Source: a virus. From it: DNA of 64,000 bases. Location: the IMG/VR virus record IMGVR_UViG_3300005253_000011, positions 1 to 64,000 of that record. One strand, written 5' to 3'. The notes beneath the pieces are model-generated. The model was given only the letters and a program-made list of their open reading frames with translations, was not told the DNA's origin and did not search any database. Positions 1 through 64,000 of this stretch are shown here, one piece after another; within the stretch, counting starts at the first letter, position 1; the number at the start of each line of letters is the position of its first letter. The position numbers were made by a program, and so were the translations under genes.

Positions 1-1697
1 CTTGTTTCAGCATCATTACGTTTTCTATAAAAACCATCCGTTGTATCCAATGATCCATCAGGTACATTGTCTACAAAAGAAGTAGTTGTATTATCATTAA
101 GTGTAGTAACTAAATATAAAAGCTGCAAATTTCCTCCACCTGTAGTTCTATAGATTTTTCGTGCTGAAACATTAAATGCATCAGGAGCTATAGGAATATC
201 AGTAAGGTTTATCTGTTGGTGAGTAGGATCAACCGTTACTTGATTTGAAAAAGCGGTATGAGTTCCAATTTCTCCTTCATCTGTAACATAAATAACCGCG
301 TATCTATAAACACCGTCTGATAATAATCCACTTGTTTCTATTAATGCTGCTGTAGGAGCGGGTGGAGGAGCCATTGTTCGGAAATACAAATTCCCATGAT
401 TTACAGTAAATCTACCAGGAGGATCGTCTTCATCAGCTTGTTGCCCATAGGCTACTGACATATCTGTAACCCTAGTCATAATGCTGTCACCAACAACTGT
501 ATGTAATTTATTTGCCGAAGGTTCAGTTATATAAGTATCTACACCACCATCAAAATATAATTTTGCAGTAGCAGTGATAGCAATACCATCACCAGCAGTC
601 TTAGGATAAAGAAATGGATCTCCAACAGTATCCCGTAACCAATGTCCAGAAGTTACCGCCGATAATGCTTTCCATGTAATACCGGCCCCATCCCGTACCA
701 TTATATCATCTTCATCTGCCCCAATATAATCGGGGATACGATCCAGAGTTGGTTTATTACTATGACTGTGAAGCTCACTGATATCCGGGAGATCTACCAA
801 ACTATTGTAACTCCTCTCAGCCAAGTCTGCCAGGTTATGATTATGAGACGATAACGACCTATTATCAATATCTGCCTGCATTGTAACATGTAATGCATCT
901 ATTTCAGTGCCAGTATAATAAGGGGAAGGATCAAATACCAAAGCCCCGTTATACCAAAGTGATCCAGATGGGGCAGTAAGAAGATCCAACACAGAAATGT
1001 TGGCATGTGTGTGAAGTTCTGCCAAAACTCTCTGTTCTATCAAACCTGTGGAAGCATTTCGTGCAAGTACCGGAACTGACGCGCTTGCAGCTGTGGCTGG
1101 TACATTTGGCAATTGAATAGATCCGGCTGCATTCAAAACCAGAAGATTAGCTCCGGCTCCAGAGAAGGCTAAACCATTAGCTTCATGTCGATACATGCCA
1201 GTATCCTGGTCCGTGTAGAAAGTGAATGGAGGAGTGGCTACAGAATTTACATCCAGAGTGTTAATCATAGGAGCATTAGCCTGGGCTCCCCGTAAATGAC
1301 CGCGTCGTATATATACGCTATTGCGATCCTGCACATAGAATCCCATAGTAGTGCTATCGGATGCATAAATAAGTTGAGTCCCGGGACCCATCATATAACC
1401 AGCAGTGGAATAAATCTTACCAAGGACCCCAAACTCCTCATCGTAGGATTGGGCAGTCTTGCCTACCATCACTTTATCGGCCAACACTTTAGGATACAGA
1501 ACGCCATTTACGTCATCCCTATCCCAGTATCCTTCGAGAGATGGTATAGGCGTACCAGGACTCCTGGAACCTTCGCACCCCAGATCCATATCATCAATAA
1601 CAATAACATTTGGATCAAGATCATCCTGAACAAAAATACTGTTATCCCAACTTGGTGGATCTTCTATTGCTATAACTGGTTTACATTTTCTGGCCAT
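1..1697 (-). CDS. tail fibre / receptor-binding structural protein, partial (runs off the left edge; absent from ORF track)
   Basis: Manual translation from ATG at 1697 (MARKCKPVIAIEDPP...) is open to position 1. It has repeated G(Y/H)WxRD..LYPK and HxHxN motifs and an FTFYTDQDTGMYR fibre-type motif, and lies at the distal end of the virion operon. Confidence 0.7.
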   Translation of the reverse strand, partial: MARKCKPVIAIEDPPSWDNSIFVQDDLDPNVIVIDDMDLGCEGSRSPGTPIPSLEGYWDRDDVNGVLYPKVLADKVMVGKTAQSYDEEFGVLGKIYSTAGYMMGPGTQLIYASDSTTMGFYVQDRNSVYIRRGHLRGAQANAPMINTLDVNSVATPPFTFYTDQDTGMYRHEANGLAFSGAGANLLVLNAAGSIQLPNVPATAASASVPVLARNASTGLIEQRVLAELHTHANISVLDLLTAPSGSLWYNGALVFDPSPYYTGTEIDALHVTMQADIDNRSLSSHNHNLADLAERSYNSLVDLPDISELHSHSNKPTLDRIPDYIGADEDDIMVRDGAGITWKALSAVTSGHWLRDTVGDPFLYPKTAGDGIAITATAKLYFDGGVDTYITEPSANKLHTVVGDSIMTRVTDMSVAYGQQADEDDPPGRFTVNHGNLYFRTMAPPPAPTAALIETSGLLSDGVYRYAVIYVTDEGEIGTHTAFSNQVTVDPTHQQINLTDIPIAPDAFNVSARKIYRTTGGGNLQLLYLVTTLNDNTTTSFVDNVPDGSLDTTDGFYRKRNDAET

Positions 1698-1702
1698 TGG
1701 TT

Positions 1703-2158
1703 CTATATTATACAACTTGATATGCCAAGCTCTGTATTAATTGATCCTGCCTCTTCCTGAGGAGTGGAATCGTCTATTACATCACGCCCTACGGTCCCAG
1801 CTTCATCTTCTGTGACCTCACCATCCGAAATTTCCGTATCTACAGTTCCCTGAGCCTCATCCAAAATATCCTGCTCAGTAACCGCCTTGTCGATGACCCC
1901 AGGAGATCTCTCTGCGACTGGGGTATCGCCTACCTTTTTGGAGATCGTCCCTCCTGAGGGCTCTATTGGCTTATCTCCGGCGGTGATGGTAGAAATAATA
2001 GCATCTTTCCCTTCTGTAACGCCCTCTGCTCCAATCTCAGTTTGCACTACGCCATCTTCAGCATCATCGACCACAACACCACTATCACTAAGAGGGACAA
2101 TATTCTCAGTAATGTCCCCCTCAGTAAATGGTTGTTCTGGTCCATATATGTCGGGCAT
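1703..2158 (-). CDS. acidic hypothetical protein (virion module)
   Basis: 151-aa D/E-rich ORF abutting both neighbours. Confidence 0.6.
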   Translation of the reverse strand: MPDIYGPEQPFTEGDITENIVPLSDSGVVVDDAEDGVVQTEIGAEGVTEGKDAIISTITAGDKPIEPSGGTISKKVGDTPVAERSPGVIDKAVTEQDILDEAQGTVDTEISDGEVTEDEAGTVGRDVIDDSTPQEEAGSINTELGISSCII

Positions 2159-2382
2159 TATGATTTAATTATGAGCTTCCCTTCCAGTCTGGCTTTTTCG
2201 TCGGCGGTGAACCAATCATCCACATTGGTGTGAGACAGGATATCTAAGATCATTTTCCTATTATACAATTCCATCCAACTTAGATTACCGCTTAAAGAAC
2301 CCTGTTGGTGTATACCAAATGTATCGTGATTGGCTTGCTTAGTTACATCACGAGCATATTTTTCTTCTGCAGTCTGTGCCAT
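2158..2382 (-). CDS. hypothetical protein
   Basis: 74-aa ORF; its stop overlaps the next start; AT-rich Bacteroidota-type leader. Confidence 0.6.
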   Translation of the reverse strand: MAQTAEEKYARDVTKQANHDTFGIHQQGSLSGNLSWMELYNRKMILDILSHTNVDDWFTADEKARLEGKLIIKS

Positions 2383-2894
2383 AATTTTAAATTTTTTTTA
2401 AAAGTTAATCCTTTTGTGTATTTACGTTCCCCCCTTAAAACATGGTGAATAGCCGCTTTATTAACATCGTAGATCCTAGCCGCCTCCGCTATAGATGGGT
2501 GAGAAGATTTAAACTCACCCGTTCTGTAATCATACACATCAATAGGCACTGGGGTCATCCCAGCATTTGGTGACCTGTATATTAATCCTGTACGGAACGC
2601 GTGTAATATATTTTCAGATCGTGTAGACCACTCTAAATTAGATTTATCATTGTTTGCCTTGATGCCGTCAATATGATTGACTTCACGCTTATTTTCAGGG
2701 TTAGAAATGAAAGCTTTAGCAACTAATCTAGCAATATATTTATGATGCCTTTTTCCGTCTTTGTGTAGACCTACCCTACAATAGCCTTGATTAGGTGTGA
2801 ATGGCTGCAGGTATAGCTTTTTTCTTAAACTATATATCCTTCCATCAGACGTAACTTCATAATCCGCAAATCCTTCTATTACTTTTTTCTCCAT
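2343..2894 (-). CDS. NUMOD4-HNH homing endonuclease with C-terminal NUMOD1-like HTH
   Basis: IEGFADYEVTSDGRIYS (NUMOD4), EVNHIDGIKANNDKSNLEW (HNH), SIAEAAR (NUMOD1/IENR1-like). Confidence 0.9.
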   Translation of the reverse strand: MEKKVIEGFADYEVTSDGRIYSLRKKLYLQPFTPNQGYCRVGLHKDGKRHHKYIARLVAKAFISNPENKREVNHIDGIKANNDKSNLEWSTRSENILHAFRTGLIYRSPNAGMTPVPIDVYDYRTGEFKSSHPSIAEAARIYDVNKAAIHHVLRGERKYTKGLTFKKNLKLWHRLQKKNMLVM

Positions 2895-2905
2895 AATCTT
2901 AAATT

Positions 2906-3646
2906 CTAATAACCATATTTTACGGCGATTTCCTTGGACATGTTGATGTTTGCATTAATCTCATCCCACGCATCAACGTTCATGAGAATTGGAATGGCAG
3001 ACATGGCCTGACATAATCTAACCGCATCAATCCAAAATGGGTCTCTGAACAATTGTTCCCATGCACATCCGATATCATTGTTAACACAATTCGCAATGTA
3101 CTCCAGACGAGCCCAAAGTTCAGCCATGTCGCTAGTAATGGTTACATTCTTAGTCAGTTGATACTTGGCTGGAAGATCATCCATATCAGATACAACTTCC
3201 CAAAAGGTTGGCGAAGATGCCGGTGTATCACCGGTAGAATCTTGTAAACATTTGTATAGGACTCCCAGGTGAACTACATATGGAGTAGTAGCTACCAAAT
3301 AAGCATAGCCGACTCCCCAAGTCGGAAGAGCAAATAGTTCTATGATATACCTACCGTCTCCAGTGGTATATGAGTATGCGGTAGACATTGGCAAAGAAGA
3401 TCCGTTCGGAACGTCTAATGTAATGTCACCATCAGTAGGATATTCAGACGAAAATAGATATACTGTTCCCGTCGGAAGTGTAATTCTTAACTTCCGGAAC
3501 GCATCAAAATCCGTCTGACTATGCCCGGCTTCGGGGCTTGCATCATCATAATTCGAATGATCAACGATGGTCATTACATCATTCGAATCTGTAATGTCCG
3601 CCAGCCCGGTAGTCGGATTTGTTATTGAAATCTGGAAATTGCTCAT
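2906..3646 (-). CDS. virion/tail protein with CBM5/12-like aromatic motif
   Basis: W..GYAY...VVHLGVLYKCLQ....P...PTFWEVV resembles a chitin-binding type module; located in the virion operon. Confidence 0.5.
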   Translation of the reverse strand: MSNFQISITNPTTGLADITDSNDVMTIVDHSNYDDASPEAGHSQTDFDAFRKLRITLPTGTVYLFSSEYPTDGDITLDVPNGSSLPMSTAYSYTTGDGRYIIELFALPTWGVGYAYLVATTPYVVHLGVLYKCLQDSTGDTPASSPTFWEVVSDMDDLPAKYQLTKNVTITSDMAELWARLEYIANCVNNDIGCAWEQLFRDPFWIDAVRLCQAMSAIPILMNVDAWDEINANINMSKEIAVKYGY

Positions 3647-3682
3647 AATTAATTAATTTTATTATGTAAAGATACTACATTT

Positions 3683-6600
3683 CTACTTATTTTCCTGACG
3701 AAACTTTTTCACCTGTCCGCCTGTGAGACCTTGCCTCTTGCCAGCTTCTACTGCGGCCTTCTCTTTGCGGGCTTCTTCCCATGCATCAGGGTCAAACATA
3801 TCGTGGATTTCAACACCTGAATCATAATCCGGATCATACAGGCCCATACCCTGACGTACAGGCTTATCGGTCTCTCCGGATGCAATACCTTTGATGTCCT
3901 CAACGATATCAAATACTTGCTTCACTGGATATCCAGTAAACGCCGCCAGATGTTTCCCAAACTTCACAAGCTCATCATTTCTTTTATCAATCTCTCCGGC
4001 CTTATGATATTCAGACGCCTTAACTAACTCAGTGGCTATATTCTTCATCATCCCAACAATAGGTGACATGGTTTGTTTATCGGCCCATGGCTCTTTCTGA
4101 ACAATAGCGCCTATCACATCAACCAGCCTACCGAAGTATGCCAGACCTCTGGTGTTACCCAAAGCTGCAGCCCATACCAATTTATTCGTACCACCTTTAT
4201 TCTCCGGGTCTAGCATTAAACCGTTCTCAGCCAGATTATACATAACTCCCATTAATACATGAGATAGCATAAAGTTCTTAAAATGTACACCAAAAGCTGC
4301 AGCGTTACCCTGTCTGGCTGACGCATATGCTAAGTCCAATGATTGGGTAGCTACCCTATGGATCTGGCCAGCGCCTGAAGTAAACATGGCTATGGACCGG
4401 TTTAATGGATGACCAGTTCTCCACTGTGATATGTTCGACATCCTGGTTGACTGCTGGGTAGCTTCACTCATCATCGTCCATTTCTCAATATGCGGCTGCA
4501 TGAGTTTATCCAGCTCTGTTTCCTTAGTGGTTCCATTCTCTTTAGCCAATCTCTCAGCCTCTTTGTTTGCTTTACTCCAGGATGTACCAGCCTTTCTCAT
4601 CTTATCCATTACGTATGCTCCACCGGCATTAACAATTGGGAACCGGTCACCATACTTAATATTAGAAGATGCGATTTGATCAATCTTATCTTCCGGTATT
4701 ACATTAAACATTCGCTGAAGATTGATTCTAGCTCTCTGACCCGCCCTCTTGTATAGGTTCTCAGTGTATTTATAACTATCCCTTTTCCGGACAAAATTCT
4801 GATCGGCATCCATAGGAGCATGACCCCTATCAGCAACGAACGGTTGTTTCTTCAGGTACCGCTTCAGATCATACCCTTCCGGGGTCATTAACATCTTTGC
4901 TATACCGGTTCCCCAATGGTATGGGTCCATGTCAAGTAAGTACATTGCGGATGATATAGTCTGCTTCAATCCTACAGCTCTATTCAAATATAATATACCC
5001 TTACTCATTCTACGGATCATTCCATCCAAAGGTTGATATGTATCGTTAAGTGTCTTGCCGGCAAATCTCTCGATGAACCAATCGGTTACATCAACATAAT
5101 TACTACCATGCATCTGAGTGATCATAGCCCGGACCTTAGGATCTTTGAATGTCTCATCCAATCTCCGTACAGTCTCTGCCCAGTTAGCGTAATGCATTTG
5201 ATCCCGCATATATTTATCATAAACTTGCATCATATCCATATATACGAACGGATCTGTACTCTTGGTACGCTGAATGTGATGATCACTGGTTACTCTTGTG
5301 TGAAAGGATTGCTTATCCATCGCATCACTGGAGGCTCTACTGAATTCGCCAGCCTCACGGGTAAATGGCCAGTAGTTCTCAACTTCACCTAAACTTACCC
5401 CATTCTCCCTACGGTATACCGGTTGTACTTTGGCATCCTTATACGTATTCATATTGTTTCTCAACTTGATAGCCAATTTCTTTACTCTCGGATCTAGGAA
5501 ATTTTCAAGCTGTTCAAATGTTATGTCTGACCATCCCATACCATGCTCCGCACGCGGTTTTCTGAATGTAGCTTCTGCTCCCTCTTGTTGCAGCATTAAC
5601 CACAAATGCCCAGCCTCATATTGACTTAATGGAAGTTCCTTATGTTTATCATTTGGCATATCAATCATAAGCACATCCGGCTTCTGTATCCTATTCTCCA
5701 GCCCTAAATCTTTTCTTCCCTTCTCTTTGTACCCCGTCAACTCATAAGCATCATTCATCATAGCTTTCTTTGTATCGATATACTCAGCCTTATCCCTGGC
5801 ATGGCCTTCTTCAGCCTTACTGATCCCCGGCATGAATTCCTTATTGAGAGGATCATTAAATACAATAGACTTATCACCGGCCAGATCCCTACGGGAGGCC
5901 ATAGTGCTTAGAACAGATTTAAAACTCATATCGCCAGTCATCTTAAGTGGATGTCTGGTCTTAGGCTTTTTCTTCTCTGACCCGATCTGTAACTCTTCAC
6001 CTTTCCTGGACCCGTGTTCAAACATTAGATCACGCCGGCGATCTTTATCCTTCTTCCATTCCTCTCTCAATATCTCAGAGGCCATACGATCTGTCTTCTT
6101 AAGTTCCTTGATATTATCAAGCATGAATTTAAGCTCAGATGGCCCCTTAAGACCAATCGTGGCATAATCCAGCTGCTCTTTCAATACGGCGTCATCCAGG
6201 GTATAACCATTGACATCTGTATCCTCTGGTACCTCTTCACCACGCTCTCTATCTCGCACTCGCTTTTCTGCTCTATCGTTAATCTTCTGAATCTCAACAT
6301 GAGCTTTACCACGGAATTCCGGATTATTCAATCCCTCTTCTACAATACCAGATAAGGTCTCAAATTTCTCAATGCGTTGGTACCCACTTAATGGGTTAAA
6401 GTAACTACGCTTGGCTTTCTTTTTGCCTAGCCCTTTACCAGTTGCTTCAGTCATAGACGCGGGATCTATCTCTTTCCTGATACTGGTAATATGCTTCTCT
6501 GCCAGCTGCCTGGATGCGCGGAATTCAGCATCCTGGATCATCATGGTAAGATCTTTCTTGATGGCCTCAACCTGGTTCCATCCAACCTTGCCGGTAGTAA

Positions 6601-9600
6601 TATTATTTATCTGACGAAGTGTCCTAGTACGTACCGGTATTTTAAGTCGGTCAAACTGTGCCCTATTCTCCTTCAGGAAGTCTTCCAGCTTTCCCTTGAT
6701 CTCCTTAGCTTCCTTCTTGTTCATATCCCTGCCCTTGGCAATAGCTTTTTTCTCCTTCTGAGCCGGTGTATCTTCGTAGATTTTAAATTCATCTTCCCAG
6801 GCTTTGACCAGGGATTCACGCTCAGGCTTAGTAGCCTCTTCCACTGCAGCACGTTCCTTAGCTCTAAACTCAGCTTCACGCTCTTTCGCTACATAAGTTA
6901 CCTCCCTAGTCTCCAGATTGTATATAAATTCCTGCTTATATGCTTCACCAAGCTTCACAGCCTCTGCTTTAGTCTTAACAAAGTTAAACAGGTCAATAGA
7001 AGATTTATCAGTTTTCGCCTCATAGAATGTGCCTACTCCTACCTTCTCGCCCTTATCGTGACGCTCCTGGAGTTCCTTCGCATGCTTGTCCTTGAACGCC
7101 TGGATCTGCTCATCGGTAACTTTCTTACCTTTAATAACTTCCCCCTTCTCACCAACTACAAATGGAGTTTCGGTTTTAACGTCAGCCGTTTCAGCGAATC
7201 CTGGCTTACCATCTTTCTTACCTTCATACTTAAAAGTAGATCTGCCCTTCTTTTCATGAAGCTCGGATTGTGTCTTACTATCTGCAGGCATAACTGGCTT
7301 CTCCAGGCCCTCAGCCTGATCGATTCTCCACTTCCGGCGTTCATTCCTTTGGATATCAGCTGCAAGGTCTGCATCACCCATAGAAGCATACTTATCTTCC
7401 AAACTTATCTCTCCAACCTTTTTTCCTTTAGCTTTTTCAATAGCCTTACCAACCTCACTGAAGGAAGTTTCCTTAGTTGGAAATACTACGGAGTCCATTA
7501 TACCCTCTACTCGGCCTTCCGGTATATTTTCCAAAGCCTCAATAAAAGCTTCTTTGTTTCCAAATCCGCGCCTGCCTATTCTATATCCGGAATGGCTCGG
7601 TTCAGAAAATTTTCTCACTTCCATCTCCTCTTTAGCGGCTGCCACTTCTTTGTCAAACTTCTCATGTAAAGCCTTACGTTCATGATCTGTAGCAAATTCA
7701 ATAGTCTTACCTTCAGCTACTGATAATTCTGTATCAATTAACTTATATTTACCCTCTCCGGTTTTCGTAAGACTACCAGATACTCTATCCATGCCAAGTA
7801 TATTGGACTCAAATCCAGCATCAGTTACTTCACCGGGCTTAAGCTCTCCCCCCTCTTTTATCTCTTTCAGTCTTTTTTGTACTTCAGGATCTTTCAATTG
7901 CTCTTTAATTGGAGCTGTTTTGGCCGGCTTGGCCGGTTCAGCTGGCTCCTCAAGTGGAGGTTTAGGAGCGCCTGCCACAGTAGTTGGCTTAGGTCTTTCC
8001 TTACCTTCAGGTGGATTCAGGGATTCATTCCATGTATTATAGAACTTTCTCATCAGCTTCTCCTGCTCGGCTGATCTATGTTCTGGCCTAGTTTCCCACG
8101 CATCAAGTACTTTATTCAGATCCATGTTAGCATCCAGGGTACCATTAGATACAGCTTCTTTATCTGGCAGGGATAACTTTTCGAATTCTCGATGCTTACC
8201 CATATCAACGGCCTCCCTATCCAGGAACCTGGCATTTTTTTCAGCCTCTCCTTTTGTGGATGCCCTAACAGCGTCTACCAACATTTTACTGCCATCTTTG
8301 TCTACCTGATAGGCTTTAATGCCATAGCCTTCCTCACTTTTGAAGATCTCCACACCGTTTATTTCCGGCGCAATTTTAGCATATGTACCAGTACGTTCAT
8401 ACAGTAATTTGGATTTGGTTATCCATGGAATGTTCTCATCTGCCATTATTTCAACGAAAGTCTTATCATTTAATTTTTGCGAGAAGGGTCCTATTTCACC
8501 CTCTGGTCTGTAACCTTCAACCATATCCTTTTCCAAAGGAGTAAGTTCCGCATCGAATTCTTTTTTACGTGCAGGATCTTCAAACGCCTTCGACTTTTCA
8601 AAGTATTTGCTATATTTCTTAACAGTAGCTCCAGGATGTTGAACATAACCAGCGCCTTTAGATCCGAGTACCATCTTTAAAGTATGGAGCCAATCAACAC
8701 TACTCAAGGGTTTATCCTGCAGAAATGCATCACCGGCACCAAATACGCCTATTTCAGCTCCAAAAGCAATACCCTTCCCACTCACCTGACCAAATTTACC
8801 TAACCCTTTTGCCATAACAGATTCCAGATACTTACCACCTATTCCAGTGGCCGCTAAAGCGACACCCAATTTCATTCCAATCACACCTTGTTTCCTTACA
8901 TCACGCCATTCAACTTCCCTCATGGGAATATCCTCCTCCTTCATTTGACCAAGTACCTCTCCTACACTATTATATAACCCTAGAGCTCCCGCACTACCAC
9001 CCATTCCCTCTAGGACTGGTGGAGCTTTGGCTGCTAGGTTGAGTAATATTTTTGAATTCTTTGTAGCCGCTGCTGCAATCATATCCTCAGCCAGGATACC
9101 TTTTACACCAAGTTTCGTCAATCCCTTACGGACCAGGTTAAATCCACTATAAGCTATTCCTCTTCCTAAAGCGGTCCTTGTAACGAGCGACGCGGCCCCT
9201 TTACCCATCATTCCTCCTGCTGCGAATAACGGACCATCAAAAAGAAACCCTAGTGATATAGCGGCTACATCCTGTAAAAAATTCGGGTCCATTTTATCCA
9301 GCTCATCCTGATCATACATTGCCTCACCATTAGATATATCGTAAGCCAAACCCATTAAAGAGCCATTGAATCCGGCTCGAAATACATATGTTTCTTCTAA
9401 TTTTGCCTGCGACGCTTCGGCCACATTTGGACTAACTGGATTGATCAAACCACCAGCTACTCCCATTGTGCTAAATTCCTTTGTAGGCTCACCTGACGCA
9501 CCAAATATTTTTTCCCATGGGCTTAAATCATCCGCCCCACGATCAGCCGCTTCTTTTAGCCTCTCTCCGTTTGGAGACAGTTTAATATCATCAGGGTCCT

Positions 9601-10033
9601 GGGGAGCGAAGCCGAAATCATCTTCCGGAGCCAATTCTACTCTTGTACCATCCGGTACAGCTGTAAATCCGAAATCTTCACTCTCTTCGAGTGGTTGTAT
9701 ATCTTTAGTCATAGGTTTTTCTGTTTGTTTTTTTGACCGGCTGCCTAAATAATTAGAAAATTCCTTAGAAAATGCTTCAGCCTCTTCAAGGGTGTTAAAC
9801 CGTACCGCGTCTTGATTTTCAACAGCAAGACGTTCAGCTTCGTCATAACCATATTCCTTTAATGCGCCATCTACTTTTCGTATGGTAGGAGCCACATAAT
9901 GCCCTTTATCATCAGAAAAAGTAAAGGTACTTACTGACGAGCTTGGACCTTTTTCTCTAGGAATATTGAGGGTATCAGTCATAGCCCTTTTCATCCAAGG
10001 GTGTTTAGTAGCTAATGAGTCTATATCAGGCAT
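3683..10033 (-). CDS. very large internal virion (DNA ejection) protein
   Basis: 2116 aa, charged and helical with Gly/Ala-rich segments; last of three consecutive internal-protein-like genes after the tail genes, as in podoviruses. Confidence 0.6.
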   Translation of the reverse strand: MPDIDSLATKHPWMKRAMTDTLNIPREKGPSSSVSTFTFSDDKGHYVAPTIRKVDGALKEYGYDEAERLAVENQDAVRFNTLEEAEAFSKEFSNYLGSRSKKQTEKPMTKDIQPLEESEDFGFTAVPDGTRVELAPEDDFGFAPQDPDDIKLSPNGERLKEAADRGADDLSPWEKIFGASGEPTKEFSTMGVAGGLINPVSPNVAEASQAKLEETYVFRAGFNGSLMGLAYDISNGEAMYDQDELDKMDPNFLQDVAAISLGFLFDGPLFAAGGMMGKGAASLVTRTALGRGIAYSGFNLVRKGLTKLGVKGILAEDMIAAAATKNSKILLNLAAKAPPVLEGMGGSAGALGLYNSVGEVLGQMKEEDIPMREVEWRDVRKQGVIGMKLGVALAATGIGGKYLESVMAKGLGKFGQVSGKGIAFGAEIGVFGAGDAFLQDKPLSSVDWLHTLKMVLGSKGAGYVQHPGATVKKYSKYFEKSKAFEDPARKKEFDAELTPLEKDMVEGYRPEGEIGPFSQKLNDKTFVEIMADENIPWITKSKLLYERTGTYAKIAPEINGVEIFKSEEGYGIKAYQVDKDGSKMLVDAVRASTKGEAEKNARFLDREAVDMGKHREFEKLSLPDKEAVSNGTLDANMDLNKVLDAWETRPEHRSAEQEKLMRKFYNTWNESLNPPEGKERPKPTTVAGAPKPPLEEPAEPAKPAKTAPIKEQLKDPEVQKRLKEIKEGGELKPGEVTDAGFESNILGMDRVSGSLTKTGEGKYKLIDTELSVAEGKTIEFATDHERKALHEKFDKEVAAAKEEMEVRKFSEPSHSGYRIGRRGFGNKEAFIEALENIPEGRVEGIMDSVVFPTKETSFSEVGKAIEKAKGKKVGEISLEDKYASMGDADLAADIQRNERRKWRIDQAEGLEKPVMPADSKTQSELHEKKGRSTFKYEGKKDGKPGFAETADVKTETPFVVGEKGEVIKGKKVTDEQIQAFKDKHAKELQERHDKGEKVGVGTFYEAKTDKSSIDLFNFVKTKAEAVKLGEAYKQEFIYNLETREVTYVAKEREAEFRAKERAAVEEATKPERESLVKAWEDEFKIYEDTPAQKEKKAIAKGRDMNKKEAKEIKGKLEDFLKENRAQFDRLKIPVRTRTLRQINNITTGKVGWNQVEAIKKDLTMMIQDAEFRASRQLAEKHITSIRKEIDPASMTEATGKGLGKKKAKRSYFNPLSGYQRIEKFETLSGIVEEGLNNPEFRGKAHVEIQKINDRAEKRVRDRERGEEVPEDTDVNGYTLDDAVLKEQLDYATIGLKGPSELKFMLDNIKELKKTDRMASEILREEWKKDKDRRRDLMFEHGSRKGEELQIGSEKKKPKTRHPLKMTGDMSFKSVLSTMASRRDLAGDKSIVFNDPLNKEFMPGISKAEEGHARDKAEYIDTKKAMMNDAYELTGYKEKGRKDLGLENRIQKPDVLMIDMPNDKHKELPLSQYEAGHLWLMLQQEGAEATFRKPRAEHGMGWSDITFEQLENFLDPRVKKLAIKLRNNMNTYKDAKVQPVYRRENGVSLGEVENYWPFTREAGEFSRASSDAMDKQSFHTRVTSDHHIQRTKSTDPFVYMDMMQVYDKYMRDQMHYANWAETVRRLDETFKDPKVRAMITQMHGSNYVDVTDWFIERFAGKTLNDTYQPLDGMIRRMSKGILYLNRAVGLKQTISSAMYLLDMDPYHWGTGIAKMLMTPEGYDLKRYLKKQPFVADRGHAPMDADQNFVRKRDSYKYTENLYKRAGQRARINLQRMFNVIPEDKIDQIASSNIKYGDRFPIVNAGGAYVMDKMRKAGTSWSKANKEAERLAKENGTTKETELDKLMQPHIEKWTMMSEATQQSTRMSNISQWRTGHPLNRSIAMFTSGAGQIHRVATQSLDLAYASARQGNAAAFGVHFKNFMLSHVLMGVMYNLAENGLMLDPENKGGTNKLVWAAALGNTRGLAYFGRLVDVIGAIVQKEPWADKQTMSPIVGMMKNIATELVKASEYHKAGEIDKRNDELVKFGKHLAAFTGYPVKQVFDIVEDIKGIASGETDKPVRQGMGLYDPDYDSGVEIHDMFDPDAWEEARKEKAAVEAGKRQGLTGGQVKKFRQENK

Positions 10034-10035
10034 GA

Positions 10036-11904
10036 TTATTTGGATTTAATGCGGAATTCGCCTTCGCCTTCGTTTAATCCCTTCATCAGAGATTCCCTTG
10101 TCCACTTGCCATTTGTTATACCCATGGCTACGACTTCTTCGAAGGAGACCCATTCTCCTGCTTTGTTTTTTAATTCAATATCGTCTACTATGTAGGTACC
10201 CAGGCCAGTCTCCGCTTTCCTCTCTTCGAATCCTTTCCTAGCTAATCTTTCTCGTTTGCTTTGGAACCATTCCTTCTGGTCCTTAGTAGCAGTCTCCATA
10301 GTGATAAACTTGTTGCGTCCACCCTCTGTCCTTGGTTTTGACGTAGGAGTTGGAGTCTGCATAGCTGCGGTCCTTACCTGGTGCCAAACCTCATCCGTGT
10401 ACTGGCTGGACAATTGACCCTTTAATTTCTCTTCGGGTATCATGATCTCTGCCGTTCCACCAAGATCGATAACATCAATCTGTGTAGGTCCATCAGTCCC
10501 GCCCACTATATTAAACCATAATTTCCCCTTCTTCAGACCTTGCTCCTTACCTGTATTCGGATCAACGTAATCAATCATAGCCTGAATATCCAATGAACTG
10601 GATACCTGTAAAGCATCTGTAGGATCTTTATACATAGTGGTAGGCCTGGCCTTCAATGGAGAATTGAAATATCCGCGTATAACCTCCCCTTTCTGATTCC
10701 TAACATTAACTATATCGTTAGGGCTGATATCAATGGAAGTATTCTTTTTCGATGCGTTAGTTGAGGGAAGAGTTATTTGATGAGTATCATATTGACGCAT
10801 ACCATCATCGGTATACTTCGGTATCTTTGTCCCGCTGTATCCCCTGTCTGCATTTCCAAATAAGCCGAATGACTGACCTACCTTTCTCTGACGTTCTGCA
10901 ATCTCCCTGCGAACAGCTGTTACAGTCTTCTTTTCTGTCTGCTTGATGCCGGCCCTGAGCTTCTTTTTAAACATCGCCCTAGCTTTCGGGTCACTTTCCA
11001 GATATGGATACGATTGCATAGCATCTTCCACTAACATATCCATTTCATCATCAGTGTAAAATCCTTCTCGCTCGACCCGTTCCAGTACTTTATAAGCATC
11101 AGTTGATAGTTTAACATTCTCTTTTATAGTGGTTGTTATGCTACTTTTAACCATGCCTAGGGATGATTTAACAGCTTTGTCAATTCCCATATACGCTTGA
11201 AACTCGCCTACATATTTATGAAGTTCATCAATACTTGTCGTTCCAAGATTATCATGATTGTGAATAAACATCATAGCTTTCCTGACTGTTTCGTCATCAA
11301 CGTAATTCGCTGTTGGATCAGCCGCTTTGGCGAGTACATCCATAGCCTCTGGTGCTAGTTGATTGTACATCCTGGCATATGTCTGATAACTTCTGATCAT
11401 ATTCTTAAACGCAGGATCATACTTGGTCAGCATTCTAGCCTTGGTGTAATCTCCGCCTAGTTCATAAGCCTTATCATCCAGATAAGTATTAATGCTGCCT
11501 TGCACTTTGGCATTAAATTCATCCTGAGCAAGTGGATTTACCAATTCTATATAATGATCAAGGGCCTCATTATTAGCCGGCCCGAACATCGCAAATTCTT
11601 TAACGGCTGCATCCTGCTCAGCTTTGCGCCTGGCTTCCAGCATACCAATGGGTATAAGACCTGCGTTAGCGACGAATATAGGAATATTGCCTAACGACTT
11701 ACTTCCGAATGTGCCAGCCTGTAAAGGCCTGCCTGCACTTGGAAAATAGGTACTTTTTGCTTGAGCGCCGGGCGAAGGGGCCTGGAAACTCTTTTGTAGT
11801 TTATCAATATAGGATGCATCAGACTTCGCTAATTCACCCCTAGACATGCTATAGTTGCTTGTTCCGCCTTCTTTTACTACGCTTGGATTTTGATCTTCTG
11901 GCAT
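10036..11904 (-). CDS. putative internal virion/ejection protein
   Basis: 622-aa ORF between the pilot-like protein and the 2116-aa protein. Confidence 0.5.
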   Translation of the reverse strand: MPEDQNPSVVKEGGTSNYSMSRGELAKSDASYIDKLQKSFQAPSPGAQAKSTYFPSAGRPLQAGTFGSKSLGNIPIFVANAGLIPIGMLEARRKAEQDAAVKEFAMFGPANNEALDHYIELVNPLAQDEFNAKVQGSINTYLDDKAYELGGDYTKARMLTKYDPAFKNMIRSYQTYARMYNQLAPEAMDVLAKAADPTANYVDDETVRKAMMFIHNHDNLGTTSIDELHKYVGEFQAYMGIDKAVKSSLGMVKSSITTTIKENVKLSTDAYKVLERVEREGFYTDDEMDMLVEDAMQSYPYLESDPKARAMFKKKLRAGIKQTEKKTVTAVRREIAERQRKVGQSFGLFGNADRGYSGTKIPKYTDDGMRQYDTHQITLPSTNASKKNTSIDISPNDIVNVRNQKGEVIRGYFNSPLKARPTTMYKDPTDALQVSSSLDIQAMIDYVDPNTGKEQGLKKGKLWFNIVGGTDGPTQIDVIDLGGTAEIMIPEEKLKGQLSSQYTDEVWHQVRTAAMQTPTPTSKPRTEGGRNKFITMETATKDQKEWFQSKRERLARKGFEERKAETGLGTYIVDDIELKNKAGEWVSFEEVVAMGITNGKWTRESLMKGLNEGEGEFRIKSK

Positions 11905-11916
11905 GGTTTTAATTTT

Positions 11917-12648
11917 TTATCCGTACTTTGGTGCACCGGGCGTTGTAGATCCACCTCCGAACATAGACATTACATTCTTTGCAACACCGGGCAACTCACT
12001 GAGCGCCTGCATGTTCATCATATTTCTATTCTGCATCATGGTCGAACCAGATTGAGCATAGTCAGCTTTGGTTTGAATGGCTTCCCATAGATCTACATCA
12101 AGCTTCCGTTGCGATTCTGTTGCACCCTTTTGATATAATGCTCCCATCACATCCATCATTTGCTGGTTATATTGAGTTCTCTGCGATCCGGTCATTCCGA
12201 GTAGCTTATTAATATTAGCTCCCATCTGTATACCAGACTGCTTCATGAATGACATGGCCATCGCTGGGCTACTATATTTCATTCCAACACCGGCTTGTTG
12301 AGCACTGGTTCTCTCTAGCAAATCCTTGGCTGTCTGGAATTCGGGAGTCATTCCTGTCTCCACCATCCTCTTCTCTCGTCTGAGTTCTCTTCCAAAATCT
12401 GCAAAACCTGGATCTGGTATTGGCTCTAGGGCAGTTTCTCTGGCTTGGGCAAAGGCTGATTCTGAGGCTTGAAGATCTGCGTAAGCGGATTTAGCTTTAC
12501 CTCTCCCACCGAAAAATCCAACAATGGCCCCAATTCCAGCACCTATACCGGTACCTATAGGACCAAAAACTGAACCGGCAACAGCACCTGATACGGCACC
12601 GGCTCCGGCACCTTTCCAACCTTCATGAGCAATGTTAATGTCTGGCAT
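11917..12648 (-). CDS. putative ejection/pilot protein with N-terminal glycine zipper
   Basis: GAGAGAVSGAVAGSVFGPIGTGIGAGIGAIVG N-terminus followed by a Q/M-rich helical body. Confidence 0.6.
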   Translation of the reverse strand: MPDINIAHEGWKGAGAGAVSGAVAGSVFGPIGTGIGAGIGAIVGFFGGRGKAKSAYADLQASESAFAQARETALEPIPDPGFADFGRELRREKRMVETGMTPEFQTAKDLLERTSAQQAGVGMKYSSPAMAMSFMKQSGIQMGANINKLLGMTGSQRTQYNQQMMDVMGALYQKGATESQRKLDVDLWEAIQTKADYAQSGSTMMQNRNMMNMQALSELPGVAKNVMSMFGGGSTTPGAPKYG

Positions 12649-12657
12649 GGCTTTAGT

Positions 12658-12963
12658 TTAATATTCTCTTGAGTTCACTCTTACTACCCGGCTCAGTCTA
12701 TCAGCTACACTAAATCGAAGCTGTTTATGAGCAGGAATAATCTTACCGTCCATATTTGAAAGACGAGCAGGCTTCCACACAAGTTCAAAGCGACCCAAGG
12801 TTTTTAATTCTACTTCTTTTTCATCCAGCACGTGTTTCTTAACTATCGCAAGCAATGAGTCAAACATAAAATCACATTGGATCTTACTAATCGTCGTATA
12901 CTCAGACAGTTCGTTAACGAGCTGCGATTTTGTAATCTTTGTTGTTTTTCTTTCTTTCATCAC
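12658..12963 (-). CDS. HU/IHF-family DNA-binding protein
   Basis: ITKSQLVNELS...VELKTLGRFELVWKPARL....IIPAHKQLRFS matches the HU/IHF fold; the position next to the tail stabiliser is typical of crAss-like phages. Confidence 0.85.
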   Translation of the reverse strand: MMKERKTTKITKSQLVNELSEYTTISKIQCDFMFDSLLAIVKKHVLDEKEVELKTLGRFELVWKPARLSNMDGKIIPAHKQLRFSVADRLSRVVRVNSREY

Positions 12964-13012
12964 GTTTTGCTTTATCTAACACATAAGTATGCAAGATACA
13001 ATTAATTTATCA

Positions 13013-16000
13013 CTATTCAATAATATTCGTAATGCCTATACGGATAGCCTTCACTTCGTATGCGGTAGTTAAGGACCCATCAAATGTGATCCTAATAGTA
13101 AGGTATGGTCCTTGCATTGCTTTAGTATCTTTAGCTCCTGAATCCCTGCGTCCTATATAGGAGTACAAACCCGGATTCAAATCCCTTACTACAGGAGGCG
13201 TATCTGTGTTAGGAGATGACGCACCTGTATCAAATATCATTTCTTTTGGAGTCGCATTTGCATGTAATAAATAATCAATAAATTCCCATGATGTATGTAG
13301 ATCCGGATTAATTACGATATCAATATATGGGTCCATGTCTTCTCCAGAATCACTTGACAAAGTATATGTACCGTCCTCAACTGAGTACATTCTATCACTC
13401 CTGGCTCCAAGAAGATATGGCCAGTCATTATACGTAGCCGATTCTTTATTCTTAAATATCATCCTATCATAATCATGAGGAAGTTCATGAGTCCAGTTAT
13501 TCAAAAAGAAATTGAACACATACATATTGCCGGCTATCTCTACCCACAATTCATTTTCCCTTTCATTGAATACTGTTAATAATGTTGGATAATTTGTACC
13601 ATGCGGTAAACCTTTACATACGGCATATAATCTATCTCTCCAATTTGCTATGATATTCCTAACATCATTATTAAAGAATAGCATAACACCTTTATTATTG
13701 ACCCATGATAATGCCTGCACAAATTGACCATTCACCGTCTCCATTACCCCCTCAGATTTACTTCTGGATAACTGACTTGGACATCCTACTGCAGTATTTA
13801 ACCAGATTTCATCCTGAATAAACTTACCTTCCAGATCTATGAGACCTACCTGCTCCCCAACCGCACCGCGCATGACGGTTTTATTGGTAAGGACTAATGC
13901 AACGCCGCTCTCTGTAACTGCATACAAGTTCCTTCCCTGGCCACTCACGGCATCATATAAAATGGTGATTGATCCAAGGTCAGCTCGCTTTAAATCGTAG
14001 TAATTAATCGGAAGGAATGTCCTCAATGATGGGGAATTCTGTATCGCCGGATTTTTATCCAGAGAGAATGCCAGACGCTGCCAAAACTCAACACGCTCAG
14101 CATACCCTGCTAAAGGCTTATTAACGGCCCTAGCGGACACATCTTTTGTGTAGTCATAGTTGAGCATCTGTGGCGTTACAAACCCACCACGCTCCCATAA
14201 CAGGTACTCATCACCAAATTTATCGTAGTAATCAGTATAGACGGCGGCACGAAGATAATAATCCTCTGGTTCCTCAGCGGTATTTCTAGCTGGGTAACTA
14301 GTAGGTCGCTGCACATAATTACGTCTCGGGTAAGTATCACCATACGCTAAAACAGTATTTGACTTGCTTTCGCAGATGAAGCCGAATACCCATTGACGAA
14401 TACTATCTACGGCAATATCATAATTATCTGGTATAATGTTAGGGGGAGCTCCTGTTTCATTATCATATTTTGATGTGGTTTGTGTACCGCCCGCCTCAGT
14501 TGGAGCCTCTCTAGCATAGCGCGGAATAAAAACAGCATTATTTGTTCCGGATATTCTATAGGTATACCCCGGCATAGGCCCATTTACCTGTAATTGTTCG
14601 GTTACAGCGTCAGCTTGTATTGAACCACTACCGGCAAATGGGCCTATACTTTTAGCACCATCAACTTTATTATCCACAACAGCATTAAACACTTCACCGA
14701 CAAATGAATCGCCTCCAAATACTATGATTGGACTATTATTATTATACACAACTTTTATCTCATCTCCTTCAGGAGGATAGAAATTTAAAGTGGCTACAAC
14801 ATCAAACTCGATAGTGACTGGATTTTTTGGATCAACAGTATAAACGGTAGCCTGCCCATTATTAATCCATGTAGCCGCAACAGTGTACATACCATAATAA
14901 TCATTACCGTATAGAGTGAAATAACCGGTTCCTAATCCGCCGCCGGCATTGATAGCTGCACCCCAGGTCGATATACTACCACTTACTTCAAGTGTTACAT
15001 CCATCCACCGTTGCCCATTAACCATAATGTATCGAACATCAGCATCAGCAGCAGCAATGATAGCAGCGTGTACATCTTCCGGACGCTCATCTACAAGAGC
15101 ATAAGTTTGACCAGATCCACCGACTGCGGTTCCTATAATACTCTCAAGCTTCTGATATACGCCGGTATCTTGATAACTTTGCGTATTGGTAGTAAGAATG
15201 TTGGCATTATTGTGTACTATGTTGACTATATAAACAGGCTCATGAAAGGCTCTGTTAACATCATCATTACCAGTAGTTCGAGTCATGCCAGTCAATTGTG
15301 CGTAAATAGCTGCGTCCACCGTTAGCTCTAGCATGTTACTACGCCCATCTGAATTGCCATATTGCCCGCCATCGATTTTCTCTACACTGCTAATATCAAA
15401 CAAATAATCTGGGGATCTGGATGTTATTCCTGCTCCCATATTAGATCCGGTTAATCCCAAATAATTCCGCCATCTGCCAAATGTCACATAACCAGATCCA
15501 CGACCTATCTTAGCCAGAGGATCGAATGCATTGTAAATATAATCCTCATATGCAACATTGGCATAGGATAGTAAATCCACGCTATAACAACCCAGCGGCT
15601 CAGTCGATCCAGAAAAAGCAGAGGAGTTAAACCCAAGTACACTAACTAATTGTAGCTGGTAATCATCTGGGTTATTAACAATATCGTCATACAGGTAAGC
15701 TTTGTTACCATAAAATGGATCGATATCTGGAGAGTAAAAAGTCAATTTAGATCCCTCTTTATCAACCGGACTTAGAGCGCCTTGTTGAGCGAAAACATAA
15801 GTCGCAAGACCCTGCGCTAATACACGATTAGCAGGCGGGGTACGTACAACCTTAAAGCCTCTTACCCAGGATGGAAGTAAACTTGTATCAATACCTGTAA
15901 ATGCCCAACCAAGGGACCAGATATGATTATTTAAAGATTGATGAAAATTATAATCGGCAGCATCCATCTGATCGCATGGCATATCAGACCTAAATCCCCA

Positions 16001-17536
16001 GTCCTTATTATCACCTTTCCCAGCAGGATAGAATGGTTGAAATGAATTGAATGATGCTGCAACTGCATTGATAGCTAGCATTGCCGGTGATCTGGAAATT
16101 CCTGCGGGTTGAGTGTCCTGCCATACGCGACTAAACACTTCATAAGCTCTATCCCAGGAATCAACACCATCGGAGTCATAAAGAGCATATTCAGGTCGTT
16201 CTGTAGTATAAAGATTTGATAAAACTTCAGAGATCCCAGTCATAGCATCACGCCTGTTTGGCATCTGATAATTCTCCAGATCTGGTATAGGTACAGCAAA
16301 AGTTAATCCTCCAAGGTCATCCATAAACTGAACAGCGTATCCAAATCTCTCTCCCCTGGTAGAATTCTTTCTGTATACCTGATTCCATGTTTTACTGAAT
16401 CCTTCAAATCCGAGATTCATATTAACTGGCTGGGCGCGTTTGCTTTCGCTATCTATAATGAATGCACTATCAGATAATGAAGAGAGATCTCTAGCTTCAT
16501 ATTCAACACCACCTATAACCAGGCGGCCATCAGTCAATCTGATTGTCTTACATAATTTAATTGCTTGGGATTCTAATTCTGAAGCTTCATCAAGCGGTAG
16601 CCAATCAAGTCCATCCTTATCAATAAAATCAATAATATCATAAACCGTTGAAGATATATCAACCGCAGCGCCATCGGCATCAGCAACCAAGTTAAGGTAT
16701 TCCGGATTAGGACTAAAATCAGGAGATTGTCCAGTGTTATGCGCTGTACGTTTTATCTGTATGTAAGCAAATCCAGCTTCGTTAGTTACACGAAATCTGA
16801 TTCGTATACCTTTATTTGTTAGTCCACCAGGCTCATCGCCAGTAGTAAACACTCCATTCTTTGTATTACCCGGGGTTGTAGTTACAACCTCTGTATGAAC
16901 GGGGATCACAGGAGTAGATGGTGACCAGTTTGTACTATTACCTTGCGTATCGGTATACCGGATACTATACGTGTATCCACCGCCAATGAGACCAGATCCA
17001 GCGCCAACATACTCAAGTCCCATGAATTTTGGCTGGTTTGTATGGGTTACTAACTGTAACCTATGAGAATCTGCATCATATTCTGTGAAATATTTTTGTG
17101 TGGCAAAGCTATTGATGACATCATACAAATCATAATATACAGGCGCCCTGGCTCCATCGGTTATATACATGATCCCATCATCCTCATCTATGGCTGCATC
17201 GATCATACCGACTCGGGACCCTGGAATATCAGCGTGTTCTGCTACCTTAGTACCAGAAATGTAAATTGTTTTGACGAATGTAACTGTGTTATACCAAAAC
17301 TCTACTACATAGTTCTCTGTCACCCAGCTGAATAGACCTGTACAATACTGTGTTGTATCCTCTGTCCTATCTTCATGAATAACATCACCGGGCGTTCTTT
17401 TATAGGTACCGTTAATAGTCTTACGCATCAAGTATGCTTGCCGTATTGAACTGTGATCCGGAGCTAAAAGATTCTTATCGGTGTCTGCATCTATCCCACG
17501 AAGGAATAAATTGGTAATATATTCTAATGGTTTCAT
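13013..17536 (-). CDS. tail stabilisation/nozzle protein (P22 gp10-like)
   Basis: 1507 aa, beta-rich; N-terminal F.RGID.D.DKNLL typical of podovirus stabilisation proteins; position in the tail module. Confidence 0.65.
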   Translation of the reverse strand: MKPLEYITNLFLRGIDADTDKNLLAPDHSSIRQAYLMRKTINGTYKRTPGDVIHEDRTEDTTQYCTGLFSWVTENYVVEFWYNTVTFVKTIYISGTKVAEHADIPGSRVGMIDAAIDEDDGIMYITDGARAPVYYDLYDVINSFATQKYFTEYDADSHRLQLVTHTNQPKFMGLEYVGAGSGLIGGGYTYSIRYTDTQGNSTNWSPSTPVIPVHTEVVTTTPGNTKNGVFTTGDEPGGLTNKGIRIRFRVTNEAGFAYIQIKRTAHNTGQSPDFSPNPEYLNLVADADGAAVDISSTVYDIIDFIDKDGLDWLPLDEASELESQAIKLCKTIRLTDGRLVIGGVEYEARDLSSLSDSAFIIDSESKRAQPVNMNLGFEGFSKTWNQVYRKNSTRGERFGYAVQFMDDLGGLTFAVPIPDLENYQMPNRRDAMTGISEVLSNLYTTERPEYALYDSDGVDSWDRAYEVFSRVWQDTQPAGISRSPAMLAINAVAASFNSFQPFYPAGKGDNKDWGFRSDMPCDQMDAADYNFHQSLNNHIWSLGWAFTGIDTSLLPSWVRGFKVVRTPPANRVLAQGLATYVFAQQGALSPVDKEGSKLTFYSPDIDPFYGNKAYLYDDIVNNPDDYQLQLVSVLGFNSSAFSGSTEPLGCYSVDLLSYANVAYEDYIYNAFDPLAKIGRGSGYVTFGRWRNYLGLTGSNMGAGITSRSPDYLFDISSVEKIDGGQYGNSDGRSNMLELTVDAAIYAQLTGMTRTTGNDDVNRAFHEPVYIVNIVHNNANILTTNTQSYQDTGVYQKLESIIGTAVGGSGQTYALVDERPEDVHAAIIAAADADVRYIMVNGQRWMDVTLEVSGSISTWGAAINAGGGLGTGYFTLYGNDYYGMYTVAATWINNGQATVYTVDPKNPVTIEFDVVATLNFYPPEGDEIKVVYNNNSPIIVFGGDSFVGEVFNAVVDNKVDGAKSIGPFAGSGSIQADAVTEQLQVNGPMPGYTYRISGTNNAVFIPRYAREAPTEAGGTQTTSKYDNETGAPPNIIPDNYDIAVDSIRQWVFGFICESKSNTVLAYGDTYPRRNYVQRPTSYPARNTAEEPEDYYLRAAVYTDYYDKFGDEYLLWERGGFVTPQMLNYDYTKDVSARAVNKPLAGYAERVEFWQRLAFSLDKNPAIQNSPSLRTFLPINYYDLKRADLGSITILYDAVSGQGRNLYAVTESGVALVLTNKTVMRGAVGEQVGLIDLEGKFIQDEIWLNTAVGCPSQLSRSKSEGVMETVNGQFVQALSWVNNKGVMLFFNNDVRNIIANWRDRLYAVCKGLPHGTNYPTLLTVFNERENELWVEIAGNMYVFNFFLNNWTHELPHDYDRMIFKNKESATYNDWPYLLGARSDRMYSVEDGTYTLSSDSGEDMDPYIDIVINPDLHTSWEFIDYLLHANATPKEMIFDTGASSPNTDTPPVVRDLNPGLYSYIGRRDSGAKDTKAMQGPYLTIRITFDGSLTTAYEVKAIRIGITNIIE

Positions 17537-17547
17537 GAATGGGAATT

Positions 17548-17594
17548 AAAAAATCCCACGGGTACGGGCATGGATATACCCGTACCCGTGGGAT
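17548..17594 (-). terminator. intrinsic terminator
   Basis: 16-bp perfect stem ATCCCACGGGTACGGG/CCCGTACCCGTGGGAT with a U-tract on the minus strand, after the 17635 ORF. Confidence 0.85.
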
Positions 17595-17634
17595 CAGTTA
17601 TTTATACTGGCCACGCTACTTGAGGTAGCTAATC

Positions 17635-18534
17635 TTAAGCCTTAACGTCAGCTGCTTCCAGGGTCAGATATACCTTATCAGCTGCAGCATTGTAATTCCC
17701 TTTCAGGATATCCAATGCGGTTGATGTTTGGGTATGCTCTGTCCCACCAGCGAACTGATAAGCTGCATTCCAGGTGATGGCAAACGCGCCGGTAGCAGTG
17801 ATCTCAAATCTGACGCTCTGGCCAGCTCTTAAGTTCAAAGCTTTAGCAATGGTTGTAGCTGCAGAAATGGATATCTGATATACCCTAGCTATGTTAAAGT
17901 CAGGAGTAAATGTACCAGCTACTGTACCAGCGAGATCACCTGATACATTGGCGATAGTGACAATAACTCTTTCCGTTACAATATGACTACGCTTCTTACT
18001 GAATACCAATAGAGAAGCGGGAGCAGTAGTATTAGCTACTGTACCAGCGAGATCGCCTGAAACATTAGTAATAGTAGGATGAGCAAATTCTCCGCCGGCA
18101 TCCACAGAAGTGAATATAAGATCGGCCACACTTGATGTGAGTACAATACCCACAGCTAAATAAGCAGCAGCATTTGCTGTTACAAAATCGGAGCAGGTCA
18201 GCGTCAGTGTTGAATTAAATGTTAAAAGTTTGGTTAATCCCCCAGCAGCTGCAATATCAGCTGTACCTGAAGCACCAGTTACAGACACTGTATCAACTTG
18301 TTTTACGCTACCTACAACAGCAACATTAATACCTCTAAGACCTAAAGCAACACTATGACTTACCTTAAAATCTTCAGCAGTTTCGTCAAAATCAGTATCA
18401 AAGGTAGCCAGATAAGCAACACCATTAACAGTGATATTAGCGGTACCTGATGTACCGGTGAGTGTTACCGTATCTCCGGCTACCGGAACAACTGCAACAC
18501 TTCTACTTGAATTTTCTTGATCAAAAAATTTCAT
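17635..18534 (-). CDS. virion structural protein with internal repeat
   Basis: T/A/V/G-rich; repeats TGxSGTAxI and NVSGDLAGTVA; has its own terminator. Confidence 0.6.
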   Translation of the reverse strand: MKFFDQENSSRSVAVVPVAGDTVTLTGTSGTANITVNGVAYLATFDTDFDETAEDFKVSHSVALGLRGINVAVVGSVKQVDTVSVTGASGTADIAAAGGLTKLLTFNSTLTLTCSDFVTANAAAYLAVGIVLTSSVADLIFTSVDAGGEFAHPTITNVSGDLAGTVANTTAPASLLVFSKKRSHIVTERVIVTIANVSGDLAGTVAGTFTPDFNIARVYQISISAATTIAKALNLRAGQSVRFEITATGAFAITWNAAYQFAGGTEHTQTSTALDILKGNYNAAADKVYLTLEAADVKA

Positions 18535-18574
18535 GATTTTAAATTATTATTATATTAAACGTTTAAATTTCAAA

Positions 18575-18844
18575 TTAATATACTAAAATTGTCCCGGCCG
18601 ATAATTCTACCGATGTAAATTTCCCTTTAGCATATATTTCTTCCCCTGCTTCCTGAGATCCGGATATTCCGTGTGCGGTTAAAGCATCTGTGCCAGATGG
18701 CACTCCGTCATCAATTAAAGAGGTAAATGTTGCAGCAACAATTATGCGAATAACATGCGCCTCTATAGTAGTAAGCGCAGTATCCCCTATTTTGACAGAT
18801 CCATACTTAGATGGTCTTACATAAATTTCATCAATATATCCCAT
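18575..18844 (-). CDS. small virion protein, paralog of the N-terminal domain of 18902..19807
   Basis: SKYGSVKI...HGIS..Q.AGEEI.AK.KFTSV.L..G shared with the upstream gene. Confidence 0.65.
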   Translation of the reverse strand: MGYIDEIYVRPSKYGSVKIGDTALTTIEAHVIRIIVAATFTSLIDDGVPSGTDALTAHGISGSQEAGEEIYAKGKFTSVELSAGTILVY

Positions 18845-18862
18845 AGTATTAAATTATTTTAT

Positions 18863-18892
18863 CAAAGGTACATAAATATATTAAGTTTTCAA
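18863..18892 (-). promoter_or_regulatory. Bacteroidota primary-sigma promoter
   Basis: TTG-N19-TACCTTTG on the minus strand just upstream of the ATG at 18844. Confidence 0.6.
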
Positions 18893-18901
18893 TATTATTC
18901 A

Positions 18902-19807
18902 TCATGGTAATGTTATTGCATATTTAGTAGCCAAATAAACCTTCACCGCAACTTTCTCATCTGCAGAAATTTCCGTGTTACATATGATTATCTCAGCTAT
19001 CTTAATATCGGCATACGTGGATGTCCTTCGATATAAGGCTCTGAAATCCGTTTGACCTGCATTCACCAGGGGGTTATTGCTTGATGCTGTACCGTTTTTG
19101 AAACTATTTACAGCCGTGCCGGTACGGTAAATCTCTGATAATTGACCTCCTACGATATCAACGTTATGAGAAAAAACATTAGTGGCTACCCCTGTTCTAA
19201 ATGTGTCGTTTGTCGTATTGTGATTAATGTATCGTGCGATGGAAAAATCACTACCTATCCAATACCCAGTTCCACGAATAACGGATATTATACTAAAATT
19301 ATCCAATAAAAGGTGTGCTGTGAAATCCAGCCAATCATCAAGACCATCACCCTGAACAACCGAAAGATCATTTATACCGTTTACCAGAGCTGGTTGTAAG
19401 GATTCTGTTGGCTGAACCATATGATTCACTTGACTGCTTTGATCCTGCCACTCACTCACCCCTGTAACTATAGTAACCCCAACTGAGGCGTCCAACCATA
19501 AAACAAGGTTACTAAGCCTGGCAGGCGTCCATAAAGCAACACCACTTTTAACAGATTTCCCACCTACTCGTACAGACCCTGAAGCCAATTGAACACTAGT
19601 AAATTTAGTTTTTGCAAAAATTTCCTCCCCAGCCGACTGAGTACTGGAAATACCGTGTAAAGTCGGAGAATCAGTTATACCAAATTCACCAATAGAAGTG
19701 AATACAGCGTCCTCCAATATCTCTATCACATTACCCTCAACCGAATGTAATGAAGTATCAGTAATTTTTACTGATCCATATTTTGATCTTAACGAAAGTA
19801 TGCTCAT
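18902..19807 (-). CDS. virion protein with C-terminal LamG/concanavalin-like domain
   Basis: WTPA.L.NLVLWLDAS......VSEWQDQS ... IAEIII...VYLATKYAI is a typical LamG-like signature. Confidence 0.7.
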   Translation of the reverse strand: MSILSLRSKYGSVKITDTSLHSVEGNVIEILEDAVFTSIGEFGITDSPTLHGISSTQSAGEEIFAKTKFTSVQLASGSVRVGGKSVKSGVALWTPARLSNLVLWLDASVGVTIVTGVSEWQDQSSQVNHMVQPTESLQPALVNGINDLSVVQGDGLDDWLDFTAHLLLDNFSIISVIRGTGYWIGSDFSIARYINHNTTNDTFRTGVATNVFSHNVDIVGGQLSEIYRTGTAVNSFKNGTASSNNPLVNAGQTDFRALYRRTSTYADIKIAEIIICNTEISADEKVAVKVYLATKYAITLP

Positions 19808-20361
19808 TAGTATGTCATTTTATTTCTATATTCTACCAATTGATCTAACCATTGTATAAAATCCTCAACAGTTTTCTTACCTTTTGCCTTATTACAATAC
19901 CCACAACATGGAACGATATTATATTCAGTATACCCTTTAGTACTGTCTATACGATCAATACCATTGTAAATATATTGTCCTTTCACACCTTTATGTGTAT
20001 TATTTGGGGTACTTCCACAATATACACAATTTTTTGAGATTAGCTTCCTAAATCTTTTCTTATTGAGATCAAAACGTAAACCCCTATTTTTGGCCTGTCT
20101 TTTATAGTTACTGTAAATAGCATTAAATTCTGATTCGCCATAAGGTAATTGATTAGATTTACCTATACGGGAACAATGCTCTTTATGCCAACATCCGCAT
20201 GATGTTAATTTACCTGTAAATACTTGGCTGGTAACAATACAACTATTCCCACATTCGCACGCACATTTCCATAAAGCAGAACCGAATTGACCAGTACCCA
20301 CTCTTTTGATTATGGTTAATCTACCAAATTGTTGTCCTATTTTATATTTAGATAATCCCAT
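19807..20361 (-). CDS. Cys-rich HNH-type homing endonuclease
   Basis: GQQFGRLTII..WKCACECG..SCGC and CVYCG...GIDRIDSTKGY..NIVPCCGYCNKAK. Confidence 0.8.
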   Translation of the reverse strand: MGLSKYKIGQQFGRLTIIKRVGTGQFGSALWKCACECGNSCIVTSQVFTGKLTSCGCWHKEHCSRIGKSNQLPYGESEFNAIYSNYKRQAKNRGLRFDLNKKRFRKLISKNCVYCGSTPNNTHKGVKGQYIYNGIDRIDSTKGYTEYNIVPCCGYCNKAKGKKTVEDFIQWLDQLVEYRNKMTY

Positions 20362-21152
20362 TATTCTGTCATTTTACTTGAGTATTCAACTAAATCTCTC
20401 CACTTCTTCTTGTCCAATGATCCCAATCTTACCTTGGCTTCGTGCCAAGCTCCGTTAAATCCGTATTTGTCAAGTTGTAAAGCAGCATCAGTTTGAATTG
20501 TACGTAATCGACGATTACCAGAATCATTGACTTTCAAAGCTCTAGCCGCTCTTTCTACTGTCCATAAAAGTACTGCCTCTGCAGCAAATGGGGGGACTAT
20601 TTTTATCTTGTCAATATCCAATTCTGAAGTAGCTACACCTTTACCGATGATTCTGACATAATCATAGCCGGAGCATGCTGAGGATAAGTAGATTATACCA
20701 TTTCGCGTATTAAAATAATAAGCATTATGCGGTGATTGTCTTAGTGCGCTTACTTTGAAAAACGGATCAGTTATATTGTGTTCATGATTATTCGCTGTGT
20801 ACCCAGACGCGACCCATTTATCCTCCCTGATCGTCCCACCCCTGGTTTGAAAATTTCTTTTCCAGTAAACATTCTCTACATATTTAATATTATCCGGGGT
20901 CCCGGTATAGATATGGATATTCTCAATATTATAGAATCCCTTCGGTATTGACACCTTCATATCATCAGGCATCACAATATCCCTGACCACTTTAATAAAA
21001 GGAACATCAAAGGATAATTCATCCAACGCTCTTTTCACAGTTTTTCGATACCAACCTGGAGTCAATTGCCGCATATCTGGATCACCTACCTCTAAACAGG
21101 CGTCTGCTACGATCTCTCCAATATTTACTAAATCTTCGAATGAAAATGTCAT
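20361..21152 (-). CDS. tail tubular/ring protein (putative)
   Basis: 263 aa in the post-capsid ring-protein cluster; adaptor-like helical termini. Confidence 0.5.
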   Translation of the reverse strand: MTFSFEDLVNIGEIVADACLEVGDPDMRQLTPGWYRKTVKRALDELSFDVPFIKVVRDIVMPDDMKVSIPKGFYNIENIHIYTGTPDNIKYVENVYWKRNFQTRGGTIREDKWVASGYTANNHEHNITDPFFKVSALRQSPHNAYYFNTRNGIIYLSSACSGYDYVRIIGKGVATSELDIDKIKIVPPFAAEAVLLWTVERAARALKVNDSGNRRLRTIQTDAALQLDKYGFNGAWHEAKVRLGSLDKKKWRDLVEYSSKMTE

Positions 21153-21155
21153 TAT

Positions 21156-21698
21156 TTATAAATTATAATTAATAAGGTTATTTATCCACTGCGTAAAATC
21201 TTCAATAGACATCGTTCCTTTTGCTGTATTGCAATATTTACAGCAGGAAACGGTATTCGTTATCGTATATCCTTTGTCATTATCTACTCTGTCTATCCCG
21301 CTATAAGTGTATGCGCCATTATAATCTCTAACAGATAATGTATTGGATGGAGGAACACCACAATAATGACAATTTCCTTTATGGAGTGTCATAATCTGCT
21401 CGTCAGTTAAAGAATGTTCAATATTCCTTTTTTTAGCATTGGTTTTATGGACGCTTAATATTTTATTGCGGATAGCTACCCCTTTAGGGAGTTTCCCATT
21501 TTCGGCGACTTCTTTAGCTAAACACCCACAACTTTTAATTCTTCCGTCTGTTACATGGGTTCCCCTTATAATTTTCTCATTACCACAATCACATTTGCAT
21601 AACCAGCATGTACTTCCCCATTTATCAGTATGAGAAAACTCAATTACAGTAAACCGGTTAAACTTCTGCCCTATTATGTTAATTCGTTTTTTACTCAT
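21156..21698 (-). CDS. Cys-rich HNH-type homing endonuclease
   Basis: Same motifs as 19807..20361 and 54474..55013. Confidence 0.8.
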   Translation of the reverse strand: MSKKRINIIGQKFNRFTVIEFSHTDKWGSTCWLCKCDCGNEKIIRGTHVTDGRIKSCGCLAKEVAENGKLPKGVAIRNKILSVHKTNAKKRNIEHSLTDEQIMTLHKGNCHYCGVPPSNTLSVRDYNGAYTYSGIDRVDNDKGYTITNTVSCCKYCNTAKGTMSIEDFTQWINNLINYNL

Positions 21699-22375
21699 TA
21701 TTTCAAATCTTTGTTAGTGACAACATTCAATGCCGTTTCCTTGATCTGTTCATTATATTCTTTCGGTAGCTTAGAGACAAATAATCCCATACTGAGGAGC
21801 TCATTCTTTAGTGTTGGTATCAATACCTGGGGGATATCCAACTCCACATCCAAATCCAAAGTGGGATCGTATGCCTGCAGAGTGGTATACAGACCGGCCT
21901 CTACTTTAAGTAAATTTATCTGCTCGCATCCCAGGAAGTAGATCCTCTCGCCAGAGGTATAAAAATAGGGGTTGCTGGCGGACGGTTTTTCGTCTTCGCT
22001 CATATATAACCTACGCGATTGCAGTGGCGTTGTACGAGTGAATGGGGTACTGGTAAATGCAGGCGCATTCAGATCCAGTTGCGCATCATAACTGAGATAT
22101 GCAATTCCTTTATCGTCCTCCATATCATAGATGGACGCGGGTATTACACAATAGTTTCTGCCCGTGATGGGATCAACAAGGGCATCTATGCTGGGATATG
22201 TGACCATGAACCGGCCTGTGGAAGTCTGCCCTATGTGCATTCTCCTTAACCTGTCTGCATGCATAATAACCCAATAAGCCACTTGGCCACGGGTTATTTT
22301 TGCTTCTGGATGATTCTCGCGAACTGTCCGGAGAACATCGAAGACTACTTGTCGTATGGTTGCGTTGCTGGCCAT
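21698..22375 (-). CDS. head-tail ring/adaptor protein (putative)
   Basis: 225 aa; position in the crAss-like post-MCP cluster. Confidence 0.5.
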   Translation of the reverse strand: MASNATIRQVVFDVLRTVRENHPEAKITRGQVAYWVIMHADRLRRMHIGQTSTGRFMVTYPSIDALVDPITGRNYCVIPASIYDMEDDKGIAYLSYDAQLDLNAPAFTSTPFTRTTPLQSRRLYMSEDEKPSASNPYFYTSGERIYFLGCEQINLLKVEAGLYTTLQAYDPTLDLDVELDIPQVLIPTLKNELLSMGLFVSKLPKEYNEQIKETALNVVTNKDLK

Positions 22376-22377
22376 GG

Positions 22378-23076
22378 TTATCTAAATAATCCTATTAATT
22401 CTTGAACATCCTTATCAGTTAATTGCATATTCTGGAGCGACTGTTTACCGGCCTGGATCATCATGTACTGATAGGCTTTCATTAATACTGGTTGATATAA
22501 CACATACGGAAATTCGAATGAAGTACCTGTAGCGACTACCTTTGTAGGCTGCTTCAAATAAACTACTGCACAATCCTCAGTAACTCCCGGACGAAGAATA
22601 AAATGTCGTACTGGTGTTCCACTAGGATCAACAATATTCATACTAGTATATGAGTATTGTGCCAAATCGGCAGGCTGAGTAGACCCGGCTTCAAACGGAT
22701 CTTCTTCCGGGTTACCGGCCATATTGAATGGAAGATAAGTGGCAAAACTTTTAGCCGGGCCAATATAATCCGCCGTCTCAAAAATAGGAGCTGGATCTAT
22801 CCCTACTAAACGCCACATAGTTGTAACTGTAACAACCAGCTTAGATGCATCCAAACCAGTTATTGCAGTAGGGGTGATCTTCTCACCAAATAAAAGTTCT
22901 CCAAACACTGTTGGAGACAATGTACCGCGCTCGAATGCATTATCAAACGCGAGCATTATATATCTTACAGCCGAATTAATGGCTGGCATGTAGTCATTAG
23001 TAAAATCATAGCGATCTGAGTTCTCGTCATCGACAAGAAACTGGAGATCCGCTACTAAAGCTGAGGCAAGGATCAT
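22378..23076 (-). CDS. head-tail ring/adaptor protein (putative)
   Basis: 232 aa; YLKQP...FEFP..L C-terminal motif typical of ring proteins. Confidence 0.5.
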   Translation of the reverse strand: MILASALVADLQFLVDDENSDRYDFTNDYMPAINSAVRYIMLAFDNAFERGTLSPTVFGELLFGEKITPTAITGLDASKLVVTVTTMWRLVGIDPAPIFETADYIGPAKSFATYLPFNMAGNPEEDPFEAGSTQPADLAQYSYTSMNIVDPSGTPVRHFILRPGVTEDCAVVYLKQPTKVVATGTSFEFPYVLYQPVLMKAYQYMMIQAGKQSLQNMQLTDKDVQELIGLFR

Positions 23077-23078
23077 AT

Positions 23079-23912
23079 CTATTCAGTTGCTGGGTGGCCC
23101 ACCAGTCTCCTTCTTTCAAGGTCGCTCTGAAGCTCTTTTGCTTCACCGATATATTCTTCAGCGTACACACCTGTTAAGGATCTGCGTAAATCTTTAATAC
23201 TCATTTTATCGACGTGTGCAACGCCTTTCTGATAACAAGTATTAATTACGCTCTCATCCTTCATGGCAATTACTTGGTTCGCGGCCTTAACCCGGAACTC
23301 ATTATATACACCACTCGCACCCATCGTTGCATTCAAACTCTCAAAGAATTCAACCGCATACATGGGATGGTTCCTTAAAAATTCAATCTCCGCTTTCAAG
23401 TGCGTGGTAAAGGTACAGCTGTTAACAATCGCTTCTTCGTGACCTTCCTTACGCCTATCACTAGACGCATAATGGAGAGTGATCAATTTGTATGGAGGCA
23501 TTACTTCCATACCCTTATGATCAAGGTACGAGCCGATTACATAAAAAACTTTCCTACATGAAAATAGCACACCCTCATCCTGAAAGTCATCTGCTGGTAC
23601 TGGCTTGTATATCGGTTTGCCAGTCATCTGCATGCTCTGAGACAATGCTACCTGGTCCGAAAGTAACTTAACCTGCACCTGGAGCGTACTAATCATCTCC
23701 GCATTGGGGTCTGCTACTGGTTGTACTGGGGCAACTAGTACCTTCTCAGGTACTGGCTCCGCAGCCTTATCTTTCCACTCCTGAAGCTCTTGTAAAAGAT
23801 CTTCATTCTTCTTCTGCAATTCAATAGCCTCTTTACGGGCCTTGATTGCCGCAGGGCTAAGCTTCGCTTGCGCTGCTGGTTGTGTGGCTTGCGCCTGTTC
23901 TGTAATTGCCAT
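23079..23912 (-). CDS. conserved capsid-module protein following MCP
   Basis: 277-aa ORF with an AT-rich leader; position only. Confidence 0.55.
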   Translation of the reverse strand: MAITEQAQATQPAAQAKLSPAAIKARKEAIELQKKNEDLLQELQEWKDKAAEPVPEKVLVAPVQPVADPNAEMISTLQVQVKLLSDQVALSQSMQMTGKPIYKPVPADDFQDEGVLFSCRKVFYVIGSYLDHKGMEVMPPYKLITLHYASSDRRKEGHEEAIVNSCTFTTHLKAEIEFLRNHPMYAVEFFESLNATMGASGVYNEFRVKAANQVIAMKDESVINTCYQKGVAHVDKMSIKDLRRSLTGVYAEEYIGEAKELQSDLERRRLVGHPATE

Positions 23913-23920
23913 CTTAAATA

Positions 23921-24331
23921 TTATTTTATCACGTTATTAATAAGAATTTCTGGGATTAATTCTTTTGGTATAAGTTTACTGTGTGACAATGAGCCGTCAA
24001 AAAAATCGCCCGGTAACTCAATAAATTTGTTTAATTTATCTAACTATGCTAAATACACATCCACCTCACTTTTAGTTGTTAAAGCCCCGCCTTTGGATAT
24101 TGACCAACTATTTTTTATGGTCTTTGCTTTTAAGCCTGCAACTTTCACATTAACACGAATGAACTCACCATCTTTCTCCGCTACAAAATCATATCCGTGG
24201 TCTGTGACTAAGGATATCAAAATGCGATAACCCTTGTTAGAATAATAAGAATATCCAGTTAATTCAACTGTTTGCCAATTTGTCTCAGCTACCACATCAG
24301 CCCTGCTAGCAGTGCCTAATCTCTCTTTCAT
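23921..24331 (-). pseudogene. PD-(D/E)XK homing endonuclease (PDDEXK_5-like) interrupted by in-frame TAG at 24044-24046
   Basis: VEL......KGY.I.....D.GYDFVAEKDGEFIRVNVKVA motif; the frame continues past TAG as LDKLNKFIELP... to TAA at 23921. Confidence 0.6.
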
Positions 24332-24343
24332 ATAAGTAAACTT

Positions 24344-24374
24344 AAAAGAGTAGAGGGCCGAAACCCTCTACTTT
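24344..24374 (-). terminator. intrinsic terminator after major capsid gene
   Basis: AGTAGAGGG-loop-CCCTCTACT stem followed by CTTTT on the minus strand. Confidence 0.75.
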
Positions 24375-24386
24375 ATTATATCAATC

Positions 24387-25733
24387 CTACTGAGGATTAT
24401 GTGCAGTGTACAAGTTGGAAACGATACCGGTTGTATCCATATAGAAAGAGGACAATGGGTTGTTGAACTTTAAGCTCAGCATTCCCTGCGCCCACCATTC
24501 TGTATAGTCCTGAATCGAACCATTCGTCCCCTTAGGAGAAGTCTGACCCAGTTCAATGGACTGATACCCCTGCATACATACAGGATGGATAGTTGATGTA
24601 TCGAGAACAAAAATACGATGTTGCCAGGTAACTGGGAAGCAAGAGACTTCCTTGAACAATTCAGTTGCTACAGGTACGAAGCTCATGTCTCCGATCTTAT
24701 AGATCTGAAGGTTCAGGTCACCAATCTTATCGTCCGGCTTATACCTTAAACCAGTTTCTTTCCAAGCTTTGGACAATTCATACAGAAGCGCGTTCTGTGC
24801 GAATACGAAGCGAACTCCGCCTTCAGCCTTGTAGTCTGTCTCAAAACACAAAGTTTCGAACGACTCCTGAAGAGTAGCTTTGGTTACACCAGAGGCGCTT
24901 GCAGATCCAGCAGCGATCATACTCGGGAAGATTCCCTGCATGGTCATTGCCTTATAAGGAGAGCTACCATCAGTACCAGGTACCGTGATATTTACTTCAC
25001 CCCTCAAACCGTTCCACAATGAAATGAACATGTCTTGAAGCAACAGATCCATCTGTTCTTTCTTGTCCAATTCGTAGTAGTTCGTATTAGAAAGATTGGC
25101 AAATTTTTGCATTTCCTTACGACTCCAACGCTTGTCGCGGTGCATCAACTGAATATAGTTGTACCGCTCAATCTTGGACATTCTATCGTAATGAGTCAAG
25201 AAATTCTGACCATCAGCGATAACGCCGGTTTGAATCGAGAAATAGTCATCTGTGGAAACTGCAGTAAGATCGGAAGCACCATTGTACTTCTGAACTGTAA
25301 CTACATCACCAGAAACGACCTTTACAATACCTTTAGTATTATCAGGATAAACAATAACCTTATTAATAGTTACGTTATTCCCTCCACCAGTTGTCATGGT
25401 GATAGCCTGGGTTGCGCCAGCAGCTACACCACCTGCAGCTTTGAGAGCCACCCTACCAAAGGTCTTCTCAAGATACGTAAACACATCGTTATCTTCATAT
25501 TGTACGGGTTTGTCCATCAGCAACCGCAAAGCGGAATACTTCTTAGGTACCGCATCAAAAATTTCACGAGCTATCGCCCTGCGAATCAGAATCGTCTCAT
25601 CGGTACTAAATTCCGATGCATATTCCGAGCCTATCGGTTGCAGATTCCACGGTGCCGGGGCGTGTACCGCCGCGGGCTGTACCGGTGAAGGTGTTGCAAC
25701 ATAGGAGTTTGCACTGTTAAATTGATCAGCCAT
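24387..25733 (-). CDS. major capsid protein
   Basis: 448 aa directly after portal and scaffold-like genes; YNYIQL, MQGI and WWAQGMLSLKFNNP HK97/SU10-like signatures; followed by a terminator. Confidence 0.8.
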   Translation of the reverse strand: MADQFNSANSYVATPSPVQPAAVHAPAPWNLQPIGSEYASEFSTDETILIRRAIAREIFDAVPKKYSALRLLMDKPVQYEDNDVFTYLEKTFGRVALKAAGGVAAGATQAITMTTGGGNNVTINKVIVYPDNTKGIVKVVSGDVVTVQKYNGASDLTAVSTDDYFSIQTGVIADGQNFLTHYDRMSKIERYNYIQLMHRDKRWSRKEMQKFANLSNTNYYELDKKEQMDLLLQDMFISLWNGLRGEVNITVPGTDGSSPYKAMTMQGIFPSMIAAGSASASGVTKATLQESFETLCFETDYKAEGGVRFVFAQNALLYELSKAWKETGLRYKPDDKIGDLNLQIYKIGDMSFVPVATELFKEVSCFPVTWQHRIFVLDTSTIHPVCMQGYQSIELGQTSPKGTNGSIQDYTEWWAQGMLSLKFNNPLSSFYMDTTGIVSNLYTAHNPQ

Positions 25734-25772
25734 TTTCTTAATTGTTATTTAAAAAGTTAAAATTAATATTAA

Positions 25773-26978
25773 TTACCCTGAGACATTCATAAAATCGGTT
25801 TCGCTCTTGACAATAGCTGCGAGTTTGTTCTCGTCTGCTCCGCCTAGACCTGTACCTGCCGCTGGTCGTACATCACTATTTTTAAGGATTTGTTCAGTGG
25901 CTTGGGATTGTCCTTTATTTTGAGCCTTCAAAACTAAATCACCAATGGTGTGTTCCTGGGCTAAAATTGCGGCCTTACCGAATTCCTGCATTGCAATACG
26001 CTCTGCTGCTTCTGACTTGTAACTAAATCCATCCGGATTAAACAATGTATTCTGTAAATCAGACGTCATTATGTCTCTTACCCGCTTTATCTCGGCCTCA
26101 CCCATATCAGGGTTGTTGGTCCTCAGCAGCTTGATAGAGTTTTCAACAGAAGTGTCAAATGATATTTGGACAGCTTCGGCCTCTCGCTGATTTTGCTGTA
26201 TGGTAGCAGCATAATTTGCTTGATCCGTCTCGTACTTAGTTTTAGCCAGATTCTTCAGGGCACTAAAATGCTCTGTGTCCATCTCCTTAAACTCGTCATG
26301 GGTAAACTTCTTCTCGCCATAATGGTTAATTATATCATGATCGATATAAGTAGCAAAAGGCTTCTCGAAATCTAACGTGCCGCGTTGAGCAATATTCTGA
26401 ATTACTTGTGAGTAATCCTGCTTTTTCACCGCTGCATCCATGATTAACGATACGTCAGTTGGCAATGATTTCAATGTACGTTCATAAGTTTGTACTTGGG
26501 TTTGGAGTCCACCAAGTTGGTCGGCTTCTGATTTAAACTTATTATGTTCTTTAATAAGTCCCTGCAGATCGTTGACATCTTTGATTTCAAGTCCATTCGC
26601 TTTCCCGAAAGCCTGAACATCTTCAAATGAGGCTAAGGTGATTTTTCCATCCTTATCCTCTGTCGCTGCTCCATATGTCTTTGTACCGAAAGCCGTCTTC
26701 ACCGTTATCGGATCTGGCGCCTTAGCTGCGGGAGCCGCTGCTCCTGCTCCGGCGGCTGCTGCAACTGCTGCTGCGTCTCCGCCCTTAGGTACTATCTTCT
26801 TAGGTTCTACTCCACCTGCTGCTACTGCGGGTGCGGCTGCTGCCGCTGCTCCTGCTGCTACTGCTGGGGCTGGTGTGCCCTTGTCTGCGGCGATTTTTGC
26901 CAGTGCTTCTGCACTCAAAACGCCTTGTGCGGCTGCGGCTGCTTGTGCGCCGTCACCTGCTACTTTTCCATCTGCCAT
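25773..26978 (-). CDS. putative scaffolding protein
   Basis: Ala/Pro-rich disordered N-terminus with coiled-coil body, between portal and MCP. Confidence 0.6.
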   Translation of the reverse strand: MADGKVAGDGAQAAAAAQGVLSAEALAKIAADKGTPAPAVAAGAAAAAAPAVAAGGVEPKKIVPKGGDAAAVAAAAGAGAAAPAAKAPDPITVKTAFGTKTYGAATEDKDGKITLASFEDVQAFGKANGLEIKDVNDLQGLIKEHNKFKSEADQLGGLQTQVQTYERTLKSLPTDVSLIMDAAVKKQDYSQVIQNIAQRGTLDFEKPFATYIDHDIINHYGEKKFTHDEFKEMDTEHFSALKNLAKTKYETDQANYAATIQQNQREAEAVQISFDTSVENSIKLLRTNNPDMGEAEIKRVRDIMTSDLQNTLFNPDGFSYKSEAAERIAMQEFGKAAILAQEHTIGDLVLKAQNKGQSQATEQILKNSDVRPAAGTGLGGADENKLAAIVKSETDFMNVSG

Positions 26979-27010
26979 CTTAATTAAATTATTATCACGT
27001 TATTTCTTAT

Positions 27011-27058
27011 TTAGATTAATTCTAAACAAAGGTAATTATAGTTATTGTACTTACCAAA
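27011..27058 (-). promoter_or_regulatory. Bacteroidota promoter for scaffold-MCP with an adjacent 7-1-7 inverted repeat
   Basis: TTTG(27058-55)-N20-TACCTTTG(27034-27); TTAGATT-A-ATTCTAA at 27011-27025 covers the predicted start site. Confidence 0.7.
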
Positions 27059-27065
27059 AAATAAA

Positions 27066-27566
27066 TTATTGTGCTATTTTTTCAAACATCAATCCCTTAG
27101 CGTGTTTACATTTACCTTTTAAAACCTTACTTATATGACTAATTCCCACCCCATAATACCAAGCAGCCTCACTTATAGATGAATGAGTAGATTTAAAATT
27201 CCCTGTTCTACAATCATAGACACATACCGCTATACCATTAGCTTTCTCCAATTGGGGTGATAGGCCTAGACCTATAGCATGATGTATATTTTCTTTATGT
27301 GTTACCCACTCCAAATTGGATTTATCATTATTTGCCTTATTTGCATCCTTATGATTCACCTCCGCCTTATTATCTGTGCTGCAAAGAAAAGCTTCAGCAA
27401 CTAATCTATGAACGTATTTAGTTACCATTTTTCCTTTATGATATAAACCAACCAAATAATAACCACGCGCATTAGGACTAGATTTCAGATATTTATTATT
27501 TCTCAAACTGAATACTCTACCAGATGAAGCCACTAAATAATTCTCAAATCCTTCTATTTTTCTCAT
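27066..27566 (-). CDS. NUMOD4-HNH homing endonuclease
   Basis: Start reassigned to MRKIEGFENY; EVNHKDANKANNDKSNLEW. Confidence 0.9.
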   Translation of the reverse strand: MRKIEGFENYLVASSGRVFSLRNNKYLKSSPNARGYYLVGLYHKGKMVTKYVHRLVAEAFLCSTDNKAEVNHKDANKANNDKSNLEWVTHKENIHHAIGLGLSPQLEKANGIAVCVYDCRTGNFKSTHSSISEAAWYYGVGISHISKVLKGKCKHAKGLMFEKIAQ

Positions 27567-27567
27567 A

Positions 27568-29781
27568 TTATTTACCTTTGTTTCCGGCACCCGGCTTAAT
27601 TGCCGCAGAGATAATTTTTGTAGCCCGATCCTTATCCTTTTGGGAATCCTCTCTGGCCTCATCTCGCAATTTCTCCCCATAAAGAACCTTACCAGTTTCT
27701 TCCTGAGCCTGGTTCTGCATCATAGTTTGATCCTCATTAGCCTGTGATTGCTTACGTTGAAGTTCAGCAAGTCTGCGATGGAATGCTCTAAGTTCTGCCA
27801 AGGCCTCTTCATCGGTAGCTCTACCCATGAGAGTGGCAGCAGTCGGTGCATCAATCAAACTATATTGTAACCAAGATATAGTCCTCTGATCTACGTAAAC
27901 CCGCTCACTGTCTGGATCAATTGTACGTACAAGAGTGGTACGGAACTGTTCATGTCTCATATCCTTAGAAATTTTTAAGATCTCCGCAGATTCTTCACCT
28001 ACTGCGTCAATAAGCTCAACATCCATATCTATATAATACCGCTTTCCGGATGTGGCTATATTCTGATAACACCCATTAAATATGGTATTAATAGCCGCAT
28101 AGAAGGGCTCCTGCATAATGGACCCCCTCTGGATGGCCAGCTGCATAACTCCAACCAACTGATCCGGATTCTGCTGTCCTTTCAAGCCTTCATTCACTCC
28201 ACTTATCTGTTCAATACCATGGCGGAAATTCTCAATTAATTCTGAAAATACCAGGGTGCTTTCTTTGATTCCAGAGTCATAACGCCCTACAGCTTGAGAT
28301 ACACCGCGAGCCCTACCACGGACACCAATCGGTTCACCCCTCTTCATCTTAATGGCAACCTCATCCTCAGAGCCCTCATCAAATAAATCTTTATCGAAGA
28401 CTACACCGGCACCACCAGCATTGTTAATCTGATTCTCCATAACCGACATAAACCGGTTAATCATCCTTTGAGGATTGATAACCACATCGATTGGGGCCAT
28501 ACATTCTCCATCCATATACGCCCATGTACCGCACTTATACGGGGGTTTCATGTTGGTTGGCATATAGAGATCCGGCTCCTGGTAAGGTATGATACCATGA
28601 TCCAGGACAATGTTTTCAGTTGCCTTGGATGAATCATACTTTGAAGCAGATATAATTTCATATGGAATAAATCGGCAAAATCTCCACAGGTCAACTTGAA
28701 GGGCCCTGATGGATCTACCGCGTAATACTTTCTTCTGGTATGGAGTTAGCTGCTCAAGTGGAATTACATCCGCTCTAGTAAATCTTGCTTCCTCTTCTCC
28801 CTCATATATATAATTAAGTCTCTCTAGTATCCTCTGACCGAATTGATCCGTAACGTATCCAAAGTGATCCACAACGGTATCTCTCCACGTGGCATTGTAT
28901 ACCGGCAATCTATTCCGAATATCGAAAGGTTGCCCATTCGCCTGTGTACCTATAATCTGAGATACATAGTTCTCAATAGCTTTCTTCTGCGGAAGTGATA
29001 GATCCTGATGACGCTCATAAATATCAGTTGCCAAGGAGTAATCAAACTCATAGAAATATTCTGAATCGGAAAGATCTTCCTCAGTGGCTCCACGATCCCA
29101 TCCAAACCTATCAACCGGAATTCTTTTAAATTGCCATTCTCCATTCAATGGAAAGGGATGAACAATACCAATACCGCCGGCTGCTATATCAACGGCCAGT
29201 TGCTTTTTAAGCCGGTCTAATCTGGATGTCTTGGCTACATATCTCAGTAACCTATTCATTGCAACGACGTAATTATCCACATAAGTATTCTCAAACCTCA
29301 TGGCAACATCATCCTCATCCTTGCCAGTCAAATATCCCTGCTTCTGCATCACAGCACCAAATTCCGGGAATATCTCAGCTGCGTATCCGTATGCCTGTAA
29401 CCTGGCCAGAGACTTATCCCTACGGCTTTTCGCCATGGGTGATATAGCCTGGACCTTTACATCGAATGTCATCCGTTCTGCATTTCCACGGTATTGCTCT
29501 ACCATAGGCTGGATGAAGTTTCTGGTTACTTTGATCCGGTTACGGTCCTGTCCGGACTCATCTTTGAAGAACGCCTCAGTATCCTCCGACAGGAGCCACT
29601 GTTTGTCCCTATAAAAGTTCATGTTGGTTTGATACTTGGCTACGTGGTCCTGCTGCTTTTTACGCATTCCTTCACCAATTACCCAACGGGCATACTCGAC
29701 GTGATAGATGTCACCCTTATCAACCTCCTGAGTTTCAATACGGTTAGGCTTACTTTGACGAGTTTGTATAAGCTGTAGCAT
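27568..29781 (-). CDS. portal protein
   Basis: 737 aa; N.IQPMVEQYRG, PQRMINR and EQISGVNE..G signatures of P22-like/crAss-like portals; lies between terminase and scaffold. Confidence 0.85.
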   Translation of the reverse strand: MLQLIQTRQSKPNRIETQEVDKGDIYHVEYARWVIGEGMRKKQQDHVAKYQTNMNFYRDKQWLLSEDTEAFFKDESGQDRNRIKVTRNFIQPMVEQYRGNAERMTFDVKVQAISPMAKSRRDKSLARLQAYGYAAEIFPEFGAVMQKQGYLTGKDEDDVAMRFENTYVDNYVVAMNRLLRYVAKTSRLDRLKKQLAVDIAAGGIGIVHPFPLNGEWQFKRIPVDRFGWDRGATEEDLSDSEYFYEFDYSLATDIYERHQDLSLPQKKAIENYVSQIIGTQANGQPFDIRNRLPVYNATWRDTVVDHFGYVTDQFGQRILERLNYIYEGEEEARFTRADVIPLEQLTPYQKKVLRGRSIRALQVDLWRFCRFIPYEIISASKYDSSKATENIVLDHGIIPYQEPDLYMPTNMKPPYKCGTWAYMDGECMAPIDVVINPQRMINRFMSVMENQINNAGGAGVVFDKDLFDEGSEDEVAIKMKRGEPIGVRGRARGVSQAVGRYDSGIKESTLVFSELIENFRHGIEQISGVNEGLKGQQNPDQLVGVMQLAIQRGSIMQEPFYAAINTIFNGCYQNIATSGKRYYIDMDVELIDAVGEESAEILKISKDMRHEQFRTTLVRTIDPDSERVYVDQRTISWLQYSLIDAPTAATLMGRATDEEALAELRAFHRRLAELQRKQSQANEDQTMMQNQAQEETGKVLYGEKLRDEAREDSQKDKDRATKIISAAIKPGAGNKGK

Positions 29782-29870
29782 AATTTTTAATTATTAATTA
29801 ATGCATGAGAAACTGGACATGCCAATTTGTCATGACAAAATGTCAGTATTTAACAAATATACATAATATT

Positions 29871-30398
29871 TTAAACACTACATAAATTATTTTTATTCTT
29901 CTGGGATTCACTCATTTTCTTTCGAACTTCTTGAGAAGCCGTTTTACCCTTATGAGCCTCACTCATTTTTCTTTTAGTATCCTCAGAATGCTGTTTACCA
30001 ATTTTAGCTGCACTCATGTTTCTCTTGGCCCCCTCAGAATGATGTTTGCCAAATTTAGCCCCACTTATTTTCTTTCTAGTAATTTCAGAAGGAGATTTTC
30101 CATATAGCGGATGATTTTCCCCACTTCCAACACCCCTCCCACCAGGACTTATATTATAACAAAGTGAATTATTCCGCTCACTCGCTAATATTTCCTGTTC
30201 AAGCCAATATGCTTCATCTTCAATATCAAAACTTCCCAATAATTTTTTAGTAAAATTTTCTTTACCATACTTGACTACAGCCCGCTTTATATGAAGCCCC
30301 GAACCGAAATAATCATCATCTACATTATCTGTAGAATGCTTGCCGATATAGAATTGCCCATTTATATTATTGATAATTTTATATACGATGTGTTGCAT
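29871..30398 (-). CDS. GIY-YIG homing endonuclease with NUMOD3 repeats
   Basis: IVYKIINNINGQFYIGKH; repeated HSE.TK.KMSEA.KGK. Confidence 0.9.
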   Translation of the reverse strand: MQHIVYKIINNINGQFYIGKHSTDNVDDDYFGSGLHIKRAVVKYGKENFTKKLLGSFDIEDEAYWLEQEILASERNNSLCYNISPGGRGVGSGENHPLYGKSPSEITRKKISGAKFGKHHSEGAKRNMSAAKIGKQHSEDTKRKMSEAHKGKTASQEVRKKMSESQKNKNNLCSV

Positions 30399-30431
30399 TT
30401 ATACATATATTATTATTATGTCGTTTGAAAA

Positions 30432-30629
30432 TTAATTCATCCAAGCTAAATTATCATGCTCTTTAATAGATTGCAATAATGATTTTAAACTAGCGCACTC
30501 GAAACGATCTTTCTTTCCAGCATACAATGTAAATTTCAGATTCTTGCATATACTGATAGATACATCATTTAATTCCCTTTCTTCTGCTGCCTCAAATATA
30601 TTAGCAACAATTGACTCTGATTTTTCCAT
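30432..30629 (-). CDS. hypothetical protein
   Basis: 65-aa ORF with AT-rich leader. Confidence 0.5.
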   Translation of the reverse strand: MEKSESIVANIFEAAEERELNDVSISICKNLKFTLYAGKKDRFECASLKSLLQSIKEHDNLAWMN

Positions 30630-30667
30630 AATTTTATTTTTTACATTTATATTATATATGTCGTTTA

Positions 30668-31225
30668 TTAATCGCCTGCATTCTGATAGTACTCTCTATC
30701 AAATCCAGTATTCTCCTCATCATCGTCCTCTCTGTGTGATACTCCAAATCCCTCTTCCATCTTTGTAATCATACCGGGAAGCTCCTGTGCAATTTTGGTA
30801 GTGGCATCTACGAATTTTTTAATGTCCTTAAGTTTATCCTTATCCACATATTGCTCCGGATCACACATAGTTTCATAATTCGTAATCAGCTTCTCAATCA
30901 TGGATCTGGCTTTCTCCCGTATCCCTGGTTCAACCTTGGACATCCGCTCTATAGCATTAGCCCACTTCTCATCGAAATTCAACTTCATCAGATCCGCATT
31001 CAGGGTCCTATCCGGTGTGAATTTGGCACGTTTAAGTGCTTCCTTAATCCTGAGTGTGTTATCCTCAATGGATGTAACAAGCTCAGACGTAGGATTAGCG
31101 TACCACCAGATGGTGATAAGCTGCACAGCTGTCAAGCCTTCAAATTCCTTAATCCTTTTCAGTTCCGGGTAGCGACTGCGATAATCTGCGGGCCTCATTT
31201 TGTACGGATCGAATATCTTTCTCAT
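30668..31225 (-). CDS. hypothetical protein of the packaging module
   Basis: 185 aa overlapping the end of terL. Confidence 0.6.
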   Translation of the reverse strand: MRKIFDPYKMRPADYRSRYPELKRIKEFEGLTAVQLITIWWYANPTSELVTSIEDNTLRIKEALKRAKFTPDRTLNADLMKLNFDEKWANAIERMSKVEPGIREKARSMIEKLITNYETMCDPEQYVDKDKLKDIKKFVDATTKIAQELPGMITKMEEGFGVSHREDDDEENTGFDREYYQNAGD

Positions 31226-33476
31226 CTATAAAGTTGTTAAAATTCTCTTTTACCGGTACGCGAATCATATTCCAATTAGCATCACGAACCACTTTGTATC
31301 GAACGCGCGTTTGACTTACCCGGCTATTTGTCCTGTATGTCTTCTTGTGAGCACAAGCTATCCTAGCAATATATGCGTAAGTGAGAGCATCTAAGGCATC
31401 ATCGTAATGCATCATCTTATTCAGCGGTCCCCAAGTTTCCTTCCCACTTGGTTTTATCTCATATGCAAAGGTAGTAAGTTGATCGAAGAATACCGAAATA
31501 TAAATATTATAGTGATAATTTCTGAACACTTCAGTCATGTATTCTATGACTGCATCTGCTCGTATTCCCTTCTTATCCAAGCCTATATCCCTGGCACCAC
31601 CCTGGACTTTATGAGGCAACTGGGTATTAAATATGAGTGATCCCAGGAACCCTTTCAGCTCTTTGTAGTCAATATAGTTTGTTCCAATGTTCGCCTCTAC
31701 TAAATCTGGTACACCCCTCTTTGACCCTGCTGGATTCTCTACATCATAATATAATCCCAGGAGTGTAGCCTGCATGAAACATTTTTTATGTTCATGGCTC
31801 TGCCTGTAGTTCATCAAAGCAGAACATGTCTTCAGATGATCATCCCAGATAGCGCTGGCCATTTTCGAATGCCCCGATTCTGTGGCGATGGGGTCAGTCC
31901 CCTGCCAGTATCGATTTACCCAGTGTTGTTCTGGGTGTTGGAATATCCAGGTTGTCCCTTTCCTGTCCGGGTCATCATCATCTAATGGATAGAACTTGGC
32001 ATCAATGATACGAAACGGAACGTCGCTTTCAGGCGGCATGGGATCATTGTAATCATATATAGGCTCAAAGTATCCAAGGGTTGGCCTGGCCTTCGCGCCA
32101 AGCGCCCGACAACGATCAAGACCACCCTCTATAATTTCCCGGGATACCAGCATACTGGAATTGCTCAGGAACATATCTTTAAAGCTGGATGGGTAATGCT
32201 GATGGAACTGGATCTTAGAAGTTTCCAGGTCTATATCTCTTTCTGTTGCCCTAGCCCCGTAGTACCAAGCTTGCTCTTTCAAATAATCTTCTTTAGTCAA
32301 TCTGGCATGCCAGCTGAAGAACAATGGAACAAATCCACTTTCAAACTGTTTAGCTTCCCAGAGACCTAAGATACGATACCATTCCTTCTCATAGGCTCCT
32401 TTACCCTTATCCATTTCTCCCCCGGTTCCCCACATCCAAATCTGGCGACGTAATACAAATTTACCTGTAACCGGATCATTCCAGAACATGGTAGGCCTTG
32501 CTTCGTTAAGCATGGGACCCAGGATTCCAATGTTACCAATTTCATCGATAAGGGCAAGCTGGGGAGATCCCCCGTTGATGGCGGTCTTTTTCGGAGCGAC
32601 CACATCGCATCTACTGTTTGGATACCCCTTTTTACCCTTACCTGGTTTATCAGACAACCAAAATCTGGTACCACTATCAGATTTCACGGGTGGCTGTAAC
32701 CATCTTGGTAAGGCGCCGAATGGATATTTCAGCTTATCAGTAAAGATCTCCTCAACTGTGTCCTTATCTTCAGCGATGAATTTTATATAGTAGTTATTAT
32801 GTATAAGCATCATCTTCAGTGCAATGAGGCCCATAGCGGAGGTAAATCCAATCTGTCGTCCTTTACCACCAATCACGTTATAGCGGCAATCGAATAAATA
32901 AAATATGACTGCATGGTGTTCCTTTGCATAATAACGCATCATACCACTAGCAGCATCACCTTCTTTCAGTTCTCCGTACTTATTGGCAAAGTACAAAGTG
33001 TTCTCTTTGATCCGGTCCCGCTCCTGGTTTGCATACTCCCGTTTAGCGTCCTGATCTTTGTAGTTGGTGATATTATCCTTCTCTTCCAGCCATCGAAATG
33101 CCTGGGCTTTATACCGCTCGAATAAAGGATATTTGATTGCCTGGGGAAATGGCCCATAAACAATGGAGTTAATCCAATTTATGAACTCATCGGTATGATA
33201 TAGGTTACTTGCGGGAAGCCAGTCCGCTTTGGTGAGGTTATCTTTAAACCTGGAGAATGTACCTGAATGGACAAATGGATCGTTCTTCCATCCCTTCATC
33301 TTCTTCTGCATGATCTGCTGCCCGGGAGACATCTTGACCACTTCAGGTCCATCTTTGATATACCCCTCCCGCCTCAAGACTTCTATCTGAGTGCGATTAA
33401 GAGTACCCTTTAAGTACTGTTTGTGTAAATATGCAAAGTAGCGGGCTTTTGCCGCATCTTTGCCAGTGATGACCAC
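31149..33476 (-). CDS. terL: terminase large subunit
   Basis: Walker A GKGRQIGFTS, Walker B LALIDEIG, WGTGG, RNase H-like nuclease GTDP...YDDALDA. Confidence 0.92.
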   Translation of the reverse strand: MVITGKDAAKARYFAYLHKQYLKGTLNRTQIEVLRREGYIKDGPEVVKMSPGQQIMQKKMKGWKNDPFVHSGTFSRFKDNLTKADWLPASNLYHTDEFINWINSIVYGPFPQAIKYPLFERYKAQAFRWLEEKDNITNYKDQDAKREYANQERDRIKENTLYFANKYGELKEGDAASGMMRYYAKEHHAVIFYLFDCRYNVIGGKGRQIGFTSAMGLIALKMMLIHNNYYIKFIAEDKDTVEEIFTDKLKYPFGALPRWLQPPVKSDSGTRFWLSDKPGKGKKGYPNSRCDVVAPKKTAINGGSPQLALIDEIGNIGILGPMLNEARPTMFWNDPVTGKFVLRRQIWMWGTGGEMDKGKGAYEKEWYRILGLWEAKQFESGFVPLFFSWHARLTKEDYLKEQAWYYGARATERDIDLETSKIQFHQHYPSSFKDMFLSNSSMLVSREIIEGGLDRCRALGAKARPTLGYFEPIYDYNDPMPPESDVPFRIIDAKFYPLDDDDPDRKGTTWIFQHPEQHWVNRYWQGTDPIATESGHSKMASAIWDDHLKTCSALMNYRQSHEHKKCFMQATLLGLYYDVENPAGSKRGVPDLVEANIGTNYIDYKELKGFLGSLIFNTQLPHKVQGGARDIGLDKKGIRADAVIEYMTEVFRNYHYNIYISVFFDQLTTFAYEIKPSGKETWGPLNKMMHYDDALDALTYAYIARIACAHKKTYRTNSRVSQTRVRYKVVRDANWNMIRVPVKENFNNFIDEKDIRSVQNEARRLSQSLPGTEKD

Positions 33477-33479
33477 GAT

Positions 33480-33749
33480 CTATCTAATTATACCGCGTTC
33501 CTGTAACCTCCGCAGCCGAAGCAACTGGGTTTCCAGGAAGACGACTTTCGACTTAAGTTTCTCCATATACTGAATTGCAATCTGAACTGCATTTCTATCA
33601 CCTGGAGTAGTGTCTAATTTGGATAGCGCTTCCGGTAGAGTGGAAAATTCGTTTGCACCAATCTCATCTGCCGGAACATTTCCGACACAATAATCAACTA
33701 TCTTTTCCAAATAGTCAAGTGGATCAACTTCCAGTCCCTTATTTGCCAT
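33480..33749 (-). CDS. hypothetical protein (possible terminase small subunit)
   Basis: 89 aa immediately upstream of terL; position only. Confidence 0.4.
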   Translation of the reverse strand: MANKGLEVDPLDYLEKIVDYCVGNVPADEIGANEFSTLPEALSKLDTTPGDRNAVQIAIQYMEKLKSKVVFLETQLLRLRRLQERGIIR

Positions 33750-34070
33750 CTATTTATACTTTTTCTCTAATTCAACTGCATGCTTCTCAATGATCTCATT
33801 GAAGGTAAGGTGACCCTGAGAAAGGTGAAATGACTCTTGTGCCTTATTATTCTCAGCCCTGATCATCTCATCATAAGTATTCTGATGAACCATTCTGTTG
33901 CGCTCCACTTCTCTTGTAGCAGTCTCTTCATAAACACTCTCCGGCTTCTCTTGCCCTTGATCCAGTAACTGAACCAGGTGAGCTGACATAGAAATCCCCT
34001 TAGGTTTAGAAGCCTTAAGCTTCTCAAACAACTCGGTATCCAGTCTAAACGAAAAATGTTTTGTACTCAT
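33750..34070 (-). CDS. ribbon-helix-helix DNA-binding protein
   Basis: Start reassigned to MSTKHFSFRLDTELFEKLKA...GISMSAHLVQLL (CopG/Arc-like pattern). Confidence 0.6.
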   Translation of the reverse strand: MSTKHFSFRLDTELFEKLKASKPKGISMSAHLVQLLDQGQEKPESVYEETATREVERNRMVHQNTYDEMIRAENNKAQESFHLSQGHLTFNEIIEKHAVELEKKYK

Positions 34071-34074
34071 AATA

Positions 34075-34106
34075 CAAAGGTAACCATTAAATATGAGACT
34101 ACCAAA
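34075..34106 (-). promoter_or_regulatory. Bacteroidota promoter at head of the late operon
   Basis: TTTG-N20-TACCTTTG, giving a nearly leaderless mRNA. Confidence 0.7.
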
Positions 34107-34280
34107 AATACCTGTGCTCATTAATGTATGCAGATAGCTATATCTCAATAACAATAGGCAATTAACTGTGCTCACTTTTGTGCTCGCTTACGAATCTGAA
34201 CACGAAAAAACAGTATACTCAGTAACTCAGTAACTCAGTATCTGCAACGCCTGGTGGAGGGCAAAATCATAAAAAATAAA

Positions 34281-34372
34281 AACCCGGCAAATTCGTAGCA
34301 TGATTGCGAGCGAAGCGAGCAAGCATGCTGGCACAAAGAAAGCAAGCGCAGCGCCGCTTTCGACTGCCGGTT
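34281..34372. other. branched DNA hairpin with GCGAAGC/GCGCAGC mini-loops (origin/primosome-site-like)
   Basis: CCGGCA..TGCCGG closing stem enclosing AGCATG..GCGAGCGAAGCGAGC..CATGCT and AAAGC..GCGCAGC..GCTTT, in the divergent intergenic region. Confidence 0.45.
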
Positions 34373-34437
34373 CCCCCTATTGTTCAAAAGATTGTATACC
34401 TATAAGACGCGCGAGAGACATATATTTTACCCACTTC

Positions 34438-34469
34438 TTTGGTAGTGTCAATAATTATCAATATCTTTG
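34438..34469 (+). promoter_or_regulatory. Bacteroidota promoter
   Basis: TTTG-N20-TATCTTTG just upstream of the ATG at 34476. Confidence 0.7.
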
Positions 34470-34475
34470 TCGTAT

Positions 34476-35339
34476 ATGAAAAAAACAACATTCGATTGGG
34501 AGCTATACCATAAGATGTATCAGTTCCACAAAATTGCTAGTGAACAAGGAATAAGGTTATCAGCTGAAAAGTTACGTGACCATTTTGAAATACCTGATCG
34601 CACAGCAAGATACTATTTCTTTATGGTATCAAATAATTACAGTCAAAGTTTACAAACTACCAAATCCAGAGGAGAGAACAGATTGATCATTCCAGACATT
34701 CATGCACCATTCGTTAAAAAAGGATTCTTGGAACATTGTGTAAAAGCTTATCATGACTACTACTGTACCAAAGTTACTTTTTTAGGGGATATCCTAGATA
34801 ACCACTTCACTTCATTTTGGAAAAGTGATCCTGACGGGTTATCAGCAAAGGATGAAGTTGAGATGGCTATTGATATCCTTCAGCCATGGTACAACGCATT
34901 TCCGGAAGCAGAGATATGTACCGGAAATCATGACGTGAGAATACGTCGTCAAGCTTTTGATGCTGGTATATCTGAAAAATGGATCAAGGATTATTCTGAG
35001 GTAATGGAAACCCCTGGATGGATTTGGGATGATTACTGGGATCATTTTGGCACAAGGTATACTCACGGCGACGGACCGGGAGGGGCACTTAATGGCGCCT
35101 TCCAAAGAGTACTGTACTGGGATCTATCAACAGTACAAGGACATTGGCATACAAGTAGTTACACACGTTGGAAGGTATCTGAATCAAATAGACTATATGC
35201 TTTTCAATTGGGATGTGGCATGGATTACAAATCCTATGCTGCTGCTTATAGTAAAAAATCTCAAAAGAAACCAGTGATTGAATGTGGTGTCATCCTTGAC
35301 GATGGCAGAATTCCAATTCACCTCCCAATGTACTTATAA
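34476..35339 (+). CDS. calcineurin-like metallophosphoesterase with N-terminal HTH-like segment
   Basis: DIH, GDILD, GNHD, THGD and GHWH motifs. Confidence 0.85.
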   Translation: MKKTTFDWELYHKMYQFHKIASEQGIRLSAEKLRDHFEIPDRTARYYFFMVSNNYSQSLQTTKSRGENRLIIPDIHAPFVKKGFLEHCVKAYHDYYCTKVTFLGDILDNHFTSFWKSDPDGLSAKDEVEMAIDILQPWYNAFPEAEICTGNHDVRIRRQAFDAGISEKWIKDYSEVMETPGWIWDDYWDHFGTRYTHGDGPGGALNGAFQRVLYWDLSTVQGHWHTSSYTRWKVSESNRLYAFQLGCGMDYKSYAAAYSKKSQKKPVIECGVILDDGRIPIHLPMYL

Positions 35340-35349
35340 TTAGATAATT

Positions 35350-35844
35350 ATGCCAGTAATTTTAAGGCCAATAAAGGAAAGATTTTTTGAAAAGATCAAT
35401 AAAAATCCAATAACGGGATGTTGGAACTGGACTGCTCACAAGAGTAAGAGTGGTTATGGCTACATTTCAGTAACTGGTGATAGAGTACGCCGGGCTCATA
35501 GAGTATCTTACGAATTATTCGTAGGGCCTATAAAACCTGGATTATTCATTTGCCATAAATGTGATAATCGTGGCTGTGTTAATCCTGATCATTTATTCAT
35601 GGGAACGCATCTGGATAATATGGCTGATATGGTTAAAAAGGGTAGAGTAAAACTTAGTGTAAATACTCAATTCAAACCAGGCCACATCCGTAATCGTGTA
35701 TTATCAGATGATATTGTTCGTAAGATAAGACGTGAATTAGCAAAGGAGGAACTTACTTCGGTAAAAATAAGTAAAATATTTGGAATCGGCGTTGATACTG
35801 TACGGGATATTAAAGCTGGAAGATCTTATTCCGAAATTACTTAG
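35350..35844 (+). CDS. HNH homing endonuclease
   Basis: GCWNW...GYG...RAHRVSYEL...ICHKCDNRGCVNPDHLF.GTH.DN. Confidence 0.9.
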   Translation: MPVILRPIKERFFEKINKNPITGCWNWTAHKSKSGYGYISVTGDRVRRAHRVSYELFVGPIKPGLFICHKCDNRGCVNPDHLFMGTHLDNMADMVKKGRVKLSVNTQFKPGHIRNRVLSDDIVRKIRRELAKEELTSVKISKIFGIGVDTVRDIKAGRSYSEIT

Positions 35845-35868
35845 AATCATTCCAAATAACATTTGCTA

Positions 35869-35899
35869 TTGCACAATCCAATTTTTATTTGTAATTTTG
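35869..35899 (+). promoter_or_regulatory. promoter of the tmRNA precursor
   Basis: TTG-N20-TAATTTTG directly upstream of the acceptor piece. Confidence 0.6.
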
Positions 35900-35902
35900 T
35901 CC

Positions 35903-36311
35903 CAGTCCTTTGATGATTGATATGTTGAAAGGCATTTGGACATGGGTTCGATTCCCATACACTCCACTAGAAAAGTCCAACCGGTAGCCAGAAAGAGTAT
36001 ATTCTGCTGGTGTCTATTCGGCTCTGGCCTTGGGGGATGATTCACTGCCACGGTATCCTGTTGAGGAACAGGTAATCCCACGGATAAGGTGAATATTCCT
36101 CCCCCCTTGCAAAAGGGTAAGTTACAATTTTGTAAGATACGGGGTGTACCGGCTTTTGACAGTGCTAGAGTAGGATATCAGGAGAAGACTAGCTAATTAA
36201 CAGGCGAAAATGTTAAATTAATTCCTCATGGCAACTTCAAGGAAGCAGCCTAGCTAGGAGCCCGGGTCCCATGACCTCCAGGATAAGATCGGGAAGGGTG
36301 GGTCCCCCGGG
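35903..36311 (+). ncRNA. ssrA: circularly permuted (two-piece) tmRNA
   Basis: The acceptor piece (T-arm ATGGG-TTCGATT-CCCAT, ACACTCC-A ending at 35966) lies upstream of the coding piece that starts GGGGTGTACCGGCTTTTGAC at 36141. The 7-bp acceptor stem includes G3.U70. Tag frame 36203-36253 reads GENVKLIPHGNFKEAA*. Outer ends are approximate. Confidence 0.88.
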
Positions 36312-36330
36312 TAAACTTAAAACGTGATAA

Positions 36331-37047
36331 ATGAAGAAACAACTTTTGCAATTACAAGGTCGGTCCAGAACCATTACATCCTATTTGGATAATCTGAACA
36401 TCAACGCAGACGTAGTAGAACAGTACAACAAGCTTGGAAATCAAGGTCTTGTCCATTGGAAAGAGTGGAGAGACATTATGCAGGATGAAGAGAAGTACAA
36501 AGCTCTGTCTCCCATCGAGCAACAAACACTGCATGAGAATTCCAGGTCCTACACTCAAATGCTTACTGAGCTTGATAATGAGGTTAAATATCTTACTAAT
36601 ACCAAGCATTCCCTGGCCCTGGCCGATTGCCTCAATCACATCCTTTCAGCTAATCAGCTGTTAGACAAACTTGTAGATATTTATGGTGGTCGTGATGGAG
36701 CCTTCAGTTTCACTAAACTCAAGCACGTCAGACAAAAAGGCTGGGACAAGACTGGATATAAAGACAAAGTATTCAATCTGGCCACAGAGCTGGATCTGTT
36801 GACTGAAGATTTCGGTAATCTTCTGAATACTGAGGAAAAAATGAATTTTGTCCAAACTACAGTAGACGCATTAATGAATTACATTTATGTATCCTTTGTA
36901 CAATCGCTAGCATGGCTTAACAGTGAATATGATCGTATAGAGCAGCAAGGGATGCCGGAAGCAGGAGAATTTAAGCTCCCTGAGATCCAGGTACCTAAAG
37001 TACCAGAGGATGGCGAAAGTGATCAGTCAGAAAAACCTAAGGAGTAA
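36331..37047 (+). CDS. hypothetical protein
   Basis: 238-aa helical ORF. Confidence 0.65.
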   Translation: MKKQLLQLQGRSRTITSYLDNLNINADVVEQYNKLGNQGLVHWKEWRDIMQDEEKYKALSPIEQQTLHENSRSYTQMLTELDNEVKYLTNTKHSLALADCLNHILSANQLLDKLVDIYGGRDGAFSFTKLKHVRQKGWDKTGYKDKVFNLATELDLLTEDFGNLLNTEEKMNFVQTTVDALMNYIYVSFVQSLAWLNSEYDRIEQQGMPEAGEFKLPEIQVPKVPEDGESDQSEKPKE

Positions 37048-37075
37048 TTCTCCTGCTTTTTAAAACTATAAAATT

Positions 37076-37300
37076 ATGACAAGTAAAAATCGCATCACGG
37101 TTCATCTGTTTCACACTACAGATAGAGGAGCCATAATAAGGACAGTTAAAAACATCATTCTGTTTAACACGCCATATCAGGAGATTCCCAGTACAATTGA
37201 TAAAATCGTCATGGAATTCTACAGTACATATGACTTCCACGAGATCAAAACCATCACATCAATTAAGGATGAGATCTACGTAAACGGGGGTTTGATATGA
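37076..37300 (+). CDS. hypothetical protein
   Basis: 74 aa, AT-rich leader, ATGA overlap with the next gene. Confidence 0.55.
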   Translation: MTSKNRITVHLFHTTDRGAIIRTVKNIILFNTPYQEIPSTIDKIVMEFYSTYDFHEIKTITSIKDEIYVNGGLI

Positions 37301-37530
37301 GACCAGAAAACTTTCATTGGTTTCCCATGGATAGTTCCAGGAGTATCGTCGCATACAGAGCAGCAGATTGGCAGATGATGATTATACCATCTCTACAAGT
37401 CGAGACCGATCATGGAGAAGAGGTTGAATTGTTTCATGTGATCATTGATAGGGCCGGGGAGAACGGAGTTCTTATTAACAGGCTGATGACCTGGTGCCAG
37501 ATCATTGAAGCTTTCAAGATTGAAGTCTAA
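37297..37530 (+). CDS. hypothetical protein
   Basis: 77 aa, coupled to the previous ORF. Confidence 0.55.
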   Translation: MRPENFHWFPMDSSRSIVAYRAADWQMMIIPSLQVETDHGEEVELFHVIIDRAGENGVLINRLMTWCQIIEAFKIEV

Positions 37531-37670
37531 ATGCTCCGGCTGTCATATAATATACGATAATCTTAAATTGAATAGATGCCGGGGAACCTGGTACATAGAG
37601 AACCGGTATAAAGCATACATCTGCCAATGTGGTAGTAAATCATTTACTGAAATTAAATAATTTAAACAAC

Positions 37671-38153
37671 ATGAGAAAAATCGCATTAATCTTAGGAATG
37701 TTCATCGCTCTTACTTTCATGAGCATGAATTCAGTACAGGCTGAAACCAGTACCTGGACCGTTAATCATTATTGCATGCATGATTCGAATGATGTATCCA
37801 TAGAGGAACATCCTGACATAGAGCCTTTTGTGCTGACTATGGTGGCGAAGGCCAATAAGGGTGATTATGGAACGATCTCCATGGATAATGAGGAGAAAAC
37901 CACATACAACCTTGTAGAGTTTTCTGCGGGTCGTAAAGGCAATAATTACAAAACTTTTTATTTTAGGGCGATAGACAATGACTCTATTGAATGCCTTATA
38001 AATGTTATCTTATATACTGATGGCAGTAATTATGCTTTCAGTCTCAGTGTAACATACCCCGACAAAATATTATATTGGACTGGGGTATTGATCGCATTTG
38101 AAGAAGCTGAACGAAAAATACTAACTTATTGGCAACAACATCAAAGTTTATAA
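37671..38153 (+). CDS. secreted/periplasmic hypothetical protein
   Basis: Signal peptide MRKIALILGMFIALTFMSMNSVQA. Confidence 0.65.
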   Translation: MRKIALILGMFIALTFMSMNSVQAETSTWTVNHYCMHDSNDVSIEEHPDIEPFVLTMVAKANKGDYGTISMDNEEKTTYNLVEFSAGRKGNNYKTFYFRAIDNDSIECLINVILYTDGSNYAFSLSVTYPDKILYWTGVLIAFEEAERKILTYWQQHQSL

Positions 38154-38165
38154 AATCATTTTAAA

Positions 38166-39221
38166 ATGGAAACTAAGAAATTAAAAGACCTCTCATTTGA
38201 GGCACTTTGCGCTATTATTGCCAAAGTTATTCATAGCGCCAACAGGGCCTATGTCGATGCAATTGGTGGTCGTGCAGTTAATCTTTCCTGGGAAGAGGTC
38301 AGGGAAGAAATGCGCAGTGGTCTGATCAAGGCTGTTGCAAGTACGATTGTAAACCCTCTAACCCCATCAATCTCTCATGAGAAATGGTGTTTAGCCCGGG
38401 AGGCAAAAGGATGGACGAAGGATCTCAAGTATGATTACCATCGCAAGACCCATCCAAATCTGATTCCTTTTGATCAATTGCCCCCTGAGGAGCAATTCAA
38501 AGATCATTTATATATGGGTATCGCCAGCATTTTCTGCGGTGGATGGGACATTTTGGATATGCCGGAAGTTCAGGCAGCCAGGAGAATCCTTGCAGAGAAG
38601 TTTGCAGCGGAGTCAGAAGAGGCAAAAATTGCGGTTGAGGATGATGTTATGGATTCAGTAGATCCCGCGACAACTGAAGCTCTCCAAGCGAAGCTGGATG
38701 AAGCCAAAGAGAAGCTTGCTGCAGCAGAGGCTGAGGCTAAGGATGTACGTAAGGATGAAGAGCCGGGTCCAGACTATGTTATCAACGGAGTTGAGAAGAA
38801 GTATCAACCGGTTATGGATAATGATCAGAGTGAGGGAAGATCCACGGATGAACTCATGGATGGTCCTAAACCAAATCTACCCGCCGATGAGGGCGGTATT
38901 GAAACACCATTACCGGACGTGAAGCAGGATGAAGAACTGGGACCTGAAGGAGTGAAGCTTAATGCTGTGGTTATTGATCAAGCGGACATTAAGGTACCAG
39001 AAACGCCGCTTCCATCAGCTAACGAGATCCTGGATCATAAGCCAAAAGAGTTTACTGCCATGGGTGCAGCAAAGGCTATACTTGGAACTTCGCCAGAAGG
39101 TATTAAGGACGATGGTGGACCAGGTGAAATCAAAGACTTTGAGAATGCTAAAGCTGCACCACTGCCCGGGACTAAAGGAGACAGTACAAAGCCGAAGAAA
39201 AAGGCCACTGCCAAGAAATAG
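38166..39221 (+). CDS. RyR-domain protein with acidic disordered tail
   Basis: HEKW...R...GW......D...KTHPNLIPFDQLP.EEQ.KD is the RyR repeat signature. Confidence 0.8.
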   Translation: METKKLKDLSFEALCAIIAKVIHSANRAYVDAIGGRAVNLSWEEVREEMRSGLIKAVASTIVNPLTPSISHEKWCLAREAKGWTKDLKYDYHRKTHPNLIPFDQLPPEEQFKDHLYMGIASIFCGGWDILDMPEVQAARRILAEKFAAESEEAKIAVEDDVMDSVDPATTEALQAKLDEAKEKLAAAEAEAKDVRKDEEPGPDYVINGVEKKYQPVMDNDQSEGRSTDELMDGPKPNLPADEGGIETPLPDVKQDEELGPEGVKLNAVVIDQADIKVPETPLPSANEILDHKPKEFTAMGAAKAILGTSPEGIKDDGGPGEIKDFENAKAAPLPGTKGDSTKPKKKATAKK

Positions 39222-39682
39222 AACGATGGGAGGGGCATAGTAGTCCCTCCATCACTATTCAATTATATGGAATATACAACAACAAAAGAACGCTTACAGC
39301 GCATGGCTTTAGGTCATACAAGTGAAGGATCTGATTTAAGACGACCTGATGGAGGCTTATCATTTCTGGTTATCAACCACTATTCACTGGATGGCACAAA
39401 GCATAGAGATCTTCGTTTCGTTGTCTCTACGCACCCCAAACAACTACCGCTTTATGAATGACGACATGTCCTCTTGCCAAGGTAATGGATGCGACGCCGC
39501 ATCGAAATGTGCACGATATGCGCCAGAGATAACATATATCTTTCAAGATTATTTCAAATCTACTCCAGGTAAGGATGAAACCTGTAAATCTTTTACCGCT
39601 ATTTAGAGTCATTCTACTAGTTTGTCTCAATATAAACACTTATCTTTGTAAAAACATAATCTCTCAATAATAAAACAACACA

Positions 39683-40168
39683 ATGAAACGCAAATGGATT
39701 TTACAACTCGTAACGATAATGATGATCATGGCCTTGTTCGTCATCACCGTTAACACCTGCTCCGCCGAAAAGGACTACTATTCTGTAGTTGGCGTGGGAT
39801 TGTCCGTTAATGACGTTCCAATACTCTTTGACGTAAGCACACCGACTGTGGTTACCATGGATGATGAGAACGACGTCGTAACAATTATTGCTTCCCCGAG
39901 TAGGGTGTACCTGTACCTCATAACTGACATAATAGGTAAAGACAGCGACTCTGCTTTTCTAGGCGCGACGTTTGCAGCCGTTGATCCCAATCATAACAAG
40001 TATATCATTAATATGCGAATGTACGTTGATAAGACCATACAATTAACCATAATGGATGATAAAGGCCAAAATGGTTTCGTATTACTCCTGGATGAACCAG
40101 AAGAACATAGAGGTATCCAGACTCGGAATGACCTCATTCGCCGGCGTATTATAGCCGGATTAAAATAA
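39683..40168 (+). CDS. secreted hypothetical protein
   Basis: N-terminal signal peptide; preceded by a TATCTTTG promoter element at 39641. Confidence 0.6.
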   Translation: MKRKWILQLVTIMMIMALFVITVNTCSAEKDYYSVVGVGLSVNDVPILFDVSTPTVVTMDDENDVVTIIASPSRVYLYLITDIIGKDSDSAFLGATFAAVDPNHNKYIINMRMYVDKTIQLTIMDDKGQNGFVLLLDEPEEHRGIQTRNDLIRRRIIAGLK

Positions 40169-40172
40169 AATC

Positions 40173-40361
40173 ATGAAAAGAAGATTTGTAATTTACAAGA
40201 ACACAGTACTTGAAGTAATACACTCACCATATGCTGCAGCATGCCAAGCTTGTTTTTTCCATAACAGGTGCGCGTTATCTGAGCCGATGGAAGAAAGAGT
40301 TGGTCATGCGTGTACGGATGATGATACTCATTATGTTAAAGTCGGAAAACTTTTAAAATAA
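40173..40361 (+). CDS. small Cys-containing hypothetical protein
   Basis: 62 aa with CxxC; coupled to neighbours. Confidence 0.5.
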   Translation: MKRRFVIYKNTVLEVIHSPYAAACQACFFHNRCALSEPMEERVGHACTDDDTHYVKVGKLLK

Positions 40362-41326
40362 TGCCTACATACTCAACATTTAACCCCGCAGCCACGGATA
40401 CTCATGTCATTATCGATGAGTATGGTATGGCTGTGATTAAAGGAGATTCTGAATCTCGAAGGGATTCCCCATGGAGAACTGCCGCAGGATACAAAGCCTG
40501 GGGTGATCATGCTCTTTATACAGCAGCCATACATGGACTTCATTTTAATAATCAAGGCTGTATACGATTCCGCGATGGGAAGTATGAATATCGCCGGCAT
40601 CCAGCGCATGCTTGGGGTAGTGATATGTCCAGGGATCATGTAGCCGCATTACTCCTCCTGGTTCATTTTGGAGTTGAAGGTGTCCGCTTTGGATCTATGT
40701 ATTTACTCAGAAATATGATCAAGTTCACAAAATGGAAGATCGGTCCCAATGCCTCATTCACTATCGATATGTGGTGCTGGATGAAGGGTATCCTCAACAA
40801 ACGTTGGAGAACTCTGTTCTATATGATCACTATTCCGTATATATCTGTGGTCGCACGGTGGAATGCCATACTACTCAAGAAGGGTAATTTCACTGTTCCG
40901 GATCTCCAGCAGCATGATTTTGTATACAGGAGAATCAATCACGACGTCACAGAGGAGCAGGACAAACTCAGGAAGCGGATGTTTCCATACTACGCCCTTA
41001 CGGGGATGGCATGGATGAATCATATCAACCCTGATAGCCCAGGCAAGCGCTGGCTGTCTAAAATCATCCGGGGGATGTGTGGTGCCCATAACTACCTTGT
41101 GCGTCTCCTGACGGACGATATGACCGTTACAAAGGGTCAGGTCATCATGTGGGTAGAAATGACTGGAGCGCCCTTCTCAGTGCTCATGAATGAAGCCACA
41201 AGCAGAGATATCAGGTTCCTGACTCTGGAGGAGGGGGAACATAACAGACTTTATGGAGATTTATTAATAACCATCTGGAACGAAAAACATCCAGAAGATC
41301 AGATTAGAGAAAGGAAAATATTATGA
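40361..41326 (+). CDS. hypothetical protein
   Basis: 321-aa ORF, no recognised motif. Confidence 0.65.
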   Translation: MPTYSTFNPAATDTHVIIDEYGMAVIKGDSESRRDSPWRTAAGYKAWGDHALYTAAIHGLHFNNQGCIRFRDGKYEYRRHPAHAWGSDMSRDHVAALLLLVHFGVEGVRFGSMYLLRNMIKFTKWKIGPNASFTIDMWCWMKGILNKRWRTLFYMITIPYISVVARWNAILLKKGNFTVPDLQQHDFVYRRINHDVTEEQDKLRKRMFPYYALTGMAWMNHINPDSPGKRWLSKIIRGMCGAHNYLVRLLTDDMTVTKGQVIMWVEMTGAPFSVLMNEATSRDIRFLTLEEGEHNRLYGDLLITIWNEKHPEDQIRERKIL

Positions 41327-41719
41327 GTGACAAGATTTGTATGACTAGAAAAGAGGCTGATTACGTGTGGAATTGTCTACCGGACTGGATTAAGGAAGTC
41401 CCTGGACCTGATATTCCTTTAGATCCAACGTTTTTTGGTACCTTATCAAGAGAAACTGACCTGATAGTTCATAACAATATGAAAAAAATACTTCAAAAAT
41501 GATGGGAACCGAAAACGTCCCGCTTAAGGAGGACACCAAATTAATGGCAGCCTGGAGGAGACTTACCTTTCTACCGGCTATAGTAGCCCTGTTTGTAATG
41601 GGTGCCATAGGAGTGATAGTAGTAATTGTAACATGGATTCCGTTTGGGGCAGAGTCCATAAGAGGTTGGTGGAGAGACATCATTCTTGATCCTATCATCA
41701 ATTTTATAGCGGAGGTGAA

Positions 41720-42184
41720 ATGAAGAAATACGTAATAGTTGATATTGACGGCACTATAGCTCACAATCCTATTCGCCAGGCTAAGATCCTCCAGAAGCTG
41801 GAGATTACTCCTATTGAGGAAATGCCATGGGCAGAGTTATTTGAGGATTGTTTGATGGATACGCCCATTTGGCCGGTCATTGATTTAATGCTTGCAATAG
41901 CTGATAAGTACCATGTTGTATTCTGCACCAGCCGGGATATTGATTTTAGAGATAAAACCCGGATTTGGATTGATACGTATACCGGTTTAATTTGTGCTCC
42001 CCTGCTTATGCGGAAGTCTATAAATGATTATCGATCAGATAGCATCATTAAACCGGAGCTATTGGTGAGAGCCGGGATCACCATTAATAATACAGCCTTC
42101 ATCCTGGAGGATAAGAACTCCATGGTTGCTACCTGGAGAGAACTTGGATTTACTGTTTTACAACCTATCAATAACGAATATTAA
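41720..42184 (+). CDS. HAD-family phosphatase (polynucleotide kinase 3'-phosphatase-like)
   Basis: VIVDIDGTIA, CTSR, LLMRK..DYRSD..IK and LEDK motifs as in the T4 PseT phosphatase domain. Confidence 0.85.
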   Translation: MKKYVIVDIDGTIAHNPIRQAKILQKLEITPIEEMPWAELFEDCLMDTPIWPVIDLMLAIADKYHVVFCTSRDIDFRDKTRIWIDTYTGLICAPLLMRKSINDYRSDSIIKPELLVRAGITINNTAFILEDKNSMVATWRELGFTVLQPINNEY

Positions 42185-42198
42185 AAAACACAACACAA

Positions 42199-42621
42199 AT
42201 GGAATTAATTAAATTATTTTTATGGTCACTATGGGTGACCACTGTTATCGCCGGTATTGGCGTAATCGCTGATCTCTGGTTAATTAACTTTAAGTTCAAA
42301 CCCTGGCTCAAGCCTAAATGGTTATGGAACCTGGTTGAGCTTGTGGCTATATTTGGCCTGATTAACTGTAGGGGGTGGTCTCCACTTCCCTGGTGGCATA
42401 TGGCCCCATTATATGCTTCTATGGTTTTTGTCTGGTGGGCGGTGCATGATTGCTGGCTGGGATGGGGACTTAATGAGGGTCCTTTCTTTTTAGGTCAGAG
42501 CAAATGGGACCGGTTCTTTTTCCGGATCTTCAACCAATTCGGGTTGCCGGCTGGGCTTAACTTCCTTATTGTTAAACTATTCTGGGGCTTCTTAGCAGCC
42601 GCCGCATTCTTTTCATTATGA
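42199..42621 (+). CDS. multi-pass membrane protein
   Basis: Several hydrophobic Trp-rich segments. Confidence 0.6.
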   Translation: MELIKLFLWSLWVTTVIAGIGVIADLWLINFKFKPWLKPKWLWNLVELVAIFGLINCRGWSPLPWWHMAPLYASMVFVWWAVHDCWLGWGLNEGPFFLGQSKWDRFFFRIFNQFGLPAGLNFLIVKLFWGFLAAAAFFSL

Positions 42622-43103
42622 AAAAATTAAGTAGAAAACTATTAACGTTCGTATTATTGGCAACTTTATTAAGTTGTAAGTGTTACCTACAACAGCTTCC
42701 AACACAGTTGGTATATGTTGATTCTAATTGCATCGCAATGATTCCGGATTATTTACCTGCAGTTACGGTATTGGGTAATTGTGATGATGATGTAGTTACT
42801 CAAACACCCCCAGCCGGCACAATCATGGATGAACCTTATGGGACTGTAACGATCAAAGCGATAGATGAATTCCAGAATGCTGATTCTATTGTATTTGATA
42901 TAATCAGAGTGGATAATATTGCGCCCGTACTAACTATGGACACCACTTTGATAAATGCCTATGTTCCACCGGTGAGTGTTGATTCTATGATCCTGGTAAC
43001 CATAACCGGTCCAGGAGATGCGGGTACCTTCGGTGCTCTTACAAAACCCGGGAAACACGTTGTTATAATGGATGATCGACAATTTAATAAATATATGCAA
43101 TGA
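42618..43103 (+). CDS. lipoprotein with HYR/Ig-like repeat
   Basis: Lipobox LLSC; IPDY....V..NC.....TQTP.AGT....VTI.A.D...N...D..AP. Confidence 0.6.
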   Translation: MKKLSRKLLTFVLLATLLSCKCYLQQLPTQLVYVDSNCIAMIPDYLPAVTVLGNCDDDVVTQTPPAGTIMDEPYGTVTIKAIDEFQNADSIVFDIIRVDNIAPVLTMDTTLINAYVPPVSVDSMILVTITGPGDAGTFGALTKPGKHVVIMDDRQFNKYMQ

Positions 43104-43314
43104 GTAAACACACGAGAACTTACACAGTACAGGACCTGAACAGGGCCCTGATCAAGCAAGGGATGTTACCACCATCCGCACAAATTGATCGTATTGACGT
43201 ACATGAAGATAGGTGTATTGTTGATATTTTGTTTGACGCAGATGATTGTGTTAAGAAATAAATGACTATCTTTGTATTTGGAATTGTTAAACCTTTTTAT
43301 AAATCTAGTGTACT

Positions 43315-43554
43315 ATGAGATTATCGAATTTTAGTTTTAAGAAGAATCCTATTTCGACTATTTTTGGCCTGTTGGTCATTGTAGCCGGATTACTTCCTTT
43401 TGTGCTTCCTGGCAGGATTAGCCTGAGTGAAGCTGTAGAGGTAGGAGAAGGGTTAAAGGCGGTTGAAGTGCTTATCGTTCAATTCGTCGCAGAGGCCGCT
43501 GGTCTTGTTTCCTTGTTCGGCAAGGACTTGGCTGGTATCCCGGACGCAGAATAA
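43315..43554 (+). CDS. small membrane protein (holin-like)
   Basis: KNPISTIFGL..., two hydrophobic segments; own promoter element (43267) and terminator. Confidence 0.45.
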   Translation: MRLSNFSFKKNPISTIFGLLVIVAGLLPFVLPGRISLSEAVEVGEGLKAVEVLIVQFVAEAAGLVSLFGKDLAGIPDAE

Positions 43555-43581
43555 TTGAGAGTGTTTCATATGCTGTGTTTT

Positions 43582-43612
43582 CCCCTGGGGGCCTGTCTCC
43601 CGGGGGTTTTTT
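43582..43612 (+). terminator. intrinsic terminator
   Basis: CCCCTGGGGG/CTCCCGGGGG stem followed by TTTTTT. Confidence 0.75.
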
Positions 43613-43635
43613 AACCTTACATTAAATCATTACTT

Positions 43636-43896
43636 ATGGCATTCAATAAGAGACTTTACAAGTGTTTATGGAGGGATAAGGTAGACCTGCTGTTCTGGCT
43701 GGCTATCATATTCTTCTTTGTGTATTCCCAGGTAAAGGGCAAGGACGTCAGCGGACTGCTGGTTGTCGTGATCTTTTACCTCTATAACGCCATGATCCGG
43801 CTGAACCATTATTGGCAGGACCGGGCGAAGATGTTCAATTTCCTGAAAAAGCACGGGTACAATATAGATGATGTCCTGGATCAAGAAGACCTTTAA
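43636..43896 (+). CDS. small membrane protein
   Basis: Two TM-like segments. Confidence 0.55.
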   Translation: MAFNKRLYKCLWRDKVDLLFWLAIIFFFVYSQVKGKDVSGLLVVVIFYLYNAMIRLNHYWQDRAKMFNFLKKHGYNIDDVLDQEDL

Positions 43897-44120
43897 TTTG
43901 TCTAGTTTTTACTGGTAAAAACGTGACTTATCATTTATATGCAATATACAAAATCACTGATAACTAGCTGTTTTATATTTAATTGCATATAGCCGAAAAA
44001 CGGCTTCACAGGAGCTCACCTACTGCACGATCTCCATGTAGGTGGACCCAAGGTATTACCCAATATCAGCTATTTTACCGATAGTACTGCTTTAACGGTA
44101 ATATTACCGATTACGAACAG

Positions 44121-44142
44121 AAAACCCCCAATTACGGGGGTT
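44121..44142. terminator. terminator between convergent gene blocks
   Basis: AAAACCCCC-loop-GGGGGTT. Confidence 0.6.
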
Positions 44143-44175
44143 ATTGCTGCTAGAGAAGTAAGGAGTTAAGAATAG

Positions 44176-45057
44176 CTATTCTACTTTAGATCTAAAGTAA
44201 GTTGCCCAACAGCGGTACGCAGTTTTCTCGTATGGACCACACATAAGTCCACATTTGTTTGGATGATCCCAACCATGCATATCCATAGGACATGATCCGG
44301 TAAACATCGTAACCTCTAAAGAGGCCAGTAGTAATGCTTCGTGAAGTTCTGTTTCTACGCTCATGTTCCGTAATTACTGAAATAAAGTATTATAAATAAA
44401 ACTGTTGCAACTCCCAGAAGGAGTATCCATCGCCAAGGGCCGGGCCAGCTTTTTAGTGGTCTATCATACGTGTACTCATTAATGAAGTCCTGTATCTCTT
44501 CCTCATTGATGTCCTTATAGGTACCGCCATCGCCGAATCCTACTAGTTGTTCCCTGTACCGGAAAACTTCGCCGGAATATTCCAGTGGTTGATCTAATTC
44601 TCTCATAAGCTTTCGAATATTTCTTCTATGTCAATGAAGTACATCGCCTGCTCTACCTTATTAACAATGATCATGGCCGTTTCACGGGTGAATTGCGGAT
44701 CATCGCTAGTCAGGAATTCTAATGCGTATGCCCTTATCTGATCTTCAATTATATCAGCCTGGGTTTTGTAGTGGCCATAACCACTTCCGAATTTTATGAA
44801 TTTGTGTGTCATACTTTTGCCCTTTCGTTAAGAATATTAAGCAGTAACTCAGCCTCAAATGGAGTAAGTAGGATACCTTCTTCATACCCCCAGCTCTTTT
44901 CATCGTAGCCATAATCGCCATCTGCACAGAAACGTCCCACCTGCTCAATCAGCTCCTGGCGTACTTCGGCCTCTGTTGGCCTTTTGGCTTCCGGGTAAAG
45001 TTGATGGTGCAGACCTGCTTTGATCTGATCATCCATTTTTTGTTTCATGTCGCTCAT
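44176..45057 (-). CDS. four coupled small hypothetical ORFs (44176-44364, 44361-44606, 44603-44812, 44809-45057)
   Basis: Consecutive ATGA start/stop overlaps. Confidence 0.6.
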
Positions 45058-45149
45058 ACTTTTTTTGGTTTTATGGGCAATATTGAGCCCTTTAATAAAT
45101 TCAAATTTGCTTTGCTCATGCTTTAATCATCTGATAATCAATTAGTTAG

Positions 45150-45224
45150 TAGCGGGAGATGGATTCGAACCACCAGCCATCAACTTATCAGGCTGGTGCT
45201 CTGACTATGCTGAGCTATACCTAT
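45150..45224 (-). pseudogene. degenerate tRNA-Ile(GAT) with mispaired acceptor stem
   Basis: D arm GCTC/GAGC, loop CTGATAA and T arm GGTGG-TTCGAAT-CCATC are present; acceptor ATAGGTA/TCCCGCT has 3 mismatches. Confidence 0.65.
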
Positions 45225-45344
45225 AAGCGAGCATGTCACTCGCTAATTTATCAGCGCACTCATCACATATTGTAAGTGGCTTGATAAGATGCGGGATATA
45301 CTTTTTTCCGCACTTAACACATTTTCTTGTATAATCTTCCATAG

Positions 45345-45417
45345 AGCTGAAGAGAGGATTCGAACCCCTGGCCAGTTCCTTACAAGGGAACAGCTCTACC
45401 AACTGAGCTACTTCAGC
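45345..45417 (-). tRNA. tRNA-Thr(TGT)
   Basis: Full cloverleaf: GCTGAAG/CTTCAGC, anticodon loop CTTGTAA; CCA not encoded. Confidence 0.92.
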
Positions 45418-45508
45418 ATTGCCGGGTTGAAAACTACGCCATTTAAACCTCCCCCGGCGGGACTGGAGTTTTGCTCCACTCATCCCATAAATTTGAGCTG
45501 TACAGATC

Positions 45509-45667
45509 TTAATATGGCCTCTTGAAGATCCCATACCCACTTTCGAGTATTAGAACCAGCTCCCAGCCCTCATGACCAAATTCGTTCAATTTCTCCCGAA
45601 GCAACCTGTTGTCGTTTCGATGCATGTACATTGTGTTGTAATTCCATCTTTTCTTGAATAATCTCAT
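45509..45667 (-). CDS. DUF4177-like small protein
   Basis: W.Y......L.EKLNEFG.EGWELV...FKRP. Confidence 0.55.
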   Translation of the reverse strand: MRLFKKRWNYNTMYMHRNDNRLLREKLNEFGHEGWELVLILESGYGIFKRPY

Positions 45668-46058
45668 CGTTTTATATTTTAGTCTGCAATCGTTGCAAAT
45701 ATTAGATCCACATATAATACTTCCGATATCTGGCACATAATGTGACCACTAGCGAAAGCCTTGCTTCCTTCAAAGTCTTCCAGGTCGCCATGCTATCATC
45801 TTCATCCATCATTGGGATCGTCATCGATGGATCGCCGTCTTTTAAACATAGTATTCCGTACATTATTTTAGTTTTGTGAGTGCGATTAATACTGATTCTA
45901 CTTCTTCCATGCCAACCGGATACTCCCCCTCATGAGTGATGTTACTGAGTTCGTCAATTAAATGATAATCAAACTCCCAACTATTGTACCAGTCACCTTT
46001 GTTAAAGTCGACATGCATTGGCCGCATGCCTCAAGTCTTTTAGTTTTCCCATAGTCTG

Positions 46059-46334
46059 TTATTCAAAACCGCCGTATGTAACTACTCTGGAGACTTCCTT
46101 CTCACACACCGTACATATCTGTATATCAGTGTACTTAGCTTTGTGAAGGTAACCCCCAGCGACATATTCATTCTCTTCTCTTACATGCTTGTGAGGACAG
46201 ATACCCTGTAATTCCTTTAGAAGCTCTCGTACCGTAGTCTCTGCGGTAATAGTCTCATCTTGTAAAGTTTTAATGTGGTTTCTATAACACACTATCTGTT
46301 TAATAAGATTCGCTCGTCTCTCCTTCTTTTTCAT
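46059..46334 (-). CDS. hypothetical protein (CPH...CxxC)
   Basis: 91-aa ORF. Confidence 0.55.
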   Translation of the reverse strand: MKKKERRANLIKQIVCYRNHIKTLQDETITAETTVRELLKELQGICPHKHVREENEYVAGGYLHKAKYTDIQICTVCEKEVSRVVTYGGFE

Positions 46335-46360
46335 CGTTTTACCTTTAATAATAAGTTATG

Positions 46361-46433
46361 TAGCCCCACGGAGAATCGAACTCCGGTATTCAGCATGAAA
46401 AGCTGACGTCCTGGTCCACTAGACGACAGGGCC
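46361..46433 (-). tRNA. tRNA-Glu(TTC)
   Basis: Cloverleaf GGCCCTG/TGGGGCT, anticodon loop TTTTCAT, T arm CGGAG-TTCGATT-CTCCG. Confidence 0.88.
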
Positions 46434-46787
46434 ATTCCTATAACCATTTACATTCACTTATCTTGGCTCGGCAAGACTGCCGTTTACCATCAATCTTAAC
46501 TGCCTTCCCATCTACGTGAGAGTAATTGGGATAAAAGGGGATCGCCCAGACCATATACTCCCGGTCCTCATACATGAATCTCTGGTACATTACTGGTTTC
46601 CTACCCATTATCTCATTTTGTTATCCGTAAGGAATTCCGTCAACCTCTCTCCCATCTTCTCAACATCATCATGTGTGAATCCTTTCTCCATCATGACATC
46701 AGTGAATGATTGCCAGCGCCCAGCTACGAAATGATCGTAGTCTGAAATGATTTCTAAAACTTGTGCATCCATAATCTTAATTATTAG

Positions 46788-46828
46788 TGCCAAGGTGAGG
46801 AGTCGAACCCCCATACCCGGTCCCTGGC
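46788..46828 (-). ncRNA. mini-tRNA-like element (acceptor stem + T arm, no D or anticodon arm)
   Basis: GCCAGGG-ACCGGGTA-TGGGGG-TTCGACT-CCTCA-CCTTGGC-A. Confidence 0.6.
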
Positions 46829-46850
46829 TACTCCTAGAAGTATCGCAATG

Positions 46851-46925
<75 letters not shown>

Positions 46926-47005
46926 ATATTAATTACATTGATATTCACTTGGTGAGCACCCGCATAACGCGCAATGTTCACTAGCGCCTTCATAATCGTG
47001 TTCTT

Positions 47006-47158
47006 TCATGATTGTTCCTGTTCTTTAAACCGGTCAAAGGTACGGATAATTAAATCAATAACTGCCTTATCCATTTCCTCAACCGACATTTCATATAAAG
47101 GCTTTTCGTAAATTGCCTGTATTTTGTCGTTTAGTTTTCGTGCTTCTACTTTATTCAT
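47006..47158 (-). CDS. hypothetical protein (50 aa, not in ORF track)
   Basis: MNKVEARKLNDKIQAIYEK...; directly downstream of a TATATTTG promoter element at 47163-47170. Confidence 0.5.
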   Translation of the reverse strand: MNKVEARKLNDKIQAIYEKPLYEMSVEEMDKAVIDLIIRTFDRFKEQEQS

Positions 47159-47228
47159 GGTGCAAATATAAACATAATTCACGACTTATAACTATAATTC
47201 ACGGAAATAATGATTCTAAATAACACAC

Positions 47229-48285
47229 TGCCACTTTGTCAGGCTTTATGGAAGTAGCACTGCCATTTTGTCAGGGTGGTATTACTGGTAAGTAATTGCC
47301 AATTATTGCCACTAAAGCGGGTTTGCTGGTAATAATTTGCTTGTCCAGTATCTCATGCATTAATGGCCATATACCGGTTTAATGTCCAGTTTCTCATACA
47401 CTGCGTTCAAAATTTGATTGTGTTCAAGTTACGTGAACACGTGAACACATGTCGCCAATATATCCTATATATGCGACGGCAGATACATAAAATACACGTT
47501 TGTCGTCGTTAGCACGTTAGGTACCCGGACCTCCTTCAGTGCGCTAGGGCACCATAGGGACATGTTTCCGTTTGTCTACATAAATGTATAGATCCGGAAA
47601 TAGGGGACCCGAGCGACATCTGTGTCGGTCACCTAGATACTCGACTACCTCTGCAGGAGATGGGACCCGCCTGAGCCATTTGAGCCGCTTGTGAGCCATT
47701 TTCTCAGATAGGGGTCCCAACTATATAGGATAGGGGTCCCAAATGTCCTGTGGGGGATTAAAGTGTGCGCCAGAGACTGTATACGTGGATGCAGGGGGTC
47801 GCTTTGTGAACGAAACTCGACTCGATCCACGCGCGTGACGGTTAGGGTCCCCTATTGCGTTCTTAACTGACTCACAGCGTGTTGATGCAATTAGTCCTAT
47901 AATGATTATTATGTTAAGTAGACGCATGCACCCCTGTGTATCAGGTACATGGCACGTATGAGGGTGCACGCATGCGGGGCAAAACAGCCCATACGTGGCT
48001 ACATAAATTAAATCACATAAGCGTGTGCGGTGGATAATTCATCTGGCCTACAGGCTACTGTTCATGGGGTGCACAGAGCCACGTCCACAAGTCAACAGGC
48101 ATAGGGTGTACAGAGACACATAATTACAGACCTAATGACACAGTGACACGAATGTACACAATAGTAACACCGACTGCCATTATGTCATGCTCTCTGCCAC
48201 ACTGTCATGTCATGGTATCAGCACATTACCCACGCTCACCTGACATGTTGTCATGCTATTGCCCTCACTGTCTGCCATTATGTCA
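47229..48285. repeat. clustered TG(C/A)CA-N3-TGTCA operator-like motifs
   Basis: Copies at 47229, 47261, 48175, 48195, 48241 and 48273 (also 29820 and 29833). Confidence 0.7.
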
Positions 48286-49118
48286 TGCTCCCCTCACGTG
48301 CGTGTGTGCGCTCTTTATCCTATTATTCATACAATATCATATCATTTTGTACTATTGCTCATACATTATCGCATATCGGGATACGCAATAGCACCGTTAA
48401 CAGCACCGACAATGATAACGGTTCGATAGAATCGTTCTAAATAAGCCTGAATAACCTATTTACAGGTCTGTAGCGCGTTTGTGTATCATAACGCTACAGT
48501 TGACTAAGCTCTTAGTTTGTTTTTTAACATTTGCTCTGCAGCCCCCGGCGCACTAAGGACACACGTGGTTGTACGCACTCAATTATAACTATTTCATCAT
48601 CTAAGAACCATTCTAAATAAGGTCAGCAACACACTCACTATCAGCGGGATACAACGCCGGCTATCTGCTAACTTACTGGCCTGTTGTATTTTAACCTTCC
48701 AGTATTTATTACGTAATTGCTCCCAGTTCATTGACATATTGAGAGCGCGACCGGCAAGCACCGGACGTAAGCAGGGCAGGCAGCCAAAATTGAAGAGATA
48801 CACTATAGACCAGCACACGCCGCTGGCAGTGTTAACCACAGAGATGGTTACGAGATCCCGGGAACACATAGCGCACCGGAACAATAAGACAGAGGTATAA
48901 GGCCTGCAAAGTTAGACGGTTAAACAAGACTATTCAGATGGTGAGGATATATTCTTTTATTACCCCTTACGGGTCTTATACTTCAATGACGAATAGTCTA
49001 CTAATTATTACATATAATAAAACCTCATAACTCTAGTAACATGGTATTGCGGTAACCAGTATAGAGTGTGCATACTCTATGCGTACGGTTTAAAACGGGG
49101 ATTCGCATCCCTTTGACA

Positions 49119-49160
49119 GCCAGTATGGTACTCGCTTAAGTTCGCATCTTAAGCAGGGCG
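49119..49160 (+). ncRNA. mini-tRNA-like intergenic element 1
   Basis: GCCAG-TATGGTA-CTC-GCTTAAG-TTCGCAT-CTTAAGC-AGGGC. Confidence 0.7.
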
Positions 49161-49188
49161 CGACGTTTAACCAATTTAATATAACATT

Positions 49189-49404
49189 ATGAAAAAATTT
49201 GCTTTTAATGGCCGTAACTATCAGATAGAGAACGGTCTGGTTCACTCTGTAGATAATTCACAGGATTTTACAACATTAGATCCTGTTTACAGGGGTGACA
49301 ATGTGATCCTAGACGGTCACTGTGATGCACTTGGTTTTAAATTGTATGACAGGCCTTCAGGGATACGTGCGTATGGTAATCAGCTTGGATCACGCTCAAA
49401 ATAG
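49189..49404 (+). CDS. early hypothetical protein
   Basis: 71 aa, flanked by elements 1 and 2. Confidence 0.65.
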   Translation: MKKFAFNGRNYQIENGLVHSVDNSQDFTTLDPVYRGDNVILDGHCDALGFKLYDRPSGIRAYGNQLGSRSK

Positions 49405-49445
49405 CCTGTATGGTACTCGCCTGAGTTCAAATCTCAGGCAGGGCA
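49404..49445 (+). ncRNA. mini-tRNA-like intergenic element 2
   Basis: GCCTG-TATGGTA-CTC-GCCTGAG-TTCAAAT-CTCAGGC-AGGGC. Confidence 0.75.
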
Positions 49446-49596
49446 CAAACGTTTAACTAAATTAAATATTATGAAAGATTATTATCAATCAGAACTGCTG
49501 AGTGTACAGCTGCAAGTTGAAGAACTTTCTTATTACTTACAGACTATACAAACAGTTTAATTATTCCTATTAATAAGTAACTAACAAACTAGTAAC

Positions 49597-49773
49597 ATGG
49601 ATTATTTAACAGAAGTACGCAACAATTTACAGGCCGCTAAAGATCGCAAAGCGATTGCAATAGCTGAAGAGAACCGCAAACAACGCGGTGCAAAGTTTGG
49701 TATTATATTGCTGATAGCTGTAATGTTCACCGTTATCATATTATTTGGCGATAATATAGCCAATTGGTGTTAA
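49597..49773 (+). CDS. small membrane-anchored early protein (58 aa, not in ORF track)
   Basis: MDYLTEVRNN...FGIILLIAVMFTVIILFG; its stop abuts element 3. Confidence 0.6.
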   Translation: MDYLTEVRNNLQAAKDRKAIAIAEENRKQRGAKFGIILLIAVMFTVIILFGDNIANWC

Positions 49774-49816
49774 CCCGTATGGTATACAGGGACAGGTTCG
49801 ACTCCTGTCCCGGGTT
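49772..49816 (+). ncRNA. mini-tRNA-like intergenic element 3
   Basis: AACCCG-TATGGTA-TACAG-GGACAGG-TTCGACT-CCTGTCC-CGGGTT. Confidence 0.8.
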
Positions 49817-49840
49817 CGACGTTTAACCAAATCAAATATT

Positions 49841-50044
49841 ATGAAAAGAACATCTATTTATACCTGTAAGACTTACAAAGGCATTAATCCTGGCAGCACT
49901 ATTTATATTGATTTAGATAGTCAGTATATGTTTACAGTTAGCAGAGATGAAAAACAGCTAACATATTATCCGACATTCGACCGAGCTTTACAGTATGTGA
50001 CTGAGTATCTGAGAATGAACGGTGTACAATTAGAAATTATTTAA
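49841..50044 (+). CDS. early hypothetical protein
   Basis: 67 aa. Confidence 0.6.
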   Translation: MKRTSIYTCKTYKGINPGSTIYIDLDSQYMFTVSRDEKQLTYYPTFDRALQYVTEYLRMNGVQLEII

Positions 50045-50059
50045 CCAATATTTAAAATT

Positions 50060-50233
50060 ATGAAAACATACAAATTTGAAATTATTGCCACTATCAAAAA
50101 GATAGTAGAAGTAGATAGTGAGGACATGCAAACAGCTGAAGAGCAGGCCAATGAGTTATTCAATCCAAATAATGATGGATCTGAAGAATTTTATGGTCAA
50201 GAATCGTTCCTTATTAGCGTTTACCACAAATAG
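50060..50233 (+). CDS. early hypothetical protein (57 aa, not in ORF track)
   Basis: MKTYKFEIIATIKKIVEVDSED..AEEQA; its stop abuts element 4. Confidence 0.6.
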   Translation: MKTYKFEIIATIKKIVEVDSEDMQTAEEQANELFNPNNDGSEEFYGQESFLISVYHK

Positions 50234-50273
50234 CCAGTATGGTACTTGCCTGGGATCGTTTCCCAGGCTGGCA
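50233..50273 (+). ncRNA. mini-tRNA-like intergenic element 4
   Basis: GCCAG-TATGGTA-CTT-GCCTGGG-ATCGTTT-CCCAGG-CTGGC. Confidence 0.7.
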
Positions 50274-50299
50274 CGACGTTTAACCAAACTATATCAATT

Positions 50300-50545
50300 A
50301 TGGAAACTCCAAATTTACATGCATTAAAATGCCATTATTTAGGCCCGACTGGTTACAAATCAGCACGTATCAGCATTCAATCATTACGTTTCAGGCAGAG
50401 AATAGTGATCCCTCAAATTTCTGATAATAATTGGGCTGATTCAATTAAGTATTTAAAAGAGCGCGGTTTCAATATTATTGGACAAGCTGAATATCCCGGC
50501 AAAGGCTGGCTGCTTCTGTCTGATACGTTTGAACCATTGAAGTAA
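50300..50545 (+). CDS. early hypothetical protein
   Basis: Start reassigned to METPNLHAL; YLGPT..K.ARI motif. Confidence 0.65.
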   Translation: METPNLHALKCHYLGPTGYKSARISIQSLRFRQRIVIPQISDNNWADSIKYLKERGFNIIGQAEYPGKGWLLLSDTFEPLK

Positions 50546-50587
50546 GCCTGTATGGTATCTGGGACAGTTCGAATCTGTCCCCAGGCA
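50546..50587 (+). ncRNA. mini-tRNA-like intergenic element 5
   Basis: GCCTG-TATGGTA-TCT-GGGACAG-TTCGAAT-CTGTCCC-CAGGC-A. Confidence 0.85.
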
Positions 50588-50626
50588 CAATTATTCCTTA
50601 TTATTTGTACCTAACATTTTAGTAAC

Positions 50627-50848
50627 ATGAAACTATTACAAAAGAGATTGATGGAGGCGTTGGAAATATGCGCTGAGAATCACAGTACAAAATTGACCCT
50701 GAATCACCTGATGGGTAAAGATTCTGTACCGAGCGCACAGCCGCTGGTGATCCATAATTGTGTACCTGCTGTTATTGATAAACTTAAAACAGCTGGATTT
50801 ATGCTTGGCATGAGTGAATATGGAATGACAGTTGATCACCTGGGATAG
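50627..50848 (+). CDS. early hypothetical protein
   Basis: 73 aa. Confidence 0.65.
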   Translation: MKLLQKRLMEALEICAENHSTKLTLNHLMGKDSVPSAQPLVIHNCVPAVIDKLKTAGFMLGMSEYGMTVDHLG

Positions 50849-50851
50849 TAA

Positions 50852-50895
50852 AACCCGTATGGTATCCGCAGGGGTTCGATTCCCCTGCCAGATGC
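50852..50895 (+). ncRNA. mini-tRNA-like intergenic element 6 (outer stem divergent)
   Basis: AACCCG-TATGGTA-TCC-GCAGGGG-TTCGATT-CCCCTGC. Confidence 0.65.
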
Positions 50896-51011
50896 AATTT
50901 GGCTAATTAGGGTGATACCTAGCATCCACTCACATTGAGATCGTTCGTTAGGAGCGTCCCTGTGAAGCCGAATTTTCCTAAATTAATAGTTTTAACCAAA
51001 AAACAGTAAAA

Positions 51012-51224
51012 ATGGCAAAAAGAAGGATTATTAACAGTAGAAGGGTCGCCCGGGGCGCAAAGTTCGGTGGTGGATCAAGTTCAAAGTATGCTGAAAAGAT
51101 CGCGCAACAAAAGCACGGCAGATACAGTGAAAATTCACCGATGAGTGTTCATGACGGTGGAATTGGCCTGAGTGTGAACGAAACGAACAGGCGTAGGTTT
51201 GACTCTCATAAAAAGGAGGACTAA
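51012..51224 (+). CDS. small basic early protein
   Basis: 70 aa, R/K/G-rich. Confidence 0.6.
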   Translation: MAKRRIINSRRVARGAKFGGGSSSKYAEKIAQQKHGRYSENSPMSVHDGGIGLSVNETNRRRFDSHKKED

Positions 51225-51307
51225 TCAATGACTGTATGTATATTCGCTGGAATTTTTATAGCTGCTTATTTATTGATAAGCGCAGTTTTTAGTATCTTTG
51301 AAGGATA

Positions 51308-51350
51308 GCCTGTATGGTACAGGGGTGTGGTTCGAATCCACACCCAGGCA
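51308..51350 (+). ncRNA. mini-tRNA-like intergenic element 7
   Basis: GCCTG-TATGGTA-CAGG-GGTGTGG-TTCGAAT-CCACACC-CAGGC-A; begins in the TAG of a 26-aa hydrophobic ORF (51228-51308). Confidence 0.85.
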
Positions 51351-51380
51351 CGAATTTTAATTTAAAATTGGAGGTAAATT

Positions 51381-51620
51381 ATGACACGTAAAATTAAAGA
51401 GATTGCAGCAGAAATCCGTAAGGACTGGAAGAAAGTCAGTATTCATGCTGAACCCTACCTGGGTGCTATGGAGGTCATTGAATCCGCAGATAATGAGTAT
51501 TATTGGGATTCTGCCGCTTCAGTCACTCGTTATTTCTTGAGTAATGCTACCACCTGGAAAGGTGAGGTCGCTCGCCGGATCAAGAAGGAACTGAATGAAA
51601 TGATAGAGGGGATCTATTAA
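51381..51620 (+). CDS. phage hypothetical protein
   Basis: IA.EIR.DW..V...A.PYL.AM......Y..DSA..V..YFL.NA.TW.GE.ARRIK.EL resembles a phage family I recall but cannot name. Confidence 0.7.
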   Translation: MTRKIKEIAAEIRKDWKKVSIHAEPYLGAMEVIESADNEYYWDSAASVTRYFLSNATTWKGEVARRIKKELNEMIEGIY

Positions 51621-52534
51621 TGGATTGGGTAGAATTTGTTATTCAAAACTGGGCTATGCTGGATCTTAGATTCAGATGGTCTAAACCCAAGCATCCCAGG
51701 TATGACTGGAGAGGAGAGTATATCCACCATATGAATAGATGGCCGGGTTACGAAAGAAACAGACTCTACATTCCTATTTCGTTCATGTCTGATGCCGGTT
51801 ACATTGACTTGATCAAGAAATCATTTCATGTGACCAGTGATATTGAAGGGTCGAAAGCCAAACTTAAAGAGGTATTTGATTACCTCACTGAACACGCTGG
51901 ATAATATTTAGGCGGTTCGATATAGTTTTATTAATCTTTAAAAACAAATGCGTATGAGAAAAGTAATTTTTAGTAAATCATCAGAAACAGTTATCCATGT
52001 CGATGATATTGGTAACTACAGTATCACTGGTTTTGAGAGTAAGGACGGCACCCTAAAGGGTGTACTGGTACTTATTGACAACAGCGTAATCGGAGTAACT
52101 TTGGTGAAGGGGGAGCCAGACACGGATCACACTATGCCAGGGCGTCATCCGTACATTAACGGCGGTGTTCAGATTCCTGCTTTTATAAGGGAACTACAAA
52201 ATGAATTTGATTTCTTTGTATTTCAAAGCATGGCTGAATTCTTTGACTGGATCGCTGGATAATGGGACGCGAGAAGAAATCTAATGAAGAGCTGGGTTAC
52301 ACTATCCCAGTTATGCGGAGACTTGAGAAGGGTAGATATGCTTCTGCCTTTGCTAAGTCTCTTGAGCCAGATAAGAATGGACAGATTAAAGTGAGAACTT
52401 CCGATCTACGAAGTACTAGCTGGTTAGGTACATCGGTCATTCACGTGCCCGAAGGATTCGAAATTAAGGAACCGCCAGCACCAAAAGGCAAGGATGAGGC
52501 TGGCCGGTATTTTAGTGGATCAGATCCCATTTAA
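51620..52534 (+). CDS. three early hypothetical ORFs (51620-51904, 51948-52262, 52262-52534)
   Basis: Coupled or closely spaced ORFs with AT-rich leaders. Confidence 0.6.
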
Positions 52535-52577
52535 CCCTGTATGGTACTATGGTCAGGTCCGACTCCTGACCAGGGTT
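52533..52577 (+). ncRNA. mini-tRNA-like intergenic element 8
   Basis: AACCCTG-TATGGTA-CTATG-GTCAGG-TCCGACT-CCTGAC-CAGGGTT. Confidence 0.8.
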
Positions 52578-52613
52578 CAATTGAGTAATGTTGCTCAATT
52601 TAAACTGTTTTAT

Positions 52614-52844
52614 ATGGTATATATGACAGCGGAAGAAGCTCTCGCCCTAATGGAGAGCGCAGTAGACGTATATCAGTGGAACCAGTTCCGGAGACTGATT
52701 ACGTACAATCTCAATCCCGAATCAATAGAGTCTTTCCTGGGACTTATTGATCACACGGGCATGATCAGGAAAGTAGCCCGAGCCAACAAGTGGCCGAAGG
52801 TGTATACGTATTCTTATGGATGGATTTTAAATAAAAATGAGTAG
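52614..52844 (+). CDS. hypothetical protein
   Basis: Start reassigned to downstream of element 8. Confidence 0.55.
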   Translation: MVYMTAEEALALMESAVDVYQWNQFRRLITYNLNPESIESFLGLIDHTGMIRKVARANKWPKVYTYSYGWILNKNE

Positions 52845-53382
52845 TATGGAAGAAATTCAAAAACAAATCAATGCTTTCTTAGAGAGGGCAGAAATCATTA
52901 AAGCGGACATGCGCATGCATGTACCAGGTGCATTGATTGTAAACCAGGTAAATCAGAGTCTTATATTTGTAAGTCCCAAGGGGAGTTACATTTATGAGAT
53001 GGACTATGTTGACAACTTTGTGAACAGAGCCGCTGGTATCCCTGAGGGTCAGTTATTGTGGCAGGATTATTTATTGAAGTCGACCCGGGAATGTCGCCGG
53101 GAAGAAGATCCGGAGTTATTCCTGGAGATCCTGAAGCTGAGTATGAAAACCACACAACACAAGGCGTTTGACATCTATGCCGATGGTAAACATCTCAAGC
53201 GAGTCTTGACTTGGCGTAGAGCTTTGAACGTTGTCTATGCGCTCAAACGGATATGTAAAGACCCGATGGATCTAAGATATCGATCATTCAGGTATATCAA
53301 AAAGATCTGGATCGTCGATTCGGCAGGCAATACAACTTACTTCATTTTTGACCCAAAGGATGCTGTTTACAATCCCTGCTAA
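52837..53382 (+). CDS. hypothetical protein
   Basis: 181 aa. Confidence 0.6.
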   Translation: MSSMEEIQKQINAFLERAEIIKADMRMHVPGALIVNQVNQSLIFVSPKGSYIYEMDYVDNFVNRAAGIPEGQLLWQDYLLKSTRECRREEDPELFLEILKLSMKTTQHKAFDIYADGKHLKRVLTWRRALNVVYALKRICKDPMDLRYRSFRYIKKIWIVDSAGNTTYFIFDPKDAVYNPC

Positions 53383-53425
53383 TATGAAAAATTTTAATTT
53401 AACCTCTCAATAAAACAAAACAAGT

Positions 53426-53902
53426 ATGAAGAAAATGAAAAATTTATTAGTTACACTAGGAATAGTGCTGTTGATTTTTGGTGCTTGTCTATTATCCAGT
53501 TGTACGGTAATAACAAAAATACCGGGATATGAATCATTAACAGGTCTGGACTTTAGACCTTACACTGAACAAGGATTTCTAATAACACCGTATGAATATG
53601 GTGGAGAATATTCAACTATATCAATGATTAATTATGAAGTTATGCCTTCAGCCAGACTTCCACAAACTACATATTCCAATGCACCAAGTGGAATAGTTAC
53701 AACTCGTAGTGGGGATTGGGTTATTGATGAATTGGATGTTCAAATAGCTTTAGATAGTATATTTGAAATTTGTATTAATCAAGGAGCAAATGCGTTAGTT
53801 GATCTTGAAGTTACAGGTATTTCTAAGGGATACATGAATATTGCAAAACCTGTTACTATATATGGAATTCGAATTACAGGGTTAGCTATTGAAAGGAAAT
53901 AA
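53426..53902 (+). CDS. lipoprotein (YbjQ/heavy-metal-binding-like C-terminus)
   Basis: Lipobox LSSC; GANALVDL...ITGLAIERK. Confidence 0.6.
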   Translation: MKKMKNLLVTLGIVLLIFGACLLSSCTVITKIPGYESLTGLDFRPYTEQGFLITPYEYGGEYSTISMINYEVMPSARLPQTTYSNAPSGIVTTRSGDWVIDELDVQIALDSIFEICINQGANALVDLEVTGISKGYMNIAKPVTIYGIRITGLAIERK

Positions 53903-53933
53903 GTTATTGAGTGCCCGCAAGGGTAACACAACC

Positions 53934-53979
53934 AAACAAAAAAAGGGCACCTGGTTATCCGGGTGCCCTTTTTTTGTTT
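53934..53979. terminator. bidirectional intrinsic terminator
   Basis: AAAAAAAGGGCACCTGG-TTAT-CCGGGTGCCCTTTTTTT between convergent blocks. Confidence 0.9.
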
Positions 53980-54422
53980 ATGGTAACGGGAACAACCAGT
54001 TGGCCTGGGGTGACCTTGTATTCATAAATCCGTTCACTGACAAGAAGCATATCTAATTTATTTTGTTTGGTTTGCTTTTGAGTTTTCATCTTACCGATGA
54101 CGGTATCAATAACCGACATCGCCATATCATTCTCAATCAGAACGCTATAAATATTAACTTCTCCAGGGCTATTGAATAGCTTGGAATACCCCATCATACG
54201 CGGCTCAGCATTGGGGTCATCTTCTGGGTCAGGGGGAGCGGGCATGTACTGTAGTGTGGGAGCATATTCAAAGTCGAACTCTTCTAGGGCCATTTCAACA
54301 TGCCCGGTTTTGCTATTGATAAGCTTGCCTGCAAATTTAGTCAAAGACTCGACTTTGCTGTCTAGAATTTCTATCTCCTTGACCAATCCTGCGATTTCTT
54401 TCGCTACTGTGAAGTTTCTCAT
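53955..54422 (-). CDS. hypothetical protein
   Basis: Start at MRNFTV, downstream of the promoter TTTG-N20-TATCTTTG (54472-54441). Confidence 0.6.
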   Translation of the reverse strand: MRNFTVAKEIAGLVKEIEILDSKVESLTKFAGKLINSKTGHVEMALEEFDFEYAPTLQYMPAPPDPEDDPNAEPRMMGYSKLFNSPGEVNIYSVLIENDMAMSVIDTVIGKMKTQKQTKQNKLDMLLVSERIYEYKVTPGQLVVPVTINKKRAPG

Positions 54423-54473
54423 GTGTGTGATATTTATATACAAAGATAACGAAAAAAAGCCACCGGGTCAAAT

Positions 54474-55013
54474 TTATAATTTTAAATGTGAACACGATTG
54501 TTTTAACCAATCCAAATATTCATCATAAGTACGACTACGTTTAGCATAATTGCAATCCATACAACATGGTACCACATTCGCAAGGGTATACCCTTTAGTA
54601 TCATCTACTCTGTCTATCCCGTTGTAAGTGTATGAACCGTTAGCACCAAGAGGGAAATATGTATTTGAGGGCGAACAACCGCAATAATGACAATTTCCTT
54701 TATGAATAGCTATAATCTGTTCATCGGTTAAAGCTGATTCATGATTTCTTCGTTTAGCATCCATCTTATGATTATGTATTACCTTATTTCGAGCTGCTAC
54801 CCCTTCAGGGAGTCGCCGCCGTTTACTACGCAACTCTTTAGCTAAACAACCACAACTGTTAGTAGTGCCCCTTTTAAGATTATTACCTATAACTACTATC
54901 TCATTCCCACAATCACATTTACATAACCAATACGATTTCTCTTTATCAGTATGTGAAAACTCAATCACAGTAAGCCTCCCAAACTTCTGCCCTATTAATT
55001 CTAGTCGTTTCAA
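54474..55013 (-). CDS. Cys-rich HNH-type homing endonuclease
   Basis: Close paralog of 21156..21698. Confidence 0.8.
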   Translation of the reverse strand: MKRLELIGQKFGRLTVIEFSHTDKEKSYWLCKCDCGNEIVVIGNNLKRGTTNSCGCLAKELRSKRRRLPEGVAARNKVIHNHKMDAKRRNHESALTDEQIIAIHKGNCHYCGCSPSNTYFPLGANGSYTYNGIDRVDDTKGYTLANVVPCCMDCNYAKRSRTYDEYLDWLKQSCSHLKL

Positions 55014-56428
55014 TATATGATAATTAGGTCTCTGCGTGGGCGAGTGCAGGCAGTGTAAAGTATCCTGTTTTTCTCGTATGTGTCACGGTTCTTTTCAATG
55101 TCGTCTTCCATCACGACCGCAATATTATAAGTCGACCCCTGGGATTTGTGGCACGTGATTGCGTAAGAATATCTCACCCAGAAAAATGTCCGCTTGAATT
55201 CGTAGAAGTCCATCCACGCGGATCTCGCCTGAAATGATCCCGATGGTAAACTCTTGGCATAGTTGGCCTGCCGCTGGAGTAGATCATTATACTTCTTCTC
55301 TGAGTCCTCATGAATCAGCTTAACTATGAACTCAGTCCATCCTTCATCATCCCTGAATATATTCACATGGGCATTATAATACTTAAATGGTGTACCATCC
55401 TCATCCCAATCCTTTATTTCATAATCCATGATCTCCATCTCTTCACTGTTATGCACCATCACAACCTTATCCTCCATCAATGGCTCCATCGCAATCAATC
55501 TCTCACCTGGGAGATACTTAGCCAAATCCTTTTGCTGGTAAATATGGTGCCGGATCATCGCATTATATGTGTCCACAGTCGCGTTCCTCCAGGCCAGGAT
55601 TTTCACATGGTCATTATCTCGTTGAAATGCCTCACTGGTATATTCAGGTAAAATTTCAGTTATGATGAATCTATCCTTATCAGATCGGGGTACAAATTGT
55701 ATACTCCCCTGCTTGGTCATGTTACCCTTCTTGATGGGAACAGGATCAGGCCGGTATATCATTTCCCGGATCTTGAATGAATAATCAATGATGGGATTGC
55801 CCTCAGCTTGCCTGATGATAGTGTCCATCTTTGTATAGCCTATATCATCCTCTCTTCTGTAATCTCTGTTAAATGGAATTGAGTCAGGTTTGTTAACCGG
55901 GGGGATTTGTAGTGAGTCACCGACAAACAAAACTTTAAGGCCACGAGAAGCGTATATTCTGATCTCTTCGTATAGCCCATCATCTAACATGCTTGTCTCG
56001 TCCACTATAAGGAACTGAATCTTATCAAGTTTGCACGGTAGAAACTTATCCTTAACGAATGAGATGATCCCATGCCCGTCAATATGCTCTTTTAATCCTA
56101 GCGCACTGTGGATAGTAGCAAAATTTACCCGGGAATCATGGACATGCTGCCTGATAACTTTGACCGCTTTGTGAGTTGGTGCCGTGACCAAGATCTCTCG
56201 CTTGGTGACATCTCCAATATACTGGATCACCACATTCATGAGATAAGTCTTCCCGCTGCCGGCTACCCCGTCCAGGAGGAACATGCCCCCGACTGGTTGA
56301 TCAACGAAGATCTTTATGGCATCAAATGCATCAGGCTGATCCCCCTTCAGACCATCCTTGTAATTAATATCACACTTTGCAATTTGCGCAGCGGTCTTCC
56401 CGTCGAATATTCTGTCTATCGAGCTCAT
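55010..56428 (-). CDS. Dda/RecD-like SF1B DNA helicase
   Basis: GVAGSGKT, TAPTHKA, IVDETSM, GDSLQIPPV, YAITCHKSQGSTY, LYTACTR. Confidence 0.92.
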   Translation of the reverse strand: MSSIDRIFDGKTAAQIAKCDINYKDGLKGDQPDAFDAIKIFVDQPVGGMFLLDGVAGSGKTYLMNVVIQYIGDVTKREILVTAPTHKAVKVIRQHVHDSRVNFATIHSALGLKEHIDGHGIISFVKDKFLPCKLDKIQFLIVDETSMLDDGLYEEIRIYASRGLKVLFVGDSLQIPPVNKPDSIPFNRDYRREDDIGYTKMDTIIRQAEGNPIIDYSFKIREMIYRPDPVPIKKGNMTKQGSIQFVPRSDKDRFIITEILPEYTSEAFQRDNDHVKILAWRNATVDTYNAMIRHHIYQQKDLAKYLPGERLIAMEPLMEDKVVMVHNSEEMEIMDYEIKDWDEDGTPFKYYNAHVNIFRDDEGWTEFIVKLIHEDSEKKYNDLLQRQANYAKSLPSGSFQARSAWMDFYEFKRTFFWVRYSYAITCHKSQGSTYNIAVVMEDDIEKNRDTYEKNRILYTACTRPRRDLIIIY

Positions 56429-56882
56429 TGTTGATTTTGTCTTTAAAATACGGATTAACTAATTTTGAATAGGCATCTGCGGCCCTGTTCTGCTTCCTGG
56501 ATACCCACTCAATATCAAACCACAAATCGTGGGCTTGCTTCTCCAAAGCCCTGTATTCAGCATAATAATATTTCAGAGAGTTCTTTCTAACCTGCATCTT
56601 GCCATTAGCCTGTCCGGCTACCAGGGCGCTATCTGTGTAGATCTGATACTGGGTATGTGGATTAGGCTTCTCCCTGGAATGCTTAATCATCAACTCCATG
56701 CCAGCCAGAAGGGCCAGCCATTCAGCGGTGTTGTTAGTACCAGCCCTGTCCCATCCCGTTTTTGTCTCAATCACCTCAGTCATAAGAGGATCAAACTTCT
56801 TTGAGAGGACAGCGGCATAACCTACCGTATTGTGATCCGGGTGATTGTAACATGACCCGTCACAGTGGATATAGATTGTCAT
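56370..56882 (-). CDS. rnhA: ribonuclease HI
   Basis: IHCDGSC, TNNTAEW.AL, YTDS.LV, WVSRKQNRAAD. Confidence 0.9.
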   Translation of the reverse strand: MTIYIHCDGSCYNHPDHNTVGYAAVLSKKFDPLMTEVIETKTGWDRAGTNNTAEWLALLAGMELMIKHSREKPNPHTQYQIYTDSALVAGQANGKMQVRKNSLKYYYAEYRALEKQAHDLWFDIEWVSRKQNRAADAYSKLVNPYFKDKINNELDRQNIRREDRCANCKV

Positions 56883-57607
56883 TTCCGGTAGTTTAAAATG
56901 GCCTGGGTCCCGAGCATTATGATAGCACCTTCTAATCTATGCCACCAAGGGCGTTTATAGAATGGTGGTTTGTTCTGTATTGTTACATTATGCATCTTTA
57001 CAGTGCGGACATATGGGTTAGCGTCTTCTATCGTTACTACAGGCCTAAGAGGCTTGAATAATCCCGTCTTCTGGTACCCTAAGAATATGGTACTTTCCTG
57101 TTTAATTGTAAGATCCAGGATACCGACTGTGGCACCGTACACTATTCCATTCAATGATATCCACTCGCTAGAGTAGGTGAACGTGGATGGAACCTTTAGG
57201 TATGTACCCTCAGCAATATCGGGGCAGTCAACTGAGTCAACCGTCACAATATTGGGCGTATCTACCTCTGCTATCAACTCTTCATAGAATACGATTTGAT
57301 TCTCCAGCTTGATAATATGATCAATTTGCTTCAGATTCTTATTTTTCAGGTCCTCCTTCTCGATGATACCTGCAGCTATAGCATTCTCCAGGGAAGCTAC
57401 CTTCTGATCCTGGATATAGATTTCCTGACCCTGGTCTGTGACTATCACCTCAAAGTGATTGATAGTATCAGATAACAGTTCCTGCAATTGGGCATGTCCA
57501 GCTTTGGCTTCTCTCAATTGTATCCAAAAATACATTGCCAATACAATGACGATACCAAATATGATATACTTTATATTGCTAATTATTGCTTTTTTGTCTC
57601 GGTTCAT
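56879..57607 (-). CDS. spanin-like / lysis-associated membrane protein
   Basis: N-terminal TM plus coiled coil, directly after the amidase. Confidence 0.5.
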   Translation of the reverse strand: MNRDKKAIISNIKYIIFGIVIVLAMYFWIQLREAKAGHAQLQELLSDTINHFEVIVTDQGQEIYIQDQKVASLENAIAAGIIEKEDLKNKNLKQIDHIIKLENQIVFYEELIAEVDTPNIVTVDSVDCPDIAEGTYLKVPSTFTYSSEWISLNGIVYGATVGILDLTIKQESTIFLGYQKTGLFKPLRPVVTIEDANPYVRTVKMHNVTIQNKPPFYKRPWWHRLEGAIIMLGTQAILNYRK

Positions 57608-58317
57608 GATGCTTTCTTTAAAAGATTCTTACGTATCACAGTCTCATGTGTCTCTCTGAATGCCTGTACAATCAGGCTCATGTTACTCAGTGTTAGCATG
57701 TTTACACACTCTGCATAGTTGGTATAGAATCCTACTTCAGTTAGCATAGCAGACATATGTGTCCTAACTAACACAGTAAATTTGGCTTCTTTGTCCGGAT
57801 CTCCATCTCCCAGGCCTGGGCGCATCTTCCAACCAAGTAATTCTTCCAGTTTATAGAACATTTCAGTGGCTATAGGATCGCTTAAAGTCTGTCCTGGTGA
57901 GGTATACACCTCTATGCCGTTAACTGACTCAACGCCGAAGGCATTGCCATGAATAGAATGATAATAGGTCTTAATGCCACGCTTCCGTACCTTCGCATTG
58001 AAATGATTGGCACGGATACAGCGTTCAGTCCTGCCGTAATCCTTATGACCTGGTGTTACCATGTAGTATCCTAGGTTGTTTGCGTATAGATCTGCAGCAT
58101 ATAGCCAGGCAACAACCCGTGTCCATAATCCCTCATAAAATACCATGGGACCATGGTCATACATTTTCCTGGGCGCGGTGACGTATTCACCATTGATGAT
58201 ACCACCGTGTCCAGCGTCGATTAACTCTACTACTTTCGAGTTAATCGGTATCGATTCAAGCGGAGTATGCTCCTTCAGGTAATCGATAGTGTCGATTAAA
58301 GTCTGTGTATTCAACAT
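57604..58317 (-). CDS. N-acetylmuramoyl-L-alanine amidase (Amidase_3 endolysin)
   Basis: IDAGHGG, SIHGNA, GIEVY, LTEVGF.TN. Confidence 0.9.
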   Translation of the reverse strand: MLNTQTLIDTIDYLKEHTPLESIPINSKVVELIDAGHGGIINGEYVTAPRKMYDHGPMVFYEGLWTRVVAWLYAADLYANNLGYYMVTPGHKDYGRTERCIRANHFNAKVRKRGIKTYYHSIHGNAFGVESVNGIEVYTSPGQTLSDPIATEMFYKLEELLGWKMRPGLGDGDPDKEAKFTVLVRTHMSAMLTEVGFYTNYAECVNMLTLSNMSLIVQAFRETHETVIRKNLLKKAS

Positions 58318-58822
58318 TTTTAAATAAGTTTATTGAGTCTACACCTACAATACCAGATCCTCTGGCTATTATAAGTATGTTATTAACAATGAGATAAGAT
58401 AACAGCGTTGGTGTTTGTACCAAGAATATAGAGTACTTGGTTCTTGGTATGTCACCAGTCTGCCGTAACATAAGTATTGGAAGCCGCTCTGCTCTAAGGC
58501 TATCACGTTTTACCTGCTCCCAAATTGTGTAAATATTTGAGTTTTTGCGTAAGTCGTAAGTTATATGTACCTTTGCTAAGTCCTTTGTCTCTACCACGTA
58601 TGGGAAGTCAAAGGAGGGATCTGTAGATAGTACATCCCCACATATATTCATCACGTTTTGCCATCTTAACGAGCCGGACCCTGGAATGCGAGCAAACTCG
58701 CTCCCGGTCCAGCTCGTTAATAGTTTACAGACATAGCGTTCATTGCTATTGCCTTTTTTTTTCTGATTGATAGGTTGCACGTAGCCCCCACCAAATAAAT
58801 CTTCCTTCATTCCCATCATCAT
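58256..58822 (-). CDS. Holliday junction resolvase (PD-(D/E)XK)
   Basis: KKGNSNER.VCK.L..W...FARIPGSG...GD......VETK. Confidence 0.75.
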   Translation of the reverse strand: MMMGMKEDLFGGGYVQPINQKKKGNSNERYVCKLLTSWTGSEFARIPGSGSLRWQNVMNICGDVLSTDPSFDFPYVVETKDLAKVHITYDLRKNSNIYTIWEQVKRDSLRAERLPILMLRQTGDIPRTKYSIFLVQTPTLLSYLIVNNILIIARGSGIVGVDSINLFKNVEYTDFNRHYRLPEGAYSA

Positions 58823-58825
58823 ACT

Positions 58826-59716
58826 TTATTTAGTTCCGTGTAATAATATTTTCAAAGCTTCTTCATACGTAATTCCGTTATTTTTAATGTTCATCATTTG
58901 GTTATATCTTTTCGGCTCCCTTTCCTTTAATCTTTCAAATCGGGTTTTGTCAAACATAATTCCAAATCCACAATAAGCACATCCTGTATAGCTTTCTCCT
59001 TTATCATAGATGTCACAATATCTTACATTATTTTGTTTTATGAATTCCCAAATATTTTCCTTTGTCCAAATTGATAAAGGCGAGCATGTATGCTTAATAA
59101 TATTTATACAACCAGTTTGAAGATATGCATATCTTCTGGTAAAAGAATCAGTCGCCATCGTACCTACTAACATCCCATTTTTCCGAAAGGGGCGTAGAGG
59201 ATTTATTTTTAGAATATCACAACATTTATTAGTAACATCAAATGGAACATCTATCAAATATCGATATTTTTTAGGTAATTTAAAGTATTTGCTTTTCGTT
59301 CCATCCCTTTTAATACCTGTGAGATATAATTTTCTTGAAGCTTCATTATGTGGTCCCGGATCACGAAGTGTTGCTATCATCTTAGCTACTTTTTTACTGA
59401 TCAGTGGAAATCCATATTTATTCACAGTCTTAATAAAGGTTGTGTTTGGATGGACTATCTCTATATTCTCAATGGTTTTAACAAATCTTAAAATTTCAGA
59501 AAATTCATTAGTGGTATTTGAAAACACAGGGATTTTGTCTTTATCTATTATTTTAACAAGATGCAGCATTACCGTACTATCCACTCCACCAGAAAATGAG
59601 ATTTTACTATCCGGATACATTGCATGAAAAGAATCAATAATATACAAAGAATGATCTATTTTTTGATTCAAAGTCCAATTAATTTTGTCATTCAGTTCTT
59701 TTGATGATATTTTCAT
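58826..59716 (-). CDS. PAPS-reductase-family (PP-loop) protein
   Basis: SFSGGVDSTV, CCDILK.NP, PLSIWT, TGCAYCGFG; start taken at MKISSKEL. Confidence 0.85.
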   Translation of the reverse strand: MKISSKELNDKINWTLNQKIDHSLYIIDSFHAMYPDSKISFSGGVDSTVMLHLVKIIDKDKIPVFSNTTNEFSEILRFVKTIENIEIVHPNTTFIKTVNKYGFPLISKKVAKMIATLRDPGPHNEASRKLYLTGIKRDGTKSKYFKLPKKYRYLIDVPFDVTNKCCDILKINPLRPFRKNGMLVGTMATDSFTRRYAYLQTGCINIIKHTCSPLSIWTKENIWEFIKQNNVRYCDIYDKGESYTGCAYCGFGIMFDKTRFERLKEREPKRYNQMMNIKNNGITYEEALKILLHGTK

Positions 59717-59717
59717 T

Positions 59718-60272
59718 CTATGCAATGATATCAGCGGGAATTCTATCCCAGTATGCCCGGAACAATTCATTAACACTCTTCTTTACAAGCTTAGACTTGA
59801 TCTTGTACCAGCGCGTTCTCCACTTGTAATCAATCACATTCCTGCGGAACCACCTATCAAACATACTTTTCTGGTACGCTTCCTTAGCGGCCTTGATCTG
59901 TTCCTTCTCCAGGTTCAGATAATACTCAGCTCTATCCATGAATGCTTCAGGACGCAGTGTAAACCTGGCCCGGGGACGTTTGTTGAAGTTCTTACAGGTA
60001 GTTACCCAGTTATTATTAAGCCGGTCCAGTAACAGGCCAGCCTCCTCACCATCAGGATCATCCAGAAAACTTCTGAGTTCCAGTAGCCTCTGTGCCAGTC
60101 CATCCAGCTCATTGAGATACTTCTTCTTCAATCTCTTCTCTTCCCTGCCCTCTGTGCCGGTCTCAGATGTATGCATACTACCAGGCTTGACCAATTCCTT
60201 GATCGCGCTCTGCCTGGCTTCGTTAATTTGGTGCTCCAGAATTTCTTCTGGTGTTTTTGTTTCGTCTACCAT
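59718..60272 (-). CDS. hypothetical protein
   Basis: 184 aa. Confidence 0.6.
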   Translation of the reverse strand: MVDETKTPEEILEHQINEARQSAIKELVKPGSMHTSETGTEGREEKRLKKKYLNELDGLAQRLLELRSFLDDPDGEEAGLLLDRLNNNWVTTCKNFNKRPRARFTLRPEAFMDRAEYYLNLEKEQIKAAKEAYQKSMFDRWFRRNVIDYKWRTRWYKIKSKLVKKSVNELFRAYWDRIPADIIA

Positions 60273-60273
60273 T

Positions 60274-60777
60274 TTATTGTATTTTATTGAAAGTTAATCC
60301 TTTTGTTTGTTTATACTTACCCTGTAAAACTTTATGCGCATTTTGTAGTTGTAATCCATATGATCTAGCGGCGTCAGACATAGAAGGATGAGTTGATAGA
60401 AGTTTTCCTGTTTTATAATCATATACATTTACAGGAATTGGTTTCATGCCCGAATTTGGGGAACGTTTCCATAATCCTAATGCTATAGCGTGCTGCATAT
60501 TTTCTGATTGTGTTACCCACTCTAAATTGGAAACATTATTATTAAATTTATTTCCATCTTTATGATTAATTTGCGGCTTATTATCCGGATTTGATATAAA
60601 AGCTTCTGCAACTAATCGAGAAATATATTTATAGTGTGTTTTATTTTGTTTACGTAATCCTACTCTGTAATATCCCCAATTAGTGGGTAATGGTTTTAGA
60701 CATTTATTACGAAACAAACTAAATATCTTTCCTGAATCCTCTATTAGGTAATTTTCAAATCCCTTTATTGATTTCAT
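60274..60777 (-). CDS. NUMOD4-HNH homing endonuclease
   Basis: IKGFENYLI, QINHKDGNKFNNNVSNLEW. Confidence 0.9.
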   Translation of the reverse strand: MKSIKGFENYLIEDSGKIFSLFRNKCLKPLPTNWGYYRVGLRKQNKTHYKYISRLVAEAFISNPDNKPQINHKDGNKFNNNVSNLEWVTQSENMQHAIALGLWKRSPNSGMKPIPVNVYDYKTGKLLSTHPSMSDAARSYGLQLQNAHKVLQGKYKQTKGLTFNKIQ

Positions 60778-62879
60778 CCTATTATTTTAGTTGCTCCTAA
60801 TTCGTCTGCTACCGCCGTTAATGTCGATGAATACAAACTATCGATATGTGGCGAATGGGTGATCACGTAAATTGATTTCCCTTCCTCAGCTTTTGCCCTA
60901 ATTAAATCAAATACTGCAGCCTCACCAGCTTCGTCGAGCCCTTCAAAAATTTCGTCCATGATCAATATGTCAATATTACTATCAGCACTAACCAGGGTAT
61001 ACATGGCAAAGATCAGAACAATATCTAAACGTTGTTTCTGGCCTCCGGAGAACTCTTTATACTCCTTATTGAATTTCTTTCCAACAGAGCATACGGTGGT
61101 GAATGGCTTGGAAGCTTTGGTCAAGTCAATACTGAACTCAATGGATACTCCCAGACGATCCGAATAAGGCTTCACATACTCATTCAAATCATTCAACATA
61201 GCCTTGAAGACGAAGGATGGGAGACCAGCAGCAACAAACCCCTTCTTAGTCCACCATTGGTGCAGGTTCATTTCATATGCAATGTCCTCCAGTGTGATAT
61301 TCATCTCATCCAGCCCCTTATCAAATTTATCATACTTATCAATCAATTGATCAATAGTATGCGAAAACTTAGGTGGCTCCTCTTTCTGTGCTGTCTCCAG
61401 GGATGATATCATCACTTCAATCTGACCTGTATAAACCTTAATCTCATTCTCATTGCTCGTCACCTTCTCAGTTTTCTTGGTAATTTCACCGGCTTCTATT
61501 TGCAGGGCCATCTCTTTTTTTGTCCCCTCTGTGAACATTCGCTTAACATCCTGACCATCCTCTTCAGCTTTATTGTGTGCGTCCTTGGCTTTTATAGCAG
61601 CATTTCCAGCGTCTCCCAGTTCTTTAATCGCCCCTTTCCGGATATCCTTTAGTTCCGGTAGGTTAGAAATCGGTGGTTTTTCTGCCTTCTTTGCCTCTAA
61701 TTTGGCGTCCGCGGCTTCCAATTGTGGAATATACGTATCCACTATAGAATTCTTAACAGCTGTAACATTAGCTAATGGGAGTTTCTGCTCACAGGCGTAA
61801 CATATATCCTTAACAGCCTTAATCTCCTCAGCCTTTTTATTCGTCAACTCTTGTAATTCATCCTTTAATCCGGATACGGCTCCAGCCTTATCAATCACCC
61901 ACTTATCACACCGCTTCTTCTCGATATTGACATTAGTTTCAGCAACTACATCAGCCCTACTGGCAATGCCTAATCTATTTCCGGCCTCTACATGCGCATT
62001 ATATGGAACTTCAAGAGTCTTCTCCAAGGCATTATACTGCCGCTCCAGCTCATCCATCTCTGTCTTAAACTTATCAAACGCCTCAGCATCCCATTTGTCA
62101 ATTTCTACTGTAAGTTCCTCACTTTCGAACTTACATGCAGTGAGATCATCCCTGGTGTTGGCGATATCCTCAGAGATCTTATTACAGTTCTCTACTTTTT
62201 TATCCTCAAACTCCTCCAGTAGCCTAGTCTGTTCATTGGTTTCAGTTGTAAGAGCTTCCATCTGTAAAGTCAGGCTATTCTGCTCTCCCTCTGCTTTCAG
62301 ACAGTCAACAGAAAGCTCCAAAAGTTTCGCACCAGCTTTGGCCTTACCATCATTGATGAATGCTGTCTCAAATAACCTTTCAAAGAGATCTCTCTTATCC
62401 TTATTATCTGATTCTACCAGTTTAGGCATACGCTGCCCAAATAGAATGGATGCCATAAAAGTTTGTGAATCGATACCCAGAAGGGTAATGATCTGTGCCT
62501 GGACATCCTTTTTATGGACACCGATCTGATTCTGGCCTCTGATAACCAAGGCATCTCTGCCTATACCTTCTCCGCCTGACCAGCCTATGGTCCTAACTAT
62601 CCAATAATCACGACCATCAACCTCAATGGTAGTCTCTGTATAGGTCCCACGGAAAGCATCAGTACGAGAATCTTCCCATGTTGGGATCTTCTCATTGGTG
62701 GTATCCTTTAGGTTTGTCCCGTAGATACACCACACCACGACTTCAAATAAGGTAGTTTTCCCTGCCCCATTCTCGCCCTTTACTAGGTTAAGGCCCGGAC
62801 GGTCCAGATTTACCTCAGTACGCTCAGCAAGGCTACGGAAGCCTTCTGCAACGACGTTCTTTATCTTGATTATTTTCAT
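60774..62879 (-). CDS. sbcC: SbcC/Rad50 (gp46-like) ATPase
   Basis: GENGAGKTT, CYAC zinc hook in coiled coil, FSGGQ signature, ILIMDE, ITH. Confidence 0.92.
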   Translation of the reverse strand: MKIIKIKNVVAEGFRSLAERTEVNLDRPGLNLVKGENGAGKTTLFEVVVWCIYGTNLKDTTNEKIPTWEDSRTDAFRGTYTETTIEVDGRDYWIVRTIGWSGGEGIGRDALVIRGQNQIGVHKKDVQAQIITLLGIDSQTFMASILFGQRMPKLVESDNKDKRDLFERLFETAFINDGKAKAGAKLLELSVDCLKAEGEQNSLTLQMEALTTETNEQTRLLEEFEDKKVENCNKISEDIANTRDDLTACKFESEELTVEIDKWDAEAFDKFKTEMDELERQYNALEKTLEVPYNAHVEAGNRLGIASRADVVAETNVNIEKKRCDKWVIDKAGAVSGLKDELQELTNKKAEEIKAVKDICYACEQKLPLANVTAVKNSIVDTYIPQLEAADAKLEAKKAEKPPISNLPELKDIRKGAIKELGDAGNAAIKAKDAHNKAEEDGQDVKRMFTEGTKKEMALQIEAGEITKKTEKVTSNENEIKVYTGQIEVMISSLETAQKEEPPKFSHTIDQLIDKYDKFDKGLDEMNITLEDIAYEMNLHQWWTKKGFVAAGLPSFVFKAMLNDLNEYVKPYSDRLGVSIEFSIDLTKASKPFTTVCSVGKKFNKEYKEFSGGQKQRLDIVLIFAMYTLVSADSNIDILIMDEIFEGLDEAGEAAVFDLIRAKAEEGKSIYVITHSPHIDSLYSSTLTAVADELGATKIIG

Positions 62880-63352
62880 TGTTTAAAATTTAAACCTGCG
62901 TTATTACCATATAATTCTAAAACTTTAGTATCATAAGCCCTGGCAGCTTCCTCAGCCGTCTCAAAATAACCAAGATGCAGCCTTTTGTTATTTATTCTAC
63001 ACCTGCTGGCAAAACAACGTGTGCGATTAGGGTAATAAGTTACGCCTTTATACCCGGACTTGGCCCATGTCTTTTTATTTTGATTATTCACCGAAGCAGT
63101 AGAATTTCTAAGATTACTTTTACAGTTATTTAAACCATTCCGGTCTATATGATCAACCTGAATACCTATAGGAGTATTCATTATTACTCGGTGCATACGT
63201 ACTGTCGTTTGTTTTCCTTCTGAACGGCTAATTCTACAAGCATAGAACACATCTTTATCCTTTTTAGCGTACCATTTGAACCAACTTAGATAAACATAAT
63301 CTTCGTCATCTACCTGAGTTACTTTACCTTGTGTAAGTTTAATCTGTTTCAT
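62876..63352 (-). CDS. HNH-AP2 homing endonuclease
   Basis: VDHIDRNGLNNCKSNLR; SGYKGV...HLGYFETAEEAARAYD. Confidence 0.9.
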   Translation of the reverse strand: MKQIKLTQGKVTQVDDEDYVYLSWFKWYAKKDKDVFYACRISRSEGKQTTVRMHRVIMNTPIGIQVDHIDRNGLNNCKSNLRNSTASVNNQNKKTWAKSGYKGVTYYPNRTRCFASRCRINNKRLHLGYFETAEEAARAYDTKVLELYGNNAGLNFKQ

Positions 63353-63588
63353 TCCTCTATTATTACATCAAGATCCATATCAAAAAGCCCACCTGGAAGG
63401 CGATACTGACCAAAATTCTTTTCAAGCTCCTCAACAACCTTATACCATTCGTCACTATCTTCATCAAGCTTATCGAGTTTAACGGATAAAACATCAAAAG
63501 TTCTGTAATAAAGCTCTGGTATCAAATACCAGTGATTAGAATTGTCTTGTCTTAATTTTCCTGTCTGGAATTTATAAGGTGTTTTCAT
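63349..63588 (-). CDS. hypothetical protein
   Basis: 79 aa, coupled. Confidence 0.55.
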   Translation of the reverse strand: MKTPYKFQTGKLRQDNSNHWYLIPELYYRTFDVLSVKLDKLDEDSDEWYKVVEELEKNFGQYRLPGGLFDMDLDVIIEE

Positions 63589-64000
63589 TATTCAAAATAT
63601 TTAGTGGCAACGCCCTGGAGATCTGCCTTCGGAAATTCTAATGTATCCGCATTCACATCTAGGAAATTATTAAGTATTTCCATGGGCCCTACCTTTTGTG
63701 TATTAAACTTGGATGCGTCAAACGTATCCTTTTTCTTTTTCTTCATATCCTCTGGATGGTACCAGACAACATACTGCTCCTTCATCCAATCATCCAGCTT
63801 ATACCCATAAGGTCTGCGGATGTACTGTGGATTTCTCTTTGTAGTATCCCAGAATGCTGGTAGCTCACCATTATCGGTATCCAGGAGCCAAAGCCCCTTA
63901 GCGACAGCAATGTCGCTCGCATCCCTATGCATTGGAGATCCAACATTAATGAAGTTATTACATACCATCGATGGATGATGGACATGCCCGTTAAAGATCC
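63588..64000 (-). CDS. sbcD: SbcD/Mre11 nuclease, partial (starts beyond the right edge)
   Basis: Frame is open to the edge: IFNGHVHHP....INVGSPMH. Confidence 0.8.
   Translation of the reverse strand, partial: IFNGHVHHPSMVCNNFINVGSPMHRDASDIAVAKGLWLLDTDNGELPAFWDTTKRNPQYIRRPYGYKLDDWMKEQYVVWYHPEDMKKKKKDTFDASKFNTQKVGPMEILNNFLDVNADTLEFPKADLQGVATKYFE

Follow-up and report, generated by a model that had tools for sequence, protein, structure and literature searches.

A phage PD-(D/E)XK nuclease gene whose start was probably replaced by an in-frame piece of a foreign sbcC allele

Exon-fused intron ORFs are found in fungal mitochondria, where the endonuclease ORF begins with codons of the host gene. 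The nuclease gene described here resembles them in that the ORF of a selfish endonuclease opens with host-gene codons that appear to supply its start. It differs in the kind of piece that was taken up: here a coiled-coil segment from within a distant gene, probably of another allele, whereas exon-fused ORFs use the start or flank of a neighbouring gene.

The free-standing homing endonuclease genes of phage T4 (seg and mob) offer a second comparison. Like them, the present gene is a small intergenic nuclease ORF that is absent in close relatives and adjoins an essential (capsid) gene, but its fold is PD-(D/E)XK (PF11645) instead of GIY-YIG or HNH, and homing is putative. Endonuclease-bearing elements have been described to enter ectopic T4 sites through illegitimate double-strand-break repair at microhomologies (PMC2988022). 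The junctions of the present locus are consistent with microhomology (AAT), but the captured piece belongs to the inside of a gene at a distance of 37.6 kb and not to the flank of the insertion site. Phage endonuclease genes have also been described as lying next to essential genes and at recombination boundaries, in 'HEG islands' (PMC10448857), and the sbcC gene of this phage is similarly flanked by two further endonuclease genes. Fractured genes, as described in PMC2677866, share with this locus the association of endonuclease genes with DNA-repair genes in environmental phages, but sbcC was intact here and in all six SbcC sequences, and no split form turned up among proteins of 30-384 aa.

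I-Ssp6803I, the PD-(D/E)XK homing endonuclease of a cyanobacterial tRNA intron, is known from a structure (PDB 2OST; PMC3384342) and shares PF11645 with the gene studied here. The profile of the phage clade aligned to 2ost_A over 89 positions, with YD...(Q/N)VK matched. In contrast to I-Ssp6803I, the phage gene is not intronic, its clade carries N-V-K in 20 of 20 sequences, the sequence link is weak (E 0.37), and the copy examined is truncated. In the literature on PF11645/PDDEXK_5 or I-Ssp6803I, we found no paper devoted to free-standing phage members. The capture of fragments near selfish endonuclease genes has precedents, and the present locus implies no new mechanism. What is unusual about it is the nature of the fragment, a highly conserved coil motif from within a distant gene that bears the codon signature of a different allele.

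The nuclease gene and its insertion site

The gene lies in the window, which here means the whole 64,000-nt stretch of DNA that was analysed. The features around it are as follows.

24387..25733, minus strand: upstream gene of 448 aa, probable major capsid protein (from language-model look-alikes)
24349..24372, minus strand: terminator-like hairpin behind the upstream gene, also present in cassette-less relatives; left side of the insertion
24323..24331, minus strand: ATG AAA GAG, the start codon and two codons preceding the shared piece; origin uncertain
24278..24322, minus strand: piece of 15 codons apparently captured from sbcC, reading RLGTASRADVVAETN; residues 4-18 of the nuclease ORF
24044..24331, minus strand: truncated PD-(D/E)XK (PF11645-type) nuclease ORF of 95 aa; phrog_5018, 5.3e-9
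23921..24043, minus strand: nuclease frame continued beyond the TAG, 40 codons and TAA, with the C-terminal part still conserved

The curated cut-off of PF11645 (PDDEXK_5, I-Ssp6803I-like nucleases) is 26.1 bits. The 95-aa ORF scored 24.2 bits, below this value, and reached 27.5 bits when the TAG was read through, which bears out the PD-(D/E)XK label that the first-pass annotation had given to the short ORF. A precomputed PF11645 match was present in 30 of 32 database homologues, 19 of which were aligned, the 13 lower-ranked or partial entries being left out. Residues E23, D48 and N61-V62-K63 were invariant in 20 of 20 nuclease sequences, with Asn in place of the acidic/Gln residue, and this constellation aligned with YD...QVK of 2ost_A. 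Neither the nuclease region nor sbcC had a DNA-level match among GenBank phages; at the protein level, the nuclease had a single weak match.

The intact reading frame of a homing endonuclease gene is broken here by an in-frame TAG at 24044-24046, a position at which the homologues encode Y (14/19), W (4/19) or C (1/19). Four further residues that were invariant in 20 of 20 sequences (F103, E105, F110, P122) are all encoded past this TAG. Recoding of TAG was rejected: TAG is the stop of 9 of the 52 long frames, no suppressor tRNA was found in the whole 83-kb genome, and reading TAG as sense lengthened open frames by no more than the same treatment of TGA or TAA did. TAG is an ordinary stop in this phage. 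Since it interrupts a frame that is still conserved downstream and shows no sign of recoding, the nuclease gene is truncated, and recently so; it has probably been decaying since the premature TAG arose. An ORF encoded by a group I intron was also considered and rejected. No Rfam family matched at E<=1 over 23700-24600, hence no group I intron or ribozyme core was detectable there, and the non-coding DNA around the ORF amounts to only about 55 nt and 8 nt.

Comparison with relatives shows that the nuclease cassette is an insertion. Phage genome G001 encodes the upstream 448-aa protein at 92% identity without a nuclease at the site, and its sole match to the nuclease ORF was its own sbcC motif. 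Behind its upstream gene, G001 has the hairpin, a T-run and next ACGTGATAAAAT, a sequence located at the 3' end of the nuclease frame in the window. A second empty site was found in run X9, a cold-seep metagenome of another study, one contig of which connects position 23937 with 24377, leaving out 439 nt and placing a hairpin-like stretch of 37 nt between the joined flanks. Run X9 and a further metagenome run, X4, cover parts of the stretch, and the conclusions drawn from them are limited to this one joint and to sbcC-type pieces. The cassette spans ~23938-24340, beginning 17 nt past the terminator-like hairpin. Its absence from G001 and X9 represents the sporadic presence with empty sites that is characteristic of homing endonuclease genes.

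The gene ahead of the cassette is probably the major capsid gene, judging from language-model similarity: 27 of the 30 named clusters among the Atlas look-alikes of the 448-aa protein were of the SU10_MCP type (score 0.98), and HMM and PDB sequence searches with this protein gave no match. Homologues of the nuclease sit in otherwise unrelated contigs. At eight distinct loci the upstream neighbour could be tested, and in four of these the nuclease gene lies directly behind a head/virion gene, three times a major head protein gene (two PHROG families) and once a virion structural protein gene. The upstream genes of the other four loci comprised two without a family, one of a CRISPR-associated family, and one second nuclease copy. 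A PF11645 nuclease clade that habitually sits behind major head genes of different families is an observation in its own right and may outweigh the shared peptide in worth.

The 15-codon piece shared with sbcC

The second copy of the peptide lies in a gene for an SbcC/Rad50-like protein.

60774..62879, minus strand: sbcC/rad50-like gene, 701 aa; phrog_77, 3.1e-69; SMC_N, AAA_23, SbcC_Walker_B
61932..61976, minus strand: native copy of the shared piece, reading RLGIASRADVVAETN; SbcC residues 302-316

The first-pass annotation had reported a peptide common to two unrelated proteins, with differences that are almost all synonymous and with unrelated flanks, and the sequence agrees with this description in each respect. 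Both copies are present, at 24278-24322 and 61932-61976, and both are on the minus strand. They are identical at 38 of their 45 nt. Among the seven differences, one exchanges T and I, and the other six are synonymous and fall on third positions. Over the 36 nt beyond each end of the piece, the matches (10/36 and 8/36) were at chance level. The annotation had also proposed searching the rest of the genome and related phages for the motif. In the whole virus record of 83,113 nt, which has direct terminal repeats, these two copies were the only ones. A scan for the coding pattern of the motif hit one stretch in IMG/VR (G001) and three in the JGI metagenomes (G001 again in two cases, and locus L017), and all of these matches lie inside sbcC.

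To judge chance sharing, exact 10-residue peptides common to two loci were counted in six frames, in the window and in 20 mononucleotide shuffles of it. None of the 20 shuffled windows had any shared 10-mer, and the real window had 11. This pair accounts for three of them, two being in frame and the third on the opposite strand, and the remainder stem from HNH-type paralogues and a tandem repeat. The shared piece is real and non-random.

The 701-aa protein scored 57 bits with SMC_N, 47.4 with AAA_23 and 27.8 with SbcC_Walker_B, all at or over the cut-offs, as an SbcC/Rad50 protein should. It was aligned with four proteins from a sequence collection (P0035, P0036, which is that of G001, P0037, P0038) and the translated metagenome locus L017. 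The five relatives were 83, 77, 71, 71 and 52% identical to the window protein, and the six sequences aligned over 701 columns without a gap, with the hook C360-Y-A-C363 invariant. At residues 302-316 the relatives read RLGTASKNDVVAETN, RAGTASRADVVAETN and, twice, RLGTASRADAVAETN, and L017 reads ..SKASRADVVAETN. The SbcC consensus over these residues is exactly RLGTASRADVVAETN, the nuclease copy (15/15). A306, S307, D310 and V312-V317 are invariant, which includes 8 of the 15 positions of the 302-316 piece, and nowhere else in the coil from residue 230 to the hook are invariant columns packed as densely as in A306-V317.

The motif is located in the ascending coiled-coil helix, about 44 residues ahead of the CxxC hook. 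An AF2 model of SbcC, built on the alignment of six sequences (mean pLDDT 61), was used for the assignment of the coil helices only (pLDDT 71-86); it predicts helices at 160-354 and 369-545, with the peptide in helix 265-354 at a pLDDT of about 75. With 23-26% identity, the distant SbcC homologues in GenBank phages are not informative about the motif. That the SbcC coil of this phage clade contains a 12-residue motif under strong conservation is a separate observation, and may be of greater worth than the peptide that led to it.

The nuclease family shows a different picture. The match to the nuclease began at query residue 15-26 in 10 of 10 IMG/VR loci (nine distinct sequences), and the 32 database homologues covered 65-85% of the nuclease query. 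The shared peptide occurred in none of the 19 aligned homologues and none of the 10 IMG/VR loci. Among the 19 homologues, 13 start directly with M-[D/N]-W, two have an unrelated extension ahead of an MNW inside the sequence, and the remaining four begin 1-5 residues upstream of the W. The junction in the window is ...ETN|W..., with ACA AAT TGG in place of the ATG AAT/GAT TGG of the relatives. The join preserves the frame precisely and coincides with the first conserved residue of the nuclease.

Aligning both proteins with their homologues had been suggested as a way of telling whether the peptide is an insertion in either of them. The answer was one-sided: the peptide is an insertion in the nuclease (0/19) and not in SbcC, where the alignment is gapless. 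By the sequence comparison, the peptide is native to SbcC. Since it is colinear there and absent from the nuclease relatives, the transfer ran from sbcC to the nuclease gene. The starts of the homologues further indicate that the sbcC piece was grafted onto the nuclease gene and displaced its own start codon. An intein was considered and rejected, because SbcC is gapless against its five relatives and no Hint or intein family matched SbcC or the nuclease ORF at E<=1.

Source of the piece and its synonymous differences

Over the 45 nt, the leader differed from the resident sbcC at 7 positions and from the G001 sbcC at 10, and the latter two differed from each other at 9. By these counts, the leader behaves as a third sbcC allele. 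The only amino-acid difference between the two copies in the window, I305, is private to the resident sbcC, as T is found in the leader and in four of the five other SbcC sequences and K in L017. None of the states private to the leader (GCT, GTG, GAG, ACA, and AGC versus AGT) alters the amino acid, and L017 also has one of them, GAG.

Contigs in X9 and X4 match the nuclease ORF in the shared piece only and then run into SbcC-like flanks, which translate as ...GKVHAEAAKR / VDLEKKRVDK in X9 and ...HAANEAA / (E)TNVNLEKKRV in X4. Over 24285-24328, mismatches to the leader numbered 4/44 for X4, 9/44 for the resident sbcC, 11/44 for G001, and 17/44 for L017. Most likely, the template of the piece was a different sbcC allele from the resident one. 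The best donor candidate, the X4 allele, matches at 40/44, and an allele identical to the leader was not found among the sbcC sequences compared.

The X4 sbcC-type contig aligns to 24285-24328, i.e., through the AAAGAG that follows the start codon. This hexamer may thus be six more nucleotides of the donor sbcC, in which case the captured piece would be 51 nt long (codons 300-316). Another possible origin is that ATGAAAGAG at the front of the leader echoes the start of sbcC, with MKE joined to codons 302-316. The sbcC of G001 starts with ATGAAAGAGA, an MKE start was found in 4 of the 6 SbcC sequences, and only 1 of the 64 long frames of the window starts in this way. We tentatively ranked this second origin below an uninterrupted capture of 51 nt, since the alignment of the X4 allele extends across AAAGAG. 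Under either origin the leader is derived from sbcC.

If seven substitutions fall at random in the 45 nt, no more than one amino acid changes with a probability of 0.001-0.003 (transition bias 1-4). This synonymous excess implies that the changes did not build up neutrally in a dead leader. Divergence between working sbcC alleles explains the pattern, so that selection on the nuclease N-terminus is not required: the synonymous-only divergence is the normal divergence of two sbcC alleles under purifying selection, which the leader inherited. The first-pass annotation had concluded that selection acts on the peptide. That conclusion holds for SbcC, where the peptide is colinear and conservation of the coil ahead of the hook is at its highest, but does not carry over to the nuclease, for which allele-like divergence suffices. 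Selection on the fusion itself is not directly measurable, as the nuclease-leader fusion is known from one instance only. Scans that flag synonymous-only differences between two copies as a sign of selection should be read with this caution, since such a pattern can come from the source gene.

Proposed origin and alternative readings

The genome around these two genes is rich in endonuclease genes, two of which adjoin sbcC.

2343-2894, 27066-27680, 60274-60777, 62876-63352: the four HNH_3-type endonuclease genes in the window
62876..63352, minus strand: HNH + AP2 endonuclease-like gene between sbcD and sbcC, absent in 2/2 relatives compared
60274..60777, minus strand: HNH_3/NUMOD endonuclease-like gene directly downstream of sbcC, absent in 2/2 relatives compared
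21156-21698 and 54474-55013: a pair of Cys-rich paralogues

We consider it probable that the ORF represents a PF11645 nuclease cassette whose start was replaced, by illegitimate recombination, with an in-frame piece of a foreign sbcC allele. According to this model, a free-standing, sporadic PD-(D/E)XK nuclease gene is inserted behind the probable major capsid gene of a marine-sediment phage. At the 5' end of the cassette, a broken or copied sbcC end would have served as filler or template in repair, its donor being an allele of a co-infecting relative or an earlier resident allele. The event would have been an illegitimate one guided by microhomology, either repair of a double-strand break or a switch of template, in a genome that is crowded with genes for homing endonucleases. 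The nuclease's own start, M-[D/N]-W, would thereby have been exchanged for ATG plus a 45-51-nt in-frame interior piece of sbcC (codons 302-316, perhaps 300-316). An AAT codon is common to the sbcC piece and the M-N-W start (MNW in 6/19 homologues, MDW being commoner), and is a possible microhomology at the junction. Unselected filler does not predict an exact in-frame join, and the model must further assume that selection kept the gene translated; only an in-frame join supplying a start codon would keep the nuclease translated. The premature TAG would have been gained afterwards. The locus offers a clean, datable example of how selfish nuclease genes of phages gain new front ends, in this case from the inside of an essential gene.

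Another explanation of the sharp in-frame junction ...ETN|W... is that the nuclease once resided inside sbcC, after codon 316, where it split the coil near the hook, and that it later moved with 45-51 nt of its 5' flank. We regard this as unlikely, although sbcC is a hot spot for endonuclease genes in this phage and endonuclease-split repair/replication genes of phage type have been described (PMC2677866). None of the six SbcC sequences was interrupted, sbcC sequence is missing at the 3' end of the cassette, and the present site looks like the usual one of the family (behind head/virion genes in 4/8 loci). A search with SbcC residues 262-361 among proteins of 30-384 aa in a set of 5.8 billion (E<=0.1) also brought up no split half or longer fusion, an absence that weighs little. 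Less probable is that the SbcC motif is a functional tag which selection maintains on the nuclease, for instance to signal processing or to dock the nuclease to SbcD or to the partner strand in the coil of SbcC. Selection on a tag would also yield the 15/15 identity of the leader with the SbcC consensus, and no part of the coil is more conserved than the motif. By counting residues from the hook, the AF2 model of SbcC puts it roughly opposite a conserved PPxSNLxEL break at 399-406 in the descending arm. Against this stand the single occurrence (0/19 aligned homologues, 0/10 loci), the pattern scans, which matched sbcC genes alone, and the premature TAG in the nuclease gene, and the portable tag or the interaction or cleavage motif put forward by the first-pass annotation finds no backing in these data. 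Allele divergence already accounts for the synonymous pattern, and the leader is unstructured in an AF2 model of the nuclease with its leader (mean pLDDT 72), in which residues 1-29 are at 41-53 and the N-terminus is too weak to interpret. We give an equally small chance to the graft being a device, i.e., a docking or decoy peptide that recruits the nuclease to SbcCD or interferes with it, or, in a weaker form, to the piece marking an as yet unseen class of PD-(D/E)XK homing endonuclease genes that would home into the hook-proximal coil of phage rad50.

Less probable still is that the DNA of the sbcC motif is the recognition site of the nuclease and that both copies were recoded to escape cutting. 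Homing endonucleases favour conserved coding sequence, I-Ssp6803I, the archetype of PF11645, is described as reading a pseudo-palindrome (PMC3384342), and the leader copy alone contains a 10-bp palindrome, CTGCTAGCAG, at 24303-24312. Such a palindrome is, however, expected by chance in about 3.5% of 45-nt stretches, and was taken to be consistent with chance. The nuclease family usually sits behind head genes of at least three different families and not at sbcC, and the differences between the copies resemble ordinary allele differences common to other sbcC genes. The suggestion of a recoded target piece captured by the mobile nuclease is retained as to capture by a mobile nuclease gene and lacks support as to the target site. 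That the fusion is an assembly artefact or a chimeric contig is highly improbable, although the record is a metagenome assembly. The cassette, including leader and TAG, showed 0 differences in Logan contigs of two samples, X1 (depth 48.6; 23400-24900) and X2 (depth 8.55; 23400-24709). The samples belong to one study and may both be the source of the record, and for this reason do not independently confirm the cassette. Copies of 45 nt with seven mismatches have no long k-mer in common by which an assembler might be misled, the reading frame is kept across the join, the flanks of the cassette match those of relatives, and the sbcC locus is colinear with theirs.

Endonuclease-like genes in the window

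Endonuclease-like genes are unusually numerous in this phage genome. An HNH_3/NUMOD gene lies on one side of the sbcC/rad50-like gene, and on the other side are an HNH+AP2 gene and a 79-aa ORF. In a related phage without the nuclease cassette (G001, locus L003) and in a metagenome locus with an SbcC relative of 52% identity (L017), sbcD, sbcC, and the next gene run uninterrupted, without these flanking genes. Two further HNH_3 genes and a Cys-rich paralogue pair were found elsewhere in the window. The paralogues have several exact 8–10-residue stretches in common (e.g. WLCKCDCGNE and HKGNCHYCG), and neither had a Pfam match.

Endonuclease-like and associated genes (window positions)
60274-60777, HNH_3/NUMOD gene flanking sbcC
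62876-63588, HNH+AP2 gene plus 79-aa ORF flanking sbcC
2343-2894, further HNH_3/NUMOD4/I-HmuI-like gene
27066-27680, further HNH_3/NUMOD4/I-HmuI-like gene
21156-21698 and 54474-55013, Cys-rich paralogue pair (~180 aa each)

The PF11645 nuclease gene and its possible genomic niche

In the PF11645 nuclease gene, the codon at 24044-24046(-), which encodes Y, W or C in homologues, is an in-frame TAG. The frame continues beyond it for 40 codons, reaching 23921 on the minus strand. Since these codons are still conserved, inactivation of the gene was probably a recent event. A search across the phage genome found no suppressor tRNA.

Of eight distinct loci whose upstream neighbour could be assessed, four had a head or virion gene immediately upstream of the nuclease relative, the arrangement also seen in the window. 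These neighbours encoded major head proteins (phrog_371 in two loci, phrog_267 in one) and a virion structural protein (phrog_2050), which suggests that the post-capsid site is a preferred niche of a phage clade of PF11645 genes.

Nuclease relatives behind a head or virion gene
L005:255-1437
L006:2046-3351
L008:2003-3369
L010:1592-3255
23921-25733, same arrangement in the window (nuclease plus upstream gene)

Separately, a single viral contig (L013) carried two genes of the phrog_5018/PF11645 type (1825-2244 and 2953-3363, spaced by ~700 nt), close to an HNH-related gene (phrog_850/phrog_1314).

The shared segment in SbcC and in the leader

SbcC residues 302–319, ASRADVVAETNV (61923-61976), were near-invariant among SbcC relatives down to 52% identity, and the surrounding coil was variable among the same relatives. 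Counting residues from the zinc hook puts this motif across from a conserved PPxSNLxEL helix break (residues 399–410) on the descending arm; the motif may represent a joint that is conserved in the coiled coil.

The leader, the sbcC-derived N-terminus of the nuclease ORF, contains a perfect 10-bp palindrome, CTGCTAGCAG (24303-24312(-)), which arises from two leader-private synonymous states and was absent from all three sbcC alleles compared as DNA. By our own arithmetic, a 10-bp palindrome is expected by chance in ~3.5% of 45-nt stretches.

tmRNA and tRNA genes

ARAGORN predicted a permuted tmRNA gene at 35876-36344(+) with the tag ENVKLIPHGNFKEAA, and three tRNA genes (Thr, Glu, and Met) lie within 45344-46920.

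Follow-up and report, generated by a model that had tools for sequence, protein, structure and literature searches.

The window, i.e. the 64,000-nucleotide stretch of DNA analysed here, comprises positions 1-64,000 of IMGVR_UViG_3300005253_000011, an uncultured phage with a whole genome of 83,113 bp and a presumed host among the Bacteroidota. Eight small elements were claimed at 49119-52577 by a first-pass annotation, and all eight were located as described, on the + strand of a presumably early operon. Each element corresponds to the top half of a tRNA (~45 nt) without the anticodon arm. Across the eight copies, 10-12 of the 12 pairs of a composite acceptor and T helix are formed, the heptamer TATGGTA is invariant (8/8), the third and seventh bases of the 7 nt T-loop are C and T, respectively (8/8), and a 3' tail of the form N-C-R-A is kept (8/8). 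The same phage genome encodes tRNAs, a tmRNA and a PNKP-type phosphatase. The elements, together with a candidate ninth, are as follows:

Copy 1: 49119..49163, + strand; outer stem GCCAG/AGGGC (3/5 pairs), TATGGTA, linker CTC, T-stem GCTTAAG/CTTAAGC, loop TTCGCAT, tail GCGA; 28.2 bits; operon head, without a convincing upstream ORF
Copy 2: 49404..49448, + strand; outer stem GCCTG/AGGGC (4/5 pairs), T-stem GCCTGAG/CTCAGGC, loop TTCAAAT, tail ACAA; 43.8 bits; starts on the G of the TAG that ends ORF 49189-49404
Copy 3: 49772..49819, + strand; outer stem (A)ACCCG/CGGGT(T), 12/12 pairs with a 13th A-U possible, T-stem GGACAGG/CCTGTCC, loop TTCGACT, tail TCGA; 41.4 bits; overlaps the TAA stop of ORF 49597-49773
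Copy 4: 50233..50276, + strand; outer stem GCCA/TGGC, 11 bp helix, T-stem GCCTGGG/CCCAGGC, atypical loop ATCGTTT, tail ACGA; 40.1 bits; starts on the G of the TAG that ends ORF 50060-50233
Copy 5: 50546..50590, + strand; outer stem GCCTG/CAGGC, 12/12 pairs, T-stem GGGACAG/CTGTCCC, loop TTCGAAT, tail ACAA; 44.5 bits; begins immediately 3' of the TAA stop of the upstream ORF, which ends at 50545
Copy 6: 50852..50897, + strand; degenerate outer stem ACCCG/CAGAT (3/5 pairs; intact in the L007 orthologue), T-stem GCAGGGG/CCCCTGC, loop TTCGATT, tail GCAA; 36.8 bits; 3' of the TAG-TAA stops of ORF 50627-50848
Copy 7: 51308..51353, + strand; outer stem GCCTG/CAGGC, 12/12 pairs, T-stem GGTGTGG/CCACACC, loop TTCGAAT, tail ACGA; 42.4 bits; starts on the G of the TAG that ends the hydrophobic 26-codon ORF 51228-51308
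Copy 8: 52533..52580, + strand; outer stem (A)ACCCTG/CAGGGT(T), 12/12 pairs with a 13th possible, T-stem GTCAGG/CCTGAC, loop TCCGACT, tail TCAA; 58 bits; overlaps the TAA stop of ORF 52262-52534
Candidate ninth, variant element: 46788..46828, - strand; 7 bp acceptor GCCAGGG/CCTTGGC, short T-arm, tail ACTA

A covariance model built from copies of other phages plus copy 8 recovered exactly these eight elements from the whole 83,113 bp genome, with scores of 28-58 bits. TATGGTA occurs 28 times in this genome and is followed by a T-arm hairpin in these eight cases only. Within the window, GTATGGTA was found 13 times, compared with an expected 2.26 (sd 1.53), a count reached in 0 of 100 shuffles; eight of the 13 occurrences are the elements. 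The candidate ninth element, which was missed by the model, has an 8 nt GG-containing linker in place of TATGGTA and lies 22 nt past tRNA-Met, directly ahead of a small ORF. Its 7 bp stem is kept in the counterpart at the related phage locus L007 despite changes at three pairs.

The stem sequences quoted by the first-pass annotation are correct. The helix is complete (12/12 pairs) in copies 3, 5, 7 and 8, of which copies 3 and 8 could add a 13th A-U pair; the helix of copy 4 comprises 11 bp, its 3' strand being 11 nt in length. The weakness attributed to the outer stems of copies 1, 2 and 6 is borne out by their pair counts (10/12, 11/12 and 10/12, respectively). Single-sequence folding recovered the outer and inner architecture in copies 3, 4, 5, 7 and 8 only, and folding z-scores of the copies range from -1.1 to -3.9. 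The five loops listed previously are real, and that list omitted TTCGCAT (copy 1) and ATCGTTT (copy 4), both of which depart from the T-loop consensus. The outer stem, which corresponds to the acceptor, comprises no more than 4-6 bp, and the tail reads C-R-A instead of CCA. CGACGTTTAACCAA is present after copies 1, 3 and 4, and in a variant form after copy 2.

Stems that differ between copies yet keep pairing had been reported, and this covariation is seen both among the paralogues and in comparison with the orthologues of the related phage. In a family alignment of 109 distinct rows, gathered by a pattern fixing the heptamer and loop and then fitted to the model, 93.3% of cells are paired compared with 60.9% in shuffles (observed value reached in 0/500), a percentage that, like the heptamer and loop conservation, is partly ascertained because the retrieval pattern fixed these parts and the rows were model-fitted. 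When partners were slid in this 109-row alignment, paired cells fell to 40-50%; double changes were observed at 14 of its 15 pairs. An unselected test, with a pattern fixing the heptamer and loop only, yielded 85 distinct matches, 48 of which form 11 or more of the 12 helix pairs, compared with 0/85 for a displaced 3' strand control. Two further pairs covary although they lie outside the model (UA 78, CG 5, AU 4, UG 2 and other 2), identifying TATGGTA as a mini D-arm, namely a 2 bp hairpin with a UGG loop. Of 122 aligned rows, 113 have C at position 74 and 95 have A at position 76, and G-U exceeds A-C only 30 to 15 in the family. The covariation, that of the 2 bp mini-stem included, and the strand specificity of the motifs show selection acting on one strand in its folded form.

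As previously claimed, seven of the eight elements start inside, or at most 4 nt from, the stop codon of the upstream ORF. The stop codon overlaps or adjoins the stem in 7/8 copies, and in five of the seven copies having an upstream ORF the acceptor stem opens with the last base of that codon. The next ATG lies 23-38 nt downstream for six of the eight copies. Not every gene of the operon is followed by an element: the units between elements contain 1-4 ORFs each, which contradicts the single-gene units proposed earlier. The 2 bp hairpin, the conserved N-C-R-A tail and the 1-4 genes between elements were absent from the first-pass annotation, as was a consequence of this placement, i.e. that a canonical RNase P cut at +1 would deprive the stop codon of its last base in 5/7 copies, leaving an ORF that ends in UA.

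The syntenic operon of L007, a relative with 84% helicase identity, retains eight elements; they share the heptamer, loop and tail with those of the window and differ from them in their stems, in which pairing is retained. Between shared elements, ORFs C, D and E of the window are replaced by X, Y and A'' in L007, and BLAST segments break at the elements. Near-identical T-stems recur in copies 3 and 5, and in copy 4 and the first element of L007, while similar T-stems follow the paralogous ORFs A and A', so that the element appears to accompany its upstream ORF. The elements had been suggested to serve as recombination or shuffling points; cassette exchange at their boundaries is indeed visible between the window and L007, and may be promoted by the elements.

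A strict pattern returned 83 viral loci, whereas 596 billion bases of cellular genomes yielded 11, the family being common among viral contigs and rare among cellular genomes. Members are carried by cultured mycobacteriophages (e.g. Mycobacterium phage George), and further members, in phages or prophages, were found on a Weissella scaffold and on Clostridia, Lachnospiraceae and Bacteroidetes MAG contigs. Their presence in phages and prophages of unrelated hosts suggests that whatever reads them is universal. No Rfam family, YrlA included, was matched, placing the elements outside known Rfam families, and no published description of the element family was found in the literature searched. The earlier interpretation is partly supported: it stands with respect to tRNA mimicry, covariation, Rfam novelty and boundary exchange, and falls with respect to single-gene units.

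tRNA-shaped signals between genes of a polycistronic RNA are shared with animal mitochondria, where stop codons overlap the cut site, U or UA remains and polyadenylation completes the stop. Those signals are functional decoding tRNAs, whereas the phage elements are unable to decode, and we know of no stop-codon completion mechanism in bacteria. MALAT1 mascRNA likewise forms a tRNA-like structure at the terminus of a longer transcript, from which cleavage first by RNase P and next by RNase Z, followed by CCA addition, yields a small tRNA-like RNA; it differs in being eukaryotic and single-copy, in keeping an anticodon-like stem and in having no tie to a stop codon. The tRNA-like domain of tmRNA resembles the elements in its acceptor stem, T-arm and reduced, (near-)stemless D region with UGG, and the Rfam permuted-tmRNA consensus contains ...aUGGuUUCGAC. 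However, the tmRNA halves are separated by an mRNA-like body, and alanine identity requires G3-U70, compared with C3-G70 in the window's copies. PeSLs of T4-type phages are repeated intergenic stem-loop cassettes that flank small early genes and mark modular shuffling points, in which they resemble the phage elements; they consist of a hairpin and an early promoter without tRNA features, whereas the phage elements have no promoter match.

Plant mitochondrial t-elements are also non-canonical tRNA-like folds inside mRNAs with a conserved T-arm. Their termini match 5' or 3' ends of mRNAs, which are ascribed to cleavage by RNase P and RNase Z; some of these ends fall inside reading frames, ccmC and nad6 being cases with the mRNA 3' end within the reading frame (Forner et al. 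2007, PMC1920247). The t-elements are ~74 nt, cloverleaf-like, organellar and present in few scattered copies (PMC1920247), whereas the phage elements are ~45 nt with a 2 bp D-arm, number eight per operon and are fixed at stop codons, their processing being a proposal. For M. smegmatis YrlA, cleavage of the tRNA-like module by RNase P RNA and acquisition of CCA have been reported (Chen et al. 2014, PMC4201824); YrlA shares with the elements a T-arm, D-arm and acceptor-like stem in a bacterial or phage RNA, but is a stand-alone ncRNA beside Ro60 with a Ro-binding helix. Mycobacteriophage L5 has a larger fold of tRNA-like form at 51,134-51,226, which may be linked to the 3' ends of the abundant stable Pleft RNA, ~90% of which were placed at 51,140-51,190 in PMC5712189, a paper from whose text the term 'tRNA-like' is absent. 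The highly expressed L5 right-end region is toxic to M. smegmatis, for which the stable Pleft transcript is the authors' simplest explanation (PMC5712189).

Judged from their sequence, the elements are mimics of the tRNA top half, with a 12 bp coaxial acceptor/T helix, a T-loop, a GG mini D-arm and a C74-like base. Action of RNase P and the 3'-end pathway is proposed because the features that have survived (the 12 bp stack, the T-loop/GG elbow, and the discriminator with C74) are those read by universal tRNA end-processing enzymes. The elements would be transcribed within the polycistronic mRNA of the operon, each folding as a miniature tRNA with a token D-arm and no anticodon arm. Host RNase P would then cut the 5' edge of each element, and the 3' edge would be set after N73/C74 by RNase Z, or by an endonuclease and exonucleolytic trimming, possibly with subsequent CCA addition. 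The transcript would thereby be split into 1-4-gene units with set mRNA ends, and a compact tRNA-like cap would be left in place or released, presumably to the benefit of the phage. On anatomical grounds, this reading of the elements as processing or 3'-end signals that divide the transcript is the likeliest and is given an about even chance of being correct. The weak outer stems (copies 1, 2 and 6), the non-T-loop of copy 4, the 4-6 bp outer stem, the C-R-A tail, the genes that no element follows and the G-U excess of only 30 to 15 argue against processing, and an upstream ORF ending in UA looks costly unless intended or compensated.

The stop codon lies in or abuts the stem in 7/8 copies and would be destroyed by a 5' cut in 5/7, which favours a reading in which the elements are unexcised 3'-terminal tRNA-like caps, with only the downstream side cut or with transcription or decay halting there. 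The fold would remain on the upstream mRNA with the stop codon intact in the stem base, blocking 3'-to-5' exonucleases and being transiently melted by terminating ribosomes. The apparent movement of elements with their upstream ORFs (A and A') and the abundant stable L5 RNA that seems to end at a tRNA-like fold are consistent with such caps; a plain GC hairpin, however, would give equal 3'-end protection, leaving the T-loop, mini D-arm and C74 unexplained, and we consider this reading unlikely. Defence nucleases are known to cut anticodon loops, which the elements lack, and the fixed stop-codon placement and co-orientation with genes would be unexplained if the mini-tRNAs, released or embedded, served in host takeover or counter-defence as decoys or sponges for RNase P, RNase Z, the CCA-adding enzyme, T-loop modification enzymes or acceptor-end-targeting defence toxins. 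This role is judged improbable, even with eight copies per transcript of a seemingly early operon, phage tRNAs, tmRNA and PNKP-type phosphatase suggestive of tRNA conflict, and the toxicity reported for the L5 right end (PMC5712189).

Exchange of ORFs between shared elements, with BLAST breaks at the elements, and the near-identical T-stems of different copies would also suit recombination or mobility modules that act chiefly as DNA and shuffle cassettes, the tRNA look being an inherited relic. Homologous exchange requires identity, though, and here the stems differ and only ~20 scattered bases are shared; moreover, any mosaic phage region is expected to exchange at intergenic boundaries, and the covariation and strand-specific motifs point to selection on the folded strand. 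The probability of this explanation is accordingly rated as low. By analogy with T4 RegA and RegB, a regulator and a nuclease of early mRNAs, the elements might be operators recognised by an RNA-binding regulator or nuclease that the phage encodes, being repeated cis-elements near translation starts (23-38 nt before ATG in 6/8 copies). This seems hardly probable: the family is spread over very different phages with hosts of different phyla, its conserved parts are universal tRNA features only, and a scan of 30 ORFs revealed no RNA-binding protein family. Intrinsic terminators or promoter-plus-hairpin cassettes, in keeping with GC-rich intergenic hairpins and a conserved box after copies 1-4, are disfavoured as extremely improbable, as none of the 5 terminator-like and 29 promoter-like sites (both close to shuffle expectation) lies in or directly after an element, and no U-tract terminator, sigma-70 promoter or following U-run was found at any of the eight copies.

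The elements belong to a widespread, uncatalogued phage RNA family, through which, as their anatomy suggests, host tRNA-trimming enzymes probably cut or cap phage messages. Because they are located at cassette boundaries, they also mark points of gene exchange, which they may promote.

The eight tRNA-like elements of the operon, which are ~45 nt long, lie on the plus strand and start at positions 49119, 49404, 49772, 50233, 50546, 50852, 51308 and 52533 (copies 1 through to 8), were all recovered where the first-pass annotation had placed them. The sequence GTATGGTA was shown to occur 13 times in the window, compared with 2.26 occurrences expected, a number that was reached in none of 100 shuffles. 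The heptamer TATGGTA, positioned between the outer, acceptor-like stem and the T-arm of each element, is present at 28 sites genome-wide and is followed by a hairpin at the eight elements only. R1, a covariance model of this mini-tRNA family built from 24 sequences (23 of which were derived from other viral contigs), returned exactly the eight copies originally described, and no others, when searched against the 83-kb genome (E-values of 2e-16 to 2e-6). The family layout represented by R1 comprises an outer stem, a mini D-arm of the form N-A-UGG-U-N', a linker of 2-5 nt, a T-arm and a terminal N-C-W/R-A; the family is also defined by a composite helix of 12-13 bp, co-orientation with genes and stop-codon placement.

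Each copy was parsed outward from the T-loop. The 3' strand of 12 nt (11 nt in copy 4) was found to pair first with the 6-7 nt preceding the loop and next with the 5-6 nt preceding TATGGTA, forming a single 12-bp coaxial helix whose 5' strand is broken by the heptamer and a linker of 3-5 nt. All 12 pairs are formed in copies 3, 5, 7 and 8, whereas copies 2 and 4 have 11 and copies 1 and 6 have 10. The bases before and after the loop are G and C, respectively, in all copies, corresponding to the G53-C61 closure, and the 7-nt T-loop consensus U54 U55 C56 R57 A58 is present in six copies, with copies 1 and 4 departing from it. The helix is followed in all eight copies by an N-C-R-A tail (ACAA, ACGA, TCGA, TCAA, GCGA or GCAA; never CCA), which represents a discriminator, a C74-like base and an A76-like base. 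Single-sequence folding reproduced the outer-plus-inner architecture in copies 3, 4, 5, 7 and 8 and preferred other pairings in copies 1, 2 and 6, consistent with the weak outer pairing previously ascribed to these three. RNAalifold analysis of the eight copies supported the inner stem, with compensatory changes at five of its seven pairs.

The stop codon of a co-oriented ORF adjoins or overlaps the element in seven of the eight cases. In copies 2, 3, 4, 7 and 8, i.e. five of the seven with an upstream ORF, the helix begins, at nucleotide +1, with the third base of UAG/UAA; the stop codon at copy 5 ends at -1, copy 6 is preceded by tandem TAG-TAA stops and copy 1 is located at the head of the operon. 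The next start codon is situated 23-38 nt downstream for six copies, and for copy 8 a start at 52605 or 52614 is suggested by the orthologue in the related viral contig L007. The spacer following copy 6 (50898-51011) is unusually long, with 116 nt to the start codon, and may hold another signal; it is conserved in L007, where a blastn segment covers 50584-51238 at 76%. A hydrophobic 26-codon ORF with a strong Shine-Dalgarno sequence (51228-51308, plus strand) has its last base at the first position of copy 7, and L007 carries a 54-codon ORF at the corresponding location.

Two types of leader were observed among the operon genes. The leader (C)GACGTTTAACCAA, followed by ~10 nt and an ATG, is present after copies 1-4 (49161-49188, 49447-49470, 49817-49840 and 50274-50299), and a shorter TTTAACCAA box precedes two ORFs without an element (leader sites also at 50040-50062 and 50985-51014). 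This leader is lineage-specific, being common to L007, and is not a feature of the mini-tRNA family. The second type, AATTATTCCT...TAACTAACA...TAGTAACATG, precedes three start codons (48990-49043, 49555-49600 and 50586-50629) and is likewise present in L007.

Comparison with L007, an IMG/VR contig of 54,855 bp whose helicase is 84% identical to that of the window, upheld the claim that the stems vary between copies while retaining their pairing. The syntenic operon of L007 also carries eight elements, flanked by ORFs whose proteins are 57-77% identical to their counterparts, and the heptamer and loop pattern are kept, as is the N-C-R-A tail in all eight. The stems are altered but remain paired, as exemplified by copy 6 (GCAGGGG/CCCCTGC in the window versus GCAGAGG/CCTCTGC in L007), the outer stem of which is degenerate in the window and intact in L007, and the T-stems of copies 5, 7 and 8 are wholly unlike those of their positional orthologues. 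Upstream of the shared ORF F, the two operons differ in gene content, the window having cassettes C, D and E where L007 has X, Y and a second paralogue of A, and BLAST segments between the two break at elements. These breaks fit the earlier suggestion that the repeats serve as recombination points, although such breaks would be expected at any intergenic boundary.

To place the elements in a wider context, viral contigs were searched with a pattern that fixes only the heptamer and loop, yielding at least 117 loci. Among the matches listed, the helix has at least 11 of 12 pairs in 48 of 85 distinct hits, compared with 0 of 85 when the 3' strand was displaced. R1 returned 156 matches (E-value ≤0.1) in 1.0 Mb of pattern-hit loci, often several per contig, and 21 further matches from 19 additional loci. 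In an alignment of 109 distinct rows, in which the stems and mini D-arm are the informative parts as the heptamer and loop were fixed at retrieval and the alignment was model-fitted, 93.3% of cells are paired, versus 60.9% for shuffles and 40-50% for slid partners, and double changes occur in 14 of 15 pairs. The first and last bases of the heptamer covary (UA in 78 rows, CG in five, AU in four, UG in two and other combinations in two), and its second and sixth positions hold A-U in 88 rows and U-A in a single row. Together, these two pairs identify TATGGTA as a mini D-arm of 2 bp with a UGG loop; since they lie outside the R1 model, their covariation is no artefact of fitting. Across 122 rows, C74 is a C in 113 and A76 an A in 95. 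The strand test gave 30 G-U versus 15 A-C combinations, a ratio to be read in light of the model itself favouring G-U. The seed alignment (A3; 96.8% paired) had been chosen for pairing and, being circular, was dropped as evidence.

Placement at stop codons also extends to the family: of 44 elements preceded by an ORF of 30 codons or more, 21 have a stop codon that starts 7 or 8 nt upstream of the heptamer, and in 42 the stop is TAA or TAG. One strict pattern matched 83 viral loci, whereas bacterial and archaeal genomes, 596 billion bases in all, gave 11; a good R1 match was obtained in six of these 11, located on Clostridia, Lachnospiraceae, Bacteroidetes and Thermoplasmatota MAG contigs and on a Weissella scaffold of 65,011 bp, which is taken to be the same contig as an IMG/VR viral record. 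The case for a family is drawn from helix pairing and the strict-pattern comparison, rather than from the number of loose-pattern loci, which is a lower bound. A pattern with reversed halves, tried as a random control, matched one and the same 30-nt stretch in over 119 viral contigs, most of them short (L205-L284 and beyond); because its matches share this one stretch, an unrelated conserved sequence with words in common, it is useless as a random sample. A sub-group (L030, L054, L069, L087, L067 and related contigs) combines the heptamer with a CTATT linker, a 5-bp T-arm and a poor outer stem (28-34 bits). Several of its contigs also carry a standard tmRNA, and these may or may not be the same kind of element.

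The window covers bases 1-64,000 of an IMG/VR virus record that is 83,113 bp long in all, with direct terminal repeats and a G+C content of 41%. Structural genes, including the portal gene, occupy the left 33 kb of the window on the minus strand, and a tRNA cluster is followed by ~2.2 kb of sparsely coding DNA and then, from 49.1 kb, by small plus-strand ORFs, a layout that suggests an early operon. Other tRNA-related features of the window are as follows.

35918-36253 (ARAGORN span 35876-36344), plus strand: probable circularly permuted (two-piece) tmRNA (ARAGORN and Rfam tmRNA_permuted)
45150-46922, minus strand: tRNA cluster (Rfam and ARAGORN)
46788-46828, minus strand: variant armless tRNA-like element, read from the sequence, 22 nt past tRNA-Met and with a small ORF immediately following

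A fourth tRNA, called by Rfam (45150-45224, minus strand; 43.2 bits), is absent from the ARAGORN calls. In the variant element, the acceptor is 7 bp long, the linker contains GG, the T-arm is short and the tail is ACTA; the element is missed by R1 and kept in L007, where three acceptor pairs are changed yet still pair.

No close cultured relative was found in the phage collection by blastn of the region or tblastn of the portal. The nearest cultured homologues of the helicase are from Flavobacterium psychrophilum phages (~30% identity), and a Shine-Dalgarno sequence is missing before most operon genes; together, these are weak hints of a Bacteroidota host. An R1 search showed the element to be absent from Fpv1 and from the uncultured record MW202489. 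Scans against Pfam and PHROG of 30 ORFs, other than the ~15 small ORFs of the operon, identified no RNase P, RNase Z or CCA-adding enzyme, and Ro60 was not among the proteins recognized in this general scan. An ORF encoding a PNKP phosphatase domain (41720-42184, plus strand; Pfam E-value 3e-19), with unassigned neighbours at 40361-41326, 42199-42621 and 42618-43103, may form part of an RNA-repair module alongside the phage tRNAs and tmRNA. Three HNH endonuclease ORFs (35350-35844, 60274-60777 and 62876-63352), of which one carries NUMOD domains and another an AP2 domain, are candidate free-standing homing endonucleases.

With regard to known RNAs, neither Rfam (gathering and E-value thresholds) nor ARAGORN called a canonical tRNA in 49119-52580, the only true tRNAs being those at 45150-46922. 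Like canonical tRNAs, the elements possess a 12-bp coaxial acceptor/T stack (10-12 of 12 pairs) and a 7-nt T-loop; unlike the cloverleaf with its anticodon arm, they have only 2-5 nt between the mini D-arm and the T-stem. The tRNA-like domain of tmRNA has a G3-U70 alanine identity pair, whereas the window copies have C-G at position 3 and no tag frame. No existing Rfam family matches the elements in searches up to an E-value of 10, in line with the novelty originally suggested, and no YrlA/bacterial Y RNA match was obtained in the region even at that value; chance-level hits comprised cow-rumen-1 (22.5 bits, minus strand), FopS (21.2 bits, minus strand) and a T-arm fragment of beta-tmRNA. In mitochondrial tRNA punctuation, the genes of a polycistronic transcript are separated by tRNA-shaped signals whose cut sites overlap stop codons; seven of the eight window elements adjoin or overlap stops, and the elements bound units of one to four ORFs instead of each single gene, several ORF pairs within these units overlapping start to stop. 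Plant mitochondrial t-elements are described, in passages of PMC1920247, as carrying a conserved T-arm motif, GGTTCRANYCC, in a non-canonical tRNA-like fold. This motif is exact in three of the eight copies (3, 6 and 7), the rest being off by 1-3 bases, some of which are stem-compensated. The ends of plant t-elements lie at mapped mRNA termini cut by RNase P and RNase Z. Full-text literature searches returned no account of anticodon-less tRNA mimics at phage stop codons; passages of one paper report over 10,000 candidate structured RNAs from IMG/VR without names, some of which are termed 'tRNA-like', and its supplements may hold the motif (PMC10690425). tRNA-shaped processing signals are an already known kind, represented by those of mitochondria, plant t-elements and mascRNA; what is new is the 45-nt anticodon-less form, the fixed stop-codon register, the multiplicity and the phage home.

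The conserved parts of the elements are the 12-bp stack measured from the T-loop/GG elbow, together with N73 and C74, which are exactly what the universal tRNA end-processing machinery reads and include nothing needed for decoding. Both RNase P and RNase Z act on minihelices of the acceptor/T type, and in bacterial RNase P RNA it is the P15 loop with which C74 pairs. The conserved anatomy, and its spread across phages of Actinobacteria, Firmicutes and Bacteroidota, favour a universal host reader over a phage-specific protein. Among the explanations considered, we rank first that the elements act as tRNA-like processing or 3'-end signals, and give this about an even chance of being correct. An intrinsic terminator was rejected, as none of five terminator-like sites coincides with an element and the tails continue from N-C-R-A into mixed sequence. 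A promoter cassette of the PeSL type was also rejected: the region contains 29 promoter-like matches versus 20.9 expected, and none lies directly after an element, in a scan for the sigma-70 consensus only that would miss a Bacteroidota-type promoter.

The main difficulty for processing is that a canonical cut would take the last base of the stop codon in five of the seven copies with an upstream ORF. Three outcomes can be envisaged: no 5' cut would be made, the element remaining as an unexcised 3'-terminal fold or 'cap'; the cut would be made only on untranslated mRNA; or non-stop mRNAs would be intended. The last is notable because the phage carries a permuted tmRNA. If the stop overlap were deliberate, RNase P would cut between the second and third base of UAG/UAA, turning each unit into a programmed non-stop mRNA; the phage tmRNA would rescue the ribosomes and either tag the early proteins or deliberately leave them undegraded, so that early genes would be switched off after transcription by a built-in timer. 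We consider such a post-transcriptional timer improbable. The tmRNA lies between ORFs 35350-35844 and 36331-37047, has a tag called by ARAGORN as ENVKLIPHGNFKEAA, ending ...KEAA, and scores 43.5 bits with Rfam tmRNA_permuted, compared with a cut-off of 47 bits and 48.6 bits for its counterparts in two relatives. Among viral records of at least 40 kb (L039 and L074 left out), a tmRNA is present in 11 of 31 with elements versus one of six without, a comparison in which the control is too small for significance and contig size is a confounder. Eight of these 11 tmRNAs are standard and exceed the Rfam cut-off, and three are permuted, all within the clade of the window. Co-occurrence of tmRNA and elements is only a lead, and tmRNA is not family-wide.

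Returning to the elements as processing or 3'-end signals, BLAST of one natural element showed dozens of Mycobacterium smegmatis phages to carry a stretch that spans its heptamer and T-arm, and the following features were located among them.

Mycobacterium phage George, record 50,804-50,854 (L196 725-775), minus strand: family member (R1 39.4 bits)
Phage L5, L197 125-175 and 829-930, minus strand: two tRNA-like folds, drawn by hand and by folding

Near the right end of the George genome, an unannotated ORF of 77 codons ends in TAA, and the element starts 3 nt beyond it. In L5, R1 detects T-arms only. The first L5 fold, in the gene 89/88 spacer, has an acceptor of 5 bp and a D-stem of 4 bp that carries a CGGU loop, together with a 12-position helix and a G-C tail; the second is a multi-branched fold of 93 nt (51,134-51,226). 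Passages of Dedrick et al. (2017; PMC5712189) describe a very abundant, stable L5 RNA transcribed from Pleft, with 3' ends at 51,140-51,190, whose encoding region is reported as toxic to the host. The term 'tRNA-like' is absent from the text of that paper, and it is from the coordinates, not from a finding of Dedrick et al., that the Pleft RNA would appear to end at the second of these folds. The presence of family members in cultured cluster-A mycobacteriophages, George and many others, opens the question of processing to bench work now.

Processing as proposed would mean that tRNA punctuation extends beyond organelles and that, as a widespread strategy, phages of many bacterial phyla use essential tRNA enzymes of their hosts to shape their own messages. 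The elements would then constitute a new, abundant and unannotated class of structured RNA in viral genomes, and would explain the short conserved 'non-coding' spacers of early regions. They would also be useful as a minimal natural substrate of ~45 nt in work on RNase P, RNase Z and the CCA-adding enzyme, and synthetic operons could take them up as a compact processing tag. Considered together with phage-encoded tmRNAs, the stop-codon overlap offers a link, open to testing, from mRNA processing to ribosome rescue.
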